Assembly: GCA_963761305.1 (NCBI GenBank)
Contig: CAVXGK010000002.1
Location: 1,536,001-1,600,000 of the forward strand
Reading direction: 5' to 3'
Source of the DNA: an uncultured Gemmatimonadaceae bacterium
Lineage (GTDB): Bacteria > Gemmatimonadota > Gemmatimonadetes > Gemmatimonadales > Gemmatimonadaceae
Length of the DNA: 64,000 nucleotides
Of the stretch, positions 1 to 64,000 are shown piece after piece; the first letter of the stretch is position 1; each line of letters opens with the position of its first letter. Below the pieces are notes generated by a model. That model made no database searches and was not told where the DNA came from. It saw nothing but the letters and a program-made list of their open reading frames with translations. The translations under genes were made by a program, and so were the position numbers.

Positions 1-692
1 CGGCTGCGGGACTGCAAGGGGCGCTCGTGGACGCGCTCGTGGACTTTGGCGCGAAGCCGAACGGCGTGAAGGACGACGAGTCGCCCATCATGACCGCGCT
101 CGACTTCGGCTACTCCGAGCCGGCCGAGACGCTCGTCAGGCGCGGTGCGCGCGTCGACACCGTCGTCACCGCCGCGTCCCTCGGCCGAACCGACTTGTTG
201 CGTCGTTTCGTGACCGACAGGAACGCCGTCGCCCCCGGAGTTCCGCTCGTCGGACCCGCATGGCGGAAACTCCCCAACGAAGCGACGCCGCACATCGAGC
301 TCGCTTTGGCGTGGGCGTGCAAGTTTGGTCGCTCCGATGCCGCCGAATTCCTTCTCGACCTTGGCGTCAACCCCGTGTCGAAAGACGGATACGACATGAC
401 GGCGCTCCACTGGGCGGCAGCCAACGGCTTGGCCGACGTCGTTCACCGTCTCATTTCACTTGGCGCGCCGCTCGAGCTGAAGAACCGATGGCAAGGAACC
501 GTGCTCGACTCTACGATCCACTTCGCCATCCACATGCCGGTGAGGGGTGTCGACTATCCGGCGATGCTCGACGCACTGATCGCGGCGGGAGCGGACGTGA
601 ACGCAGTGTATCCGTCCGGCAATGAGCGAATCGACGCGCAGCTGCGACGTCACGGAGCTGGCAGTTCACGGAACTCGAACACACAAACGTGA
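1..692 (+). CDS. Ankyrin-repeat protein (5' end probably outside the window)
   Basis: Repeated ankyrin motifs (ESPIMTA..LVRRGA, MTALHWAAANG..LISLGA, LIAAGADVNA). The frame is open back to the window start. Confidence 0.85.
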   Translation, partial: AAGLQGALVDALVDFGAKPNGVKDDESPIMTALDFGYSEPAETLVRRGARVDTVVTAASLGRTDLLRRFVTDRNAVAPGVPLVGPAWRKLPNEATPHIELALAWACKFGRSDAAEFLLDLGVNPVSKDGYDMTALHWAAANGLADVVHRLISLGAPLELKNRWQGTVLDSTIHFAIHMPVRGVDYPAMLDALIAAGADVNAVYPSGNERIDAQLRRHGAGSSRNSNTQT

Positions 693-895
693 CCACCGAC
701 CCCGCGTTGCCGCCGCCTCACACGCCGAGCGTGCGGCCCGGAGGGACTCGGAAGTGGACTCTGAGATGTCGCGAGTTCTGGACGAGTGGCGCGCATGGGG
801 CGCGGTCCTTGCAGCCGACGACACCGCTCGTACCGAGCGTCGTTCGACGCGATGCGACGACGTGGCTACTCCACCGACCCCTCAGGAGACTCACA

Positions 896-1390
896 ATGGC
901 GACAGCGAAGCGAGCAGTACCGGAAGGACTGCACACCGTCACCCCCGCGCTCACACTCGACGACGCGACGAAAGCGATCGACTGGTACAAGCGCGCGTTC
1001 GGCGCCGAGGAGAAATCGCGGGCCGTCGGTCCTGACGGCAAGATTCTCCACGCCGAGATCAGCATCGGCAACTCCCACATCATGCTGCACGACGTGATGG
1101 CGGGCGGGAAGTCCGCGAAGGCACTCGGCGGGTCGCCGATCGGCCTTTGGGTTTACGTCGAAGACGCCGATGCGCTCTATGAGCGCGCGACGACCGCCGG
1201 CGCGAAGACCGCCGACGGACCGATGGGGGAGCTGCAGGATCAGTTCTGGGGCGATCGGTGCGGCTCGGTGATCGATCCCGAAGGCTACACGTGGACGATC
1301 GCCACGCGAAAGGAAGACCTGACGCCCGAAGAGATGAAGACGAGACAGGATGCGTGGATGGAGCAGTTTGCGGCGCAGTCAACGCACTAG
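896..1390 (+). CDS. VOC/glyoxalase family protein (PhnB-like)
   Basis: PEGLHTVTPAL, AIDWYKRAFGA, HAEISIG, DQFWGDR..DPEGYTW. AGGAG RBS before ATG 896. Confidence 0.9.
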   Translation: MATAKRAVPEGLHTVTPALTLDDATKAIDWYKRAFGAEEKSRAVGPDGKILHAEISIGNSHIMLHDVMAGGKSAKALGGSPIGLWVYVEDADALYERATTAGAKTADGPMGELQDQFWGDRCGSVIDPEGYTWTIATRKEDLTPEEMKTRQDAWMEQFAAQSTH

Positions 1391-1458
1391 AGGCGGGCGA
1401 ACGGCTGGACGTCACAGCCGACCGAGGGCGCGACGGTCTGTTGCCGCCGCGCCCTCAC

Positions 1459-2466
1459 TCACTGCTCGGCCTTGAGAATGCCGACGGCTCCCTTGGTCGC
1501 GTCGGCAAACGCGTGCGTCACGAACGGATATTCGCCGGGCTGCTTGAGCCGGATTTCGAAGATCGACGCGCCCCCGACTGGCACGCTCACCGTCTGTACG
1601 CCCACCAGCGGACTCGTCTGAGATCCGTCAACGTAGACGCGCTCGAAGATGCCGCCCACGACGTGGAACGAGGAGAGCCGGTTTGGACCCGCGTTCACGA
1701 CGTAGAGACGCAGCAGCTCGTTCACCTTCACGCTGATCGGATGCGTCGAGTACTGCGCCGCGCGCCCGTTGAATGTCACATAGTCCGGCGCAAGGCCGAG
1801 CAGCCGATCCCATGAAAGCATTTTCGGCTGCCGCGTCGTGTCCGGCATCATGTAGAACTCGCTCTGCACGAAGACCAATTCGTGCGCGGGCGGGCGCGGA
1901 GTGCGCGGATCGACGATGAGCGCCCCGTACATGCCGTTCGCGATGTGCGCCGCCACCGGTGCCGTGCCGCAGTGGTACATGAAGACTCCAGGCACTTCGA
2001 CCAGGAACCGATAGTGGATCGAGTCGTTGGGGTTGACGTTGGTGTAGTATTTGTTCGGCGCGATCTGCGCGGCGTGGAAGTCCATGCTGTGCGGAATCGC
2101 TGCGCGATTCACCAACGTGAAATCGACGCTGTCGCCCTGGGTCACGCGAATCGTCGGGCCCGGTACGCGCCCAGCGAAGCTCCATGCGTGGTAAGGCACG
2201 CCGTTCGAGACGTCGATCACCGTGTCGTGGATTTCCAACCGTACGCGAACGAGGTGTTGGCTCGCCCGCGGCGGCGGCGAGGGGTCCACCGGAGCCGAGT
2301 CCACCGCAGTGCCGACGCGGGCTTCGCCGTGCGAGATGTCCGCCGGGACCGCGGTCGGTGCGGACTGTTCGCCCGGCTTGGTGCGTTGGTTTGCCGGAGG
2401 CGCATTTGAATTGCACGCCACTGACAGAGCGATCGTTCCTGCCAGCCACGCACGTCGATCGAGCAT
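1459..2466 (-). CDS. nirK: Copper-containing nitrite reductase (two-domain multicopper oxidase), putative lipoprotein
   Basis: HSMDFH (T1 His, catalytic Asp, T2 His), YHCGTAPVAAHIANGM, SSFHVVG (catalytic His), YPFVTH. LSVAC lipobox-like signal. Confidence 0.8.
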   Translation of the reverse strand: MLDRRAWLAGTIALSVACNSNAPPANQRTKPGEQSAPTAVPADISHGEARVGTAVDSAPVDPSPPPRASQHLVRVRLEIHDTVIDVSNGVPYHAWSFAGRVPGPTIRVTQGDSVDFTLVNRAAIPHSMDFHAAQIAPNKYYTNVNPNDSIHYRFLVEVPGVFMYHCGTAPVAAHIANGMYGALIVDPRTPRPPAHELVFVQSEFYMMPDTTRQPKMLSWDRLLGLAPDYVTFNGRAAQYSTHPISVKVNELLRLYVVNAGPNRLSSFHVVGGIFERVYVDGSQTSPLVGVQTVSVPVGGASIFEIRLKQPGEYPFVTHAFADATKGAVGILKAEQ

Positions 2467-2512
2467 CGCGCCCCTCCATTCATTTGGCCGCCGGCGGCCG
2501 TTTCTGGCCTTT

Positions 2513-3604
2513 CTATTTCGGAAAGATCACCGGAAACACCACGTCGGTCGTGAAGATGCAGCGATCATTGTGACCGCACTCCGGAACGATGATCGCGTTG
2601 TGCTTCGCGCCGAGCTTTTCCGTCACGTACTTGAAGAACGCTTCGCCGCGCGCGCGGCGCGTCGGGCCTTGCGCCATCGCGTTGGGCGACGAATCGAACC
2701 CGCCGAGCGGAAGGACGTCGACCTGACCCAGCAAGTAGGTCGTCGGGCGCTCGACGAGCTGCTTGATCAACTGCTCGTTGGACGGCCCCGCGGCGTAGCC
2801 GGCTCGATTCTCGAGGCCGGAAGGCCATCGGTTGTAGTTGCGAGCCTTCGTCGTGTCGAACGCCCCGAACTCGAAGTTCGCGTTCAATTTCTCACCGTCG
2901 GGACCGAGCGCTTCCTTGTCTGCGGTCGCCGGGTTCGCGTCGCCACTCGGCAGCGGCCGCACCGCGGCGGGCCACGCGTAGCTCGACGGATTGGCGACGA
3001 CATACGTGATGCTGACGCCGGCCGTGCCGTGCACCTTGTTCGTCATCTCGTAGCGCGTCGCGAACTGGCCGCCCGCGGAATGCCCGGCGACGACGATCTG
3101 TCTGAGATTCGGGAAGATCTTCTTGTCCGCGAGCTTGCGGACGATCTCGTCGACGAAGTCGAACGACGTGATCGTGGAGTTCGTCGGCGACACACCGCCC
3201 GATCGCCAAGAATTCTGCCCTTCCGGCCACATCACCTCGTTGCCGGCCGGCTTGTCCGTGCCGGCGATGAAGTGCGGGGCGACGACGATCGTGTTGTCGA
3301 GCGCCCTGGCGAGAAACGCGGCCGCGGTGCTCGTCTCGAAATAGTGGTCGGCGTTGCGCCCCGCGCCGTGTACCATGACGAGCGCGCGCGTGATCGCCGG
3401 ATTTGGCGCGTCGAGCGGATACGACGCGTAGACCATGGAGCGCGCCGGCCCGCCGCCGTACATGATCCAGCGTTCGCAGGGCGCTGTCGCCGTGGTGCAT
3501 GGGGGCGCAGCCGGCGCAACGGGGACCGAATTTGACGCCGCGCGAGTACCGGAGGTGGTGGGGATGGCGGCGCCGAGCAGGGCGAGCACAATATTAAGAC
3601 GCAT
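2513..3604 (-). CDS. Secreted alpha/beta hydrolase
   Basis: Signal peptide, VHGAGRNA, nucleophile elbow GHSAGG, C-terminal CGH. Confidence 0.8.
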   Translation of the reverse strand: MRLNIVLALLGAAIPTTSGTRAASNSVPVAPAAPPCTTATAPCERWIMYGGGPARSMVYASYPLDAPNPAITRALVMVHGAGRNADHYFETSTAAAFLARALDNTIVVAPHFIAGTDKPAGNEVMWPEGQNSWRSGGVSPTNSTITSFDFVDEIVRKLADKKIFPNLRQIVVAGHSAGGQFATRYEMTNKVHGTAGVSITYVVANPSSYAWPAAVRPLPSGDANPATADKEALGPDGEKLNANFEFGAFDTTKARNYNRWPSGLENRAGYAAGPSNEQLIKQLVERPTTYLLGQVDVLPLGGFDSSPNAMAQGPTRRARGEAFFKYVTEKLGAKHNAIIVPECGHNDRCIFTTDVVFPVIFPK

Positions 3605-3742
3605 GGCAATGAGAGAAGTGAGGCCGCAGTTTGTCAGTGACCGTCGTTAATGATGGACCACGATCCCCGAGGGGGCGAGAGGTGGCCGACCGCACCGCCC
3701 CAGGCCGTTCGACCCATCGCGATCTCGCTCGAGCGATAGCCC

Positions 3743-4024
3743 ATGTTGGTGCTTGGCTTTCTCAGAGAGTGGCCGATCGTCGCGTTTCTGCCGGCGGCGC
3801 TCTACTTCGCCCTCGGGGTTCGCACGCGACGCGCGTTGGTGTGGAGTGCCGGTTTCATTTGGGCCGGCTACGGGATGTACGAGCTCCTCATGAGGACGCA
3901 CGTCCTCTGCCCCGACGAATGCGCTCGCGCCGACGTGTTGTTCATCGATCCATTTCTCATCGTTCTGTCGATCGTGGCGCTGTTGTCGGCGTCGCGCGGG
4001 CGAAAGGAAACCGACCTGGCATGA
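3743..4024 (+). CDS. Small hypothetical membrane protein
   Basis: Three hydrophobic segments and a CPDEC loop; directly upstream of the FkbM gene. Confidence 0.55.
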   Translation: MLVLGFLREWPIVAFLPAALYFALGVRTRRALVWSAGFIWAGYGMYELLMRTHVLCPDECARADVLFIDPFLIVLSIVALLSASRGRKETDLA

Positions 4025-4067
4025 CGCACAGCCAGCGAGATGGTAGCAGGCGTCGCCGCGGTCACCA

Positions 4068-4895
4068 ATGAGCGACGCCGCCGTCGAATTCACGTTCGAA
4101 GGACAGACCATTCGATTCGAGGCGGTCACTGCGGATGAGCACGTCATCCAGGCGATGCAGCGTCTGGAGACGTTCTACGAGCTCGACGTGCTCGACGCCA
4201 TTCGCGAATCGAGCGTGGGCCGTGAGCCGCGCGGAGCCGCCCTGGACATCGGCGCCTTCATCGGCACCCACAGCGTGTTCTTCGCCAAGTACTGCGGCTT
4301 CGCACCCGTCATCGCCTTCGAGCCCAATCCCGTCACGTTTCCCCTCCTCGCGCGCAACATCGCCGCGAACGATCTCACCGACGCCGTGCTTGCGGTCCCA
4401 CGGGCCCTCGGCGCGCGGCTCGGCCGTGCGACGGTGGTGGCGGGCAGCGAGACCAATCGTGGGAATGCGAGTATCGACTTCGAGGGCGGCGGATCGACGC
4501 CGGTGTCGACGGTGGACAGCGAGGTCGGCGGACGCCGCGAGCCCATCGGCCTCCTCAAGATCGATGTGGAAGGCGCCGAGCTGGCGGTGCTCGCCGGCGC
4601 CGCCGAGACGATACGGCGGCATCGTCCACTCCTGTGCGTCGAGCTTCACACCGCGGCGCGGTTGCGGCGCGCAATGCACCTCCTGCCCGGGTACTGGATC
4701 GTAGAGTGCCGCGGCTGGTCGCCCACGTATCTCATCGAGCCCGCCCGTACCTCCGCCGCGCGTCGGGCCATCGTGAACGCGACGTGGGCGCTTCGCGCGG
4801 CGCTGCCCGACCGGCTTGTGGCGCTTCGGTGGTACCTGCGCCGTTTGGCCCGGCTGCTCGCCGGCCTGCGCGAGCGTCGGCTCCCGAACCTGTGA
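4068..4895 (+). CDS. FkbM family methyltransferase
   Basis: LDIGAFIGTHS, AFEPNP, LLKIDVEGAE. Confidence 0.9.
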   Translation: MSDAAVEFTFEGQTIRFEAVTADEHVIQAMQRLETFYELDVLDAIRESSVGREPRGAALDIGAFIGTHSVFFAKYCGFAPVIAFEPNPVTFPLLARNIAANDLTDAVLAVPRALGARLGRATVVAGSETNRGNASIDFEGGGSTPVSTVDSEVGGRREPIGLLKIDVEGAELAVLAGAAETIRRHRPLLCVELHTAARLRRAMHLLPGYWIVECRGWSPTYLIEPARTSAARRAIVNATWALRAALPDRLVALRWYLRRLARLLAGLRERRLPNL

Positions 4896-4980
4896 CGTCG
4901 GTCGAACGTGACGCAGGAGCCCGGCCCTGGGCCTGACGCGCATCGTTTCGAGTTCGCGCGCAGCGACCCTCGTATTCGCG

Positions 4981-6237
4981 ATGCTCGGCGCCTGCTCTCG
5001 CGCCAACTCGCCTGCGTCGTCAGTTCAATCCGAGACGGACGCCTGTCCGTGGCGGTGGACGCCGGCGGAAACGCTGTTCGTTCGAGGCGCGTCGTTCGCC
5101 TTCGGCGGAGCCAATCGTTCGCCTCGCGCCATCCCGCTCGGCGGTGCGATGGCCCTCATGGGCGATCACATGAGTCTCTACGCCGACACCGAGACGACGT
5201 CGATGCGCATGGTCGGCGTGACGCTCGACGCGAGCAGACACGCCGAGCTGATTCTCAAACCCCCGTTCATGGGCGACGTATTCGGCTCGGATTCCTGGGT
5301 CGTTCCCGGCTCGGCGGGGACCGTCCACGTCGTGTGGACGACGCCCTCGGTGTCGCCCGTACACGTCGTGCACACGTCCACCGACGGTGCGCGATGGGCG
5401 TCGCCCGACACGCTTTTCTCGGTGTCGCCCGATTTCACCGAGTCGGATGTCGTCGCGGCCGCGGGCGACGACGTCGTTGTCGCCCTGCCCGCCACCATTG
5501 GACAGTTTTCAGGCTTGGTCGTTGGGACTCGCAGGCACGGGAAGTGGGCAGTCGATCGATTCGACGTGCCACACGAACCGCTCCACGACCTGCCGCTCGC
5601 TACCGGGATGGATCGTTCCGGCACGACGGTCGCGTACTTCCGGCTGTCGGCGCCCAGCGGCGGTCGAACGCCGAGCGATTCATTGGGGCTGTACGCTCGT
5701 CATCGTCCGTGGGGCGGGGCGTGGGGACCTGAGACACAGGTCTACGCGCACGAGGGCTTCTCGTCGATTGCGGTCGAGACACGCGACGGCGTCTTTCACC
5801 TGTTTTGGCACGGCATGAGCGGAGCCGACTCGTCGATCCTCCATCACGCCGAGACGCGCGATTTCAAATCGTGGCAGCTCGCCCAAGTGTCGCTCCCACC
5901 CGACATCCAGAGCATCGAGGGCGCGCCCGAAGGCAACGGCGCGCGCATCGTCATGCTGCAAGCGGACTCGCCGAATGGCTTGGAGATGAAGTATTCGCGT
6001 CTCGTGACGGTCGGCTGGGGACCGTCGGGATTCTCCGCGTTCGACAGCATCCCGGGCGCCCACCCCGGCGACTTCCCAAGCATTTCTCGCGTCGCGAACG
6101 ACACAAGCGTCGTCATCTGGGACGGAATGCGCGTCGCCGTTCAATCGACGCGACATCCCCGGAAGGGGCCGTCGCATTGGACGTCGTACGTCCCTGTGAC
6201 GATTCTCGCACGCCACGTTCGAGACTGCCCGCGCTGA
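4981..6237 (+). CDS. Hypothetical exported beta-rich protein (start uncertain)
   Basis: Long ORF with LGAC lipobox-like start, STDGARW Asp-box-like motif and repeated VHVVW/FHLFW strands. Confidence 0.55.
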   Translation: MLGACSRANSPASSVQSETDACPWRWTPAETLFVRGASFAFGGANRSPRAIPLGGAMALMGDHMSLYADTETTSMRMVGVTLDASRHAELILKPPFMGDVFGSDSWVVPGSAGTVHVVWTTPSVSPVHVVHTSTDGARWASPDTLFSVSPDFTESDVVAAAGDDVVVALPATIGQFSGLVVGTRRHGKWAVDRFDVPHEPLHDLPLATGMDRSGTTVAYFRLSAPSGGRTPSDSLGLYARHRPWGGAWGPETQVYAHEGFSSIAVETRDGVFHLFWHGMSGADSSILHHAETRDFKSWQLAQVSLPPDIQSIEGAPEGNGARIVMLQADSPNGLEMKYSRLVTVGWGPSGFSAFDSIPGAHPGDFPSISRVANDTSVVIWDGMRVAVQSTRHPRKGPSHWTSYVPVTILARHVRDCPR

Positions 6238-6378
6238 CCGCACGCCGGGCGCAACCGGAATCGCCTCATCGCGTCCGCTTATCGCCGCGGATGGCGTAAG
6301 CCTGAGTAGGAAGACGCGACAGCCCGAGGCGGGTCATGAGCGCGTCGTTCGAACAACCCTACAGGAAAGTGCGTCGCC

Positions 6379-6822
6379 ATGAACGAATACAGTTCAGTGC
6401 ACCCAGGCATTCGCTTTTCGCGGTTCGCATTTCGATTCGCCGGCCTTCTGGGCCTTCTCGAAATCGTGCCGCTCTACTTCTCCGAGGGCGCGCTGAATCG
6501 CAACCAGCCGCCCGCACTCACGCATCCAGAGTTCTACTATGGATTCATCGGTGTCGTGATCGCGTGGCAGATCGCCTTTCTGATCATCTCCAGCGACCCG
6601 CTCCGGTATCAGCCGCTCTTCCCGGCGGTGTTTCTGGAGAAGCTCCTCTACCCCGCCGCTCTGGCCATGCTGTGCGCCGACGGCCGCGTACAGGCGCCGG
6701 TGACGCTCGCCGGCGGCGCGATCGATCTCGGACTGCTGGCGCTCTTCATCGTCGCGTGGATGAAGCTCAGTAAGGTGCCCGCGGATCCGTGGGCGATCGC
6801 GTCCGCGTCGCGGTGGTGGTAG
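6379..6822 (+). CDS. Hypothetical membrane protein
   Basis: About four TM segments; THPEFYYGF and DPLRY..LEKL motifs. Confidence 0.7.
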   Translation: MNEYSSVHPGIRFSRFAFRFAGLLGLLEIVPLYFSEGALNRNQPPALTHPEFYYGFIGVVIAWQIAFLIISSDPLRYQPLFPAVFLEKLLYPAALAMLCADGRVQAPVTLAGGAIDLGLLALFIVAWMKLSKVPADPWAIASASRWW

Positions 6823-6831
6823 TTAGGGTCG

Positions 6832-8988
6832 CTACGTCGCTGCGCGGAGGATTGGCTCTTCGCGCACCGCGTAGATCGCCGCGGCGGCGTAGAGCAACGC
6901 GGCCACGATGTACATCGCCTTGATCCCGAGTGCCATGGCGCTGTACTCCAGCACGCCGCCGAGAATGGCGCCGATCAGGTTGTAGGCGAGCGCGCGAGCG
7001 GCGTCGCCGCGCCGCGCCAACAGCGTCGAGAAGATCAGCGACGCAAAGAGAATCGGCAGCGCGACCATCAGCGCGCCCGCACCCCATTGCGCCGCCGTGC
7101 CGAGCGGCAGGAGCGCGCTGGCCGGAATGACGTACGCGATGGCCAACGTCGCGAAGAGCGCGACGAACAGCGGCGCGGTTCGCTTCGGCTGGCGCCGCTG
7201 GATGAACAGGTTTGCGATCAGCACCATGACCATGATCGCCGCGAACACCATGAGGTTCACCGTCCACGTCGACCCGAAGAGCAACGACATCTCCGTGACG
7301 CTCTTCGTCTCCACGAGCAGGAACCCGGCGCCCATGAAGAACATCGCCGCGTCCCAGCGGCCGCTGAGCGACCGACGCGCGCCGATGCCCATGAAGAGCG
7401 CCGCTATGACCAGCAGCACGGCGAGCGCCGCGATGTAGTGCGCCGGAATCGTGCGGCCCGTCAGATAGAGGTACGGCCAATCGTCGTGCGGGCGCTCCGT
7501 GCGCTGCGTCAGGTCGGCGAACGCCGCGGGACTGAGCGCCGGTACGTCGCGTGCACCGTGCCCCGCGACGAACGTGAGGTTGAACAACCCCTCGTGCTCG
7601 GCGAACGTGCCGGGCGGCTCGCCGAAGGCCTCGCCGATCATCTGGTAGAGCTTCGCGCCGATCGCCGCATTCGCCGACATGTGATACGCGATGAGCGTTC
7701 CATCGGGCTTGAGCCGCGCGCGCGCCGACGCAAACGACTCGACGGTGTACACATAGTTGTCGAGCCGTACGGAGCTCATGCCCGACAGCAGCGTCTGGCT
7801 GTCGAGCGTGCCGAAGATGATGACGTTGTAATGCTGCTGCGTCGTGCGCAGGAAGGCCCGCGCGTCGTTGATGTGCCGATGCACGCGGGGATTCGAGTAC
7901 GGCTGCTTCGGATGACCGGCGGCGCCGATGTCGGCGATCACCGGATCGATCTCCACCGCGTCGATGTACTTGGCACCGTTCTTCAGCAGCACGGCGACAT
8001 CGTTGCCCGTGCCGGCGCCGACGACGAGCGCCGTGTCGAGTCGGGCGGCGTAGTGATATGGACGCTCGTACGCCGGAAGGACTCTATGGATGTACGAATT
8101 CGGTATCGCCGCGTGGGCCGAGTCGAGCGGCAACATGATCTGGTGCAGCGAACCGTTCACCAACAGCGTGAAGCCACCGTCTTCGCGTCGCAGCAAGTTG
8201 ATGCGATAGTACGGTGACCAGAACTCGGGTTTCATACGGTTCGTCCACGACGCCAGCGCTAGCACCGCCGCACCGGCGGCGCCCACCGCGAGCACGAATC
8301 GCCGGTCGCGGATCGACGACAACACGAGCGCGGTGAATCCGATGGCCAACCAGACGATGGGAGGCTGGCGAAGCGCGCTCAGCGCGCCGAACGCGAGAAT
8401 ACCGGCGAGGCTCCCGGCGATGTCCGCCGCGTACGCCCGCAGGGGCGCCAACTTGCGGAACTGCTCACCGACGAGCGCCCCGAGGGGTACGAAAAACAGC
8501 GCGAGGAGCGCGAACAGCACCGCGACGACCACGATCAACGGAATCGAATGCGTGCCGGCGCTGCCGAAGATCCCCCAGATGAACTCGCTCTTGTCGTTGG
8601 GCACCGCGATGCGCGCCACGCTGAACGCGGCCACCGCGCCGAGCAGCACGACCGCGACCGGCGGCAGCAGCCACTTCAATCGAGGCGCCGAAGCCGCGCG
8701 TAACAACCCGACTCCCATGCCGAGGAACGTGGCGATGAGCACGAAATTCTGATAGAACCCGAATACACGAACGTAGCCGGACGTGTAACGGATCCACGCC
8801 AGCTCGAAGAATAGAATGAGGCCGGTGTACGTCGCGAGCCGGAACGCGGCGCCCGAGGCATCGGCCGGCGTTGCGACAAAGGTCGGCGTGAACGCCCGGT
8901 TCATCGGCGTGCGCCACTTTTCGCGGACGGGGGCTCGCGCCGGAGCTGGTGTCGGGGTCGGGGTCGGGGTCGGGAGGCGCTCTGGCAT
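6832..8988 (-). CDS. Membrane-fused spermidine synthase-like SAM-dependent transferase
   Basis: TM blocks flanking WSPYYRI, VGAGTGNDV, VEIDP and NDAR; FFMGAGFLLVETKS. Confidence 0.8.
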   Translation of the reverse strand: MPERLPTPTPTPTPAPARAPVREKWRTPMNRAFTPTFVATPADASGAAFRLATYTGLILFFELAWIRYTSGYVRVFGFYQNFVLIATFLGMGVGLLRAASAPRLKWLLPPVAVVLLGAVAAFSVARIAVPNDKSEFIWGIFGSAGTHSIPLIVVVAVLFALLALFFVPLGALVGEQFRKLAPLRAYAADIAGSLAGILAFGALSALRQPPIVWLAIGFTALVLSSIRDRRFVLAVGAAGAAVLALASWTNRMKPEFWSPYYRINLLRREDGGFTLLVNGSLHQIMLPLDSAHAAIPNSYIHRVLPAYERPYHYAARLDTALVVGAGTGNDVAVLLKNGAKYIDAVEIDPVIADIGAAGHPKQPYSNPRVHRHINDARAFLRTTQQHYNVIIFGTLDSQTLLSGMSSVRLDNYVYTVESFASARARLKPDGTLIAYHMSANAAIGAKLYQMIGEAFGEPPGTFAEHEGLFNLTFVAGHGARDVPALSPAAFADLTQRTERPHDDWPYLYLTGRTIPAHYIAALAVLLVIAALFMGIGARRSLSGRWDAAMFFMGAGFLLVETKSVTEMSLLFGSTWTVNLMVFAAIMVMVLIANLFIQRRQPKRTAPLFVALFATLAIAYVIPASALLPLGTAAQWGAGALMVALPILFASLIFSTLLARRGDAARALAYNLIGAILGGVLEYSAMALGIKAMYIVAALLYAAAAIYAVREEPILRAAT

Positions 8989-9149
8989 ACTCGGAGGACG
9001 ACGGCTGTCGCGGGGAGTCACCGACCGCCGTCGCGGTCGTCCTATGCCGCTCGCGGCAGCGAGACCGCGGGTCCGCGCCGCGAAGCGCCACACCCATTGC
9101 GATACTATGCCTAGCGCGTTACAGTCACATCGTCCAACGCGGAGCGCCC

Positions 9150-9494
9150 GTGACACGCGACAAGACCGAGCTGCTGCAAGGCACGCTCGGCATGCTGATC
9201 CTCAAGGCGCTCGTCGGCCAGGATCTTCACGGCTACAGCATCGCGCGCTGGATCGAGGACGTCACCAAACAATCGTTGGCGATTCCCGAAGGCTCGCTCT
9301 ACCCGGCGCTCCGCAGGCTCGAAGATCGCGGCCTGGTCGGCTCGAAGTGGAAACTCTCCGACACGGGGCGCCGCGTGCGGGTGTACTCGCTCACGCGTAC
9401 CGGCCGGGCGCACCTCGACGCCGAGGCGTCGACGTGGATGGATCTGTCGCGCGCCATCTCGCTCGTGCTTCGCGCGGAGCCGTCCGTTGTCTGA
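9150..9494 (+). CDS. PadR family transcriptional regulator
   Basis: LLQGTLGMLILKAL, HGYSIA, EGSLYPALRRLE. GTG start after GGAG. Confidence 0.92.
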   Translation: MTRDKTELLQGTLGMLILKALVGQDLHGYSIARWIEDVTKQSLAIPEGSLYPALRRLEDRGLVGSKWKLSDTGRRVRVYSLTRTGRAHLDAEASTWMDLSRAISLVLRAEPSVV

Positions 9495-12132
9495 ACGCTG
9501 GCGCCGGTACCTGCGCTTCTGGGGCCCGAACGTCGACGGCGACATCGAGGACGAGCTTCGCTATCACCTCGACTTGCGAACACAATCGTTCGTCGCACGC
9601 GGGATGTCCCCCGCCGACGCGCGCCGCGCCGCACTCGAATCGTTCGGCGACCTCGACACCGTGACCGACGCGCTTCGGGAGCACGACCGCCGCACGCTTA
9701 GCCGCCACCGGAGAGCCGACATGCTCCAGGATCTCTCGCAGGATTTCCGCTACGCCGTGCGCCGACTCCGAGCCGAGCCCGGGTTCGCGGCCGCCGTGAT
9801 CCTCGTGCTCTCACTCGGCATCGGAGCCAACACGGCTGTGTTCAGCGCGATCGATGCCGCCTTCTTTCGTCCGCTGCCCTTCCCGCACGCCGATCGGCTG
9901 GTCTCGGTCGCGAACGTCAACATCCCGCTGGAGATGGCGGAGGGCCGGCCGAAGACCTCGGCATCGCTCGAGGATTTCGTCGCTGACTCGAGTACGTTCG
10001 CCCACGTCGGCGCGTACGCGAGCGGCGGGCTCAATCTCGCGGGCGGCGCCACGCCGGAACGCGTCACCATCACGTACGTCTCGTCGGGTTTCTTCGCCGC
10101 CCTCGGGCGTAGTGTTGCGCTCGGCCGCGTGCCCCTCCCGGGGGAGTTCGCGAAGAACGGACCCAAGGTGGTCGTACTGTCGCACGGACTCTGGCAGCGG
10201 CAGTTCGGCGGAGCGGAGCAGGTGCTTGGTCACACGGTCGACTTGAACAGCAAGACCTACCGTGTCGTCGGCGTGATGCCGGCAGACTTCACGTTTCCGA
10301 GCGGGACCGAGATCTGGATTCCGCTGCAGTTGCCGTTCGGCTTCGACATCATGGATGCGTTTCGGAACTACCTGCCCTCGTTCGTCGTCGCTCGGCTCGC
10401 GCCAGGCGTCACACCCGTACAGGCGGCGCAACATGCCGACGCCATTCGGCGACGCTTTGCTCCGCCCAAGGCGAACGAGACGCCGACCGGACATCTCGTG
10501 AGGCCGTTGCAGGTTGCGATGGTCGGAGACCGAAAGGCGGGCCTCCTGATTCTCGCGGCGAGCGCGCTGCTTCTCTTGTTGATCGCGTGCGCGAACGTCA
10601 CCAATCTCCTCCTCTCCCGCGCCGCGGCCCGCCAGCGGGAAATCGCGATTCGCTCGGTGCTCGGCGCGACGCGCATGCGCATCATTCGGCAGTTGACCGT
10701 CGAGAGCCTGTTGCTCGCCGGTGCCGGAGGCGCGGTGGCAATCGGCGTGGCGCTGCTTGCCGTCCGCGGTCTGGCCGCGACGCTGCCGGCGTCGCTCGCC
10801 GCGATTGCGCCACCGCAAGTCGACGGTCGAGTGCTCTCGTTCACGTTCGCGATCGCCGTTGCGACGAGCTTCGTGTTCGGCGTGGTGCCTGCGCTCGGCG
10901 CGTCGAAGCGCGACGCTGGTGAGGCGATGAAGGCCGCCGGCGCGGGGGGCGGCGGCTCACGTCGACGCACGAACGGCGCGCGCGGCACGCTGGTCGTCGC
11001 CGAGGTGGCGCTCGCCGTGATGTTGCTGGTGGGTGCGGGACTCATGATCGAAAGCCTGGACGCCCTGCTCCGAACCGATTCGGGCCTGCGCGCGGAACAT
11101 GTCGTGACCGGCCGTCTCGTGTTCTCGGGACCGCGCTACTTTGGCGTCGCACCGAAGACGGTGTTCTTCAACGACGTGCTTGACCGTCTGCGACACTCGC
11201 CTGACATCACCGCCGCCGCCGCGGTGAGCGCGTTGCCGATGGACCCCACGACCGGCATCGCATTGGGCATGGCGCCGGACGACGCGCCTGACGACACCAC
11301 GCGCCAAGGTTTTGGCTCCTATCTCATGGCGACGCCCGGCTACTTCACGACGATGGGCGTGCGCCTGCGCGGCAAAGACCTGCCCGCTGTCGCGGACACG
11401 AGTCGCCCCGTCGCCGTCATCAACGAAGCGCTGGCTCACACGCTCTGGCCGAACTCGGATGCGATCGGCCATCGCATTCGAATGGGAACGTGGACGCGCA
11501 CCGTCGTCGGCGTCGTGGACAACATTCGGACGAAAGGCCTCGACACGCCCGCGGACGGACAGATGTACTGGCCCATGTCTGAAGCATCGCAGGGCTACGC
11601 GTCCGTCGTCGCGCGCGGCACGAGCAACCCCGACGTCATGCTCGCGCGGCTGCGTGACGCCGTCCACGCCGTCGACCCAACCGAGCCGATGTACGCGCTG
11701 CAACCGATGAGCGACGTGATCGCCGCCACGGTCGCACCGCGCCGGACGAGTACGGTCTTGCTCACCCTGTTTGGCGGACTGGCCGTCGCGCTCGCCGCGG
11801 TCGGAGTGTTCGCCGTGCTCGCGTATGGAGTGGCGCAGCGCACGCGTGAGATCGGCGTGCGGGTCGCGCTCGGCGCTCAGCAGACAGACGTCCTTCGGCT
11901 CATCATGCGGGAGGGACTCGTGTTGACCGGCATCGGCGTCGTGCTCGGTTCGGCCGGCGCCTTCGCGCTCTCGAGATTCGTGAGCTCGATCCTCTACGAG
12001 GTCAGCCCGCACGACCCCGAGGTCTTCGTGGCGGCTCCAGTCGCCCTGGTCATCGTCGCGGCGGCGGCGACACTCGTGCCCGCATTGCGCGCGTCGAAGG
12101 TCGATCCGCTGACCGCGTTGCGGGCAGAGTAG
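9487..12132 (+). CDS. ADOP-type duplicated ABC permease (MacB/FtsX-like)
   Basis: DIEDELRYHL prefix, LGIGANTAVFS, LIACANVTNLLL, RTREIGVRVALGA, DPLTALRAE. Overlaps the padR stop. Confidence 0.92.
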   Translation: MSERWRRYLRFWGPNVDGDIEDELRYHLDLRTQSFVARGMSPADARRAALESFGDLDTVTDALREHDRRTLSRHRRADMLQDLSQDFRYAVRRLRAEPGFAAAVILVLSLGIGANTAVFSAIDAAFFRPLPFPHADRLVSVANVNIPLEMAEGRPKTSASLEDFVADSSTFAHVGAYASGGLNLAGGATPERVTITYVSSGFFAALGRSVALGRVPLPGEFAKNGPKVVVLSHGLWQRQFGGAEQVLGHTVDLNSKTYRVVGVMPADFTFPSGTEIWIPLQLPFGFDIMDAFRNYLPSFVVARLAPGVTPVQAAQHADAIRRRFAPPKANETPTGHLVRPLQVAMVGDRKAGLLILAASALLLLLIACANVTNLLLSRAAARQREIAIRSVLGATRMRIIRQLTVESLLLAGAGGAVAIGVALLAVRGLAATLPASLAAIAPPQVDGRVLSFTFAIAVATSFVFGVVPALGASKRDAGEAMKAAGAGGGGSRRRTNGARGTLVVAEVALAVMLLVGAGLMIESLDALLRTDSGLRAEHVVTGRLVFSGPRYFGVAPKTVFFNDVLDRLRHSPDITAAAAVSALPMDPTTGIALGMAPDDAPDDTTRQGFGSYLMATPGYFTTMGVRLRGKDLPAVADTSRPVAVINEALAHTLWPNSDAIGHRIRMGTWTRTVVGVVDNIRTKGLDTPADGQMYWPMSEASQGYASVVARGTSNPDVMLARLRDAVHAVDPTEPMYALQPMSDVIAATVAPRRTSTVLLTLFGGLAVALAAVGVFAVLAYGVAQRTREIGVRVALGAQQTDVLRLIMREGLVLTGIGVVLGSAGAFALSRFVSSILYEVSPHDPEVFVAAPVALVIVAAAATLVPALRASKVDPLTALRAE

Positions 12133-12162
12133 CGCGTCAACGATGACGGTGTTTATCCGACC

Positions 12163-12423
12163 ATGAATCACCCCGCGGATCGACGCGTCGGACCTGGGTT
12201 CAGAGTGCTGCTGGCCGTCATCGGAGCTGCGGCCGTGGTAGGGGCGCTGATCGTCGTGATAGCGGAGGTGCGGACCGCGATTGGCGGCGCACGGGTTGTC
12301 CCGGCGCTTTCAATCGCCGCGTTTTGCGCGGTCATCGTCGGTGGCGGTGCGCTACTGATCCGAGGTGCCCTGCGCGGTCGCATCCGATTTCGACGAATGC
12401 GACGCGAGCGCGGAGTTCGCTGA
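12163..12423 (+). CDS. Small two-TM hypothetical protein
   Basis: Two hydrophobic helices and a basic tail; lies between the permease and a terminator. Confidence 0.55.
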   Translation: MNHPADRRVGPGFRVLLAVIGAAAVVGALIVVIAEVRTAIGGARVVPALSIAAFCAVIVGGGALLIRGALRGRIRFRRMRRERGVR

Positions 12424-12515
12424 CTCAGACGGAGGCTAGGCTCCGATCTCGGGTCCACCACGTGGCGCCGACACGACTGATTTCATCGGGCCGGCGCCGA
12501 TGGCGAATTTGCGCG

Positions 12516-12558
12516 AAACGAGGCGGGCCAGCGAATCTCCGCTGGCCCGCCTCGTTTT
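12516..12558. terminator. Intrinsic terminator, probably bidirectional
   Basis: Perfect 18-bp stem AAACGAGGCGGGCCAGCG / CGCTGGCCCGCCTCGTTT between convergent genes. Confidence 0.8.
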
Positions 12559-12584
12559 CTCTGCGGACCGCGTAACGCGTCAGC

Positions 12585-14189
12585 TCACGGGGCGAATGTG
12601 CCCGGGGCGAACGCGACGCCGCGCAACACCTCGCCGAAAGCGGCGGCTCGGACGACGGAGAACGTCTCCTTCGCCGCGACACTCGCGTCCGTGTTGGCCA
12701 CGACATCGGTGATGCCGACGAGCAAGTTCGGATCGGCACCCTGATCACCGTTGCCACTCACCGTCGAGGTGATTCCCCAGATCGTGACTGTGCCGTCGCC
12801 GTTCACGCGGCCGGTGATGTTGCGCAGCCCGGCGGTGATCGGGTCCCACTTCACGCCCGTCGCCTCGTTCACTTGCCCCAGCGGGTAATTCGCGTCCCCA
12901 GGGAACGCGTACGTTGCACCGAGACCCAGGCCGGTCTGAAGCGTGTAGGCGAGCTTCCAGGCGCCCGCTTTCGTATCGAGGACCCATTTCTGGAGACCGG
13001 CGTGCAATGAGAGTACGCCCGCGTCGGCGAGGTTGCCGTCGCCCTCATCCGCTACATACAGGGTGGTCGAGTTGGCGAACCACACACCGAATGGAAACGC
13101 CGGCATCTGCGGGGCCTTGATCTTCGAGTTCAACGTGGTTGGGAAGCCGTTCAGGATGCACATGTTGCTCGGCAACCCGTTCGCGGCGACCGTCGACGGA
13201 TCGTAGGCGAGCGGCGCGACTGGCAGTGACGCCCCCGGCATCGGCAGGCCGGACCCGGCCGGGCACACGCCGTCCTTGGACGTGTCGATGAAGTAGACGG
13301 TGTTCACCCCGTTGCCGCCGCTGCCCTTCGTGAGGTACACGACATCATCGAAGACTGTGAGACCGCGGAAATTGTCGTCCTTTCCAACCTTGTCGGGCTT
13401 CGCGCCCAGCTGCGTGACGCTGAAGCTGCCGAGCGGGGTGGGCACATCGGGCGTCTGGGCGGCGAGGGCTTTCACTTCGGCCGGAATGAACTGTGTTCCA
13501 GCGCCGAGCACGATGTTGACCGGTTGCGGGTTTGAGCCGTTCCCCGCGTTACCGGCGGTGAAATAGGTGTTTGAGCCGTCGGTGTTGTGCAGGACCGCCG
13601 CCCGGCCGTTGTTGCCGCTGTAGGCGTTGGTTTTGGTAAAGCGGAACTTGCCCTTCGCGTCCACCTGCGCAACGAGCCGGTACGCGAAGCCCGGATCGGT
13701 GTTGGTGGCGTCGAATGCGAGTGGCGTGTTGGCGTTCGAGACGTCGACCGCGTTAATCGGGGCCAGATACCCCATGAACGTCAGTTGCTCCCCGTCCGTG
13801 GACAGGTTGAGCGCGAGCTCCGACTTCGACGAAAAGCTCGTGACCATCTGGTCCTTCGTCGGCGGAACGCCATGCTGACTGCTGTTGGGCACTTCGAGCG
13901 TGTTGACCAGGAGCCCTGCCGTCGTGATTTGGTCGAGCAGGATGCGCGAGGTCAGCCCAAAGTTCGCGTCGTTGAGATCCTGATTCCAAACGAACGGGTA
14001 GGCCTCGAACGCCGGGTTCGGCGTAAACACGCTTCTCGAGACGACGAGATTGCCCGGCTTGAAGAAATCGCTGTTGCCCTGGGCCGTCGCGGACGCGCTT
14101 CCCGCGACGCTCGCGAACGCGACACACGCGCCCGAGAGGAGGATCTTGGTTGAGGTGTGCGAACGACGATGCGACCGCTGGCGGTTCAT
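12585..14189 (-). CDS. Secreted hypothetical beta-rich protein
   Basis: Signal peptide, then GNLVVSR, SSKSELALNLS, AYSGNNGRAA, TLYVADEGDG. The 14630 start in the ORF track overlaps the next gene and was not used. Confidence 0.75.
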   Translation of the reverse strand: MNRQRSHRRSHTSTKILLSGACVAFASVAGSASATAQGNSDFFKPGNLVVSRSVFTPNPAFEAYPFVWNQDLNDANFGLTSRILLDQITTAGLLVNTLEVPNSSQHGVPPTKDQMVTSFSSKSELALNLSTDGEQLTFMGYLAPINAVDVSNANTPLAFDATNTDPGFAYRLVAQVDAKGKFRFTKTNAYSGNNGRAAVLHNTDGSNTYFTAGNAGNGSNPQPVNIVLGAGTQFIPAEVKALAAQTPDVPTPLGSFSVTQLGAKPDKVGKDDNFRGLTVFDDVVYLTKGSGGNGVNTVYFIDTSKDGVCPAGSGLPMPGASLPVAPLAYDPSTVAANGLPSNMCILNGFPTTLNSKIKAPQMPAFPFGVWFANSTTLYVADEGDGNLADAGVLSLHAGLQKWVLDTKAGAWKLAYTLQTGLGLGATYAFPGDANYPLGQVNEATGVKWDPITAGLRNITGRVNGDGTVTIWGITSTVSGNGDQGADPNLLVGITDVVANTDASVAAKETFSVVRAAAFGEVLRGVAFAPGTFAP

Positions 14190-14398
14190 GTAGGATGCTC
14201 CCTGCGCTCGGCGCGCCCGAAAGAGTGTGTGCGGGTGGGTTGCCGAGCTTATCCGCGCTGTGTGACGGCGCGGCAACGGGAACAGCGCCTGTTGCAACGG
14301 CCTCGTCACGATGACGAGTCCGTTGCAACGTATTAATTCACATACTGTGAAGTTCTCTTTGTGCGTCGTCGGCTGTCCGCCGGCCGACAGTTTCGACG

Positions 14399-14935
14399 CT
14401 ATCGTCGCTTCTTGGCGCCGCGCGTCGCGCGCTTGGTTGGCTTGGTCGGCTTGGTCGGCTTGGTCGGCTTGGTCGGCTTGGTCGGCTTCTTCGCTGCGGC
14501 CTTGACGGCTTTGCGCGCGCTCTTCTTGGCGGCTGGCGCCTTCTTCGCCGTCGGCGCGGGCCGCGACGCCGGTCCGATCTGGTGCAGCCCGATCAGATTG
14601 TTCTCTGGATCGAGGAATCCGGCGATCCATCCCATGCCCTGACCGATCTCCTGCTTCGGCAGCGCGATGCGCGCGCCGGCCGCTTGCGCCGCCGCGAGCA
14701 TGCGATCGATCGAATCGACGCTGACGTAGTTCGTGAACGGCTGCCCCGGCATCTGCCGCTTCATCAGACCGCCGTTGATGCCCGCGTCGCCGTCCTTCGC
14801 CATCACCATGAAGTACTCCTGCCCCGGCGCGGAGGGGGCCGACTCGAACTTCCAGCCAAAGAGCTTTTGATAGAACGCCTTTGCGCGTTCGACGTCGTCC
14901 GCGGGAATCTCGAAATGCTGGATCACGTTCGGCAT
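14399..14935 (-). CDS. VOC family protein with Lys/Ala/Pro-rich basic tail
   Basis: HFEIPADDVERAKAFY..LFGW, GINGGLMKR, DPENNLIGL. GAGG RBS. Confidence 0.88.
   Translation of the reverse strand: MPNVIQHFEIPADDVERAKAFYQKLFGWKFESAPSAPGQEYFMVMAKDGDAGINGGLMKRQMPGQPFTNYVSVDSIDRMLAAAQAAGARIALPKQEIGQGMGWIAGFLDPENNLIGLHQIGPASRPAPTAKKAPAAKKSARKAVKAAAKKPTKPTKPTKPTKPTKPTKRATRGAKKRR
14432..14488 (-). repeat. 9-bp tandem repeat (CTTGGTCGG)x6 encoding (KPT)n
   Basis: Directly visible; one copy reads CTTGGTTGG. Confidence 0.9.
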
Positions 14936-14959
14936 GGCGACTTCCTCTTGGGCCTTCAC

Positions 14960-16897
14960 TCAGGGAGACAGATGACCATCTGGGACCTTCATCTTAACAC
15001 GGGCCGGTCCAACACTCGAATCGGTGAGCGTCTGCAGGAAGGCGATGACCGCGTCGCGCTCGGACGGCGTGAGGTGCAGCGAATCCGTCGCGAGCGTCTG
15101 GTTCGACAGCCGGCCCTGGGCGCCCCCACCCTCGTAGAAGTCCATCACTTGCCGAAGCGTGAGGAACGTCCCGTTGTGCATGTAGGGAGCGGTGAGGGCC
15201 ACGTTGCGAAGCGTGGGGACCTTGAAGGCGCGGATGTGGTCGGGGCGGTGGTCGATAGCGGCCCGACCGGAGTCGGCATCGAACGTTGTCGCCGTGGGTG
15301 ACGCCGGCGTGCCGATGACCTCCGCGTCCGACCCCACGTAGAGCGGCGGCGCCACGCCGCTGAACAGCGGAGCGAAGTGGCATGTACCGCACCCGGCCTT
15401 TCCCATGAACAGATTGAATCCGCGGCGTTCCTCGGTCGTGATCGCGGCTGTGTCGCCGCGCACCGCGCGATCGAAGCGCGTGCTCAGTCCGATGAGCGAC
15501 CTCTCATACGTCGCGAGCGCCTGACGGAGGCGCAGCGCGGTGACGCCAGCGGCATCTTCGGCACGATCGCCAAACGCGCGCGCGAACTGGGTTCGGTAGC
15601 TCGGATCCGCCGCCACCCTCGCCGCCGCCGTGTCGATCGAGCTCGCCATCTCCGGGCGACTGTGCAGTACAAGGATGATCTGATCCTCGAGCGCCACCGC
15701 GCGTTCGTCGGCGAACTGCGCCGGCTGGAGTGCGGCGTTGATGAGCGTCGGCGTGTTGCGGGGCACGCGCAATCCCGGCTCGATGCCGGCCGGCGTTTGG
15801 CGCCCGTCGGTGAAGGCACGCGACGGGACGTGACACGACGCGCAGCTTCGTGTTCGCGGACCGGAGAGACGCGGGTCCGTGAACAGCCGCTCACCCAGCG
15901 CGATCATCGCCGGCGATGGCGCTGGGGACGCGCGCGGAGCGTACGCGTGAACGTCGAACGCGTCGGCTGCGTACGGCGAGACCGCGGCTGCCCGCAATGG
16001 CCTCGGCATCAAGATCGGGACGACGTGTACGGCCAGCCGAAGCGAATCGAGGGCAACCGCCGCCGCATTCGCCGAACCGGCGAGGAATCCGAGCCGGTCG
16101 AAGGCCGCGAAATCCGGGCGCGACCTAAGGTACGCGCTCGCCGTGGCAAGCGACGAATCCAGTCGTCGTCGCTGCGCAGATACGGCCGGCCAACGCGCGC
16201 CCACTACCATGTACAGGCGTTTGATCCCGTCCAGGGCCTCGGCCGACTCGAGCATCGCATCCTTCGAGTGAGGCGCATCGAAGCCGGCGATACCGAGCGT
16301 CGTCACGCGAACCAACTCGAGTCGCGTCGCCTCGACGACCTGCGCGTCGGTGGGTTGGAATCCCGCCGCCAACCCGCGCACGCGTCCGACGAGCGGACGC
16401 ATGCCGTCGATGATCGTGATGGCGCTGTCGGTTTGCGCGTGCGACCCCGCTCCACCGCCCCCCTTCCACAGCAACGATTCGAGCGCCGGAAACCCACTCG
16501 CGGCCAGGAACGACGGCGGCGGCGCGTCTTCGTCATCCACTTCCTGCCGTCGCGAGTTGAACGCCGCCGCGAGTGCCGGCGCGTAGAACTCGACGACGCC
16601 TTCGAGATGCTTGTATTGAGCCCGGGCGTGACGGAATACGTCACGCACCACCGGCGCCGGTTCCCCGTTGGGCGAGCCGCGCGGGGCGGTCAGGAAAGCT
16701 CGGCGCAACTGCACGAGGGATGAATCGAGCGAATCCGCCTGAGCGAGCACGAGCCGTCGCACGTCGTCGCCCGCATCACCGCGTCGCGAGGCGCGACAGG
16801 CGACGATGCCGGCGCTGCCCAACGCGAGAACCGCCGCGGCCAGGATTGCGCCGCGGCGGCTCGCCAATCGGGAGGACTCCCCGCCTCCCGCAATCAC
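14960..16897 (-). CDS. Di-heme cytochrome c peroxidase/MauG family protein with N-terminal helical extension
   Basis: LGERLFTDPRLS, CASCH, RNTPTL, CGTCH, FKVPTLRNVALTAPYMHNG. GTG start is next to the upstream stop. Confidence 0.88.
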   Translation of the reverse strand: MIAGGGESSRLASRRGAILAAAVLALGSAGIVACRASRRGDAGDDVRRLVLAQADSLDSSLVQLRRAFLTAPRGSPNGEPAPVVRDVFRHARAQYKHLEGVVEFYAPALAAAFNSRRQEVDDEDAPPPSFLAASGFPALESLLWKGGGGAGSHAQTDSAITIIDGMRPLVGRVRGLAAGFQPTDAQVVEATRLELVRVTTLGIAGFDAPHSKDAMLESAEALDGIKRLYMVVGARWPAVSAQRRRLDSSLATASAYLRSRPDFAAFDRLGFLAGSANAAAVALDSLRLAVHVVPILMPRPLRAAAVSPYAADAFDVHAYAPRASPAPSPAMIALGERLFTDPRLSGPRTRSCASCHVPSRAFTDGRQTPAGIEPGLRVPRNTPTLINAALQPAQFADERAVALEDQIILVLHSRPEMASSIDTAAARVAADPSYRTQFARAFGDRAEDAAGVTALRLRQALATYERSLIGLSTRFDRAVRGDTAAITTEERRGFNLFMGKAGCGTCHFAPLFSGVAPPLYVGSDAEVIGTPASPTATTFDADSGRAAIDHRPDHIRAFKVPTLRNVALTAPYMHNGTFLTLRQVMDFYEGGGAQGRLSNQTLATDSLHLTPSERDAVIAFLQTLTDSSVGPARVKMKVPDGHLSP

Positions 16898-16898
16898 A

Positions 16899-17966
16899 CT
16901 ACTTCCACGTGATCTCGACCGAGTCGCGCAGCGTGGTCGCGCCAGTGGGCGCCTGCGTGTATGTCGCGGCAGGCACATCTCGACCGTAGCTCTTCGAGAA
17001 GACCCGGCCGCTATTCGTAACGGTGATTAGCGTGTATCCGAAGTACGTTCCCGTGTGGGTGAGAGTCAGGTCGGCCGTGGCGTCGATCGGCGTGCCGCCG
17101 TTCCCGTTGATGATCATCCACGTATGCCCGGTCGGCTGGCTGCGGTAGTAGACGTGGTTGTGCGCCGAGAACATGCCTTCGACCTGGTTGTTGTTGAGCG
17201 ACGTCCAGAAGGCATCGCGCGCCACTTGATCCATCACCAGCCCGTCGGTCGGCACCGTCGGGTACGGATACGCCGGCTTGTGCGCGATGACGAAGATGTG
17301 CTTGGCCCCCTTCGAACGGGCCGCGGCGAGATCGCTCGCGACCCAGGCGTTCGGCACGTGCCAATCCTTGCCGACCGGATCGGTGTTGAGTGCCAGGAAA
17401 TGAGCGTCCTTGAAGTCGAACGAATAGCTCAAGTGACTCTGGTCACTCTGCAACGAATCGGGGCCGCCGATACCCGGGCCGTTCCCGCCGCGCGTGATGT
17501 AGGCCGCCATGTCGCGTAGCCACGTTCGCTCGCCCGGCGGATACGCGATTTTCGCGAGGTTGTCGGTTTCGTGATTGCCCGGCAGCGTGATCAGCTCGAT
17601 GCCCGAGGCCGGCAACGGCGACGCCTGGTACAGCGAGATCCAGCCCTTCAACTCGCGATCGACCACGGTGCTGTCGTTCGTATAGCCGAAGACGAGGTCA
17701 CCGGCAAAAAACAAGAAGTTCGGCTTCGGGGTGATCGCTGCCACGTCGGAGAAGGTGCGGTTCAGCTCCTGTACGTTCGCGGTGCTGACAACACCGAGGG
17801 ATTCCGTGGCCGCGACTCGGTTGCAGCCGAGGATCACGAACGAATAGGCCACACCGTTCGGATCCAGGGTGGGACCCGTAGACGAATCGGATGAGCAGGA
17901 GACAGCGACGACGACGACGGCGACCGCCATGGCTGCCATGGCGATAATGCGGGTTGGCGCGGTCAT
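16899..17966 (-). CDS. Calcineurin-like metallophosphoesterase lipoprotein
   Basis: AGDLV, PGNHE, AHKP, SAHNH; AVSC lipobox. Confidence 0.85.
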   Translation of the reverse strand: MTAPTRIIAMAAMAVAVVVVAVSCSSDSSTGPTLDPNGVAYSFVILGCNRVAATESLGVVSTANVQELNRTFSDVAAITPKPNFLFFAGDLVFGYTNDSTVVDRELKGWISLYQASPLPASGIELITLPGNHETDNLAKIAYPPGERTWLRDMAAYITRGGNGPGIGGPDSLQSDQSHLSYSFDFKDAHFLALNTDPVGKDWHVPNAWVASDLAAARSKGAKHIFVIAHKPAYPYPTVPTDGLVMDQVARDAFWTSLNNNQVEGMFSAHNHVYYRSQPTGHTWMIINGNGGTPIDATADLTLTHTGTYFGYTLITVTNSGRVFSKSYGRDVPAATYTQAPTGATTLRDSVEITWK

Positions 17967-18054
17967 TGAGGCTCTGGTGAAGGCGTGAAGGTTGTCGAAC
18001 AAACGCGACCGTTCCACACGCTATTCGCCAAAGTCGACGTCGGTGTGACGAAGA

Positions 18055-18070
18055 GTCACACAGTCGTCAC
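18055..18070 (-). promoter_or_regulatory. Pho-box-like direct repeat GTCAC-N6-GTCAC (plus-strand reading)
   Basis: GTCAC at 18055 and 18066, upstream of the metallophosphoesterase. Confidence 0.5.
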
Positions 18071-18103
18071 AATCGCGGCGAGCACGCCGCATGGTCTCGC
18101 GAG

Positions 18104-19717
18104 CTACTTCCGGTCCGCGGCATGCACGGGGCGGCCGATCACCTCGGGAATCGCCGAACCGTCGAGGCGCTCCGTGGGCTTCACACCGATCAATGCGGCG
18201 AGCGTCGGCGCGATGTCCACCGTCCGCACCAGCCGCTCGTGGCGACCGGGCGGAATGCTCGCGGCGATGAAGGAGATCGGCACTGACAAGGTCAGCGCGC
18301 TCGGAGTCCCGTGCTCCGCAGTCGATTTCCCCGGCGACCAGATGAATCCGGGCTTGGTCGCGAACACGGCGAGATACCCGAGACTCGGCGGAAGGCTGCG
18401 GCGCCAGCGCACCGCCGCGCTGTCGGACGACGTCGCCAGCGTCGCCGCGGTGAACCCGGCGCGCACGCCCGCTCGCTTTGTGGCTTCGGCGACGATCGCC
18501 GAGGCGAGACTGTCGGCGTTGATGCCGCGCGCGCGCAGCGCCCCGACGTCGCCGAACATCAAGCCATTGTCGAAGTCGATGCTGAAATCCGTCGCGTACC
18601 GCGCCTCGAGCTCTTGCTCGACGGTGCTCGAGATGTCGCTGAGCCAGATGCGGCCGCCGTGCCCCGTCTTCGGCACCTCGAGCTCCGGAAGCGGCGCCAC
18701 ACCGTGGTCGCCCGTCAGCGCGTAGATGATGCGCGCGGACGGCACTTCCTGTTCGAGCGCGCGCATGAACTGTCCGAGCCACCGGTCGACGCGCAGCACC
18801 TGGTCGTGGATCTCGCGCGAGTCGGGTCCGAAGGCGTGTCCAATGGCGTCGGTCGTGGAAAGCGAGATGGACAAGAGATCCGGCATCGTGTTCGGTCCGG
18901 ACGACGCGAGCTGCCGCTTGCCGATCCCGGTGCGTCTCACGCCCTCGAGCGCGAACGCCAACGTGACCGAGTCCATCTGAGGATATGACTGTAGTTTCGC
19001 CGCGATCTGCGACGCCGGCGGCAACACATGAGGAAACACGAAATCGGTGCCCGCATTTTCGACCCACACCGAATCGGGCTCGGGATACTGGTCGGCCGGC
19101 AGCAGAAGATCCCATTTCTGCCCCGCCAGCCGCTCGAGGTGGAGCGTGTCGTCGAACGCCCGAACCCAGGTCGGCAGCGTGTCGGCGTAGTAGCGGCTCG
19201 TGGTGAATTTTCCGTCGGAGAACCAATACACGTCGCCGCGCGCGCGGCCGACGGTGAGAATCGCGCCACGATCCTTGCGCGACACGGAGAGCACGCGCAC
19301 TTCGGGATCACGCACGCGCATCCAATCGTAGAGCGTCGTGCCGACGAACCGGCGAGGCGATGCGCCGATCGCGTTCGATCCGATCAGCGGCGAGAGCTCG
19401 TCCGGTACGCCGCGGTTGTTCGAGATGATTTCCGTGTGCACCGGCTCGCGGCCCGACAACATCGTCGCATGCCCGGGCGCGGTCTCGGTGATCGAATGAT
19501 CCTGCCACGCGTGCGGGAAGAAGGCCGAGTTGTTTCGGAATCGTGCCAGGCCGCCGGTCAACTGCGACGAAAAGCGGTCTAGATAATCGCCGCGGAACTG
19601 ATCGACGGCGATGAAGACGACGAGCGCCGGTCTCTCACTGCGACCGGCGGTCTGCGCATGCGCGGTTGGCGATGCGTGGGCAAGGACAACGAGTGTGGCG
19701 GCGGCGGAGAGACGCAT
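18104..19717 (-). CDS. Alkaline phosphatase superfamily enzyme (PafA/NPP-like)
   Basis: AVDQFRGDY, TETAPGHAT, SRKDRGA, STTDAIGHAFGP, TGDHG, EHG. Confidence 0.9.
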   Translation of the reverse strand: MRLSAAATLVVLAHASPTAHAQTAGRSERPALVVFIAVDQFRGDYLDRFSSQLTGGLARFRNNSAFFPHAWQDHSITETAPGHATMLSGREPVHTEIISNNRGVPDELSPLIGSNAIGASPRRFVGTTLYDWMRVRDPEVRVLSVSRKDRGAILTVGRARGDVYWFSDGKFTTSRYYADTLPTWVRAFDDTLHLERLAGQKWDLLLPADQYPEPDSVWVENAGTDFVFPHVLPPASQIAAKLQSYPQMDSVTLAFALEGVRRTGIGKRQLASSGPNTMPDLLSISLSTTDAIGHAFGPDSREIHDQVLRVDRWLGQFMRALEQEVPSARIIYALTGDHGVAPLPELEVPKTGHGGRIWLSDISSTVEQELEARYATDFSIDFDNGLMFGDVGALRARGINADSLASAIVAEATKRAGVRAGFTAATLATSSDSAAVRWRRSLPPSLGYLAVFATKPGFIWSPGKSTAEHGTPSALTLSVPISFIAASIPPGRHERLVRTVDIAPTLAALIGVKPTERLDGSAIPEVIGRPVHAADRK

Positions 19718-19778
19718 GGCGCGGCGGTGACGGTGCGATAAAGCTGCATCGACCCGCGTCCGCCGCACCGCCGTCCAC

Positions 19779-19794
19779 GTCACAACCGCGTCAC
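19779..19794 (-). promoter_or_regulatory. Pho-box-like direct repeat GTCAC-N6-GTCAC (plus-strand reading)
   Basis: GTCAC at 19779 and 19790, upstream of the PafA-like gene. Confidence 0.5.
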
Positions 19795-19819
19795 GACGGA
19801 GGACCGTCGCCGCGGCGCG

Positions 19820-22306
19820 CTATCGGCCTCGCCGCGCCTCCAACAGCGCCATCCGTGTCGGCCCTGGATACGGCTTGTCGTACCCCTTCACGACGCCCCA
19901 CAGAATTCGACTGAAGTCGTCGTCGTCGGATTCGTCTTCCCGCTCGAGGCGCAGCCGACGCGACTCGCGCGCGCCGCGCGTGCCGCTCGGGTTTCGTTCG
20001 TCGAGCGAAATGCCCGGCGTCAGGACGTCGTACGGACGGAGATCGGGCTCCGACGCCCACACGTCTGTCAGCGGCCGGCCGTAGTAGTCGAAGTGCGACA
20101 GCGATTCGAGCTTGAGAATTCCCTCGACCGTTCGAATGACGTCGGTCGTGTTCGTGAACCGATGGTACGTTCCCGGCCGGTTGTACGCCGAGATCACCAG
20201 CAGCGGCGATCGGTGCGAGTCGACGTGGTCCGGGCCGTTCTGCGCGTCGTCTTCGAGCACGAACACGACCGTCGATTTCCAGAACGGCGTTCGGCTCAGC
20301 GCGGAGATCATCCGGCCGAGCGCGAGATCGTTGTCCGCGACGGCGGCGCGCGGCGTCGGTTTCCCCGCCGAGCCGCCCGATGTGTGATCGTTCGGCAGTC
20401 GCACGATCTCGAGCGACGGCATCGTTCCTTTCGCCACGTACTCCTGCAACTCGGCGAGCCAGATGTCGGCGCGCTTCTGATCCTGGATGTCGAGGTTGAA
20501 TCCCGGATAACGCGGATTCGTGCTGCCGGCGAGTTGCGCCTTCGTCGCGACGAAGCGGCTGGCTCCGTCATCCTTCTCGCGGTCCGGCACGACGAACTCG
20601 CCATAATTGCGGAGCGACACGCCGGCGCGCGCGGCGACAGTCCAGAGGTAGCCGCTCGCCGGTTCGTTCACGTCGTCGGTCGGAATCGCGCCGCGATTCG
20701 TGCCCTCGTAGTCGTAGCTGCGTCCTCGCCCCGAGTAGTTCGGCTGCACCGTCTTCTCGACGTAGTCGCTCGCGTACGCGGCCGTCGTCCAGTTGTGTCC
20801 GTCGGCGCTCACTTCGGCGTTCACGAAAAATCGATCGAACGCGCCGAAGCGGTCGGCGATCGCGTGGCCATTCGGCGTCACGTCGCGGCCGAAATAGACG
20901 AGCGACGTGTCGCCGTCCGCTCGCGACAGGTCGCCGAGGACCTGGTCGTACGCGCGGTTCTCGCGAATGACGTAGATCACGTGCTCGAACGGCGGGAACC
21001 GCGGCACACGGGCTGAATCGGACCACCCGTTGGCCCGAGCGACACGCGCCGAGAGTTGCGTGAGCGACGGTGCGTCGAGGCGCGCCGCGTCGAGCACAGA
21101 GAGGCTGCCCGTGAGCTGACCGAGCGTGCCGTTCTTGCCGCTGCCTTGACGCTCGCGCGACTCGCGCGGCCCTGGCCCGTCCGGATTCGCGTGCGTCCCG
21201 GCGCCTTTGCCGTTCGCGACGAGGAGCGACGAGCCGGCGATCGTTAGCGCGGCCGGATACCAGCCGGTCGGCACCCGGCCGAGCGGCCGCTGGTTGGTCG
21301 ACGCGACATCGAAGATCGCGACGGCGTTGGCATCCGCTTCGGCAACGAAGAGCTTCGTTTCGTCCGACGACAGCGCGAGCGCGTTCGGAGTGCTTCCTTC
21401 GTCCGGACCGCCCGGCGGTGGATCGCGCAACTCGCCGACGGTGCGACGCGACTTCGTGTCGATGATGGCGACGCGATCGGTGCTGGCCGACGCGACGTAG
21501 AGTCGCGACGCGTCGCGATTGAGGAGCAGGGCCGACGGATGTCGGCCGGCAGGAATCCATTCGGCCGGCGCGAGCTTGTCGCCCACGACGTCGAACTCGG
21601 CGACCCAGCTGCCGCCCCACACCGAAACGTACACGCGACCGTCGGGCGCCACGACGACGCCGTACGGATACCGTCCGGCGGCGACACGCTGCACGATCGT
21701 CGCCGACTCCATGTCGATCACGGCGACGGAATCGGCCAGATTCTCGGCGACGTAGAGCCGCTTGCCATCGGGCGAGAACGCGAGTTGTGCGGGGTACCGT
21801 GTTCCGTTGCGGCGTCCGGCGGCGCGCGCGGCCAACGGAATGCTGTCAGTGAGCACGGCCGAGTCGCCGGACCACCGGAATCGATAGACCTGGTCCGTGT
21901 TGCCGCCCGAAGCGGCGAGCCACTGCCCGTCCGGCGAGAAGGCGAGCCCGAGAAATGCCGCAGGCAGATCGACCGTTTGGGTCACTCGTCCGCTTCGCCA
22001 ATCGACAACCTGGACTCCCGTTCGCGACCAGCCGTTGAGCAGGAGCACGGCTCGACTGCCGCCAGGCGCCATCACGATGTTGAGCGGCATCGGCCCGACC
22101 GGGTGCGCGACGCCCGCCGGATCGAGGTGCACTCCGGTCGGCAAGCGCGTGGCGTCGACCGACGACGTGTCGGCCGTGACGTTCCGACTTGATACGGCGG
22201 GCGGCGCCGTGCACGCCCAGACCATTTGCGAAACACCCAACGCGATGAGCAGCCGGTGCCCGGCCGCGCGAACTGTGGGTCGAAGTTGAAGCCGTGTCAT
22301 CCGCAT
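19820..22306 (-). CDS. YncE-type beta-propeller fused to phosphoesterase/alkaline phosphatase domain
   Basis: YVTN-like repeats (FSPDG, GRYPYGV, GWYPAAL), then HVIYVIRENRAYDQVLGD, SADGHNW, LPNDHT, EDDAQNGPDHVDSHRS. Confidence 0.9.
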   Translation of the reverse strand: MRMTRLQLRPTVRAAGHRLLIALGVSQMVWACTAPPAVSSRNVTADTSSVDATRLPTGVHLDPAGVAHPVGPMPLNIVMAPGGSRAVLLLNGWSRTGVQVVDWRSGRVTQTVDLPAAFLGLAFSPDGQWLAASGGNTDQVYRFRWSGDSAVLTDSIPLAARAAGRRNGTRYPAQLAFSPDGKRLYVAENLADSVAVIDMESATIVQRVAAGRYPYGVVVAPDGRVYVSVWGGSWVAEFDVVGDKLAPAEWIPAGRHPSALLLNRDASRLYVASASTDRVAIIDTKSRRTVGELRDPPPGGPDEGSTPNALALSSDETKLFVAEADANAVAIFDVASTNQRPLGRVPTGWYPAALTIAGSSLLVANGKGAGTHANPDGPGPRESRERQGSGKNGTLGQLTGSLSVLDAARLDAPSLTQLSARVARANGWSDSARVPRFPPFEHVIYVIRENRAYDQVLGDLSRADGDTSLVYFGRDVTPNGHAIADRFGAFDRFFVNAEVSADGHNWTTAAYASDYVEKTVQPNYSGRGRSYDYEGTNRGAIPTDDVNEPASGYLWTVAARAGVSLRNYGEFVVPDREKDDGASRFVATKAQLAGSTNPRYPGFNLDIQDQKRADIWLAELQEYVAKGTMPSLEIVRLPNDHTSGGSAGKPTPRAAVADNDLALGRMISALSRTPFWKSTVVFVLEDDAQNGPDHVDSHRSPLLVISAYNRPGTYHRFTNTTDVIRTVEGILKLESLSHFDYYGRPLTDVWASEPDLRPYDVLTPGISLDERNPSGTRGARESRRLRLEREDESDDDDFSRILWGVVKGYDKPYPGPTRMALLEARRGR

Positions 22307-22381
22307 CACCGGGTAGGGCAATTCGATCGTCACCGCGAGGGTCCGTTCATCGAAAATAATTCGCCGCCGGACCATGGCGCG

Positions 22382-22397
22382 GTCACGGCCCGGTCAC
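22382..22397 (-). promoter_or_regulatory. Pho-box-like direct repeat GTCAC-N6-GTCAC (plus-strand reading)
   Basis: GTCAC at 22382 and 22393, upstream of the YncE-phosphoesterase. Confidence 0.5.
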
Positions 22398-22444
22398 CGC
22401 GTCGCGACAGTCCTGCGGACCCGAGCGCGCGGTCGCGCGGCGGG

Positions 22445-23320
22445 TTACACCAACCGTAGAGCAGGCGGACGCGCCGGCCGGCGCGAGCGTTCTTCGAGTG
22501 CGCGGATCACCTGCTCCACGGCGCCGGCGTCGCGAATCTGTCCCGCGCGCTGGCCGGTGTAACGCTTGATGGTGTTGCGCAGCGCTGTATCCGAGGCGTA
22601 CCCGAGCTCTATGCCGATGCGCTCGATCGTGCAGCCGGTCGTCTCGAGCATGTAGGCAACCATTGCCAGCCGCGCCCAGGCGACGAGTTCCGCCGGCGGC
22701 AGAAAGCGCGCGCGGCGGCAATGGTTGAACAACGTCTTGCGATGGACGCCAAGCGCGGCGGCAAGATCGGGCAGCGTCTTGATCGCGTCCGGCCGCGCGA
22801 GGGCCGCCTCGAGCATCGGATGCAATTGGCTCGGCACGACCGGCGCGAGCCGTGTCATCAACCACTCGGCGCCGCATTGCCGCCGCGCCAGATCGAGGAC
22901 GGCGCGCAGGGCGACGCCATCGTCGTCGATTCCCGCGAAGAGGAATTGGTGCGTGCCGGCAACCGCCAGCGCACGAATCTCGACCGAATGATGGGCGGCC
23001 GCGTCGCACCACACGACGATCGCGGTGCGCGGACGGCCATCGGCGATCTCGCGAACGACGCGAATCGCCTCCTGTCCATTCGGATCGCGGGCCGGCAGCA
23101 CCACGGCGTCGATCGGCTCCGGCGAACGCTCCAATGCGGCGGACAGCTCGGCGAACGTCGCGTAGACGCCGAGCGTCGCGCGGCCGCGCAATGCGTCGAT
23201 CAACCGGCTCCGTTGCGGCGGCGTGACGGCACACGCCACCACCGTGGGCTGATCGGACGGAAGCGGGACTCGCTGTAACGCTCCTTCACGTCGCATAACC
23301 GACCGGTTGCGCCGATGCAC
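22445..23320 (-). CDS. AraC-type HTH regulator with receiver-like N-terminus (start uncertain)
   Basis: LAAALGVHRKTL and TIERIGIELGYASDTALRNTIKRYTG double HTH. Confidence 0.8.
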   Translation of the reverse strand: MHRRNRSVMRREGALQRVPLPSDQPTVVACAVTPPQRSRLIDALRGRATLGVYATFAELSAALERSPEPIDAVVLPARDPNGQEAIRVVREIADGRPRTAIVVWCDAAAHHSVEIRALAVAGTHQFLFAGIDDDGVALRAVLDLARRQCGAEWLMTRLAPVVPSQLHPMLEAALARPDAIKTLPDLAAALGVHRKTLFNHCRRARFLPPAELVAWARLAMVAYMLETTGCTIERIGIELGYASDTALRNTIKRYTGQRAGQIRDAGAVEQVIRALEERSRRPARPPALRLV

Positions 23321-23383
23321 CTACATAGCGCGCTCCTCTCCTCTCGGAGCGCCCAATGGTCGTCACGAAGGAGCTCGGCGTCG

Positions 23384-24613
23384 TCACGCCGGGACAGCCA
23401 TCAACGACACCTGATCGGGGAGCTGTCCCGGCTCCATCGAAACAATTCGGCCGGCGATCCTGACCGCGCGTCCGCGCAGGATGAATGGTGCCGTCGCCGG
23501 CGTCGCGTCTCGCCGACCCGTTTCGGCGGCACGCACCATGACTTCGTGAAAACCATGCTCTTGCGCGATCGCGATCGCCTTTGCGCTCAACTCAGCGGAC
23601 GGCGCGAACAGCCCGACGCGAGAGAGACCGGCGCTGCATTCCATGAAGGCGAGCGACAGCACGTATCGCGGCGCACCCGCGGCGGCGAGCATGTTGAGTT
23701 GATTCGCCACCCACCGCACCGTTGCCGGACATCCGGTCTCCGCGGCCGATGTCGCAAGGCCACCCAGCGCCGGCACGATGATTCTTGCCGGAAGCGCGCG
23801 CGAGACGACGGCGGCGAACGCCGCGCGAGCTTCGGTGAAGCAGCCCGCTTCGACCATGAGTTGGCCGAACGTCTGCAGGATTTCTCCTTCCTCGACGGGT
23901 TGACCGGCCGAGGCCAGATACACGGCCCAACCATGGAAGAGGGCCGCGTCGAAGTCGTGCCGCGCGCCCGCCGCGATCATGAGCCCGATGCGCGCGTAGC
24001 GCTCGATGAGCGTCAGGTGCTCACGCTGGGCCAGCCGCAGGGCGCGGCGACTCAGCGATTCCAATCCCGCGTAGTCGCCGCTCATCTGCGCGACTGACGC
24101 GAGCCCCAGCCAGGCCCGCGCGCGCAGTTCCCCGCTGTCCGCGAGCTTCCCGAGTCGTCCGATCGTCCGGAAATGGTCGCCGGCCTCTTCGAGGTGACCC
24201 AGTCGGGACAGGTAGCGTGCGCGGCGAGCCAAGAGACGACCGCGTTGCACCGCGTTCAGCGCCGGATCGGCGCGATCGAGCGCCGTGAGCATCGTGATCG
24301 CCGTGTTGAACGCGTCGGCGTCGTAGGCGTCGTCGGCGAGGAGCAGGATGGCGTCGCTCGGAGTCCGGTTGTCGCGCCACTCACGGTCGCCCCGATGTTG
24401 CACAACCTGGCTGCCCAGCGACTCGAGCGCGATGTCGACGGCGCGGGCCACCAACGCCGGTCGATCCGCGCCGGCGAGCGAGGCATGTTCGAGCAGGCTC
24501 GTGACGACGATCCAGGTACCGTCCCGGGCGCCCGGGCGCGCGCGTGCGTCGCACATCGCGTCGGTGCGATACGCCGCTGGACCAGACCTGATTTGAAGAA
24601 TCTTGCTGGGCAT
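23384..24613 (-). CDS. TPR-like alpha-helical hypothetical protein
   Basis: Repeated TPR-like helices (LGHLEEAGDHF, LGLASVAQMSGDY, FGQLMVEAGCFTEARAAF). Confidence 0.65.
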   Translation of the reverse strand: MPSKILQIRSGPAAYRTDAMCDARARPGARDGTWIVVTSLLEHASLAGADRPALVARAVDIALESLGSQVVQHRGDREWRDNRTPSDAILLLADDAYDADAFNTAITMLTALDRADPALNAVQRGRLLARRARYLSRLGHLEEAGDHFRTIGRLGKLADSGELRARAWLGLASVAQMSGDYAGLESLSRRALRLAQREHLTLIERYARIGLMIAAGARHDFDAALFHGWAVYLASAGQPVEEGEILQTFGQLMVEAGCFTEARAAFAAVVSRALPARIIVPALGGLATSAAETGCPATVRWVANQLNMLAAAGAPRYVLSLAFMECSAGLSRVGLFAPSAELSAKAIAIAQEHGFHEVMVRAAETGRRDATPATAPFILRGRAVRIAGRIVSMEPGQLPDQVSLMAVPA

Positions 24614-24955
24614 TCGCGCTGGGGGGACGGCCGATGCCGGGAGGAATAGAAGTCCGTGGTGACTTCATTCTGCGGCTTGGCTCTCACCGCCACAAGCGGA
24701 AATCTCGTCATCGTGCGCAAAGCCGCGCTGCCTGACGATCGCAGGACCCAACGTTAACCCTCTCATTAATGCGATGTGACGGGCGGTCAGCCCTCGCGGG
24801 GAATTGCACATCGTGTAACCCTCGCGCTCGCACTCGGTAGCCGCTCTCACCGTCTACATCTGCACGCTCCGAAAGCGCCTGAACAGCATCGGCCTCGGTG
24901 GCGCACTCCACACGGTGCGACGGATGGGATACCGCCTCGCACTCTAGCGAGGCGG

Positions 24956-25354
24956 CTAGACGAAGGTGGCTCCGCGCTCCTCGAGGAGCGCCCGCAGCAC
25001 GGAACGGTGACACCGCTTCTCGCTCTCGCAGTAGCACCCGAGCGAAAAGTTGGTCTGGTGCGACATGGCCGCGAGCAGGTCGAGGAGCCGCGAGGCGTCG
25101 GGTTCGCGCATCTCCGTCCTGAACTTTCGCTCAAAAGTTTTCCACGAGCGTTCATCGCTCGACCCGAGGGCCAACGTCACGAGCGCTTGGCTCGGTGAGA
25201 GCGCAGGCAGCCAGACGTCGTAGAAATCGCGCTTGGCGAACTCCGATTTCGGCACGCCGCGAGGCGGCCGGCGAACGGTGCCGAGGCGAATTCCCTCGTC
25301 GGTTGACCGGGGAGAGCCGAGTCTCAGAATTCGGATCGCCACGCCAGGCCCCAA
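24956..25354 (-). CDS. DUF488-like protein
   Basis: VRRPPRGVPK, DVWLPALSPS, CYCESEKRCHRSVL. Confidence 0.8.
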   Translation of the reverse strand: MGPGVAIRILRLGSPRSTDEGIRLGTVRRPPRGVPKSEFAKRDFYDVWLPALSPSQALVTLALGSSDERSWKTFERKFRTEMREPDASRLLDLLAAMSHQTNFSLGCYCESEKRCHRSVLRALLEERGATFV

Positions 25355-25419
25355 GTCCTCACGCCGCCCTATTCCGCGTTTGTATATGTGCGCTAAACAT
25401 ACCGACGACGACCAGGGTC

Positions 25420-25782
25420 ATGATTCATCTGCTCACCGTTTCCGGCAGTCTCCGAGCGGGATCGTCGAACTCGACGCTCCACGCCGCCGCCGGGCGCACA
25501 GCGCCCGAGGGAGTCGTCGTGACGTCCTACGCCGGACTCGGTGGCCTTCCCGCCTTCAGCCCGGATCTCGACGAAGGCAACGGCCCGATCCCGCCGGCAG
25601 TGGTTGAATGGCGCAGTGCGCTGGCGCGGACCGACGCCGTTCTGTTCTCGAGCCCCGAATACGCGCACGGCGTTCCCGGCGCATTCAAGAACGCGCTGGA
25701 CTGGGTCGTGGGCAGCGGTGAGCTGGTGGACAAGCGCGTCGGCCTGCTGCGGTCCGCGATCGCCGCGCTGCTCGGAGTTTGA
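25420..25782 (+). pseudogene. NADPH-dependent FMN reductase, shortened
   Basis: SGSLRAGSSN and SPEYAHGVPGAFKNALDW are present, but the ORF stops at 120 aa shortly after VDKRVGLL. Confidence 0.65.
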
Positions 25783-25787
25783 CGCGT

Positions 25788-27089
25788 CTATTTCACGCGC
25801 GCACGCTCCAGGTGCACGATGCCGGCCGAGTCCTTCACGGCCATGTACACGACGCCCGTTCCGAATCCGGCGATCGTGCGGAACGGCGGGAGCTGCACGC
25901 GGTCGATGATCTGCCCCTGCTGGTTCACGATGTCGTACACGGGCTGCCCGTTCATCAACGTCGTCGTGCGAATCCAGAGATGCCCGTCCGCGTCCGCGCG
26001 CGTGGAGCCGCGAATGAACGCCGGACGATAGTCCGGAACGTCTCCGAGCGCCGGCCGTCCGTCGATCAACGCCGGCGGTGGTCCGCCCGCCACTCCACCT
26101 CCGCCGCCTCCCCGGCCGCCCGCGACCGCGCCGGCGGAGACGACACCCGGTGCCGCGCCGGGTGATCCTGCGTTTCGCGCCGCGATCAGCGCGTCCGTCG
26201 AATCGCGCCGAGCCTTGATCGCGGCGAGTGCCGAGTCGATGAGCGCCGTCTTCTGCGCGTCGTCGAGGTGGCGCCAATCGAACGGCATCTTCGGCGTCGA
26301 CCGCCATCGTCCGTCGGCGCCGAGCCAGTCGACGTGGTAGTCGCGTCCACGCACGATGGCGACCGACCCGTCCGCGCACACCGTCCAGTCATCGACGAGC
26401 GGCAGAATGTCGGGAGTGACCTTGAGCGACGTGAGTCGGCCGTCCTCGTCGCGCGCGACCACCTGGTTTATCCGAGGGGCCTTGAACGATGCAAGCGTAT
26501 CGAGCGTGCGCGCGGCGAGATCGATGCGAACGATGAAGCTGGAATCGACCGTCGTTTCCTGCGTTGACGCCTTGCCGGGTGTCACGTCCGGGAACCGGAC
26601 AACCGCCGGAGAAATGCTCACCAGTCGTCCCGACGCATCGAAGCCCGGGGGGTAAAACGGACTCCCGAGATTCGCTCCGCCGGGGCGGCCGAAGTTCGGT
26701 ATCGCCATCACTCTCGCGATGGTTCCCGCCGGGCTGAGGAGCGGCATGGAACCGGATGCCGGGTCGACGAAGAGCGCCGTGTCCGAGCGGTACGCGAACA
26801 GCGCCCCGGGCCTCGCGCCGTACGCTTTCGCGGTGACGCTCGTCGAGTCCGCGACGATCTTGGCCGTCGCCAGCGTCGAATCGAAGAGCAGCACGCGCCG
26901 CGACACGACGTCGTTGACGAACACGCGCCCGTCGGACAACGCCACCGCCGTCGCGACGCTCGTCATCGGCTCGGTCGAAACACGCGTGATCGGTCCGAGC
27001 GGTCGTGCGGCCGGAGCTTGCTGCGCCATCACGGGCGCGCACGCCGCGACTGCCGCCGCCGAGAAGACCAACGTTGATCGGACTGTCAT
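25788..27089 (-). CDS. Secreted hypothetical protein (beta-propeller-like), paralog B
   Basis: Signal peptide; full-length similarity to 27115..28446 (LSDGRVFVND, VRGRDYHVDW, DRVQLPPFRT..GFG.GVVYMA). Confidence 0.8.
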   Translation of the reverse strand: MTVRSTLVFSAAAVAACAPVMAQQAPAARPLGPITRVSTEPMTSVATAVALSDGRVFVNDVVSRRVLLFDSTLATAKIVADSTSVTAKAYGARPGALFAYRSDTALFVDPASGSMPLLSPAGTIARVMAIPNFGRPGGANLGSPFYPPGFDASGRLVSISPAVVRFPDVTPGKASTQETTVDSSFIVRIDLAARTLDTLASFKAPRINQVVARDEDGRLTSLKVTPDILPLVDDWTVCADGSVAIVRGRDYHVDWLGADGRWRSTPKMPFDWRHLDDAQKTALIDSALAAIKARRDSTDALIAARNAGSPGAAPGVVSAGAVAGGRGGGGGGVAGGPPPALIDGRPALGDVPDYRPAFIRGSTRADADGHLWIRTTTLMNGQPVYDIVNQQGQIIDRVQLPPFRTIAGFGTGVVYMAVKDSAGIVHLERARVK

Positions 27090-27114
27090 GAGAACACTCG
27101 CTTTCTCAGCTTGA

Positions 27115-28446
27115 TTACCGCGCGATCTTCGCTTCCTCGAGATGCACCACGCCGGCGGCGTCCTTCACCGCCATGTACACGACGCCCGGTCCGAACCCGG
27201 CGAGCGTCCGAAACGGCGGGATCTGCACGCGATCGAACAGCTCGCCGCGGCGGTTGACGACGTAGTACACAGGCTGCCCGTTCACCATCGTCGTCGTTCG
27301 AATCCAGAGATTGCCGTCCCAGTCGACTCGCGTCGCACCGTGGGGAAACGCAGGCCGATAGTCGGCGACGTCGTTCGGCTCGACCTTCGGATCCTCGATC
27401 GGCGGCGGCGGCGGTTGCGGCGCACGTGGGGCGTCGGCGTCGCCTCCACCTCGGCCGGTACGAGCCCCGCCAGCGGCCGATCCTCCGATTCCACCGGTGG
27501 CCTGCCCCGCAAGTATCGAGTCGCGGCGCGCCTTGTTTGCGGCGGCGGCCGAGTCGATCAGCGTTTGCTTTTGCGCGTCGTCGAGATGCTGCCACTCGAA
27601 CGCAATCTTCGGCGCCGACGACCACTTGCCATCGGAGTCCATCCAGTCGACGTGAAAATCTCTGCCGCGCACGATGACGAGAACTCCGTCCTGCCGCACC
27701 ACCCAATCGTCGAGGACGGGCGCCGGGTCGGCGGTCATGCTGCTCATCCGCGTGATTCGGCCCTCCTCGCTCGTCGTGATGCTCTGGCGAGCCTTCGGCA
27801 TTCGAATCGTGGCGACGGTGTCGTAGGCGTGCGACGCGAAATCGAACCGTACGATCAGCGCCGAGTCGACGGTCGATGTCGTCGTGGTGTTCGCCGGCGG
27901 CGGTTTGACCGGCATCGTCAGCGCCTGCGCCAGGAAATACAGCAAGCGCCCCTGCGCGTCGAATCCCGGCGTGTAGTACAAGCTCCCGAACGAGACGAGC
28001 CGATTGTTCGGCCGTGGCGTGGCCATCACGCGCGCGATTCGCCCCGCGGGGCTGAGCACGGGCATCGCGCTCGACTGCGGATCCAGAAAGAGCGTGGTGT
28101 CCCCGTGAAACGGAATGAGGGCGCCGGCGCCGAACCCGTACGCCGTTGCCGTGACGCTGGCCGAGTCGGTCACGACGTGCGCTTGGGCGAGCGACGAGTC
28201 GAAGATCACGACTCGGCGCGCGACGATGTCGTTCACCAACACTCGCCCGTCGCCGAGCCGGAGCGCCGATGCGACGCTCGCAAGCGGATCGGTGGAGACG
28301 TGCACGATCGGCCCGATCGGCCGAATCGGCGGAGTACGCTGCGCCGGCAACGACGCAACCGCCGTGACGAACGCCGCGAATGTGATGTAGTGTGAACGAA
28401 TTCTCATGGTCGCCATGGTCCTTGGTTGCTTGCGATTCCCTGTCAT
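27115..28446 (-). CDS. Secreted hypothetical protein (beta-propeller-like), paralog A
   Basis: Same motifs as paralog B. ATG overlaps the receptor stop; alternative start at 28416. Confidence 0.8.
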   Translation of the reverse strand: MTGNRKQPRTMATMRIRSHYITFAAFVTAVASLPAQRTPPIRPIGPIVHVSTDPLASVASALRLGDGRVLVNDIVARRVVIFDSSLAQAHVVTDSASVTATAYGFGAGALIPFHGDTTLFLDPQSSAMPVLSPAGRIARVMATPRPNNRLVSFGSLYYTPGFDAQGRLLYFLAQALTMPVKPPPANTTTTSTVDSALIVRFDFASHAYDTVATIRMPKARQSITTSEEGRITRMSSMTADPAPVLDDWVVRQDGVLVIVRGRDFHVDWMDSDGKWSSAPKIAFEWQHLDDAQKQTLIDSAAAANKARRDSILAGQATGGIGGSAAGGARTGRGGGDADAPRAPQPPPPPIEDPKVEPNDVADYRPAFPHGATRVDWDGNLWIRTTTMVNGQPVYYVVNRRGELFDRVQIPPFRTLAGFGPGVVYMAVKDAAGVVHLEEAKIAR

Positions 28447-31400
28447 CCGCCGCCGCGCGCGACTCCACCTGGCACTCCGCCTCCATTCGTGCCACTGCCC
28501 GGCGCGAACACGCCGCCCGGTGTCCCCGACGTGCCCGATCTCACCGCGGCCAGATAGCGTAGATCGAGATACGCCATGATCAGATCGGGGAGCTTGCGCT
28601 GTTGTTCGGGCGTCAGCAGAGTCCTCACGGACGGCACGATCCCCACCAGCACGTCGACCGACGCCTCACGCGCGCGGCGGTAGCGTTGATATGCATCGCC
28701 CTGATCGTACGCCTCCGGCAGCGACGCGTAGTACCTCGCGACCGGCGTCCAGATCGAGTCGAGTTGGATCACGTATCGGCGATTCATCGTCGCCACGCTG
28801 TCTGCCTGCACGGACGTGAGGCCGAGCGTCGCCGCGTCGCGGAGAATCGCGTCCAACGGATTGATGATCCCGCCCGAACCATACGCCAGCCGCAGCATCG
28901 GCTCCGACACCTTCGTCCCGCCGGACGTGCGCCCGCGATCGAGCGTCTGCGTGAGCGCCTGGCGCTCGCGCGACGGTCCGACGTCGACTCTCAGCGATGC
29001 CGTGAGCGTCACCGGAGTCCGAATCGCGCTCGCGAACTGGCTCGTGTTTCCAAATCGCTGATTGACCTGGTACGTGTACGACAACGTCTGCGGGTCGAAG
29101 CCGCGCACGAACAGCAGGCGCGGATCCGGGAAGGCCGCCTGCCCCCATCCGTGCGTGTGGTTCTCGCCATGAAGCAGATAGTCCGCCGCACCGAGCGGAT
29201 TGCCGATGACGAACGACAGCGTCGCGCGTTGCGGGAGCCGAACGCGAACCGGATTGAGTGCGATGGTCATGAACGCCGTCGACGTCCACGGGCCCTCGCA
29301 GCTGTTTCTGGCCGCGAGTTGGCCGAGCTGCTGGTCAAGGCAGTCGCGCACTCGCGATGATGAGCTCGCGAGCAGCGCCGACATGTCCGAGGCGAGCGCC
29401 GCATTGGCGGGCGCCGAGCGCGTGGGATCGACGATGAACGCGCGATCGTTGGCGTAGCCGTCGCCGTTCACGTCGCTCGCGACCATCGGCGTGAACGGCA
29501 TGCCTGACAGGAATCGCTGAATCCAGTTCACCCGCACGACGTCGAACACGTTGCTGCCCACGTTGGCGATCACCTGATGCCGCCAGTCGGCCGACGACCG
29601 GCCGCCGGATTCGTCGAACGGATTGCCGACGGTGCTGGCGAAACCGCTCGCGTTGTCGCGCACGCTGTTGAGCGTGTAGCTCAGCCCCCACGTGTATTGG
29701 GAGTTCACCGACGCGGGTGAGAGCGAGATCGTGAGCTGTTTGCTCGTGGACGTGAGATTCGAGCGGAGCTCGGTCACGCGATTGAACTCGGGCGTGACCC
29801 GCCCGTCGAGCGGCGCGATCGCTCCCGTGCCGGGCACGATGCTCGTCGGGTCGACGAACACGGGCCGCCCGTCTTCGCCGGGCAACGTGAAGCGCGTCGT
29901 CGGGTCGACGTTCAGGTCGACGAACCCCGGCTGGTTCATGTTGCGCGAGAAGGTCGTCGTGATCGTCGCCATCGCGCGGTTGTCGAGCACCGCGCCGGCC
30001 CACTGCAGCGTCGACCGCAGACTTCGTTGCGACGCGTAGTTCGGCGCGAACAGCGTCACGTTCGGGCCGGTGTTCGCAAACGGCGTCCCACTGCCGAGGG
30101 TCCCGTCGAGGCACTCGCTCGGAACCGAGCCCGGATCGGCGGCGTAGGCGTGCCAGTCGGGAATCGGCGTCGCGCTCCCGACGCACGTGATCTGCTGCTG
30201 CCCGCCGAGGAGCCCGGAGTTCACCATCGCCTGACTCGGCAGCGACGCGCTGAGTGAATTCTGAAAGAGCCCGATCCCACCGCGCACCACGGCGCGCGGA
30301 AGCCTCGCCGCGCCGTCGAACGCGCCGATCTGTGGCGCTGTGCCGTATGTCCACGAGAATCCGACCCGCGGGCTCACGTACAGCCCGTTGGGCACGTTGT
30401 CGTTTCGAACGTCGAACAGATTCTCCACGTCCGAGTTCAGCGTGGGGCGCTGCGGGTAACGATTGGCGTCGACGCGAGCGCCGTATACGATCTGCAAGTC
30501 GGGCGTTGGACGATACGAGTCGCCGAGCGAGAGGCCACCGATCCACTCGCCGCCGCTCGCCCGAGTCGGCGTCAACTCACGCGTGAACGACGCCGGTTGA
30601 TTCGCCGCCAGATCGGCGAGCGAGTTGAACGTGAACGTGCCGAGCCCGTTGTTCGCCTGATCGATCGAGTAGCCGTCGCGCCGGATCTCGCTCGTCAACT
30701 TCACGCGGTGCTTGTTGTTGGCGCTGAACCACGAGAGCTGATTGGTGAGATCGATCGAGTTGTTCGTCGTGCTCGTGCTGGCCGACGTTCCGCCGAACGC
30801 GATCGACTGGACGCCGCTCGTGCCGTCGGGGAACGCGGAGTTGACGATGACGTTGCCGCTCGAGAGGTCGAGGTACGGCGTGAGATAGCGATGCGCCGCG
30901 CTGTAGCCGATCGCGCTCTCACTCAGCACTCCAAAGCCGAAGAAGCCGCTGTGATGCGCCTGCAGTGCGCCGTTCCACGACGTCGCGTTGAAGCTCGCCG
31001 CCGGCAGCATCGTACTCAGTGCCGACGCCGGCGACGACCGGTTCCATGCGCCCTGGAACGTGAGGTTGTACGCCTGCCCGCTGGTCGACGACGGCGGTGT
31101 GAGATCGAGGCTGCCGAGGATGAGCCCTTGGTCGCTCAACCGATCGCTCGGAAATCCGCCGACGGTGGCCGGCACGTGCGCACCGCTGAGAATGTCGATC
31201 AGCCGGTGGAGCGAATCCGCCGCGATGCCGTCGGCCTCGAGTCCGAGCGAATCGGTGTTCAGCAGGGTGTGGAGGTCGTTCCCCCTTCGCCCAAACTGGT
31301 ACGCCATACTATAGAAGGCCTTGTCGAGCGCGAACGGGCCCGACACCGCACCGCCGACATTCGCGTTCGTGTATTGCTGGCCAAGGGCGCGTCCGGTCGC

Positions 31401-32201
31401 GTCGGTCCACTCCAACTGCGGGGCATTGAACAGAACGCTCGACGCCCGGTTGATGTAGTTGGATCCTGGAATCGTCCGGATGTTGATGCGCCCGCCGCTG
31501 AACTGTCCCTGCGATACGTCGTACGGCGACGTGGCGAGGCTCACCGACACGCCCGCGTCGCGCGGGATGTCCGTCGCGCCGCTGTTGAGACCATTGAGCG
31601 ACGTGGCGTTCTGGTCCTGGTCGAGGCCGAGCACCGAGATGCCCGACGGATCACCGTTCACACCCTGCACGTACAGCACGCCCGGAAGCGTCGCCGCCAT
31701 CGCCGCCAGCTCACCGACTTGATCGGGCGGCACGAGCCCCGACATGATCGACTTCTCGGTGCCGCTGATGTCTGGTGCCGTCGCGCCGCGCACGGGACGA
31801 TTGCGATTGCGCTCGCCCGTTGTGACGACCGTGTCGAGCACGGCGCCGATCGGCGTGAGGCGCGCGTCGCCGAGGAGAATGTCTTGGTCGGCGGTGCGCT
31901 TGACCTCGACGCGTCGCGGCGAGAACCCGATCACCACGAACGTGATGAAGTAGTCGCCTTCCGCCTCGGGGAACGTGATCGTGTAGCGGCCGTCCTTGTC
32001 GGTCTTTGCGGCCCGGTTCACGTTGCCGGTGAGCGACGTGGCGGTGACCGAAACGTTGGCGATCGGTGAGGCATCCACAGCGGCCGACGTCACCCGCCCG
32101 CGGATGACGTCGACCTGCGCGCCGAGCCCCGGCCCGTCGCCTCCCCCGACGACGACGAGCGCGGCGCTCAGTCCGATCGCGAGAACGACTCCGCGGAGCA
32201 T
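28443..32201 (-). CDS. Oar-like TonB-dependent receptor with N-terminal carboxypeptidase-regulatory-like domain and C-terminal helical extension
   Basis: IRGRVT..TDKDGRYTI, plug YDVSQGQFSGG, YGARVD, SPRVGFSW, SGMPFTP..DVNGDG..NDR. Confidence 0.8.
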   Translation of the reverse strand: MLRGVVLAIGLSAALVVVGGGDGPGLGAQVDVIRGRVTSAAVDASPIANVSVTATSLTGNVNRAAKTDKDGRYTITFPEAEGDYFITFVVIGFSPRRVEVKRTADQDILLGDARLTPIGAVLDTVVTTGERNRNRPVRGATAPDISGTEKSIMSGLVPPDQVGELAAMAATLPGVLYVQGVNGDPSGISVLGLDQDQNATSLNGLNSGATDIPRDAGVSVSLATSPYDVSQGQFSGGRINIRTIPGSNYINRASSVLFNAPQLEWTDATGRALGQQYTNANVGGAVSGPFALDKAFYSMAYQFGRRGNDLHTLLNTDSLGLEADGIAADSLHRLIDILSGAHVPATVGGFPSDRLSDQGLILGSLDLTPPSSTSGQAYNLTFQGAWNRSSPASALSTMLPAASFNATSWNGALQAHHSGFFGFGVLSESAIGYSAAHRYLTPYLDLSSGNVIVNSAFPDGTSGVQSIAFGGTSASTSTTNNSIDLTNQLSWFSANNKHRVKLTSEIRRDGYSIDQANNGLGTFTFNSLADLAANQPASFTRELTPTRASGGEWIGGLSLGDSYRPTPDLQIVYGARVDANRYPQRPTLNSDVENLFDVRNDNVPNGLYVSPRVGFSWTYGTAPQIGAFDGAARLPRAVVRGGIGLFQNSLSASLPSQAMVNSGLLGGQQQITCVGSATPIPDWHAYAADPGSVPSECLDGTLGSGTPFANTGPNVTLFAPNYASQRSLRSTLQWAGAVLDNRAMATITTTFSRNMNQPGFVDLNVDPTTRFTLPGEDGRPVFVDPTSIVPGTGAIAPLDGRVTPEFNRVTELRSNLTSTSKQLTISLSPASVNSQYTWGLSYTLNSVRDNASGFASTVGNPFDESGGRSSADWRHQVIANVGSNVFDVVRVNWIQRFLSGMPFTPMVASDVNGDGYANDRAFIVDPTRSAPANAALASDMSALLASSSSRVRDCLDQQLGQLAARNSCEGPWTSTAFMTIALNPVRVRLPQRATLSFVIGNPLGAADYLLHGENHTHGWGQAAFPDPRLLFVRGFDPQTLSYTYQVNQRFGNTSQFASAIRTPVTLTASLRVDVGPSRERQALTQTLDRGRTSGGTKVSEPMLRLAYGSGGIINPLDAILRDAATLGLTSVQADSVATMNRRYVIQLDSIWTPVARYYASLPEAYDQGDAYQRYRRAREASVDVLVGIVPSVRTLLTPEQQRKLPDLIMAYLDLRYLAAVRSGTSGTPGGVFAPGSGTNGGGVPGGVARGGG

Positions 32202-32205
32202 CGCA

Positions 32206-34209
32206 CTATCTCGGCGGAGTCTCGATCGTACGGCGCACTTCGATCACGATATGCGACTGGAGCGTCGCGCGGTCGCCGTCGTCCGACAACAGCGACGCCA
32301 AGGCCGCCGCGCTCTCCGGCGACATCGTGACCAGATTCGAGAATCCGCGCCGAGCGATGATCGTGCCCGGTATGGGCGGATTCGTCGCGCGAATGTCCGC
32401 CTGCATCTTGGCGATGATCACACGCGCGTCGGACTGCTGCTGCGGCGTGAGCGGAATTCCGTCGAAGAAGCGACGGAACGCCAGCTCGACCGCGTCGGCC
32501 GCCGCCGTTGGACCGACGCCGCCACCTCCGCGCGCGCCGCCTCGTCCCCCACCTCCCCCGCCGCCGGGGAGCGGTCCGGCGAACCCACCGCCGCCGACGC
32601 GCGCGCCGCGGCCGGCCGCGATTAGCAAAGTGGTATCCCCGACGAGCGTGGCCGATCTTCCGCCGCCGCGACCCGCGGCCATCTGCGGGGCGAATCGCGT
32701 GTGCAGCAACGCGCGGTCGGCGTCGTTCGTGAGCAACGCTTCCAGCCCGGAGTCGGCCTGTGCTTGCATGGCTTGGCGGAGCGGTGCCGCGGCGACCAAC
32801 GCCTTGATCGCGTTGGCCATCTGCGCGATCTGCGCGGCTTCCAGTTGGTTGACCAGATCGCGCGCCTTCGCTTCCTGATCCGGCGTCAACGCGATGCCGG
32901 CGAACAGATGCTCGAAAATCGAGTCCTGTTGCTGGACGCGCAAATCGAGTTGGGTGGATGCCCGCACGGTGGTGTTGCCCGGCACGACGCGTCGCTCGAG
33001 CGTCGGGCTGGTCGCGAGAGCGGCCGAGTCCTGCACGCCGGGGGCTGCGACCGTTTGACGAGGAACCGAGTCGAGATCGCGTTGGGCGGACGGCGATGGA
33101 GTCGTTCGCGGGCGCTCGGGTGCGGCGACTGAGCGCGCCGGCGCGCTCGGTGACGAGGACGCGTCGACGAGCGCCGGTCTCTGAGTGCGTACCGCCGCCG
33201 AATCAGTGCGAGGCGATGCCGACGCCGGTGCGGGCGGGACGGGCCGCGGCGAGGTGCGCGCCGGGGCGGGCGGACGCGGCGCAACCCACGCCGCGGTCAC
33301 CACGACGACGCCGATACCCGCCACGCCGAGTCGCGCGATGCGCGACGCGTGAGCGCGACGGCGGCCGATGGCGCGAATCCGGCGCTCGAGCTGCGACGCG
33401 CGCTCGGCGAACGCCGTGGCGCCCATGAGCATGAGACGTCGTCGCGGGCGCGCGACTTCCAAGAGAAGGTCGCCGTACGAGCGGGCGTCGGCGTCGCGAA
33501 GCACGCGCGCGTCGCAATCCAGTTCGACGGCGACGCGCAGCCTCATGAGCTGCCACCAGAGTGCGACGTTCCACGGCATCGCGATCAGGGCGAAGTGCGC
33601 CGCGGTGAGCAGCTGCCCGTCGCGCGCACGACGATGCTCCTCCTCGTGGCGCAGCATGAGCTCGACCTGCGACGCCTCCATGGCGAGCGTCCACTGGGGA
33701 ACGACGATCGCCGGCGAGAGGGCGCCGACCAGCGCGGGTCCGGTCGACTCTGACACGAGAACTTCGACTCCTTGCAACGTGTCGCGGCGCCACCAGCGAC
33801 GCATCCAATTCAGCGCGATCATTCCGCAGAGGAAGTGCGCGACGAGCGCGGACGACAGCGTCAACCATGCGATCGTGAGCGGCGTGTCGGCGTGAGCCAA
33901 CGTCGCGCGCCAATTCCAGCCCGGCCCGGTATTCGTGGCGGTCACTGCGGCCCCGGTCGACGCGACCGCCGAAGAGTCCAGAGATGAGGAATTTGGCATC
34001 TCGGCGACGACGGGCGCTTGGGGCACGACGACGGCGGCGCGAGGCGCGAATCGAAACGCGGCCGCCGGCACGAGCACCGACAACAGCACAGCGCTGGTCC
34101 AGACGTGGCGCACCGGTCCGCGGCCGGCGAGCACTCGCTCGGCAACGACAGCGGCGAGCGACAAGGCGACTGCGCACAGCGTGCAGTAGAGCATCCAGGC
34201 GGCGATCAT
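32206..34209 (-). CDS. BlaR1/MecR1-like M56 metallopeptidase with periplasmic C-terminal region
   Basis: GPALVG..PAIVVP, HEEEH, PWN..W..LRVAVELDCDARVL, LERRI. ATGA overlap with blaI. Confidence 0.88.
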   Translation of the reverse strand: MIAAWMLYCTLCAVALSLAAVVAERVLAGRGPVRHVWTSAVLLSVLVPAAAFRFAPRAAVVVPQAPVVAEMPNSSSLDSSAVASTGAAVTATNTGPGWNWRATLAHADTPLTIAWLTLSSALVAHFLCGMIALNWMRRWWRRDTLQGVEVLVSESTGPALVGALSPAIVVPQWTLAMEASQVELMLRHEEEHRRARDGQLLTAAHFALIAMPWNVALWWQLMRLRVAVELDCDARVLRDADARSYGDLLLEVARPRRRLMLMGATAFAERASQLERRIRAIGRRRAHASRIARLGVAGIGVVVVTAAWVAPRPPAPARTSPRPVPPAPASASPRTDSAAVRTQRPALVDASSSPSAPARSVAAPERPRTTPSPSAQRDLDSVPRQTVAAPGVQDSAALATSPTLERRVVPGNTTVRASTQLDLRVQQQDSIFEHLFAGIALTPDQEAKARDLVNQLEAAQIAQMANAIKALVAAAPLRQAMQAQADSGLEALLTNDADRALLHTRFAPQMAAGRGGGRSATLVGDTTLLIAAGRGARVGGGGFAGPLPGGGGGGGRGGARGGGGVGPTAAADAVELAFRRFFDGIPLTPQQQSDARVIIAKMQADIRATNPPIPGTIIARRGFSNLVTMSPESAAALASLLSDDGDRATLQSHIVIEVRRTIETPPR

Positions 34210-34580
34210 TTGCCGGTCTCCCGCAGTTTCTCGTCGAGGAGTCGGCGAAGCCGTTTCAACTCGGCCGGAGTCACGCTTCGCTCGGTAACCAGGTGGGTCA
34301 GCAGCCGCTCGGTCGAACCGCCGAAGAGTTTTTCGACCAGCCTCGACGCCGCCGTGGCACCGGCGATGTCCTGCTTGACCCGGGCTTGAAAGCGGTGCGC
34401 CTTCCCTTCTTCGGTGTGCGTGACGTAGCCCTTGTTCTCGAGCACGGTCAGCACGGTGAGGACCGTGTTGTGCGCGAGGTCGTCTCGCAATCGTCCGCGG
34501 ACCTCGGCGACGGTCGACGGCCCGCGCTCCCAGAGGATGGCCATCACGTCGAGCTCTCGATCGGTGAACGTCGGCGGCAT
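34206..34580 (-). CDS. BlaI/MecI/CopY family repressor
   Basis: TDRELDVMAILW..GPSTV, HNTVLTVLTVLENKGYV, LVEKLFGGS. Confidence 0.93.
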   Translation of the reverse strand: MPPTFTDRELDVMAILWERGPSTVAEVRGRLRDDLAHNTVLTVLTVLENKGYVTHTEEGKAHRFQARVKQDIAGATAASRLVEKLFGGSTERLLTHLVTERSVTPAELKRLRRLLDEKLRETGK

Positions 34581-34652
34581 CCGCTCCTCCCACGTTTCTC
34601 GGTGAACCTTGCATCGACCGCCGCGCGCTCAGAGCGAGGCCGGGGCGACCGC

Positions 34653-34702
34653 TATCTCCTAGATTTATAGGAGATAATGGGACGACGGCCGCCGGTTGTC
34701 AA
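34653..34702 (-). promoter_or_regulatory. Sigma70 promoter with overlapping palindromic operator for the blaI operon
   Basis: Minus strand TTGACA (34702-34697), N17, CATTAT (34679-34674). Perfect inverted repeat TATCTCCTA-N6-TAGGAGATA at 34653-34676. Confidence 0.75.
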
Positions 34703-34739
34703 TAGTACGGGTCATCGCCCTGAAACGTTCGCGCCGGCG

Positions 34740-35588
34740 TCAGCCCCGCTTCGCAGCGTGGTATTCGCGCCGGATCCGGTCGAGGTCGACCGTCGGCTCG
34801 GGGTAGCGCATCTTCAGCCCTTCGAGGGTCGCGACCACGATCCGCGCGATCGCCAGATTGCGGAACCACTTGTGGTCCGACGGGATGACGAACCACGGCG
34901 CGTGCTTGGTGCTGCACCGGGACAACGCGTCGTCGTACGCGTCGACGTAGTCGTCCCAATACTTGCGCTCGGCATAGTCGGCCTCGCTGATCTTCCACTG
35001 CTTCGACGGATCGTCGAGGCGGGCCTTGAAGCGCTTGAGCTGTTCCTGCTTGGAGATGTGCAGGAAGAACTTGAGGATGTGCGTCCCTTCGGCGGCCAGC
35101 TCCTCCTCGAAGGCGTTGATCTGCTCGTAGCGACGCGACCACGTGGACTTGGATACGAGCTTGTGGACGCGGGCGACGAGCACGTCCTCGTAGTGCGAGC
35201 GGTTGAAGATCACGACCTCACCCTTGGCCGGGACAGCGCGGTGAATCCGCCAGAGGAAGTCGTGGGACAGTTCCTCCACGGACGGCGCCTTGAACGCGAC
35301 CGCTCGGCAGCCCTGCGGGTTCATGGCGCCGAAGATGTGGCTGATCGCCCCGTCCTTGCCCGACGTGTCCATGCCCTGGAGGCAGATCAGCAGCGAGCGT
35401 GCATGCTCCGCGTAGAGCACGTTCTGAAGCTCGCGCAGCCGCTTGGTGTCGGCGTCGAGCACACCCGCCGCTTGGGATTCGTTGATCTCAGGATCCTTGT
35501 ATCCAGGATCGACGCGTTCGAGCTTCGTTCGTAATCCCGGAGCGATTCTGAAGCGCTCGACGTAGTCCATCGACTTCGCGGGCGTCAT
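34740..35588 (-). CDS. ppk2: Polyphosphate kinase 2 family phosphotransferase
   Basis: QGMDTSGKDG, HDFLWR, FNRSHYEDVL, KFFLHISK, APWFVIPSDHKW. Confidence 0.92.
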   Translation of the reverse strand: MTPAKSMDYVERFRIAPGLRTKLERVDPGYKDPEINESQAAGVLDADTKRLRELQNVLYAEHARSLLICLQGMDTSGKDGAISHIFGAMNPQGCRAVAFKAPSVEELSHDFLWRIHRAVPAKGEVVIFNRSHYEDVLVARVHKLVSKSTWSRRYEQINAFEEELAAEGTHILKFFLHISKQEQLKRFKARLDDPSKQWKISEADYAERKYWDDYVDAYDDALSRCSTKHAPWFVIPSDHKWFRNLAIARIVVATLEGLKMRYPEPTVDLDRIRREYHAAKRG

Positions 35589-36919
35589 CGCGCGGTCACG
35601 AGCACGGCGACGCGATCCGGCTCGGTCGGTGAGGCATTCGGCAGCGTGAGCGTTACGCCGGTGCCCGACTCCGCGACGTCGACGCGCTCGCCGGTTCCCA
35701 GCATCGACGCGCGCACCACTCGCGCGCCGAGTGGCGGCAACGACAGTTGGCGATCCGGCCAATCGAGCACATGCACGAACACGGTGTCGCCGCGGCGCGT
35801 CGTCGCACCCCACGCTCGCGGGCTCACCGGACCGCCGCGTGTTCCGTAGATGGAGCGTCCGTACGTGCGCAGCCAATCGCCGATCGCCCGCAGCCGTTCG
35901 ATCGCTTCCGGTTGAATCGTCCCGTCCGGCCGAGGGCCGATGTTGAGCAGCAGGTTGCCGTCGTTCCCCGCGGCGCGGACGAGGTAGCCGATCAGCTCTC
36001 TTACCGACTTGAACTTCTTGTCGGTGATGTTGAACCCCCACGACTGGTTCATCGTAAGCGAGGTCTCGAGCGGCAGCGTGCCGATCTCGTTGGTGTTGAA
36101 ACCCGCCGTATTCGCGCCCGGCAAGTCCTGCTCGAACGTCTGTACGTCTTCGCCGGGCTTCGGCGCGTTGTGATGGTTGGGAACGATGAGCGCCGCGGGC
36201 TGAAGGCGATGGATGAGCGCGTACGTCTTCGTCAATCGCCAGTCGGCGTCGGGCTTGTCCCACATCCCGTCGAACCAGATGCCGCCGACCGGCCCGTAGT
36301 TGGTCAGCAACTCGGTGAGCTGTGCATCGAGGAAGTCGAGGTAGCGATTCCAGTCTCCCGACTCGGGGCGGCCGGTCGCGTGCCCCGTGCGACCGCGCGG
36401 CCAGTAGTCGGGATGATGCCAGTCGAGTTGCGAGTAATAGAAGAAGAGTTTGATGCCATTCGCTCGGCATTCGGCGGCAAGATCTTTCATCGGATCGCGC
36501 GCGAACGGCGTCCAATCGACGATGTTGTAGCGTGTCGCCTTGGTGGCGAACATCGAGAAGCCGTCGTGATGCCGCGCGGTGATGGTGATGTACCGAACGC
36601 CGGCGGCCTTGGCCGTCGCGACCCACGCGTGTGCGTCGAACTTGACGGGGTTGAACGCCGAGGCGAGCCACTCGTAGGTATCCACGGGAATGCCGCGATT
36701 CTCCATCACCCACTCGCCCTGGCCGAGCTGGCTGTACACGCCCCAGTGGATGAACATCCCGAACCGGGCGTCGCGGAACCACTCGCGCGCGGCGAGGCGT
36801 TCGGCCGGTACTTGCTCGCCGTTCTGTGCGCGGGCGGATCCGGCGACGGCCAGTTGGGATGCGGCGACTGCCGCGATGAGCAGCGACGCGCGAACGCCGA
36901 ATCTCCGTAACGTCGACAC
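35585..36919 (-). CDS. Alpha-L-fucosidase, GH29
   Basis: WFRDARFGMFIHWG, RHHDGF, IWFDG, NLLLNIGP; signal peptide. Confidence 0.92.
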   Translation of the reverse strand: MSTLRRFGVRASLLIAAVAASQLAVAGSARAQNGEQVPAERLAAREWFRDARFGMFIHWGVYSQLGQGEWVMENRGIPVDTYEWLASAFNPVKFDAHAWVATAKAAGVRYITITARHHDGFSMFATKATRYNIVDWTPFARDPMKDLAAECRANGIKLFFYYSQLDWHHPDYWPRGRTGHATGRPESGDWNRYLDFLDAQLTELLTNYGPVGGIWFDGMWDKPDADWRLTKTYALIHRLQPAALIVPNHHNAPKPGEDVQTFEQDLPGANTAGFNTNEIGTLPLETSLTMNQSWGFNITDKKFKSVRELIGYLVRAAGNDGNLLLNIGPRPDGTIQPEAIERLRAIGDWLRTYGRSIYGTRGGPVSPRAWGATTRRGDTVFVHVLDWPDRQLSLPPLGARVVRASMLGTGERVDVAESGTGVTLTLPNASPTEPDRVAVLVTAR

Positions 36920-36935
36920 GTCGGTCGTTGGGCGG

Positions 36936-37322
36936 CTACGACGAGCGACTGATCGGCGTCAGCACGAACGTCGCGAGCATTACGAGAAGGCCGAGTCCAT
37001 ACCACTGCGACTCGTTCGTCAGCAGGAACAAGACGCCGCCGAACAACGCTGGAGCCTCGCCGATCACCCAGAGTTGAATGAGACCGTTGTTCCGTTCGAG
37101 TCCGTCGGGGGCGCGAGCCACGCGCCCGCGCATGGCAAGTACCGCGACCATCGCGAGCACGGAGAGCGCGACTTGCGCGTTTCGCAGCGCCGCCGGTTGG
37201 ACCGAGACCGGAAACCGCGCGCGCCAATGCAGGAACCAAACGACCGCGCCGAACGCGACGATACCAGTCCAGAGCGCGAGTCGGATGAGAGCGAGCGGCG
37301 CGGTCTGCGTTCGTGTAGCCAT
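36936..37322 (-). CDS. Small membrane protein
   Basis: About four TM helices, WVIGEAPALFG; GAGG RBS. Confidence 0.65.
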   Translation of the reverse strand: MATRTQTAPLALIRLALWTGIVAFGAVVWFLHWRARFPVSVQPAALRNAQVALSVLAMVAVLAMRGRVARAPDGLERNNGLIQLWVIGEAPALFGGVLFLLTNESQWYGLGLLVMLATFVLTPISRSS

Positions 37323-37479
37323 CGCGCACCTCGTGTGGGGGGAGGGACGTCGGCGAAGAACGTACGCGCCGACCGGCGGGGCGGACAAGCGCCGAGGGGG
37401 GAACGCGTCGCGCTTGACGAACGATCCCGATCTTCGCATCGTGCATGCGGCGCCGATCCGCGCCCAACCTCTCGAGACT

Positions 37480-37575
37480 CCGCCCCAGCCGGAGTCGAGT
37501 GCGAGGCAAAGGGGGGCAGACTCCCGGATCCGTTCGTCGGCCCTTTGCGTCACCGCGTGCGCTGCTGGGGGGTGG
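37480..37575 (+). ncRNA. Candidate structured cis-regulatory leader RNA
   Basis: Nested stems CCCCAGC/GCTGGGG and GCAAAGGG/CCCTTTGC, downstream of a TTGACG-N17-CATCGT promoter candidate. Confidence 0.45.
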
Positions 37576-37604
37576 CCCGTGGTGTAGCCAAAGGAGACCA
37601 GACG

Positions 37605-38314
37605 ATGCCCAGCCAGAAAGACTTGAAGCGCCTCGTGCGCGCTCGTATGCAGAAAACCGGCGAGGCCTACACCGCCGCCCGCGCTCAACTGCTCGCCAAG
37701 CCTTCGCGTGCACGCACCACGAAAGAGACCGCGCGTTCCGCGCCACCCGCCGCGACTACCCCAAGCTCGCCGGAATGAGCGACGTGATCGTCAAACAGAA
37801 AACAGGCGGCACGTGGGACCGATGGGTCCGCGCGCTCGATCAACTCGGCGCTGCTGACATGAAGCACCGAGACATCGTGGACGTCCTGCGCACGAAGTAC
37901 AAGGCGGACGCATGGTGGTCGCAGATGGTGACCGTCGGCTATGAGCGCATCAAGGGGTTGCGTGCGCGCGGCCAACGGCGTGACGGCAGCTATGCGGCGA
38001 CCAAGTCGCGGACGTTCAACGTCCCGGTCGCCACCCTGCACCGCGCCTTCGCCGATGCAAGCCTTCGTCGCCGATGGTTGGACGAGCCGGGCGTGAAGGT
38101 CCGCACATCGATTCCACCAAAGTCGGTGCGACTCGGCTGCGACGCGGCATCGTGGCAATCGGCTTCACGGCGAAGGGCGAGGCGAAGCACGGTCGAGTTG
38201 AGCCACGCCAAGCTGCCGAGCAAGGAGGCCGCGGCGAAGGTGAAGCGCGAGTGGTCCGAACGGTTGGCTGCGCTCGCCAACATCGTGTCTCCATCGGGGC
38301 GCGCGCGTGATTGA
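37605..38314 (+). pseudogene. DUF4287/SRPBCC-like protein with three apparent frameshifts
   Basis: AAGGAG RBS, MPSQKDLKRLVRARMQKTGEAYTAARAQLL, then a frame change near 37753 into DYPKLAGMSD..WWSQMVTVGYER. Compensating shifts near 38145 and 38188. Confidence 0.65.
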
Positions 38315-38953
38315 GTCGCCGCAACGAGTCGTCGCGTCTCGGTCGTGAGGATGCATGGCGGCCCCGACGACGCCGTCGGGGCCGTTTTCATGGCAACTGT
38401 GCGTCACAGAAATTCGCACCGCTGAGCGCGAGCCAGACGAATGAGCGGTCGATTCGGACACACGAGACACCGCCGTCGGCCGACGAATGGAACGAGCCTG
38501 AGGACCTGTGCGTGCGCGCGTTCGTTGGCGCGCGAATCACGCGACGGACGCCGGCAGGTCCGCGCGGGCGCCGTTCGAAAGCGCCCTCGATGCCGGACCT
38601 CCGCCTCGGCGGAATCAGGGGCGCGGCTCTCCGCCGTGTCTGAACTCTAAGATTTCGCACGTCTGTTCGGCCTGGGAACACTCAGCACACTTCCGCGCTC
38701 CGTGGAATCGCCCCGACCAGTTCGATGCGTTCATTAATGCTTTGCAGACAGAACGACGAACCGCCCAGCAAGTTGCTGCGCTTCAGGGCGGCCGTCGTCC
38801 ATGATATTCACTTGCACCCGCTCGTCGCACGGGTGTATCGAACCGCGAGCCGAGCGTCGGGCTGCGGATGCGATTCCCCTCATCGTTGCACTGGCGGGAT
38901 TCCAGATGCCATCGCCGTGGATCGAGCGCGCGAACCTATTCGGGGTGATTAGA

Positions 38954-41176
38954 ATGGTCGAACAATTGGAAGCCCTGAAAGGAGCGGTGCGGCTCGCAGC
39001 CTCGGCCGTAGCCATCGGGCTGGCAGTGTCCTGCGGGGGAGCGGAACGCGATGGCGGTACGGGGCCGACGTCCATCCCGACCATCGCGCTCGCGACGACG
39101 ACTCAGCTCTTCAGCGCGAATGTCGGAAGCGGCAGCCCCGCGCCCCAATCGATCACCATAACCAACGGCGGAAGCGGCACTCTCGGCGGTTTGGCCGCTG
39201 GCCCGGTGGCCTACGGCTCCGGCCAATCGACCGGTTGGCTCGCCACGAGCCTGAGCGGCACGTCCGCTCCAGCAACGCTCACCCTCACCGCCACTCTCGG
39301 GAGTCTGGCGGCCGGCACGTATTCGGCGACCGTGCCGATTACGTCGTCGGCGCCCGGCGTCACGAACAGTCCGCTGTCCCTCGCGGTGACGTTCACCGTC
39401 ACGCTCGCCGGCGCGGGACCCACACTGAACGTGGCTGGACAGTCGGTGGCGTTTCTCAACTCGCCAGCCTTCAGCACGTCGCTCACCGTGCAACCGGGAT
39501 CGCAGTACCTGATTGCCGTCGTGAACACGGACAACTCCTATACAGCACAAGAAGATTTCACGCTGTCCGCTTCGTTCGGCGGCGCATCGTCCTCACGTGC
39601 CGCTCCTGTCGCGCCACCTGTCTCGCTGGCCAAGACCGCGGAGCCGGGTTCAGCGCTCTCCGTGCCCGGCCTGCCGCGATCGCTGACGGCATTGCGGTCG
39701 GCGTTCCTGAGCCACACGGCCATGCTCGAGGAGAACCGCAAGACCTTCGCGCGCATGGGGAGCCCGCTCAGGGCGTGGGCGAAGGCGCGCGCGCAGTCGA
39801 AGGGGCTCGAGCTCCCCGCCAGCGCAGCGGCCGTCGTATCGCCGGCCGTCGGCACGGTCAGCAAGGTGTACGTGCGCAACTCGATCACCGGCGGTTCGTG
39901 CACAACGGTAGACTCGATCGGTGCGCGCGCCGTGGCGGTGGGACAGCACGTGATCGTGCTTGCCGACACCAACCGGCGCACGTGGCCCGACAGCCTGCGG
40001 CCCGATTCGTCGTGGTACCAGACGTTCGTCTCGGAGTACGACGCGCTCACGTACCCGCACATCCTCAACAACATCGGCAACCCGCTCGGCCTGGACCAAT
40101 CGCTCTCCAAGCTGGGCAAGATCAGCGTCGTCATCACGCCCGTGCTGAACAACTTTCCCGGGAACGGCGGCTCGGTGGTGGCGTTCGTGAACGGCTGCGA
40201 CTTCTTCCCGTTCGCGACCAGCGGCGTCGACGCCGATTATAGCAACCAGACCGAGATGTTCTACTCGTGGGTACCCGGGAGTGGCGGCTTCTCCGTGCCC
40301 GACTGGGAAGCGGGCCTCCGCGCGACGGCGGCGCACGAGTCCAAGCACATCGTCTCGTACACCGATCGCATCCTCAACAACAGCCCGGTGTTCGAGGAGA
40401 TCTGGCTGGAGGAGGGGCTGGCGCAGGAATCGTCGGAGATCTGGGAACGCAACTTCAATCAGGCCACTTGGCTGGGGCACGCGAACTTCCTCCAAACGGC
40501 TGCGTGCGAGATTCCGCTCGGCGCCAACGCGCCGTGTGATGTGGCGAACAACAAGCCGCTCGCGCTTCTGGTCAGCCATCTGCCGTTCTTCTGGGACTAC
40601 CTGGCGGCGGAGAACTCGAATTCCGAGGGACTCGGCCTGGACACGCCCTCGAACTACGGCGCCGGCTGGACGATCGCTCGCTGGGCCACCGATCAGTACG
40701 CGCAGGGCATCGGTGAGGCGGCGTTCATCAAATCGCTCATCAACGATCCGTCGCTCAGTGGGCTGGCGAACTTGAGCGCGCACACGGGTCAATCGGTGGC
40801 GACGCTGCTCGTCTACTGGAACCTCGCCACGGCGATCTTCCAGACTCCCAGTTACACCGCGGCCGACGTGCGCACGACGATTCCGAGCTTCAACTTCGCC
40901 GACATCTTCAACGTCGGGCAAACCAAGCTCACGTGCAGCGGCACGCCGTGCGGGTTATTCACGCAGTCGGGATCTCCCGTATACCCGATCCAGCCGATCA
41001 CCATCACCGCCGGCGCGTTCACGAAGACCGTGCGAGCAGTGCCGGGCACGTCGGCGTCATTCTTCCTGCTCTCTGGCGCGACGGCGGGCACGGAAACGCT
41101 CCAGCTGCTCAGCGGCTCCGGCGGCGCGCTGTCCCCGAGCAGTGGCTTCCGCGTCGCCATTCTGCGGGTGCAGTAG
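38954..41176 (+). CDS. Lipoprotein zinc metallopeptidase (HExxH..E) with N-terminal BACON-like Ig domain
   Basis: AVSC lipobox; QSITITNGGSGTL..WL..GTYSATV; AHESKH..WLEEGLAQ. Confidence 0.72.
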   Translation: MVEQLEALKGAVRLAASAVAIGLAVSCGGAERDGGTGPTSIPTIALATTTQLFSANVGSGSPAPQSITITNGGSGTLGGLAAGPVAYGSGQSTGWLATSLSGTSAPATLTLTATLGSLAAGTYSATVPITSSAPGVTNSPLSLAVTFTVTLAGAGPTLNVAGQSVAFLNSPAFSTSLTVQPGSQYLIAVVNTDNSYTAQEDFTLSASFGGASSSRAAPVAPPVSLAKTAEPGSALSVPGLPRSLTALRSAFLSHTAMLEENRKTFARMGSPLRAWAKARAQSKGLELPASAAAVVSPAVGTVSKVYVRNSITGGSCTTVDSIGARAVAVGQHVIVLADTNRRTWPDSLRPDSSWYQTFVSEYDALTYPHILNNIGNPLGLDQSLSKLGKISVVITPVLNNFPGNGGSVVAFVNGCDFFPFATSGVDADYSNQTEMFYSWVPGSGGFSVPDWEAGLRATAAHESKHIVSYTDRILNNSPVFEEIWLEEGLAQESSEIWERNFNQATWLGHANFLQTAACEIPLGANAPCDVANNKPLALLVSHLPFFWDYLAAENSNSEGLGLDTPSNYGAGWTIARWATDQYAQGIGEAAFIKSLINDPSLSGLANLSAHTGQSVATLLVYWNLATAIFQTPSYTAADVRTTIPSFNFADIFNVGQTKLTCSGTPCGLFTQSGSPVYPIQPITITAGAFTKTVRAVPGTSASFFLLSGATAGTETLQLLSGSGGALSPSSGFRVAILRVQ

Positions 41177-41670
41177 TGCCTCGGAGCCACGCGGCGCTGG
41201 CGTGCGTGGCTCTGGCTGCGAGTCTGATCGTTCCCGCGTGTCACCGCGCGGCCGCGAGCGTGTCCAATGGATCGCGCGCGCCGGCAGATTCGCTCGAGGG
41301 CGTCGTCCAGGTAACGGGAACCGACCCGTTGCTGCAGACGACGCTGGCGCCTGACAACGGGGGCCGCGCCGTCACACTCGACGGGCCGGCGTCACTCCGA
41401 CGCCTGACCGGTTTGCGAATCGCCGCCGTTGGCACGCTTACGGGAAGTCATCTTTCCGTTGCGCGATTCACCGTGCTTGCTGCCAGCGGCGTTGCTGCTA
41501 CGGACGGCACGCTCGCTCAGAGCGGCGATGCCATCGTGCTCGTCACCGCGACCGGCAAGCGATATGTACTGGTGAACCCGTCTCCTGTTCTGCGCGGCGA
41601 CGTTGGGCATCGCGTCTGGGTATCGGGCACTCTGGACAGGGAGCCCGTTGCGTACGGGATTATCGACTGA
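41176..41670 (+). CDS. Hypothetical lipoprotein
   Basis: GTG overlaps the upstream stop; IVPAC lipobox-like; followed by a hairpin. Confidence 0.65.
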   Translation: MPRSHAALACVALAASLIVPACHRAAASVSNGSRAPADSLEGVVQVTGTDPLLQTTLAPDNGGRAVTLDGPASLRRLTGLRIAAVGTLTGSHLSVARFTVLAASGVAATDGTLAQSGDAIVLVTATGKRYVLVNPSPVLRGDVGHRVWVSGTLDREPVAYGIID

Positions 41671-41679
41671 CCTCGGCGG

Positions 41680-41708
41680 GGCCCCGATATCGATGTCGGG
41701 GCCGCTTT
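41680..41708 (+). terminator. Putative terminator hairpin
   Basis: GGCCCCGATA-TCGA-TGTCGGGGCC followed by GCTTT. Confidence 0.55.
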
Positions 41709-41968
41709 CGCAGTAACCATTCGCCACAAAGAGCACACGCTGACGCGGACCGCGTTGACGGACGGTCAGGGCAGACGCATGAGACATCGCCATCGGGCAG
41801 CCAATGGATCGACGGCTGAGCACCGAGGCATGCACGCGTTGTCCGCATGCGTTTGTCCCCGCGCGATCGTCGCGCAAATTATTAGTTCCATGAACGGCGG
41901 CTCGTGGTATTCGGCACTGATCGTGCGGCGAAATCGGCGAACCAACGCCTCACCTTCCGGAGGACACT

Positions 41969-42328
41969 ATGGCGCTACAGACGCAGACCGAGCACTCGCA
42001 CTCGGCCCACCCGCACGTACACGGACCCAACTGCGGCCACGCCCGTGTGCAGCACGACGGGCACCAGGATTATCTCCACGATGGGCACCTTCACTTCCAG
42101 GATGGATCGAAGGTGGAGGAGCACAAGATCGGCGTGAACGCGACGAATCCCGCGGCGTGCACGCCCGATCACCAGTGCAGCGGGCACGACAAGTCCCACC
42201 ACCATGGCGCGGGCTGCGGCCATGAAGCGGTGCCGCACGGCGACCATATTGATTACGTGGTTCAGGGACACCTGCATCACACGCACAGCGGCCATTGCGA
42301 CGATCACGGACCGGTGACGATCGCGTGA
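41969..42328 (+). CDS. Small His/Cys-rich putative metal-binding protein
   Basis: 26 His and 5 Cys in 119 aa; two copies of HGxxCGHxxVxHxxHxDYxxxGHLH; GGAGG RBS. Confidence 0.85.
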   Translation: MALQTQTEHSHSAHPHVHGPNCGHARVQHDGHQDYLHDGHLHFQDGSKVEEHKIGVNATNPAACTPDHQCSGHDKSHHHGAGCGHEAVPHGDHIDYVVQGHLHHTHSGHCDDHGPVTIA

Positions 42329-42335
42329 TGCGTCT

Positions 42336-42373
42336 GCCGCGTGCCGGCCGTCCTCCGACGGCCGGCATGCGGC
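42336..42373. terminator. GC-rich hairpin between convergent genes
   Basis: GCCGCGTGCCGGCCGTC-CTCC-GACGGCCGGCATGCGGC. Confidence 0.65.
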
Positions 42374-42374
42374 G

Positions 42375-43340
42375 TCAGGGCACGTGCGGCGTCATCATCC
42401 GACCCATCTCCTTCCACTCGTCGACGCTGATCACACCGGTCGTATCGTCGCGATAGGCTGCCGCCGCGGCGAGAATCGCGGCGCGCTTGCGGGACGCGGG
42501 CACGATGTTCGACGCCAGAATGTCCGAGACGACGTCGTGCAACGAGTGCAGATTGTCGAACACGATCGCCGCGACGGGATACCGTTCGGTGAATAGCGGC
42601 GCCGAGCCCGGCGACATCGGCATTTCGGTCGGCATGTGCGCCGGCGCGCTGTCGAGCATGCGGAAGAACGCCGCAACCTTCGCGTCGACGGCGGACTGAA
42701 GCTCGCGCTCGGAGCGACCTTCGATCAGCGCATCGTAGAGCGACATCTGCAACCAGTGATACGACCACAGCAGTCCGTTGAACTTCGGATCCTGCCGGCG
42801 AAACGCCAGTGAATACGGCTGCCCTTCCATCAGCTCCATGCTTTTTGGTCGCGTGCTGAACGCGAGGTCCTTTCGCGACAGGTAGTACCGAAGCGCCTGC
42901 GCGACCGCTGAGTCGCGCTGCCACCAGGTCAGACCGTAGCCACCCCAGATGTCGTACAACTGGCGATGGAACGCGTGCGCCCAGTCGAACATCGCCGCGA
43001 CCTCGGGCACCAACTTCACGTAGTCGGGGCCGATCGCCGCCTCCTCGAGTGGAACGTTCGGCGGATGCCGCAACACCGACTTCGTAATGAACTGGAACTC
43101 ACCCGACTCCAATCGCCGAGCCGCGTCGGCGCGCGTGAGCAACGTCTCATATAGAATGGCGTGCCCGTAGTCGAAGCCGTTGAACAGACGGTCGGCCTGC
43201 GGGAAATGCTCTCGAAACGACCAGTTGTACTGCGCGGCCCAATACGACTGCTCGTACGTGCGCGCGACCGGCCGGGCGCACGACACGGCGACGAACGCGG
43301 CCGTCGTCACACACAGAATCGAGACGCGCGCCGCGATCAT
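42375..43340 (-). CDS. Hypothetical helical lipoprotein with His motifs
   Basis: VAVSC lipobox; FDYGHA, FDWAHAFH, YHWLQ, FDNLHSLHD; ATGA overlap with the upstream gene. Confidence 0.75.
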   Translation of the reverse strand: MIAARVSILCVTTAAFVAVSCARPVARTYEQSYWAAQYNWSFREHFPQADRLFNGFDYGHAILYETLLTRADAARRLESGEFQFITKSVLRHPPNVPLEEAAIGPDYVKLVPEVAAMFDWAHAFHRQLYDIWGGYGLTWWQRDSAVAQALRYYLSRKDLAFSTRPKSMELMEGQPYSLAFRRQDPKFNGLLWSYHWLQMSLYDALIEGRSERELQSAVDAKVAAFFRMLDSAPAHMPTEMPMSPGSAPLFTERYPVAAIVFDNLHSLHDVVSDILASNIVPASRKRAAILAAAAAYRDDTTGVISVDEWKEMGRMMTPHVP

Positions 43341-44323
43341 TGGCCAAACAACGGACGGGTCGCCATCTCGTAGCTCGCACCCAGGGTGAACGAGAACGAA
43401 CGCAGCACGCCGGCGAAGTGCCACGCGCCGCCGGCGTCGACGGCAACGATTGGCGTCACTTGGCGTCTCACCCCCAGTTCCGCCGACACGTCAGGTCGCG
43501 GGTACAAGCCGACGAATCGCTCGGCGAACGCGTCGGCGGTGATCATCGTCGAGCTGAGCCCGAAGGAGTGATCGTAGCCGACGCCGGCGAACCAATGTCC
43601 GCCGCTGAGACTCGTGCGCGCGCTCACCGTCGAATCGATCTGCTCGACGGGCGGCATGCAGAAGCGAGACGCTCCTCCACGCGGCGCCGTCGTCACCGAA
43701 CACGGTGCGTCGATGACGCCCCCCGGCGGCAGGTTGCTGCACGGCGTTCCCGCGAGGCGAACGGTGCCGGGCGAGCTGCAGCTCGAGTCAGCGATCGGAG
43801 CGCCCAGGCGAACCGAGTACGTGCCGCCCGCCGCGTTAAAATGGAACCGACCGATCGACGTGGTCTTGGTGGCGAGCAGCTTGAGCGAATAGGAACCCAC
43901 CGGCCCAGCGAGCGAACCGGCCGGCACGAGCCACTCGCCGGACACGGCGACGGCCGGAATGCTCGGGGTCTCGACGTTGAAGGCGTGGAGGAATCCCAGG
44001 CCGATGCCGCCGAGTCCCGTGGTGGATCGCGCGCCCAACCCTCGCGGCGGAATGACGTGGACGACTGGAATCCTCAATTCCAGTTCTGTGAACGGGAGCG
44101 CGCCGTACGAGACGCGCGGCTCGGCGCGTAACCGACTGGTCCCGTTGATCAGGCGCTCGTACTGCAGCGACGAAGGATCGATGTCGAGGCTGTAGAGCGG
44201 CGTCGGGATCGCGTCCTCGACGCGCCCGGGACGGTTGGCGTCGAGGTTGAAGTACTGCGTCTGCGCGTTGGCTGATTCTCCCACCACGCAGAGAACCGCG
44301 ACGAACCATGGACCCAGTCGCAT
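43337..44323 (-). CDS. Putative outer-membrane beta-barrel protein
   Basis: Signal peptide; alternating amphipathic strands (ELELRIP, RFHFNA, SAELGVRRQV, FTLGASYE). Confidence 0.65.
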   Translation of the reverse strand: MRLGPWFVAVLCVVGESANAQTQYFNLDANRPGRVEDAIPTPLYSLDIDPSSLQYERLINGTSRLRAEPRVSYGALPFTELELRIPVVHVIPPRGLGARSTTGLGGIGLGFLHAFNVETPSIPAVAVSGEWLVPAGSLAGPVGSYSLKLLATKTTSIGRFHFNAAGGTYSVRLGAPIADSSCSSPGTVRLAGTPCSNLPPGGVIDAPCSVTTAPRGGASRFCMPPVEQIDSTVSARTSLSGGHWFAGVGYDHSFGLSSTMITADAFAERFVGLYPRPDVSAELGVRRQVTPIVAVDAGGAWHFAGVLRSFSFTLGASYEMATRPLFGQ

Positions 44324-44367
44324 GGCGGGAGGGTATCACGTCTGCCGCGGCACCGGGCCCGAGCGCC

Positions 44368-44398
44368 AACGAATGGTCGCTTTGGGCGCACGAGTGGT
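44368..44398 (-). promoter_or_regulatory. LytTR-type direct repeats, 21-bp spacing
   Basis: Minus strand ACCACTCGTG and ACCATTCGTT; -10 candidate TACCCT at 44335-44330. Confidence 0.6.
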
Positions 44399-44452
44399 CG
44401 CACGCGTCCACCGCCTTTCCCTGCCGTCCAGCACATGCTACTTCAATACGGC

Positions 44453-46393
44453 ATGAACGCTCGCGACCTCACCGCCCTGGTCCACCTCGTCGGCTTCGGC
44501 ACCGGCATCGTGCTCTACGCGATGCTCGGCGTCATGACGCGGCGGCGCCTCTCGCACGTGACGGAAACGGCGGACAGACAGAAGGCCGATCGCGTACCGC
44601 TGGCGGCCAGCTTGCTCGGCGTGATCTGGAACGTCGGCGCGATGGTCGTCTTCGCCGCGCGCGACTTCGGCGCGACCTACGAGCTGACCTGGGTCGCGGC
44701 GATCGCCTACGCGGCACTCGGATTTCTTCCCGCCGTCGTCGTGCACTCCACGCTGCGAAGAACCAAGCGCGCCGATTTCGCGTGGTTCCTCGGCATCGCC
44801 TACTCGGCGAGCACCGTCGCCGCGGCGATGCACGTCGCTGACGCGTTGCGCGGAGAGACGCCCTCGTCGGCCGGTTTGCTCCTGCTGACGATCACATACG
44901 GTGTATTGCTCGGGGCGCTGGCGATCACGGAGCGTCGGCGTCCCGGCTTTCAGCGAACGATTCTCGCCGTCGCGCTCGCCGCCTTTGCTGTGTCGGCGCT
45001 TCACCTGAGTCGCAATCAGGGCAGCGCCGATCAGGGCCCGTGGCTCGTCGAGCTCATCGGTCACCACGCGTCGCTCCCGCTCGTGTTGGCGATCCTCTAC
45101 CAGGATTACCGTTTCGCGTTCACCGACCTGTTTCTCAAGCGCGCGCTTTCCCTCTTGGCGCTTGTCGGTCTCGTGTCGTTGCTGTATGCGCTGATCGCGG
45201 CGCCGCTGGTCGATCCGCACGCGTTGGCGGCGCGGCAACTGTCGCGCGACGGTTCGCATCTCTGGTCGACCGGCGCGCTGCTCGGACTGTGGATCGTCAC
45301 CGCGCTGGCCTATCCGTTCATCCAGCGCCGCATCTACCGATTCGTCGACCGCGTCATTCTGCGTCGCGCGGACTACCGCGCGTTCCGCGGCGAGTTGGCG
45401 AGCGCGCTGAGTGAGTCTCGGACGCCGGATGCAGCGCTCGAGGTGACCTGTTCTTTGCTCGGGATCGCGCTGGGAGCGAGCGGCGTCACGTGGCGGGCGG
45501 CCGAATCGCCTCGGGTGCAGGGCGACGCCGTCATCGAAGTCGACCCGCGGCGAACCGGCGCACTCATCGGCGTGCGGACCGCGCTCGATCCGACGTTCCA
45601 GATTCGAATCGACGAGTTGAGCGGCGGACGCACGCTCCTGTCGGACGACTTCGTGCTCATCGACGCCGTGGCGGCGCTGGTTGGCCGGCGTATCGACGAG
45701 CTTCGTCTCGAAGCGGAGCATCGCGCGCACGAACAGCGCGAACAGGAAATGCGACAATTGGCGGCCGAGGCGGAGTTGCGTGCCCTGCGCGCGCAGCTCA
45801 ACCCGCATTTCTTGTTCAATGCCCTGAACACGCTCGGCCATCTGATGCAGACCGCGCCCGAGCGCGCGTTGGACACGCTGTATCAACTCACGAACTTGCT
45901 GCGCAAGGTGCTCCGCCGGACCGATGGGGGCTTCGTTGCGCTTCGTGACGAGCTGGACATCGTCGAGGCGTATTTGGCGATCGAGCACGCGCGATTCGAA
46001 GAACGACTTGTCGTTTCCATCGACGTACCTCACGAGCTGTGGCATGCCCGGATTCCGCCGCTCCTGTTGCAACCGCTCGTCGAGAATGCGGTCAAGCACG
46101 GGATCGCGCCGACGCGCGAAGGCGGCCGAGTGTCCGTGTTCGCGCGGCGGTCGGACGGCGACGACGCCGACGCGTTCCTCACGCTGATCGTCTCCGACAC
46201 CGGTGCCGGCTGGACGGGCGGCAGCCTCCGCGATACGCGCGGCGGGGTCGGGTTGGACAGCATCGAGAGTCGTCTTCGACACTACTTCGGCGCCGCGGCC
46301 GCGATGGCGATTCGTCCGACCGTCGGCGGCGGCACGACGGTCGAGCTCTGCGTCCCGTGGGTCCACGACCGTCCAATCGCCGCGGCCAGCTGA
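44453..46393 (+). CDS. LytS/YehU-type membrane sensor histidine kinase
   Basis: Multi-TM N-terminus; LRAQLNPHFLFNALN, LQPLVENAVKHG, DTGAG, GVGL. Confidence 0.93.
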   Translation: MNARDLTALVHLVGFGTGIVLYAMLGVMTRRRLSHVTETADRQKADRVPLAASLLGVIWNVGAMVVFAARDFGATYELTWVAAIAYAALGFLPAVVVHSTLRRTKRADFAWFLGIAYSASTVAAAMHVADALRGETPSSAGLLLLTITYGVLLGALAITERRRPGFQRTILAVALAAFAVSALHLSRNQGSADQGPWLVELIGHHASLPLVLAILYQDYRFAFTDLFLKRALSLLALVGLVSLLYALIAAPLVDPHALAARQLSRDGSHLWSTGALLGLWIVTALAYPFIQRRIYRFVDRVILRRADYRAFRGELASALSESRTPDAALEVTCSLLGIALGASGVTWRAAESPRVQGDAVIEVDPRRTGALIGVRTALDPTFQIRIDELSGGRTLLSDDFVLIDAVAALVGRRIDELRLEAEHRAHEQREQEMRQLAAEAELRALRAQLNPHFLFNALNTLGHLMQTAPERALDTLYQLTNLLRKVLRRTDGGFVALRDELDIVEAYLAIEHARFEERLVVSIDVPHELWHARIPPLLLQPLVENAVKHGIAPTREGGRVSVFARRSDGDDADAFLTLIVSDTGAGWTGGSLRDTRGGVGLDSIESRLRHYFGAAAAMAIRPTVGGGTTVELCVPWVHDRPIAAAS

Positions 46394-46394
46394 A

Positions 46395-46446
46395 TCCGAT
46401 CGACCACCGATGCCGACCGATCGTTCGCAAGAATCAACCATTCATT
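46395..46446 (+). promoter_or_regulatory. Three LytTR-type direct repeats, 21-bp spacing
   Basis: TCCGATCGAC (46395), ACCGATCGTT (46416), ACCATTCATT (46437); -10 candidate TATTCT at 46478. Confidence 0.6.
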
Positions 46447-46544
46447 GGAGCGCGATGGCGACGGATCCGCGATCGTCTATTCTGCCCTCGAGTGATGACC
46501 ACCATCATCCCCACCCGCGAGGCTCCGGTGCCGCAACGGAGTCG

Positions 46545-47324
46545 ATGAACCAGCTGCGCGTCATCATCGCCGACGACGAACGACCGGCGCGGGCATTCCT
46601 GTCGTCGATCCTCGTCAACTTCGAGGACGTGGAGCTCGTCGGCGAGGCGGCAAGCGGCGCCGAGTGCGTCGAGCTCATCGAGCAGGTGAGCCCGGACCTG
46701 GCGCTCATCGACCTTCAGATGCCGGAGGTCGATGGATTGGGCGTCGTTCGCCTCATTCGCAAGGAGCGCCTGCCGCTCGTCGCGTTCGTCACCGCCTTCG
46801 ACGAGTACGCGGTTCGCGCCTTCGAGATGAACGCGGTCGACTATCTCCTCAAGCCGGTCGACGCGGTCCGTCTGAGAAACACGGTCAACCGCGCGATCGA
46901 ACGGCTCGAGCGCGCCGATCTGCGGCCGGGCGACCGCGACCGAATTCGGGCCGCGGCGACCGAGTACGCCGCATCGTTGCCACCGACAACGTTGCGACGC
47001 ATCCCCGTTCGCAAACGGGACGACATCTATCTGGTGCCTGTCGAGCAAGTCGTCTCGGTCATCGCCGACGGCGAACTCTTGCACCTCACCACTCGACAGA
47101 ACGAGCGCTACACGATCACGTACCGACTGAAGGATCTCGAACACCGCCTCGACCCGGCGCAATTCGTTCGGATCTCCCGCGGCACACTGCTCAACATCGG
47201 GATGATCCAGAAGATCACCCCGATGCCGGGCGGTACGTACGTGGCGGTCACGCACGCCGGCACGCAGCACCAGGTGAGCCGCATTCGCGGCCGCGTGCTG
47301 CGCGACCAGCTGCTCAGGCTGTAG
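46545..47324 (+). CDS. LytTR family response regulator
   Basis: IIADDE, IDLQMPEVDG, TAFDEYAVRAFEMNAVDYLLKP, FVRISRG, VSR. Confidence 0.93.
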   Translation: MNQLRVIIADDERPARAFLSSILVNFEDVELVGEAASGAECVELIEQVSPDLALIDLQMPEVDGLGVVRLIRKERLPLVAFVTAFDEYAVRAFEMNAVDYLLKPVDAVRLRNTVNRAIERLERADLRPGDRDRIRAAATEYAASLPPTTLRRIPVRKRDDIYLVPVEQVVSVIADGELLHLTTRQNERYTITYRLKDLEHRLDPAQFVRISRGTLLNIGMIQKITPMPGGTYVAVTHAGTQHQVSRIRGRVLRDQLLRL

Positions 47325-47327
47325 CGC

Positions 47328-49721
47328 TCAGAACGCCGCCTTCAGTCGCAGTTGGAAGCTGCGCGGCCGCCCGACGGACGGACCGCTGAAGAATGCGCCC
47401 TTGAGCAAGTACGTCTTGTCGAAGACGTTGTCGACGTACAGCTCGGGCGTGAACTGCGTCCCGCCGACTCGCATCTGGTATCCCGCGGCCGCGTTGAAAA
47501 TGGTGCTCGGCGCAACGTGGATGCCCGAGTTGAAGTCGAAGAGGCCCTGGCCCAGGCTGCAGTTGCAGCTGCTCGGGTCGACGCCGTTGGTGAGACCGGA
47601 CCCGTAGATCGCCGTGCCGCTCAGAAAGAAGTTGCTCGGCGAATAGGTGGCGCTCGCCACGATGGAAAGACGCTGATCGTGATCGAGGTCGAAGAAACCG
47701 CTCGGCGGCGCGCTGGGGAAGAATCCTCCCGTGATGGTGCCGTACCCGTATGCATGGTTGAGCGCGGCGTTGATGTAGCCCGAGAACGGTCCGGGCGGCC
47801 GCACCTCGAGCACGCCCTCGATTCCCGTGATGTGCACGTGCTCGATGTTCACGTCGGTGACGATCGCCGAGCCGGGCACTGTGTTGTCGTCGATTCCGGG
47901 GCTGCTCTCCTTGTGGTACGCGGAGAGCTTGGTCACCAGGCCCGCCTCGGGGAAACGCTGGACGAGCCCCGCCTCGAAGAAGTTGTCGCGCTCAGGCAGC
48001 GTCGGGAGATCCGCCTCTCCGCCCTGGGAGACACTCGTGATGGTGCGGAGATCTTCGATGTTCGTCGGCATGAACAGGCGGCCGTAGTACAGATATGCGG
48101 TCGTCGTCGGCGACGGGAAGAAGTTGATGCGGAATCGCGGGCTCACCTGGCTCTGGACCGGCGTATTGGGCGCGGCGTGCGAGTCGTACCGGACGCCCGC
48201 GCGAAACTCCACCCACTCGGCCGGTGCGTAAGAGCCTTGGCCGTACACGCCGATGTCGTGGCCAGTGAGGTCGACGCTCGACTGCGGCCCGAAGCTCGTG
48301 GCGTTGAAGGTCGAGAAGTCTTCGTGCCCGCTGGTTAGCGACGACAGCGTGCCGAACTTGAATTCCGTCTCGTGTGCGGGGCGAAACGCGTAGTCGGCCT
48401 TGATCCCGTAGATGTTCGCCGCGCGGTTCTCGCGGATGTTGTAGAGGTTGGTGTCCGGGAAAAACTGGAACGTCGGATCGTCAAGCGGATCCGGGTTGTA
48501 GCGGAGAGACGCATGGCGGTAGAACAGGCCTCCGAAGAAATCGCCGGCCGTCTGGCCGTCGTCGTTCGGCTCACCCACCTGGTGGTGCCAACCCAGATTG
48601 ACGAAGCTGTTCCCGTCGTTCTGATGGTCGTTCTGAAACGCGCCGCCGCTCGAATCGTACGGAACGGCGAACTGCGTCGTCGAGAGATTCCCTTCGAGCG
48701 TGAACACATCGTGCGTGCTCGGCGAGTACTGGAGCTTGCCGAAGCCGTAGTAGTCGGTGCCGTCGTTGTGAAAGTTGCTGATGCGATTGGTGCTCGGGTC
48801 GATGACGATCGGCTCGAGGCGCATGTCGCTGAACTGGCGCGAGCCGGACAGGAAGAAGCCCCACGGCCCGCTGTTGCTGCTGATCGTGCCGGCTTCACCG
48901 TTCGAGCCGGTCGGCCCCGAGACGGTCGACCCGGAATAGCCACCGCCATATCCGCTGAAGCTTCCGTGGAATCCGCCCGACGGAATCTTCGTCGCGACGT
49001 TGACGATGGCCGATTGCCGGCCGCCGTACTCCGCGTCCCAGCCGCCCGTCTGGAAGTTGATTTGATTCACGACCTGCGGGTCGAACAATTCGTTGAGCGA
49101 TCCCGAGATGCCCGGCGGCACGGGGACGCCATCGATGTAGTAGGTGTATTCGGCGTGCTGTCCGCGAATGTGGACCTCGCCGGTCGGCGCACGGGCGGCG
49201 CCGGCGATCGACTCCTGAAGAATCTGTGACGTCGTCAACGTCGGCGCGCCATGGAAGTCGTTCTGTTTGAAGACCTGGTCGCCGCTGCGCGTGTCGACCG
49301 TGACGGCTGCCGGCGCGACGATCTGCACTGCCTCGAGGTTCAAGCCGACCGGTGCGAGCGCGAACTTGAATTGCTGGGTGGCCGTGGCCGTCTGCGCAAT
49401 GACCAGCGGTTGCGAGATCGCTCGGTAGCCGATGACGTGGACCGAGATCGAATACGTGCCCGCGCCGAGATGGTGAATCGTGAATCCACCGAACGTGTTC
49501 GTCGTGGTGTTCGCCACGACGGCGCCGCCCTGGTTGGCGACCGTGACCTCCGCCGACTCGATGGGCTGACCATTCGTGCTATCGGAGACCACACCAGTCA
49601 CATCGACGCTCGCGACGGCGGGCACTCCGCGGTGGATCGGGTCTCGTGCCGCGAACGCGAGTTGGCTCGGCACCAGCAACGCGCAGAACGCGAACGCGTG
49701 GAGGAACGGCGGTCGTATCAT
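47328..49721 (-). CDS. TonB-dependent receptor (intact paralog)
   Basis: Signal peptide, carboxypeptidase-regulatory-like domain, plug HIRGQH..IDGVP..TGGWDAEYGG, GVRYD, C-terminal LRLKAAF. Confidence 0.9.
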   Translation of the reverse strand: MIRPPFLHAFAFCALLVPSQLAFAARDPIHRGVPAVASVDVTGVVSDSTNGQPIESAEVTVANQGGAVVANTTTNTFGGFTIHHLGAGTYSISVHVIGYRAISQPLVIAQTATATQQFKFALAPVGLNLEAVQIVAPAAVTVDTRSGDQVFKQNDFHGAPTLTTSQILQESIAGAARAPTGEVHIRGQHAEYTYYIDGVPVPPGISGSLNELFDPQVVNQINFQTGGWDAEYGGRQSAIVNVATKIPSGGFHGSFSGYGGGYSGSTVSGPTGSNGEAGTISSNSGPWGFFLSGSRQFSDMRLEPIVIDPSTNRISNFHNDGTDYYGFGKLQYSPSTHDVFTLEGNLSTTQFAVPYDSSGGAFQNDHQNDGNSFVNLGWHHQVGEPNDDGQTAGDFFGGLFYRHASLRYNPDPLDDPTFQFFPDTNLYNIRENRAANIYGIKADYAFRPAHETEFKFGTLSSLTSGHEDFSTFNATSFGPQSSVDLTGHDIGVYGQGSYAPAEWVEFRAGVRYDSHAAPNTPVQSQVSPRFRINFFPSPTTTAYLYYGRLFMPTNIEDLRTITSVSQGGEADLPTLPERDNFFEAGLVQRFPEAGLVTKLSAYHKESSPGIDDNTVPGSAIVTDVNIEHVHITGIEGVLEVRPPGPFSGYINAALNHAYGYGTITGGFFPSAPPSGFFDLDHDQRLSIVASATYSPSNFFLSGTAIYGSGLTNGVDPSSCNCSLGQGLFDFNSGIHVAPSTIFNAAAGYQMRVGGTQFTPELYVDNVFDKTYLLKGAFFSGPSVGRPRSFQLRLKAAF

Positions 49722-49831
49722 CAGAAACTCCGTTTGACGGGATGCGCAGGATCGCCGGCGGCGTGAAGACGCTCGGCTGTTCGTGCTTCGCATACGCTAC
49801 GGATTCGCCGCGGCGAGCCGCGTTGGAATTC

Positions 49832-49883
49832 AACGTCCGGCTGCGTGGCTCCCATGAGCGGTCATCGTATGGCCACAACTGGT
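49832..49883 (-). promoter_or_regulatory. LytTR-type repeats upstream of the intact receptor
   Basis: Minus strand ACCAGTTGTG, ACCGCTCATG, GCCGGACGTT at 21-bp spacing; -10 candidate TAGCGT at 49799-49794. Confidence 0.5.
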
Positions 49884-49935
49884 CGCGGCAACGCCCGCTC
49901 GCTGATGGCGAGGTGCGTGCGAGGCAGCGCGGTGC

Positions 49936-52329
49936 TCAGAACGTCGCTTTGAGCTTGAGCTGGAGGCTGCGCGGCCGGCCGACCGACGGTCCGCTGAAGA
50001 AGGCGCCTTTCAGCAAGTACGTCTTGTTGAAGAGGTTCTCGACGTACAGCTGCGGCGTCATCACCGAGCCGTGCACGACGAACGAGTATCCTCCCGCCGC
50101 GTTGAAAATCGTGTTCGGCGAGACGTGAATGCCGCTGTTGAAATCGAATAGCCCGGTGCCGAACGAGCAGTGGCAGTCCGCGGGATCGACGCCGTTGGTG
50201 AGGCCCGAGCCGTAGATGATCATCCCGCTCAGGAACAAGCGCTTCGGCGAATACGTGCCGCTGGCGACGATCGATACCCGTTGGTCGTGATCGAGGTCGA
50301 ATGCGCCCGTCGGCGGCTGCGTCGGAAAGAAACCGCCGGTGATCGCCCCGAAGCCGTAGGCGTGGTTCAGCGCCGCGTTGACGTAGCTTGAGAAGGAGCC
50401 CTTGGGGTTCAGCTCGAGCACGGCCTCGATGCCGGTGATACGAATGTGCGCGATGTTCACATCGGTCACGATCGCCGAGCCGGGGATCGTGTTGTCGTCG
50501 ATGCCTGGATTGCTGTCCTTGTGGTACGCGGCGAGTTTCGCAACGACGCCTGCGTCGCGGGAATCGTTGGACGACGCCCGCCTCGTAGAAGTTGTCGCGT
50601 TCGGGCACCGTCGGTTGAGCGGCTTCGCCGCCCTGCGCGACGCTCGTAATCGTGCGCAGGTCCTCGATGTTCGTGGGCATGAACAGACGGCCGTAGTACA
50701 GATACGCCGTCGTCAACGCCGACGGATAGAAGTTGAGCCTGATACGTGGGCTCAACTGGCTCTCCACCGGCGTGTCGGGAGCCGCGTGCGTATCGTACCG
50801 CAGGCCGACTCGTAGCTCGATGTCGCTCGATGGGAGAGTACACCGTCTGGCCGTAGAAGCCGACGTCATACCCGTTCAGATCGACGTTGGACTGGGGGCC
50901 GAGCGAGACGGCGTTGAACGCCGAGAAATCTTCGTGCCCGGTCGTCACCGACGAGAGCGTGCCGATCTTGAACTCCGTCTCGCGTTCCGGGCGGAACGCG
51001 TAGTCGACCTTCAGGCCGTAGATGTTGGCGCTGCGATTCTCAGAGAGGTTGAAGAGCGTCGTATCCGGGAAAAACTGGAACGCCGGGTCGTCGTTGGGAT
51101 CGGGGTCGAATCGCAGCGACGCGCGCCGGTAGAAGAGGGCGCCGAACACGTCACTGCGCGCTCGTCCAGCCGAGTCGATGTCGCCGATCTGGCGGTGCCA
51201 CCCGAGGTTCAGAAAGCTGTTGGCGTCGTTCTGATGATCGTTCTGGAAAGCGCCGCCGGTCGAGTCGAAGGGGACCTCGAACTCGGTCGTCGACAGACTC
51301 CCTTCGAGCGTGAACACTTCGCGTGTGGTACGCGTGTATTGCAGTTTGCCGAAGCCGTAGAGGTCGGTGCCGGAGTTGTGAAAGTTGCTGATCAACCCGG
51401 TGCGCGGGTCGATGACGACCGGCTCGAGCCGCATGTCGCTGAACTGACGCGTGCCGGAGAGGAAGAATCCCCACGGCCCGCGGTTGTCGCTGACAGTCGC
51501 CGACTGGCCGTTCGATCCGGTCGGCCCAGCCACGCTCGATCCCGTGTACCCGCCGCCGTACGCGCTCGCGTCGCCTTGAAACCCGCCTGTCGGGATCTTG
51601 GTCGTGATGTTCACGACGGCGGCGATGCGCCCGCCGTATTCGGCGTCCCATCCGCCGGTCTGAAAGGTGATGTGGTCCACGACGTCCGGGTCGAACAGCT
51701 CGTTCAGCGACCCGGAGATGCCGGCAGGCACCGGCACGCCATCCACGTAGAACGTGTACTCGGCGTGCTGTCCGCGGATGTGTACCTCGCCCGTGGGCGC
51801 GCGGGCGGCACCCGCGATCGAGACCTGAATGATCTGCGACGTCGTCGCCGCCGGCGCGCTGTGAAACGTGTTCTGCCGGAAGATCTGGTCGCCGGTTCTC
51901 GAATCCAACGTCACGATGGGCGCATGTCGTGATCTGCATGGCCTGGAGATTCAGTCCGATCCGGGACAGCGCGACGTTGAGCACCTGCGCGGCGGTGACG
52001 GCGGACGCAATGATGAATGGCATCCTCTCGGCGCGGAATCCGATCATGCGGACGCTGAGCGAGTAGGGACCCGGCGCGAGGTTGTGAACGGTGAAGGCGC
52101 CGAACGTACTCGTCGTCGTCGTCGCGACGACGGCGCCGATGTAATTCGCGACGCTCACCTGCGCCCCGGAAACGGGTTGCCCTGTCGCGCTGTCGGTGAC
52201 GACGCCCGTCACGTCGGCGTTGGCCCATTCGCGCGCGGAGTTTGAGTAGCGAGCTGCGTGTGCGCTCTGGCAAGGAATCACGAGCACGCCCACGGCGAAC
52301 AATCGGCACCACAGTCCCAGCCCCGACAT
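49936..52329 (-). pseudogene. TonB-dependent receptor paralog split by three frameshifts
   Basis: Four ORF pieces colinear with 47328..49721; shifts near 51924, 50832 and 50557; ends LKLKATF. Confidence 0.8.
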
Positions 52330-52438
52330 CGAAAACTCCGCAAAGGCCGAACGGAGCGGCTCGCCGGCGTCGATTCGCCCGTTGGCTGCCCTCGGCGGAG
52401 AAGGCTACCGATTCATTCCGGGGCGTCGCGTTGGATTC

Positions 52439-52511
52439 AACGTGCGGGAACGGACATCTCATGACCGGCCATTCCGCGCGAATGAACGGTCCAATGGTAG
52501 AGCTGAGCGGC
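52439..52511 (-). promoter_or_regulatory. Four LytTR-type repeats upstream of the frameshifted receptor
   Basis: Minus strand GCCGCTCAGC, ACCGTTCATT, GCCGGTCATG, CCCGCACGTT at 21-bp spacing; -10 candidate TAGCCT at 52407-52402. Confidence 0.55.
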
Positions 52512-52551
52512 AAACTCGAGGGTGAACGCGAACCCAACGCGCGCCTCGCGG

Positions 52552-52578
52552 GCTGCTGCAATGAAATGTTGCAGCAGC
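52552..52578. promoter_or_regulatory. Perfect inverted repeat, operator candidate
   Basis: GCTGCTGCAA-TGAAATG-TTGCAGCAGC. Confidence 0.5.
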
Positions 52579-52678
52579 GAACGCGAATGAGACTCCCAAC
52601 CTTGACGCGGCGCTGACGGGGCGAAGCTTCCATGTCGCAGCGACCATGGACCACTCGGCGTCGACCAGCGGACAGCCG

Positions 52679-53280
52679 ACTCCGACCATGCGACCACCGC
52701 ACCCCGAACAGGAGACGGGCGATGCCGACCGAAGTGCGCGCCGATGTCGAACAGCGGCCACGCGACTTGGCGCTGTTGCCAGTCGGGTTCGAACGTCGGC
52801 GAGGAGAGCGGTCGGTCTTGTCGGTCGACCGCGACCGAGGATCCAGTCGACGTCGAACACCCGTCAGACCAGCCCGAACAGCGGCCACCTCACTCGACCG
52901 ACGCTTTCATCTCGCTCCGAACATCGGCCAGCCGAGCGGCGCATGGATCCAGCTCACTCCGACCATCGGCCAGGCGACCGGTCAGGTGGTTCCATGTCAC
53001 TCCGATCACCCGACCGGTGAGCGGTCGCGTGGATCCAGATCACTCCGACCGTCGGCCAGGCGAGCGGTCGGGTGGATCCATGCTGTTCCGACCATCGGCA
53101 AGGCGAGCGGTCGGCGGATACAGCCTACTCCGAACGTCGGCCAGGCAACTGCGAACGTTGCGCGCCCTGCTGAACCAAGGTTCCACGCCACTCCGAACGC
53201 CGATCGCATCACCGCCACCACGGATCACCGCACTCCGAACGCCGCCCGGCGAACGAACCACATCTCCCACCTCACTCGGC
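52679..53280 (+). repeat. Degenerate tandem array, ~21-bp phase with 42-43-bp units
   Basis: YTCCGA starts at 52915, 52957, 53000, 53043, 53086, 53128, 53191 and 53233; weaker phased CGA cores extend back to 52683. Confidence 0.85.
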
Positions 53281-53290
53281 TGAGGCTTCC

Positions 53291-54046
53291 ATGAATCTCA
53301 GACAGGGCCGCACCCTACTGGCGTTCTATGCCGTCGATGTATTCCTCGACGCGTACCAGGCGCGCCTCCCCAAGACGACAGCGAGCGGCGCGCGCAAGCA
53401 ATTCGCCCGCACGCTCGCCGAGCTCGCCCTCCATGTTCAGACCCAGGCCGGCGCGCCGATCACGGCGCAGGGGCTCACCGCCGCGAAGGCGAAACAGCGC
53501 GCGGCGCTGGTTCGGGATTACCTGGCGCCGATCGCAAAAATCGCCAAACTCGAATCGGAAGCGCACCCGCCGCTCAAAGCACTCAAGCGCCTGCGCGGCG
53601 AACCGGCGTTGCAGAAACTGCTCGCCCACGCGGCCGGCATGGCCGTCATCGCTCAGGATTATCGCGAGGTCTTCGTCGCCGCCGGGATGCGGCCCACCTT
53701 CATCGAGGACATGACCGAGTCGATCGACGCGATCATGAACACCGCCACGGCGCGCACGGAGCGGGTCGGCGCGGGAAGCGGCGCGACCAAGGGACTCGAG
53801 ACAACGCTCGCCAAAGGCATGAAACAGAAACGGGTGCTCGATTCGTTCATTCGAACCGAGCTGAAGGACGATCTCACGCTGTTGGCGGCGTGGCGCACCG
53901 TTCAGCGGGTGGAAGGCCTGCCCGGCCGACGAAAGCGGCAAGATGATCGCAGTGCGTCGAGTGGGCCGCAGACCGCGTTGGCTGCGCCCGGCGATCTCCC
54001 GGTTCGCGAGCCGTCGCGGCTGCTGTCGGCGCCGGGGCAAGTCTGA
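53291..54046 (+). CDS. Hypothetical alpha-helical protein
   Basis: GAGG RBS; amphipathic helical 251-aa ORF ending LLAAWRTVQRV plus a low-complexity tail; no signal peptide. Confidence 0.8.
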   Translation: MNLRQGRTLLAFYAVDVFLDAYQARLPKTTASGARKQFARTLAELALHVQTQAGAPITAQGLTAAKAKQRAALVRDYLAPIAKIAKLESEAHPPLKALKRLRGEPALQKLLAHAAGMAVIAQDYREVFVAAGMRPTFIEDMTESIDAIMNTATARTERVGAGSGATKGLETTLAKGMKQKRVLDSFIRTELKDDLTLLAAWRTVQRVEGLPGRRKRQDDRSASSGPQTALAAPGDLPVREPSRLLSAPGQV

Positions 54047-54172
54047 CACTCAATTGGATGCACTGCAACCATATAGGCGGCCTGGGAGTAACAACGAGTG
54101 GACGCCTCCGCCCGTAGACGGTTGTGGCCGTCTAGCGCCTCGACTCGTCAAGGAATAGGCTTCCTCTTCAGA

Positions 54173-54520
54173 ATGACCCCTCCGTACCGACCCAGACGCC
54201 GGCATCCGCTGACGCTGGTCATCGCCTTTTTGGCGTTGATCGCGCAGGTGGCTGTCGCGTTGTCTCCGTTGGCTGAAGGCCGTCGGCCGGGGATGGCGTC
54301 GCACGTCGAGAGCACCGGGGTGAGGCTTCACTATTCGCACGACGAAGCCACGTGCGCCGCGTGTCAGGCCCGTTCGATTCACGGCACGCCGCGAGCCGCC
54401 GACGTCGGGTTTCGTCCGTCGAGCGAGGTCGCGACCGCCGTCTGTACGGCGAGTGTTCGCGTCGCCACGGCCGACCGTTTTTCCCAAGACAACCCCCGCG
54501 CGCCACCCGGATTGATCTGA
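54173..54520 (+). CDS. DUF2946/CruR-like leader peptide (signal helix, CxxC, C-terminal RAPP)
   Basis: RRRHPLTLVIAFLALIAQVAVAL, HYSHDEATCAAC, NPRAPPGLI-stop. Confidence 0.8.
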   Translation: MTPPYRPRRRHPLTLVIAFLALIAQVAVALSPLAEGRRPGMASHVESTGVRLHYSHDEATCAACQARSIHGTPRAADVGFRPSSEVATAVCTASVRVATADRFSQDNPRAPPGLI

Positions 54521-54561
54521 GCTCGCAGCAGTAGCAGTACGCCTCAGATCCACAATCCGGG
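54506..54561 (+). promoter_or_regulatory. RBS-sequestering hairpin
   Basis: CCCGGATTG/CAATCCGGG plus ATCTGAG/CTCAGAT; the 3' arm covers the GGGA before ATG 54567. Confidence 0.65.
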
Positions 54562-54566
54562 ACAAC

Positions 54567-55871
54567 ATGCGCCTTCCATTAGGAGTGTGTGCGCTGGCCG
54601 CAATTGCCAGCGTCACAGCCTCGCGTTGCATCGCACAAGCCGGTGTCACGCGGGGGAACCAAGACCGTTCGACCGACACGCTTCACCTGTCGCGCCTTCA
54701 GGCCATCGCCGCGGCGCTCACGGGCAACGCGCAAATCGACGCTGCCCGCCAGCAAGTCGGCGAGGCGGCCGCGCGCCGAGTCAGCGACATAGCGATCCCT
54801 GATCCGCAGTTCACGGCGGGCTACGATCAGTTGACCAGTCCGTTCGCGTTCAGCGGTGCGCCGTCGCGGCCGGTCGCGCTCAGTCTCACGGTCCCCTTCC
54901 CCGACAAGTTCCGGCTCAACAACAGGATCGGGCGCGCCGACATCGGCAATTCGGAAGCGAACCTGCGGCTGCAGCAGCAGACCATCGCGCTCCAGGCGTC
55001 GGCGACGTACGACTCGCTCCTCGTCGCGCAACTCCACCGGCAGAACCTGCTCGAGGCGCTGCAGCTCTCCCAGGATTTCCTGACGCGCACCAAGGCGCGC
55101 TTCGACGCGGGGACCGCCGCCAAGCTGGACGTGATTCAGGCGCAGGTCACGGTCGCGCAGGCGCAGAATGACCTGATCGGCAACGAGCGCGACCTTCTCG
55201 CCGCTCAGGCGTCGCTCAACCGCACGCTCGGCCGGATCGTCGGCGCGGCGATCATCACCACCGACTCGCTCGAGTTGCCGCCCGCGCTCCCCGACTCGAC
55301 GACGATCGTCCAGACGGCGCTCCAGAATCGCCAAGAGCTCAAGGCCCTCCAGCAACAGCAGCTCGGCCAGTCGGCGACGACGAAGCTCATCAAGGAATTC
55401 TGGATTCCCGACCTCACGTTCGGCGTCGCCAAGGACTACTCGGCCGTGGGGCAGGCGCTGTTCACCACTGGCATCTCCATGCCGCTGCCCGTGTTCTACT
55501 GGCAACATGCGCGCGGCGACATCGCGCTTTCGCAGCACACCGAGAACGAGCTCTCCGCCACGTATCGCGACACTCGCGCGCAGGTGACCCAGGACGTGCG
55601 CACGTCGTACGCCAATGCGAGCACCGCGATGAAACAAGTCACGTTCCTGCGCGACGAGCTGGTGCCCGCCGCGCGCGAAGCATACCGCGTCTCGTCCACG
55701 AGCTACGCCCTCGGCGGCTCGTCGGCGCTCGACGTGATCACCGCACGCACGGCACTCCTGACCGCAGAAGCACAACTCGCCGACGCACTCGCGGCGGCCA
55801 ACACCGCTCGCGCCGATCTCGATCGCGCGCTCGGACTCAGCGTTACCGCCACTGGGGCGACAATCAGATGA
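54567..55871 (+). CDS. TolC/CzcC-like outer-membrane efflux protein
   Basis: Two OEP repeats (RFDAGTAAKLDVIQAQV; SYALGGSSALDVITAR). Confidence 0.9.
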   Translation: MRLPLGVCALAAIASVTASRCIAQAGVTRGNQDRSTDTLHLSRLQAIAAALTGNAQIDAARQQVGEAAARRVSDIAIPDPQFTAGYDQLTSPFAFSGAPSRPVALSLTVPFPDKFRLNNRIGRADIGNSEANLRLQQQTIALQASATYDSLLVAQLHRQNLLEALQLSQDFLTRTKARFDAGTAAKLDVIQAQVTVAQAQNDLIGNERDLLAAQASLNRTLGRIVGAAIITTDSLELPPALPDSTTIVQTALQNRQELKALQQQQLGQSATTKLIKEFWIPDLTFGVAKDYSAVGQALFTTGISMPLPVFYWQHARGDIALSQHTENELSATYRDTRAQVTQDVRTSYANASTAMKQVTFLRDELVPAAREAYRVSSTSYALGGSSALDVITARTALLTAEAQLADALAAANTARADLDRALGLSVTATGATIR

Positions 55872-57025
55872 CTACTCGATCTCATCGCGGATCCATCTCC
55901 GCACTCGTGCTCGCCGGCGCTTTCGCCGCGGGCTGCTCCTCTCGCGACGCGTCGGGCACCCAGCTGGGCGACACAACACTCGGCCCCAAGCCGAGCAACC
56001 TGACCGTCACCGCCGACCAACGCCAGCGCATTCACCTGGTGACCGCCAAGACGGTCTCGTTCCGGCCGAACGTCGAAGCCACCGGCACGGTGGCCTTCAA
56101 CGGCGACCACTCGACTCAGGTGTTGTCACCGGTGTCGGGCCCGGCGGTCCGCGTGATCGCCGAGCCGGGACAAGTCGTGGAGAAGGGCGATGCGCTCGCC
56201 GACGTCTCGTCGCCCGACTTCGCGACGGCGGTGGCGACGTATCGCAAGGCGGAAACGGCCGTCCACAACGCCAAGCGCATCTACGTGCAGGACTCGGCGC
56301 TCTTCAAGAACGACGCGCTGGCGCGCACCGATCTCGAACAGGCACAGTCGGACCTCTCGTCGGCCGATGCCGACGTCGGCGCGGCGATCGAAGGTATGCG
56401 GTCGCTCGGCGTTGACGAGGCGCAGATCCAAGCGGTGCGCGACGGCAAGACGACGTCGATTGCGGCCGTCGTGCGCGCTCCGATCTCGGGCACCATTGTC
56501 GAGAAGCTCATCACGCCGGGGCAACTGCTCGCCGCCGGGACGACGCCGACGTACACCATCGCCGATCTCTCCACGGTGTGGGTGCTGGCCAACGTCTACG
56601 CCAACGATCTCGGCGACGTGTCGGTCGGCCAGAACGTCGACGTGATCGCCGACGACGCGGCGCAACCGCTGCCTGGGCGCGTCGACTACATCGCGTCGCT
56701 AGTCGATCCGGGAACGAAGGCCGTGCAGGTTCGCCTCGTCGTGCCGAACCGCCGCCAGGCGCTCCGGCGCGACATGTTCGTGCAGGTCCGGATCAAGTCG
56801 ACCGCCGAACACCGCGGGATCCTCGTCCCTGTGTCGTCGGTCCTGCGCGACGAACAGAACCTGCCGTTCGTGTTCGTCACGGCGCCGGGCGGCACGTTCC
56901 TGCGCCGCAAGATCATACTCGGCCGCCGGGTCGGCGATTCGTACGAGGCCGCGTCGGGGCTCGTCGACGGTGACCAGGTGGTGGCGGAGGGTTCGCTGTT
57001 CCTCGAGTTCGCGGAGACGCAGTGA
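55868..57025 (+). CDS. RND periplasmic adaptor (CzcB-like)
   Basis: AAGC lipobox; SPVSG, VRAPISGTI, IADLSTVWV, GLVDGDQVV. Confidence 0.92.
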   Translation: MTTRSHRGSISALVLAGAFAAGCSSRDASGTQLGDTTLGPKPSNLTVTADQRQRIHLVTAKTVSFRPNVEATGTVAFNGDHSTQVLSPVSGPAVRVIAEPGQVVEKGDALADVSSPDFATAVATYRKAETAVHNAKRIYVQDSALFKNDALARTDLEQAQSDLSSADADVGAAIEGMRSLGVDEAQIQAVRDGKTTSIAAVVRAPISGTIVEKLITPGQLLAAGTTPTYTIADLSTVWVLANVYANDLGDVSVGQNVDVIADDAAQPLPGRVDYIASLVDPGTKAVQVRLVVPNRRQALRRDMFVQVRIKSTAEHRGILVPVSSVLRDEQNLPFVFVTAPGGTFLRRKIILGRRVGDSYEAASGLVDGDQVVAEGSLFLEFAETQ

Positions 57026-60000
57026 GCGACCCGAACCACTCCGCGGCCGAGCACTCGTCGGCCGGCGGCGCCGCGTCGAGACACGGGCCGATCCAACGGC
57101 TGGTCGAGGCGTCGGTCGGGCAGCCGCTCATCATCCTGCTCATCACGCTCGGCATCATTGGGCTCGGTTTTTTCTCATTGAAGCGGCTGCCCGTCGACGC
57201 GTATCCCGACGTCTCGCCGACGGCCGTCGAGTTGACGGCGCAGTGGCCCGGACACGCGACGGAAGAGGTCGAGCGGCTGGTGACGGTGCCGATCGAAACG
57301 GCGTTGAATGGGCTGCCGAATCTCGTCGTGATGCGATCGGTGTCGCTCTACGGATTGTCGAGCGTTCGCGTCACGTTCTCAGAGGGCACGGATCTCTATT
57401 TCGCGCGGCAACAGGTGTTCGAGCGACTCGGCGATGCGGCGGTCCCGGCGGGCGTCAGCCCGGGCATGGAAGCGGCGTCGTCGCCGTCGGGACTCGTCTA
57501 CCGCTACGTCATCAAGAGCAGCGATCGATCGGCGATGGAGCTGCACGTCCTCGAGGACTGGGTGCTCGACAAGGCGTATCGCGCCGTGCCGGGCGTCGCC
57601 GACGTCGCGTCGCTCGGCGGCGAGACGATGCAGTACCAGGTGCTCGTCGATCCGACGAAGCTGGCCGGAGCGGGGCTCGCCGTCAGCGACGTGGCGAACG
57701 CTCTCAGTGCCAACAACAGCAACGCCGGCGGCGGGTTCTATTCGGAAGGGGCGCAGTTCATCTACGTCCGGGGACTGGGACGCGTCGTCACGCTGGAAGA
57801 CATCGGGAACATCGTGATCGCCGTGAAGAACGGCATTCCGATTCTCATCAAGGACGTGGCGAAGGTGGAGATCGGCCACGCGCCGCGGCTCGGCCAGTTC
57901 GGGTTCAACAAGACCGACGACGCGGTGGAAGGCACCATCCTGATGCTCACCGGCGAGCAGGCGCAGGTCGTTCTCAAGCGTGTCGAGGCGAAGACCCAGG
58001 AGCTGAACGATCACGTGCTGCCGAAGGACGTGAAAGTCGTTCCGTTCTATGACCGGAGCGATCTCGTCTCGCTGACGACGCGCACCGTAGCCGACAACCT
58101 GATTCGCGGCATTCTGCTCGTCGTCGTCGTCCTGATCTTCTTCTTGTACGACATCCGGTCGGGGTTGATCGTCGCGGTCACCGTGCCGCTCGCGCTGCTC
58201 ATCGCGTTCATATGTCTCGACCTGCGCAACATTCCGGCGAACTTGCTGTCGATCGGCGCGATCGACTTCGGCATTCTCGTAGACGGCGCGGTCGTGATGG
58301 TGGAGAACGTCTACCGTCAGCTCGCCGAGCGTCACGGCACCGAGTATCGCTTTCGCGATGTGTTGTTCGACGCGGCGTCGGAAGTGAATCGCCCGATCGT
58401 CTACGCGATCGCCGTCATCGTGGCCGGATTCCTTCCGATCTACGCGTTGACGGGACCGTCGGCCAAGCTGTTCCGGCCGATGGCCGACACGACGATCTAC
58501 GCGTTGCTCGGCTCGCTGGTGCTCACGTTGACGGTCATTCCCGTACTCTGTTCCATCGTGCTGCGCCGCGGAGTACGCGAGCGCGTCAATCCGGTGTTCG
58601 AGTGGATCAAGCGCGGGTACGCGCGCGGACTGGATTGGTGCCTCGGGCATCGCGCATCCACCGTGGTCGTGACGCTGGCGCTCTTCGTCGTATCGGCGTT
58701 GATCGCCTACACGCGCGGCGGCGAATTCATGCCCAAGCTCGACGAAGGCGCGATCTGGGTGCGCGCGACGATGCCGTACACGATCTCGTTCGAGGCATCC
58801 TCGGCGATCGTGCCGCAGGTTCGGTCCATTCTGGCGAGCTTCCCGGAAGTCACCGACGTCGCGTCGGAGCACGGGCGCGACGACGGCGGCACCGACCCGA
58901 CCGGATTCTTCAACGCCGAGTTCTACGTCGGACTGAAACCGTATCGGCAGTGGAACGGCGACTTCAAGTCGAAAGACGCGTTGATCGCCGCGATCGACAA
59001 AAAGCTGTCCGTGTTTCCAGGCATCACCTTCAACTACACGCAGCCGGCGGAAGATGCGGTCGATGAGGCCCTCACCGGCTTGAAGTCGTCGCTCGACGTG
59101 AAAGTGTTCGGCACCGACCTCAACATTCTCGAGGACAAGGGCCGGCAAATCAAAAGCATCATCCAGGGGATCCACGGCATCACGGACGTGACGCTGGTGC
59201 AGGAGTTGGGTCAGCCGAGCCTCACCATCACCGTCGACCGCGCGAAGATCGCGCGCTACGGCCTGAGCTCCGACGCGGTGAACGGGCTCATCGAGGCAGC
59301 GGTCGGCGGCGTCGCCACGACGCAGGTCGTCCAGGGCGAGCGCACGTTCGATCTCGTCGTGCGGCTCCAGGAGCAATACCGCGGCACGCCGGAGGAGATC
59401 GGCAACATCCTGCTCGCCACTCCCGACGGCAATCAGATCCCGCTCCGTGAGGTCGCCGACGTGCAGATCGGCAACGGCGCGGCGTTCATCTATCGGCAGG
59501 ACAACTCGCGCTACATCGGCGTGCAGTACTCGGTCGAAGGACGCGATCTCGCCAGCGCCGTCGCCGAGGCGCGCGCCGCGGTCGACAAGAAGGTGAAGCT
59601 GCCGATCGGATACAGCGTCCGGTGGGGCGGCGAGTTCGAGGAGTACACGGCGTCGCGCGCGCAGATGAACGTCGTGCTCCCGGTGACGATCATTCTGATT
59701 TTCTCGCTCCTGTTCTTTCTCTACAAGAATCTGAAGTTTCCGCTCATCACGGTCGTCGGCGTCATTCTCTCGGCGCCGCTCGGCGGATTGGTGGCGATGC
59801 TCATCACGAACACGCCGTTCTCGGTGTCGTCGATGATCGGGTTCCTCGCCCTGTTCGGCGTGTCGGTGCAGACGGCCGTCGTCTACATCTCCTACGCCAA
59901 CGAGCTGCGGCTCGGCGGCCACGGCATCGAGCAGGCGACGCGCGAAGCCGCGCTGTTGCGGTTGCGGCCGATCATGATGACGGCGCTCGTCGCGGCGCTC

Positions 60001-60165
60001 GGCTTGTTGCCGGCCGCGCTGTCCACCGGCGTCGGATCGGATACGCAGAAGCCGTTCGCGCTGGTGATCGTCGGGGGACTCTTCTCGCGTCTTCTGATCA
60101 GCGTCTTCCTCATGCCCGTGCTCTACGTGATGTTCGCGCGGAGCGACGATCACCTGGAGGTCTGA
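57022..60165 (+). CDS. CzcA/CusA family heavy-metal efflux RND transporter (CzcA-like)
   Basis: LPVDAYPDV, FYDRS, GAIDFGILVDGAVVMVEN, EFMPKLDEG, RLRPIMMTA. Confidence 0.93.
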   Translation: MSDPNHSAAEHSSAGGAASRHGPIQRLVEASVGQPLIILLITLGIIGLGFFSLKRLPVDAYPDVSPTAVELTAQWPGHATEEVERLVTVPIETALNGLPNLVVMRSVSLYGLSSVRVTFSEGTDLYFARQQVFERLGDAAVPAGVSPGMEAASSPSGLVYRYVIKSSDRSAMELHVLEDWVLDKAYRAVPGVADVASLGGETMQYQVLVDPTKLAGAGLAVSDVANALSANNSNAGGGFYSEGAQFIYVRGLGRVVTLEDIGNIVIAVKNGIPILIKDVAKVEIGHAPRLGQFGFNKTDDAVEGTILMLTGEQAQVVLKRVEAKTQELNDHVLPKDVKVVPFYDRSDLVSLTTRTVADNLIRGILLVVVVLIFFLYDIRSGLIVAVTVPLALLIAFICLDLRNIPANLLSIGAIDFGILVDGAVVMVENVYRQLAERHGTEYRFRDVLFDAASEVNRPIVYAIAVIVAGFLPIYALTGPSAKLFRPMADTTIYALLGSLVLTLTVIPVLCSIVLRRGVRERVNPVFEWIKRGYARGLDWCLGHRASTVVVTLALFVVSALIAYTRGGEFMPKLDEGAIWVRATMPYTISFEASSAIVPQVRSILASFPEVTDVASEHGRDDGGTDPTGFFNAEFYVGLKPYRQWNGDFKSKDALIAAIDKKLSVFPGITFNYTQPAEDAVDEALTGLKSSLDVKVFGTDLNILEDKGRQIKSIIQGIHGITDVTLVQELGQPSLTITVDRAKIARYGLSSDAVNGLIEAAVGGVATTQVVQGERTFDLVVRLQEQYRGTPEEIGNILLATPDGNQIPLREVADVQIGNGAAFIYRQDNSRYIGVQYSVEGRDLASAVAEARAAVDKKVKLPIGYSVRWGGEFEEYTASRAQMNVVLPVTIILIFSLLFFLYKNLKFPLITVVGVILSAPLGGLVAMLITNTPFSVSSMIGFLALFGVSVQTAVVYISYANELRLGGHGIEQATREAALLRLRPIMMTALVAALGLLPAALSTGVGSDTQKPFALVIVGGLFSRLLISVFLMPVLYVMFARSDDHLEV

Positions 60166-60234
60166 ACCGGGGTCAGGAGGCGGGCGGATTCATCCTGACG
60201 GAGCCCCCGAACGGCGCTATTTTTCGGGTCCCTC

Positions 60235-62550
60235 ATGACCAAACGCCAGGACGCGCTCGACTACCATTCGACCGGTCGGCCGGGCAAGATCGCCGTCGTG
60301 CCCACCAAGCCGCTGGCCAACCAGCGGGACTTGTCGCTCGCCTACTCGCCGGGCGTGGCCGAGCCGTGCCTCGAGATCGAGCGCGACAGCGATCTCGCGT
60401 ACACGTACACGGCCAAGGGCAACCTCGTCGCCGTCGTCACCAACGGCACCGCGGTGCTCGGCCTCGGCAACATCGGAGCGATCGCCGGCAAGCCCGTGAT
60501 GGAAGGGAAAGGGAATCTCTTCAAGCAGTTCGCCGACCTCGACGTGTTCGATCTCGAGGTGGGTTCGGAGAATCCCGACGACGTCATCAAGTTCTGCCAG
60601 CTCCTCGAGCCCACGGTCGGCGGGATCAACCTCGAGGACATTCGCGCGCCCGACTGTTTCTACATCGAAGAGACGCTGCGCAAGACGCTGCGCATTCCGG
60701 TGTTCCACGACGACCAGCACGGCACGGCGATCATTTCCGGCGCCGCCCTGCTCAACGCGCTCGAGATCGTCGGCAAGAAGATCGAGGACGTTCGTGTCGT
60801 CTTCTCCGGCGCCGGCGCTGCCGCGATCTCCACGGCTGAGCATTACGTTCGGCTCGGCGTGAAACGCGAGCACATCGTGCTCTGCGATCGCCACGGCGTG
60901 ATTCACAAAGGTCGCGACGGCGAGACCGATCCGTACAAGCGGCGGTTCGCGCTCGAGACGAACGCGCGCACCTTGGCCGACGCGCTGGTCGGCGCCGACG
61001 TGTTCGTGGGACTCTCCGTCGCCGGCGCGATGACGGGCGAAATGGCGAAGTCGATGGGACCGAAGCCGATCATCTTCGCGCTGGCCAATCCGGTGCCCGA
61101 GATTCTGCCGGAGGAAGTGCGCGAGGTGCGCGACGACGCGATCATCGCCACCGGCCGCAGCGACTATCCGAACCAGGTCAACAACGTCCTCGGGTTTCCG
61201 TTCATTTTCCGCGGCGCGTTGGATGTCCGGGCGACCGAAATCAACGAAGAGATGAAGATGGCGGCGACGCGTGCGCTCGCGCTCCTCGCCAAGGAAGACG
61301 TGCCGAACAGCGTCGCGGCCCTGTACGGGCTGCACGACGTACAGTTCGGCGCCGAGTATCTGATTCCCTTCCCGTTCGACCCGCGCGTGCTGCTGTGGGT
61401 GGCGCCGGCGGTGGCGTGGGCCGCGGTCGCGTCGGGTGCGGCGAACGATTTCGTCGACATCGGCGATTATCGCGAGCGTCTCGAGTCGCGGCTCGGCCGC
61501 GCGCGCGGCGTGATGCGCGGGCTGATCAACCGCGCGATCAGCAATCCGAAGCGCGTCGTGTTCCCCGAGGGCGACGAGCCCAAGATCATCCGCGCCGCGT
61601 ACATCTGCGTCGAGGACGGCATCGCGATGCCGATCCTGCTCGGCGACCGCAAGGCGATCGAGCAGAAAGCGCGCGCGATGAACATCCCGCTCGACGAGAT
61701 CTCGATCGAGGATCCGGCGACGTCGCGCAAGCGCGAGGAGTATGCGCAGCACATGTGGGCGCGACGCCAGCGGAAAGGCATGAGCCTCGACGAGGCGCGG
61801 CGACGGCTGTACAACGGCAACTACTTCGGCTCGTGCATGGTCGTGCGCGGCGACGCCGACGCGCTCGTGTCGGGCGTGAACCTGCACTACCCGGAAACGA
61901 TTCGACCCGCGCTCGAGGTCATCGGCGCGCATCCGAAATCCGGCCTGGTGAGCGGCATGTACATGCTTGTGTTCGAGAAGCAGCTCGTGTTCTGCGCCGA
62001 CACGACCGTCAACATCGATCCGACGGCGGAACAGGTCGCGCAGATCGCGTACTCGGCGTCGCGCATCGCGCGCACGATGGGCGTCGAGCCGCGCATCGCG
62101 ATGTTGTCGTTCTCGAACTTCGGGTCGGTGCGCCATCCGGACACGGAGAAGATGGCGCGCGCGGTTCAGTTGCTCCGCCAGCGCGATCCGTCGCTCGTCG
62201 TAGATGGCGAGATGCAGGCGGATACGGCGTTCGACCCGGAGATCATAGGCCGGGACTACCCGTTCAGCACGCTGAAGGAAGAGGCGAACGTGCTTATCTT
62301 CCCGAACCTGAGCGCGGGTAACATTGCGTACAAGTTGTTGAACCATTTGGGGGGCGCGACAGCGATCGGGCCGATCCTGGTCGGCATGAGCCGGCCGGTG
62401 CATGTGCTCGAGCGTGGCGCGGACGTGCAGGACATCGTCAACATGGCAGCGGTCGCGGTCGTCGACGCGCAGGAGCGGTCCGCGCCGGCCGATGCCGGGA
62501 CGCCGTCACACGACGGCACACCATCACCAACGGTTTTCTCGAGGTTGTGA
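60235..62550 (+). CDS. maeB: NADP-dependent malic enzyme with PTA-like C-terminal domain
   Basis: [61 protein letters not shown]. Confidence 0.96.
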
Positions 62551-62556
62551 CAGCTT

Positions 62557-64000
62557 ATGGGGATTCTGTCGAAAACGCAGGACGACAACGAGTTGAACGA
62601 TGACGAGACCGGGGGGCTGAAGGCGCAGGGCATCGCCCCGACCGGTGAGGTCCACTGGAACCTCACCGCGCCCGTGCTGATTCAGACGGCGATCCGTCGC
62701 GGCGAGGGGCAGTTGGCCGACATGGGGCCGTTCTGTGCCGTCACGTCGCCACATACCGGCCGCTCGCCCAACGACAAGTTCGTCGTGAAGGAGGATGCGT
62801 CCGCCGGCGACATCGATTGGGGGAAGGTCAACCAGCCGATGTCCGACGCCCATTTCGATACGCTGCTGGCCGACGTCCGCGCCTATCTGAGCGCGCGCGA
62901 CGACCTCTTCGTGCAAGATCTCTACTGCGGCGCCGATCCGGAGTACCGCCTGTCGGTTCGGTACGTGAGTCCGAGCGCGTGGCACATGGCGTTCGTGCGG
63001 AACATGTTCATCCGCCCCGACGCGACCGCGCTGCCGACGTTCGACCCGAACTTCACCGTGCTGCACGCGCCGGAGATGGAAGCCGATCCCGCGCGCCACG
63101 GAACGCGCACGAGCACGTTCATCGTGCTGAATCTCGCCCGACGCATGATCCTCATCGGCGGCACGCGCTACGCCGGCGAGTTGAAGAAGGCGATGTTCAC
63201 GGTGATGAACTACTACATGCCAAAGCAGGGCGTGCTCTCGATGCACTGCTCGGCCAACGTCGGCAAGTCGGGCGACTCGGCGTTGTTCTTCGGACTCTCG
63301 GGAACCGGGAAGACGACGCTGTCCGCCGATCCCGAGCGCGCGCTGGTCGGCGACGACGAACACGGCTGGTCCAAGTCCGGCATCTTCAATTACGAAGGCG
63401 GCTGCTACGCGAAGGTGATCAATCTTTCCCCCGAAGGGGAACCGGACATCTATAAGACGACTCAGATGTTCGGGACGATTCTGGAGAACGTCGTCCTCGA
63501 CGATCTCACGCGCAAAGTGAAGTTCGAGGATCAGTCGATCACCGAGAACACGCGCGCGTCCTACCCGCTCAACTACATCCCGCACCATGTCGCCAACGGC
63601 CGGGCCGGTCATCCGAAGAACGTCGTGTTCCTGACGGCGGACGCGTTTGGCGTGCTGCCCCCGCTCGCGCGACTCACGCGCGAGCAGGCGATGTACTACT
63701 TCTTGTCGGGCTACACGGCGAAGGTCGCCGGGACGGAGCGCGGCGTGAAGGAACCGCAAGCGACGTTCTCGTCGTGCTTCGGTGCGGTCTTTCTCGTGTG
63801 GCATCCGAGCAAGTACGCGGAAATGCTCGGCCGCCTCATCGACGAGCACGGGTCGGACGTGTGGCTCGTGAACACGGGTTGGACGGGCGGTGCGTACGGC
63901 GCCGGTCGGCGCATGACGCTGTCGCACACGCGGGCGATGGTCGCGGCGCTGCTGCGCGGCGATCTGCACTCCGCACCGGTCGACACGGACCCGATTTTCG
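62557..64000 (+). CDS. pckA: Phosphoenolpyruvate carboxykinase (ATP), 3' truncated by the window
   Basis: Translated by hand: HTGRSPNDKF, YAGELKK, MHCSAN, FFGLSGTGKTTLS, GDDEHGW, EGGCYAK. Missing from the ORF track because there is no stop in the window. Confidence 0.96.
   Translation, partial: MGILSKTQDDNELNDDETGGLKAQGIAPTGEVHWNLTAPVLIQTAIRRGEGQLADMGPFCAVTSPHTGRSPNDKFVVKEDASAGDIDWGKVNQPMSDAHFDTLLADVRAYLSARDDLFVQDLYCGADPEYRLSVRYVSPSAWHMAFVRNMFIRPDATALPTFDPNFTVLHAPEMEADPARHGTRTSTFIVLNLARRMILIGGTRYAGELKKAMFTVMNYYMPKQGVLSMHCSANVGKSGDSALFFGLSGTGKTTLSADPERALVGDDEHGWSKSGIFNYEGGCYAKVINLSPEGEPDIYKTTQMFGTILENVVLDDLTRKVKFEDQSITENTRASYPLNYIPHHVANGRAGHPKNVVFLTADAFGVLPPLARLTREQAMYYFLSGYTAKVAGTERGVKEPQATFSSCFGAVFLVWHPSKYAEMLGRLIDEHGSDVWLVNTGWTGGAYGAGRRMTLSHTRAMVAALLRGDLHSAPVDTDPIF

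Follow-up and report, generated by a model that had tools for sequence, protein, structure and literature searches.

A helically phased repeat array and the gene of an unnamed family of predicted helical proteins as a likely two-part module in an uncultured Gemmatimonadaceae bacterium

Introduction

Plasmid iterons occur with Rep initiators, and partition centromeres with their own binding proteins, as in F sopC (12 x 43 bp) with SopB/ParB and in parC with ParR. REP, REPIN and BIME repeats pair with RAYT, and MITEs with transposases. Bacterial tandem repeats of 20-21 nt are of constant size and variable sequence, occur as several families per genome and are mostly non-coding (Subirana and Messeguer, PMC8161180). 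They have short conserved cores and a repeat length of two DNA turns, and the authors speculated about an unnamed protein whose polymerisation on DNA would depend on repeats of constant size (PMC8161180). Such repeats of fixed length and free sequence, with their polymerising protein proposed and left unnamed, are a published open puzzle; the main text of PMC8161180 appears to name no partner gene, and the words 'upstream' and 'Gemmatimon' are absent from it.

The window analysed here is a stretch of 64,000 nucleotides from an uncultured Gemmatimonadaceae bacterium. It carries a cassette composed of a repeat array and the gene of a 251-aa protein (Table 1), and the array unit is a 42-43-bp dimer of a period of about 21 nt. 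Period 21 was the second commonest TRF period in the genome (96 rows) with many unrelated units, and 66 clusters of the period class were found. The genome thus has the families of one length and unrelated sequence that mark the constant-size 20-21-nt satellites, and the arrays appear non-coding, as most of those are (no codon phase, frame-breaking steps). Unlike the satellites in the main text of PMC8161180, the arrays here were tied to one gene family, to which 27 of the 49 strong arrays of the 21-bp period class in the genome could be traced. Over half of the strong arrays of one genome therefore trace to a single large unnamed family (6,684 representatives at 50% identity found with its profile), which gives a named candidate for the satellite partner. 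If the protein binds along the array as predicted, the unexplained satellites of 20-21 bases would gain a partner. The literature searched, mostly that available without subscription, contained no account of this pairing of gene and array. The gene-array module matched none of the known systems tested; the array class itself is already described in PMC8161180.

The cassette resembles iterons, sopC and parC in its helically phased direct repeats, its 43-bp unit with an internal dyad and its position beside the gene of a basic protein. However, neither Pfam nor fold comparison revealed a winged-helix, HTH, ribbon-helix-helix or ParB domain in the cassette protein. The cassette is also chromosomal and multi-copy, its unit sequence is not conserved and the family had no tblastn match in phages or plasmids. 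In contrast to partition centromeres the insert holds one gene only and no partition ATPase, and in contrast to iterons no AT-rich origin lies beside it; 13 chromosomal copies argue against an origin role, there was no Rep winged-helix match and the model contains long helices only. Scattered copies that lack the gene and often lie close to gene ends, together with fewer copies that have it, recall REP/RAYT and MITEs, but no Y1_Tnp gene was found in the genome, the cassette protein had no transposase or nuclease match and the ends of the copies are ragged. In addition, the units are tandem and phased, unlike the one conserved palindrome of REP. As opposed to CRISPR and TIGR guide arrays, units of young arrays are near-identical end to end, and no Cas or Nop domain and no Rfam match were found. 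Overall, each of these systems (iteron, sopC/parC, CRISPR/TIGR and REP/RAYT), in its generally known features, fails a defining feature here.

Table 1. Coordinates of the cassette and its features in the window
Feature	Position	Strand	Remarks
Insert carrying the cassette, approximate extent	52497..54063		Similarity to congeners ends and resumes at the flanks; the TonB-receptor and efflux genes on either side belong to the host
TGACG-N6-TGACG direct repeat, 11-bp spacing	52603..52618	+	Shared with orthologs L012 and L013, there at -744 and -734
TTCCAT, candidate -10	52628..52633	+	9 bases past the direct repeat; TACCAT and TACCGT at equal offset in L012 and L013
Degenerate array part	52661..52911	+	(C/T)CGA(A/C)C cores spaced by multiples of 21-22 bp; phase shared with the main array (21.30 bp)
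Main array	52912..53272	+	Eight 42/43/63-bp units, core CTCCGA(A/C)C
Gene of the 251-aa basic, predicted all-helical protein	53291..54046	+	Unnamed large family; domain of about 205 aa and disordered tail

Structure of the repeat array

The earlier note had described about 600 bp of degenerate repeats with spacings of 42, 43 and 63 bp, and this was confirmed by TRF, by the unit starts and by shuffling. TRF gave tandem repeats at 52908-53146 with a period of 43, 5.6 copies and a score of 231, and the array scored at period 86 was the highest of the 37 TRF rows in the window. The units started at 52912, 52954, 52997, 53040, 53083, 53125, 53188 and 53230 with steps of 42, 43, 43, 43, 42, 63 and 42 bp, and a ninth, weak core at 53273 supplied the last 42-bp step of the note. 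The periodic score of the array was 109, whereas 300 shuffles averaged 6.6 and reached 22 at most. Upstream of the main array, the weaker cores that had been reported at 21-22-bp steps were found back to about 52661-52682. The 13 cores at 52682-53235 were phase-locked at 21.30 bp (R 0.99, a value reached by 0 of 500 random placements) with a core pattern that was picked after the sequences were inspected. The CCGA-N3-TCGG dyad was present, but only in 5 of the 13 cores. The unit sequence of the window had one other copy in the genome, which refuted its origin as a genome-wide REP.

The 43-bp steps were also found in short-read contigs (4 runs from 3 soil studies) that were gap-free over 52656-52962, 52966-53081, 53012-53096 and 53031-53179, these being separate contigs none of which spans the entire array. 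One short piece at 52915-52972 had 3 gaps and a loose end. Strain variants of the array in the short-read data were a net 42 and 170 bases shorter. Because independent contigs carried the steps gap-free and shorter variants occurred, the 43-bp steps are real and the unit number is variable; a sequencing-indel artefact was thereby ruled out. In 34 arrays, mismatches between adjacent units lacked codon phase (0.417 compared to a null of 0.435, with 7/5/35 differences by codon position in the CDS control), and with the 43-bp steps in independent contigs this upheld the proposal that the period is constrained at the nucleic-acid level. Orthologous leaders differed by whole units and by single bases.

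A 7- or 14-residue repeat peptide could instead be encoded by the array, as an upstream ORF or as an N-terminal extension. This would agree with 21 bases being 7 codons and with 21.0 being the commonest best period in the leaders. In addition, 28/34 arrays are enclosed by a started ORF, something that GC-rich DNA permits, ORF 52632-53294 overlaps the start codon of the gene by ATGA, and several database proteins translate arrays in frame as heptads (P0180 being a plausible coiled-coil heptad). However, the 43-bp steps shift the frame, codon phase is absent, single-base indels and stops occur within family arrays and the peptides read through the arrays have no sequence in common. No Pfam match above cut-off was found for the ORFs overlapping the window array. 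Coding for a peptide is very improbable on these results, and the array is likely non-coding as judged from sequence.

Protein family

The ORF of the 251-aa protein, which had been called helical and unassignable, was confirmed and is predicted to be all-helical. The AlphaFold2 model from 26 sequences (pLDDT 86) contained helices only and a disordered tail, with two helices of 54-56 residues (33-88 and 137-190). The family had no match in Pfam, in PDB sequences or in the Foldseek search of the PDB that had been proposed for the predicted structure. IpaH rows in the PDB-sequence search (E 0.28 or more) were dismissed as chance. The PHROGs search returned nothing significant, its best match being weak and covering 2 of 60 members. 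DUF6261 (PF19775) was a lead only, with Atlas feature scores of 0.85-0.88 (0.88 between a family member and a cluster with 10% DUF6261), and the PF19775 profile had no match over cut-off in the genome or in any of the 60 aligned family members. Long database members of the family were array read-throughs or tails, and longer fused forms of the protein seem to be absent from the matches.

Residues 1-215 of the window protein have a pI of 10.3 and a net charge of +14, and the family medians are 10.3 and +9. The best conserved positions are F18, Q52, R70, P101, A121, G132, L141, A165 and W201. They look more structural than catalytic, and the family alignment showed no strongly conserved cluster of catalytic type.

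The genome carried 13 full-length members of the family and one truncated member. The family was present in 17 of 41 relatives, and among 201 genomes of the phylum it occurred in 41, which belong to just two families. Its Atlas neighbours were mostly Gemmatimonadota; one match carried the name Vicinamibacterales, and a member was tentatively linked to a Bacteroidota cluster (0.94) and an Acidobacteriota model (TM 0.84). Differences in a paralog pair by first, second and third codon position were 7/5/35, and intact family genes are therefore under purifying selection.

Periodicity upstream of the homologs

A total of 83 distinct loci was obtained after removal of 8 duplicates, of which 78 had 750 bases upstream and 5 were too short. 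Periodicity of the 21/42/63 type was over the 99th percentile of random genome windows in 45/78 upstream regions compared to 1/55 downstream, in a set with the window, ten paralogs from its genome and many close kin, which are not independent. The upstream check that the note had suggested for the homologs was thus passed by 45 of them, and its view of a two-part cassette was borne out.

Array unit sequences and cores varied between clades, and one leader can carry several unrelated arrays. The closest orthologs retained the core CCGAAC and the sequence between the cores diverged. The ortholog L013 had 12 cores phase-locked at 21.35 bp (R 0.97) and a gene-less copy of the window leader gave 21.3 bp (R 0.91), while the phase lock was not significant in the ortholog L012 (R 0.66, p 0.32). 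The period was retained between proteins only 20-30% identical, and it stayed with the gene family in two families of the order. Near-identical proteins followed partly different arrays at L002, L003 and L008, which disfavours strict sequence recognition. An intact array is dispensable for keeping the gene, since 33 of the 78 homologs were below the threshold and L012 was unlocked. Overall, array and gene family are coupled, and the best reading is that they likely spread within genomes as a two-part module read by DNA geometry.

The array may also be a neutral minisatellite on a spreading cassette, with an ancestral 21-bp period renewed by in-register slippage and no reader. Fast unit turnover, several unrelated arrays per leader, whole-unit variation in copy number and the many homologs without a clear array all fit such an origin. 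However, slippage copies integer units, whereas in the divergent arrays a non-integer mean phase persists across 550-620 bp, and the retention of the period between distant proteins also speaks against it, so that a neutral array is improbable. A non-integer period through mixed 42/43 steps would be predicted by helical geometry, not by codons or simple slippage.

Leader RNA or DNA platform

The earlier note had offered a structured leader RNA or a phased DNA platform, with the best units as stem-loops. The hairpin at 53040-53074 folded as written (-21.6 compared to -14.0 +/- 2.9 kcal/mol for shuffles), but it was the best unit and not a typical one, as only 2/13 window units folded better than shuffles (z < -1.64). 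The whole window leader had a z of -1.21. Shuffles were beaten by 0/11 units of the second copy, by 1/9 and 3/12 units of the orthologs and by 3/31 family arrays. Conserved secondary structure was not found across the homologs, most units folded no better than shuffles and the units of the orthologs did not align with one another; in this the cassette differs from structured cis-regulatory RNA. The Rfam search gave 4 matches, all with E 3.4 or more and far under the gathering score.

As an RNA, the leader would be a C-rich periodic transcript of 650 nt to which the basic protein binds and which serves as an attenuator, a Rho-loading tract or a scaffold, and leader-only copies would be stand-alone RNA genes. 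The family arrays are biased by strand (C 0.39, G 0.24) and the window has its one strong hairpin. The gene-less second copy of the window leader, about 70% identical at C1:1445454-1446115, begins beside the candidate -10 and stops 38 bases ahead of the start codon, and five other leader-only copies stop with ragged ends at -19 to -58 relative to the start codon; these extents also suit a transcript. However, folding was not kept, Rfam gave no meaningful score and the best period was 20.6-21.4 bp in 32/76 leaders with a clear signal (scan 19.5-23) with none at 22, the length of two turns of A-form RNA. Action as RNA is thus distinctly unlikely. A DNA platform is preferred because the hairpins are not kept and the best periods fall at 20.6-21.4 bp, and of the two options in the note it fits better.

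B-DNA has about 10.5 bp per turn, and the mean periods would suit an array that is read as double-stranded DNA. We tentatively favour a multi-copy two-part module in which the adjacent protein binds and oligomerises along one DNA face of the array and controls its own leader. The reader would be this basic protein as a predicted helical rod of about one period's length, its helices of 54-56 residues spanning approximately 80 A compared to 72 A for 21.3 bp by our arithmetic. Binding set by geometry and a short clade-specific core would let the units turn over while the phase is kept; the protein would assemble in phase on the array and control its long leader, and the module would spread by copying with an enzyme acting in trans. 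Should spacing matter more than sequence to the protein, this would be an unusual mode of DNA recognition.

The non-integer phase lock in the window, in L013 with units that differ between cores and in the gene-less copy argues for reading of the array by the protein, as do the coupling of period and gene, the basic family and the lack of codon phase. Spread of the module is supported by genome-specific paralog clades, by copied decayed genes and by the absence of the cassette from its site in five congeners. Against reading by the protein, its predicted fold is unlike any solved nucleic-acid-binding protein (Foldseek), in-register slippage alone could propagate the period, the sub-threshold homologs and L012 lack the phasing, and the started ORFs and heptad readings of the arrays also count.

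Promoter region and divergent genes

The proposed promoter TTGACG-N16-AAGCTT is present in the sequence at 52602-52629 but did not hold as such, as the part common to the window and both orthologs was TGACG-N6-TGACG-N9-T(A/T)CC(A/G)T (52603-52633) and not AAGCTT. Similarity to the gene-less copy starts just past it, at about 52634. The TGACG-N6-TGACG motif or its reverse complement was found upstream of 35/83 family loci. It likely serves the promoter of the leader as an operator or as an activator site. Spacing 6 was not enriched genome-wide (70 sites compared to 23-79 for spacings 3-10), and the case for the direct repeat as a promoter site therefore rests on position.

In other clades the 11-bp repeat was central in an inverted promoter-like module, often beside a divergent sigma-70 family gene. 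Inverted modules of approximately 170-450 bp with the central direct repeat lay between ECF sigma or PadR genes and arrays and also alone (L003, L005-L010, L015, L020 and L030; C1:1223364, C1:1093619 and C2:402413 in the genome). Sigma70_r4_2 was detected in 14/19 divergent ORFs hand-picked from 55 candidates, in one of the 14 just below cut-off. One clade (L005, L006, L037 and L051-L056) had extra RBS-like GGAGG motifs 250 bases ahead of the start codon, and between its arrays and genes lay a short upstream ORF that is conserved.

These divergent ORFs raise the alternative that the array is a phased platform for another protein (an ECF sigma with RNA polymerase, a regulator of the 11-bp repeat or a host nucleoid protein), with the helical protein as the regulated output. 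The promoter module with inverted copies and the 11-bp repeat is common ahead of the arrays, leader-only copies persist without the gene, and GAAC in the window core is reminiscent of ECF -35 elements. However, the divergent side of the window cassette has a TonB-receptor gene and no sigma gene, and no sigma gene was seen beside L013. The cores also vary among clades, which one host protein could hardly track, and in two families of the order the period accompanies this gene family. A reader other than the adjacent protein is rather unlikely on balance.

Insertion site, copies and spread

On the left, similarity to congeners ended at a point from 52224 to 52496; on the right, it resumed at 54064 in 6/6 loci examined. 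In five congeners a single contig carried both the TonB-receptor gene and the efflux genes, with the cassette absent between them, and the sixth locus had only the efflux flank. The interval in the five was a gap of about 360 bases in one, held a gene of about 600 aa in two and inserts of 7 and 14 kb in the other two. A link of the cassette to the TonB or efflux genes, between which the note had placed it, was ruled out by these five congeners. Across L104-L109 the cargo of the interval differed per congener and the right boundary was constant at 54064; the gene of about 600 aa in the interval of three relatives is missing from the window. Two of these congeners carried the ortholog at another place in the genome.

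Among the 49 strong arrays of the genome, 10 precede a family gene, and 17 of the 39 others matched a family leader or CDS compared to 6/200 random windows. The paralogs grouped in genome-specific clades. Four decayed gene copies at four loci, 75-90% identical, had three 1-bp deletions and the 3' end in common and no codon phase; they were therefore copied after decay. No clear base bias for biased mutagenesis was seen in the decayed copies. At L011 (C1:1445360-1446220), the left flank of the gene-less copy resembles approximately 45 bases at the 3' terminus of the right-hand convergent gene, possibly a duplicated target, and such a duplication was not confirmed at the other copies. Octamer repeats, as candidate target sites, were seen at 4/29 copies compared to 6% of random windows. 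Tandem repeats of 8 bp are dispersed over the genome in about 100 TRF rows, most of which belong to three related units (42, 38 and 10 rows).

A further reading is a so far unrecognised class of mobile element without a known transposase or integrase fold. In it the rod protein, assembled on an array defined by a two-turn DNA period alone, would promote copying of the segment with the array, gene-less copies included, and most 20-21-bp satellites of these genomes, and possibly those of other phyla, would trace back to it. This is unlikely. The copies had no shared terminal repeat and variable 5' and 3' ends, unlike a classical transposon. If the protein also drives copying, the module would be a new kind of mobile element.

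Four short period-20 arrays and one period-21 array lay at C2:3375880-3389768 with no match to the family leaders. A lone reverse transcriptase resembling a group II intron protein was found at C1:821086-821748 (-), with no apparent link to the module. In the window, a short ORF lay directly 5' of the efflux operon at 54174-54520 (+); it is conserved, contains the CxxC motif CAACQ and had no Pfam match over cut-off. Finally, a second TonB-dependent receptor gene at 49862-52329 (-) was in three overlapping frames (51151-52329, 50466-51914 and 49936-50469) and has an intact paralog at 47328-49793, the broken copy being either a frameshifted gene or the result of assembly indels.
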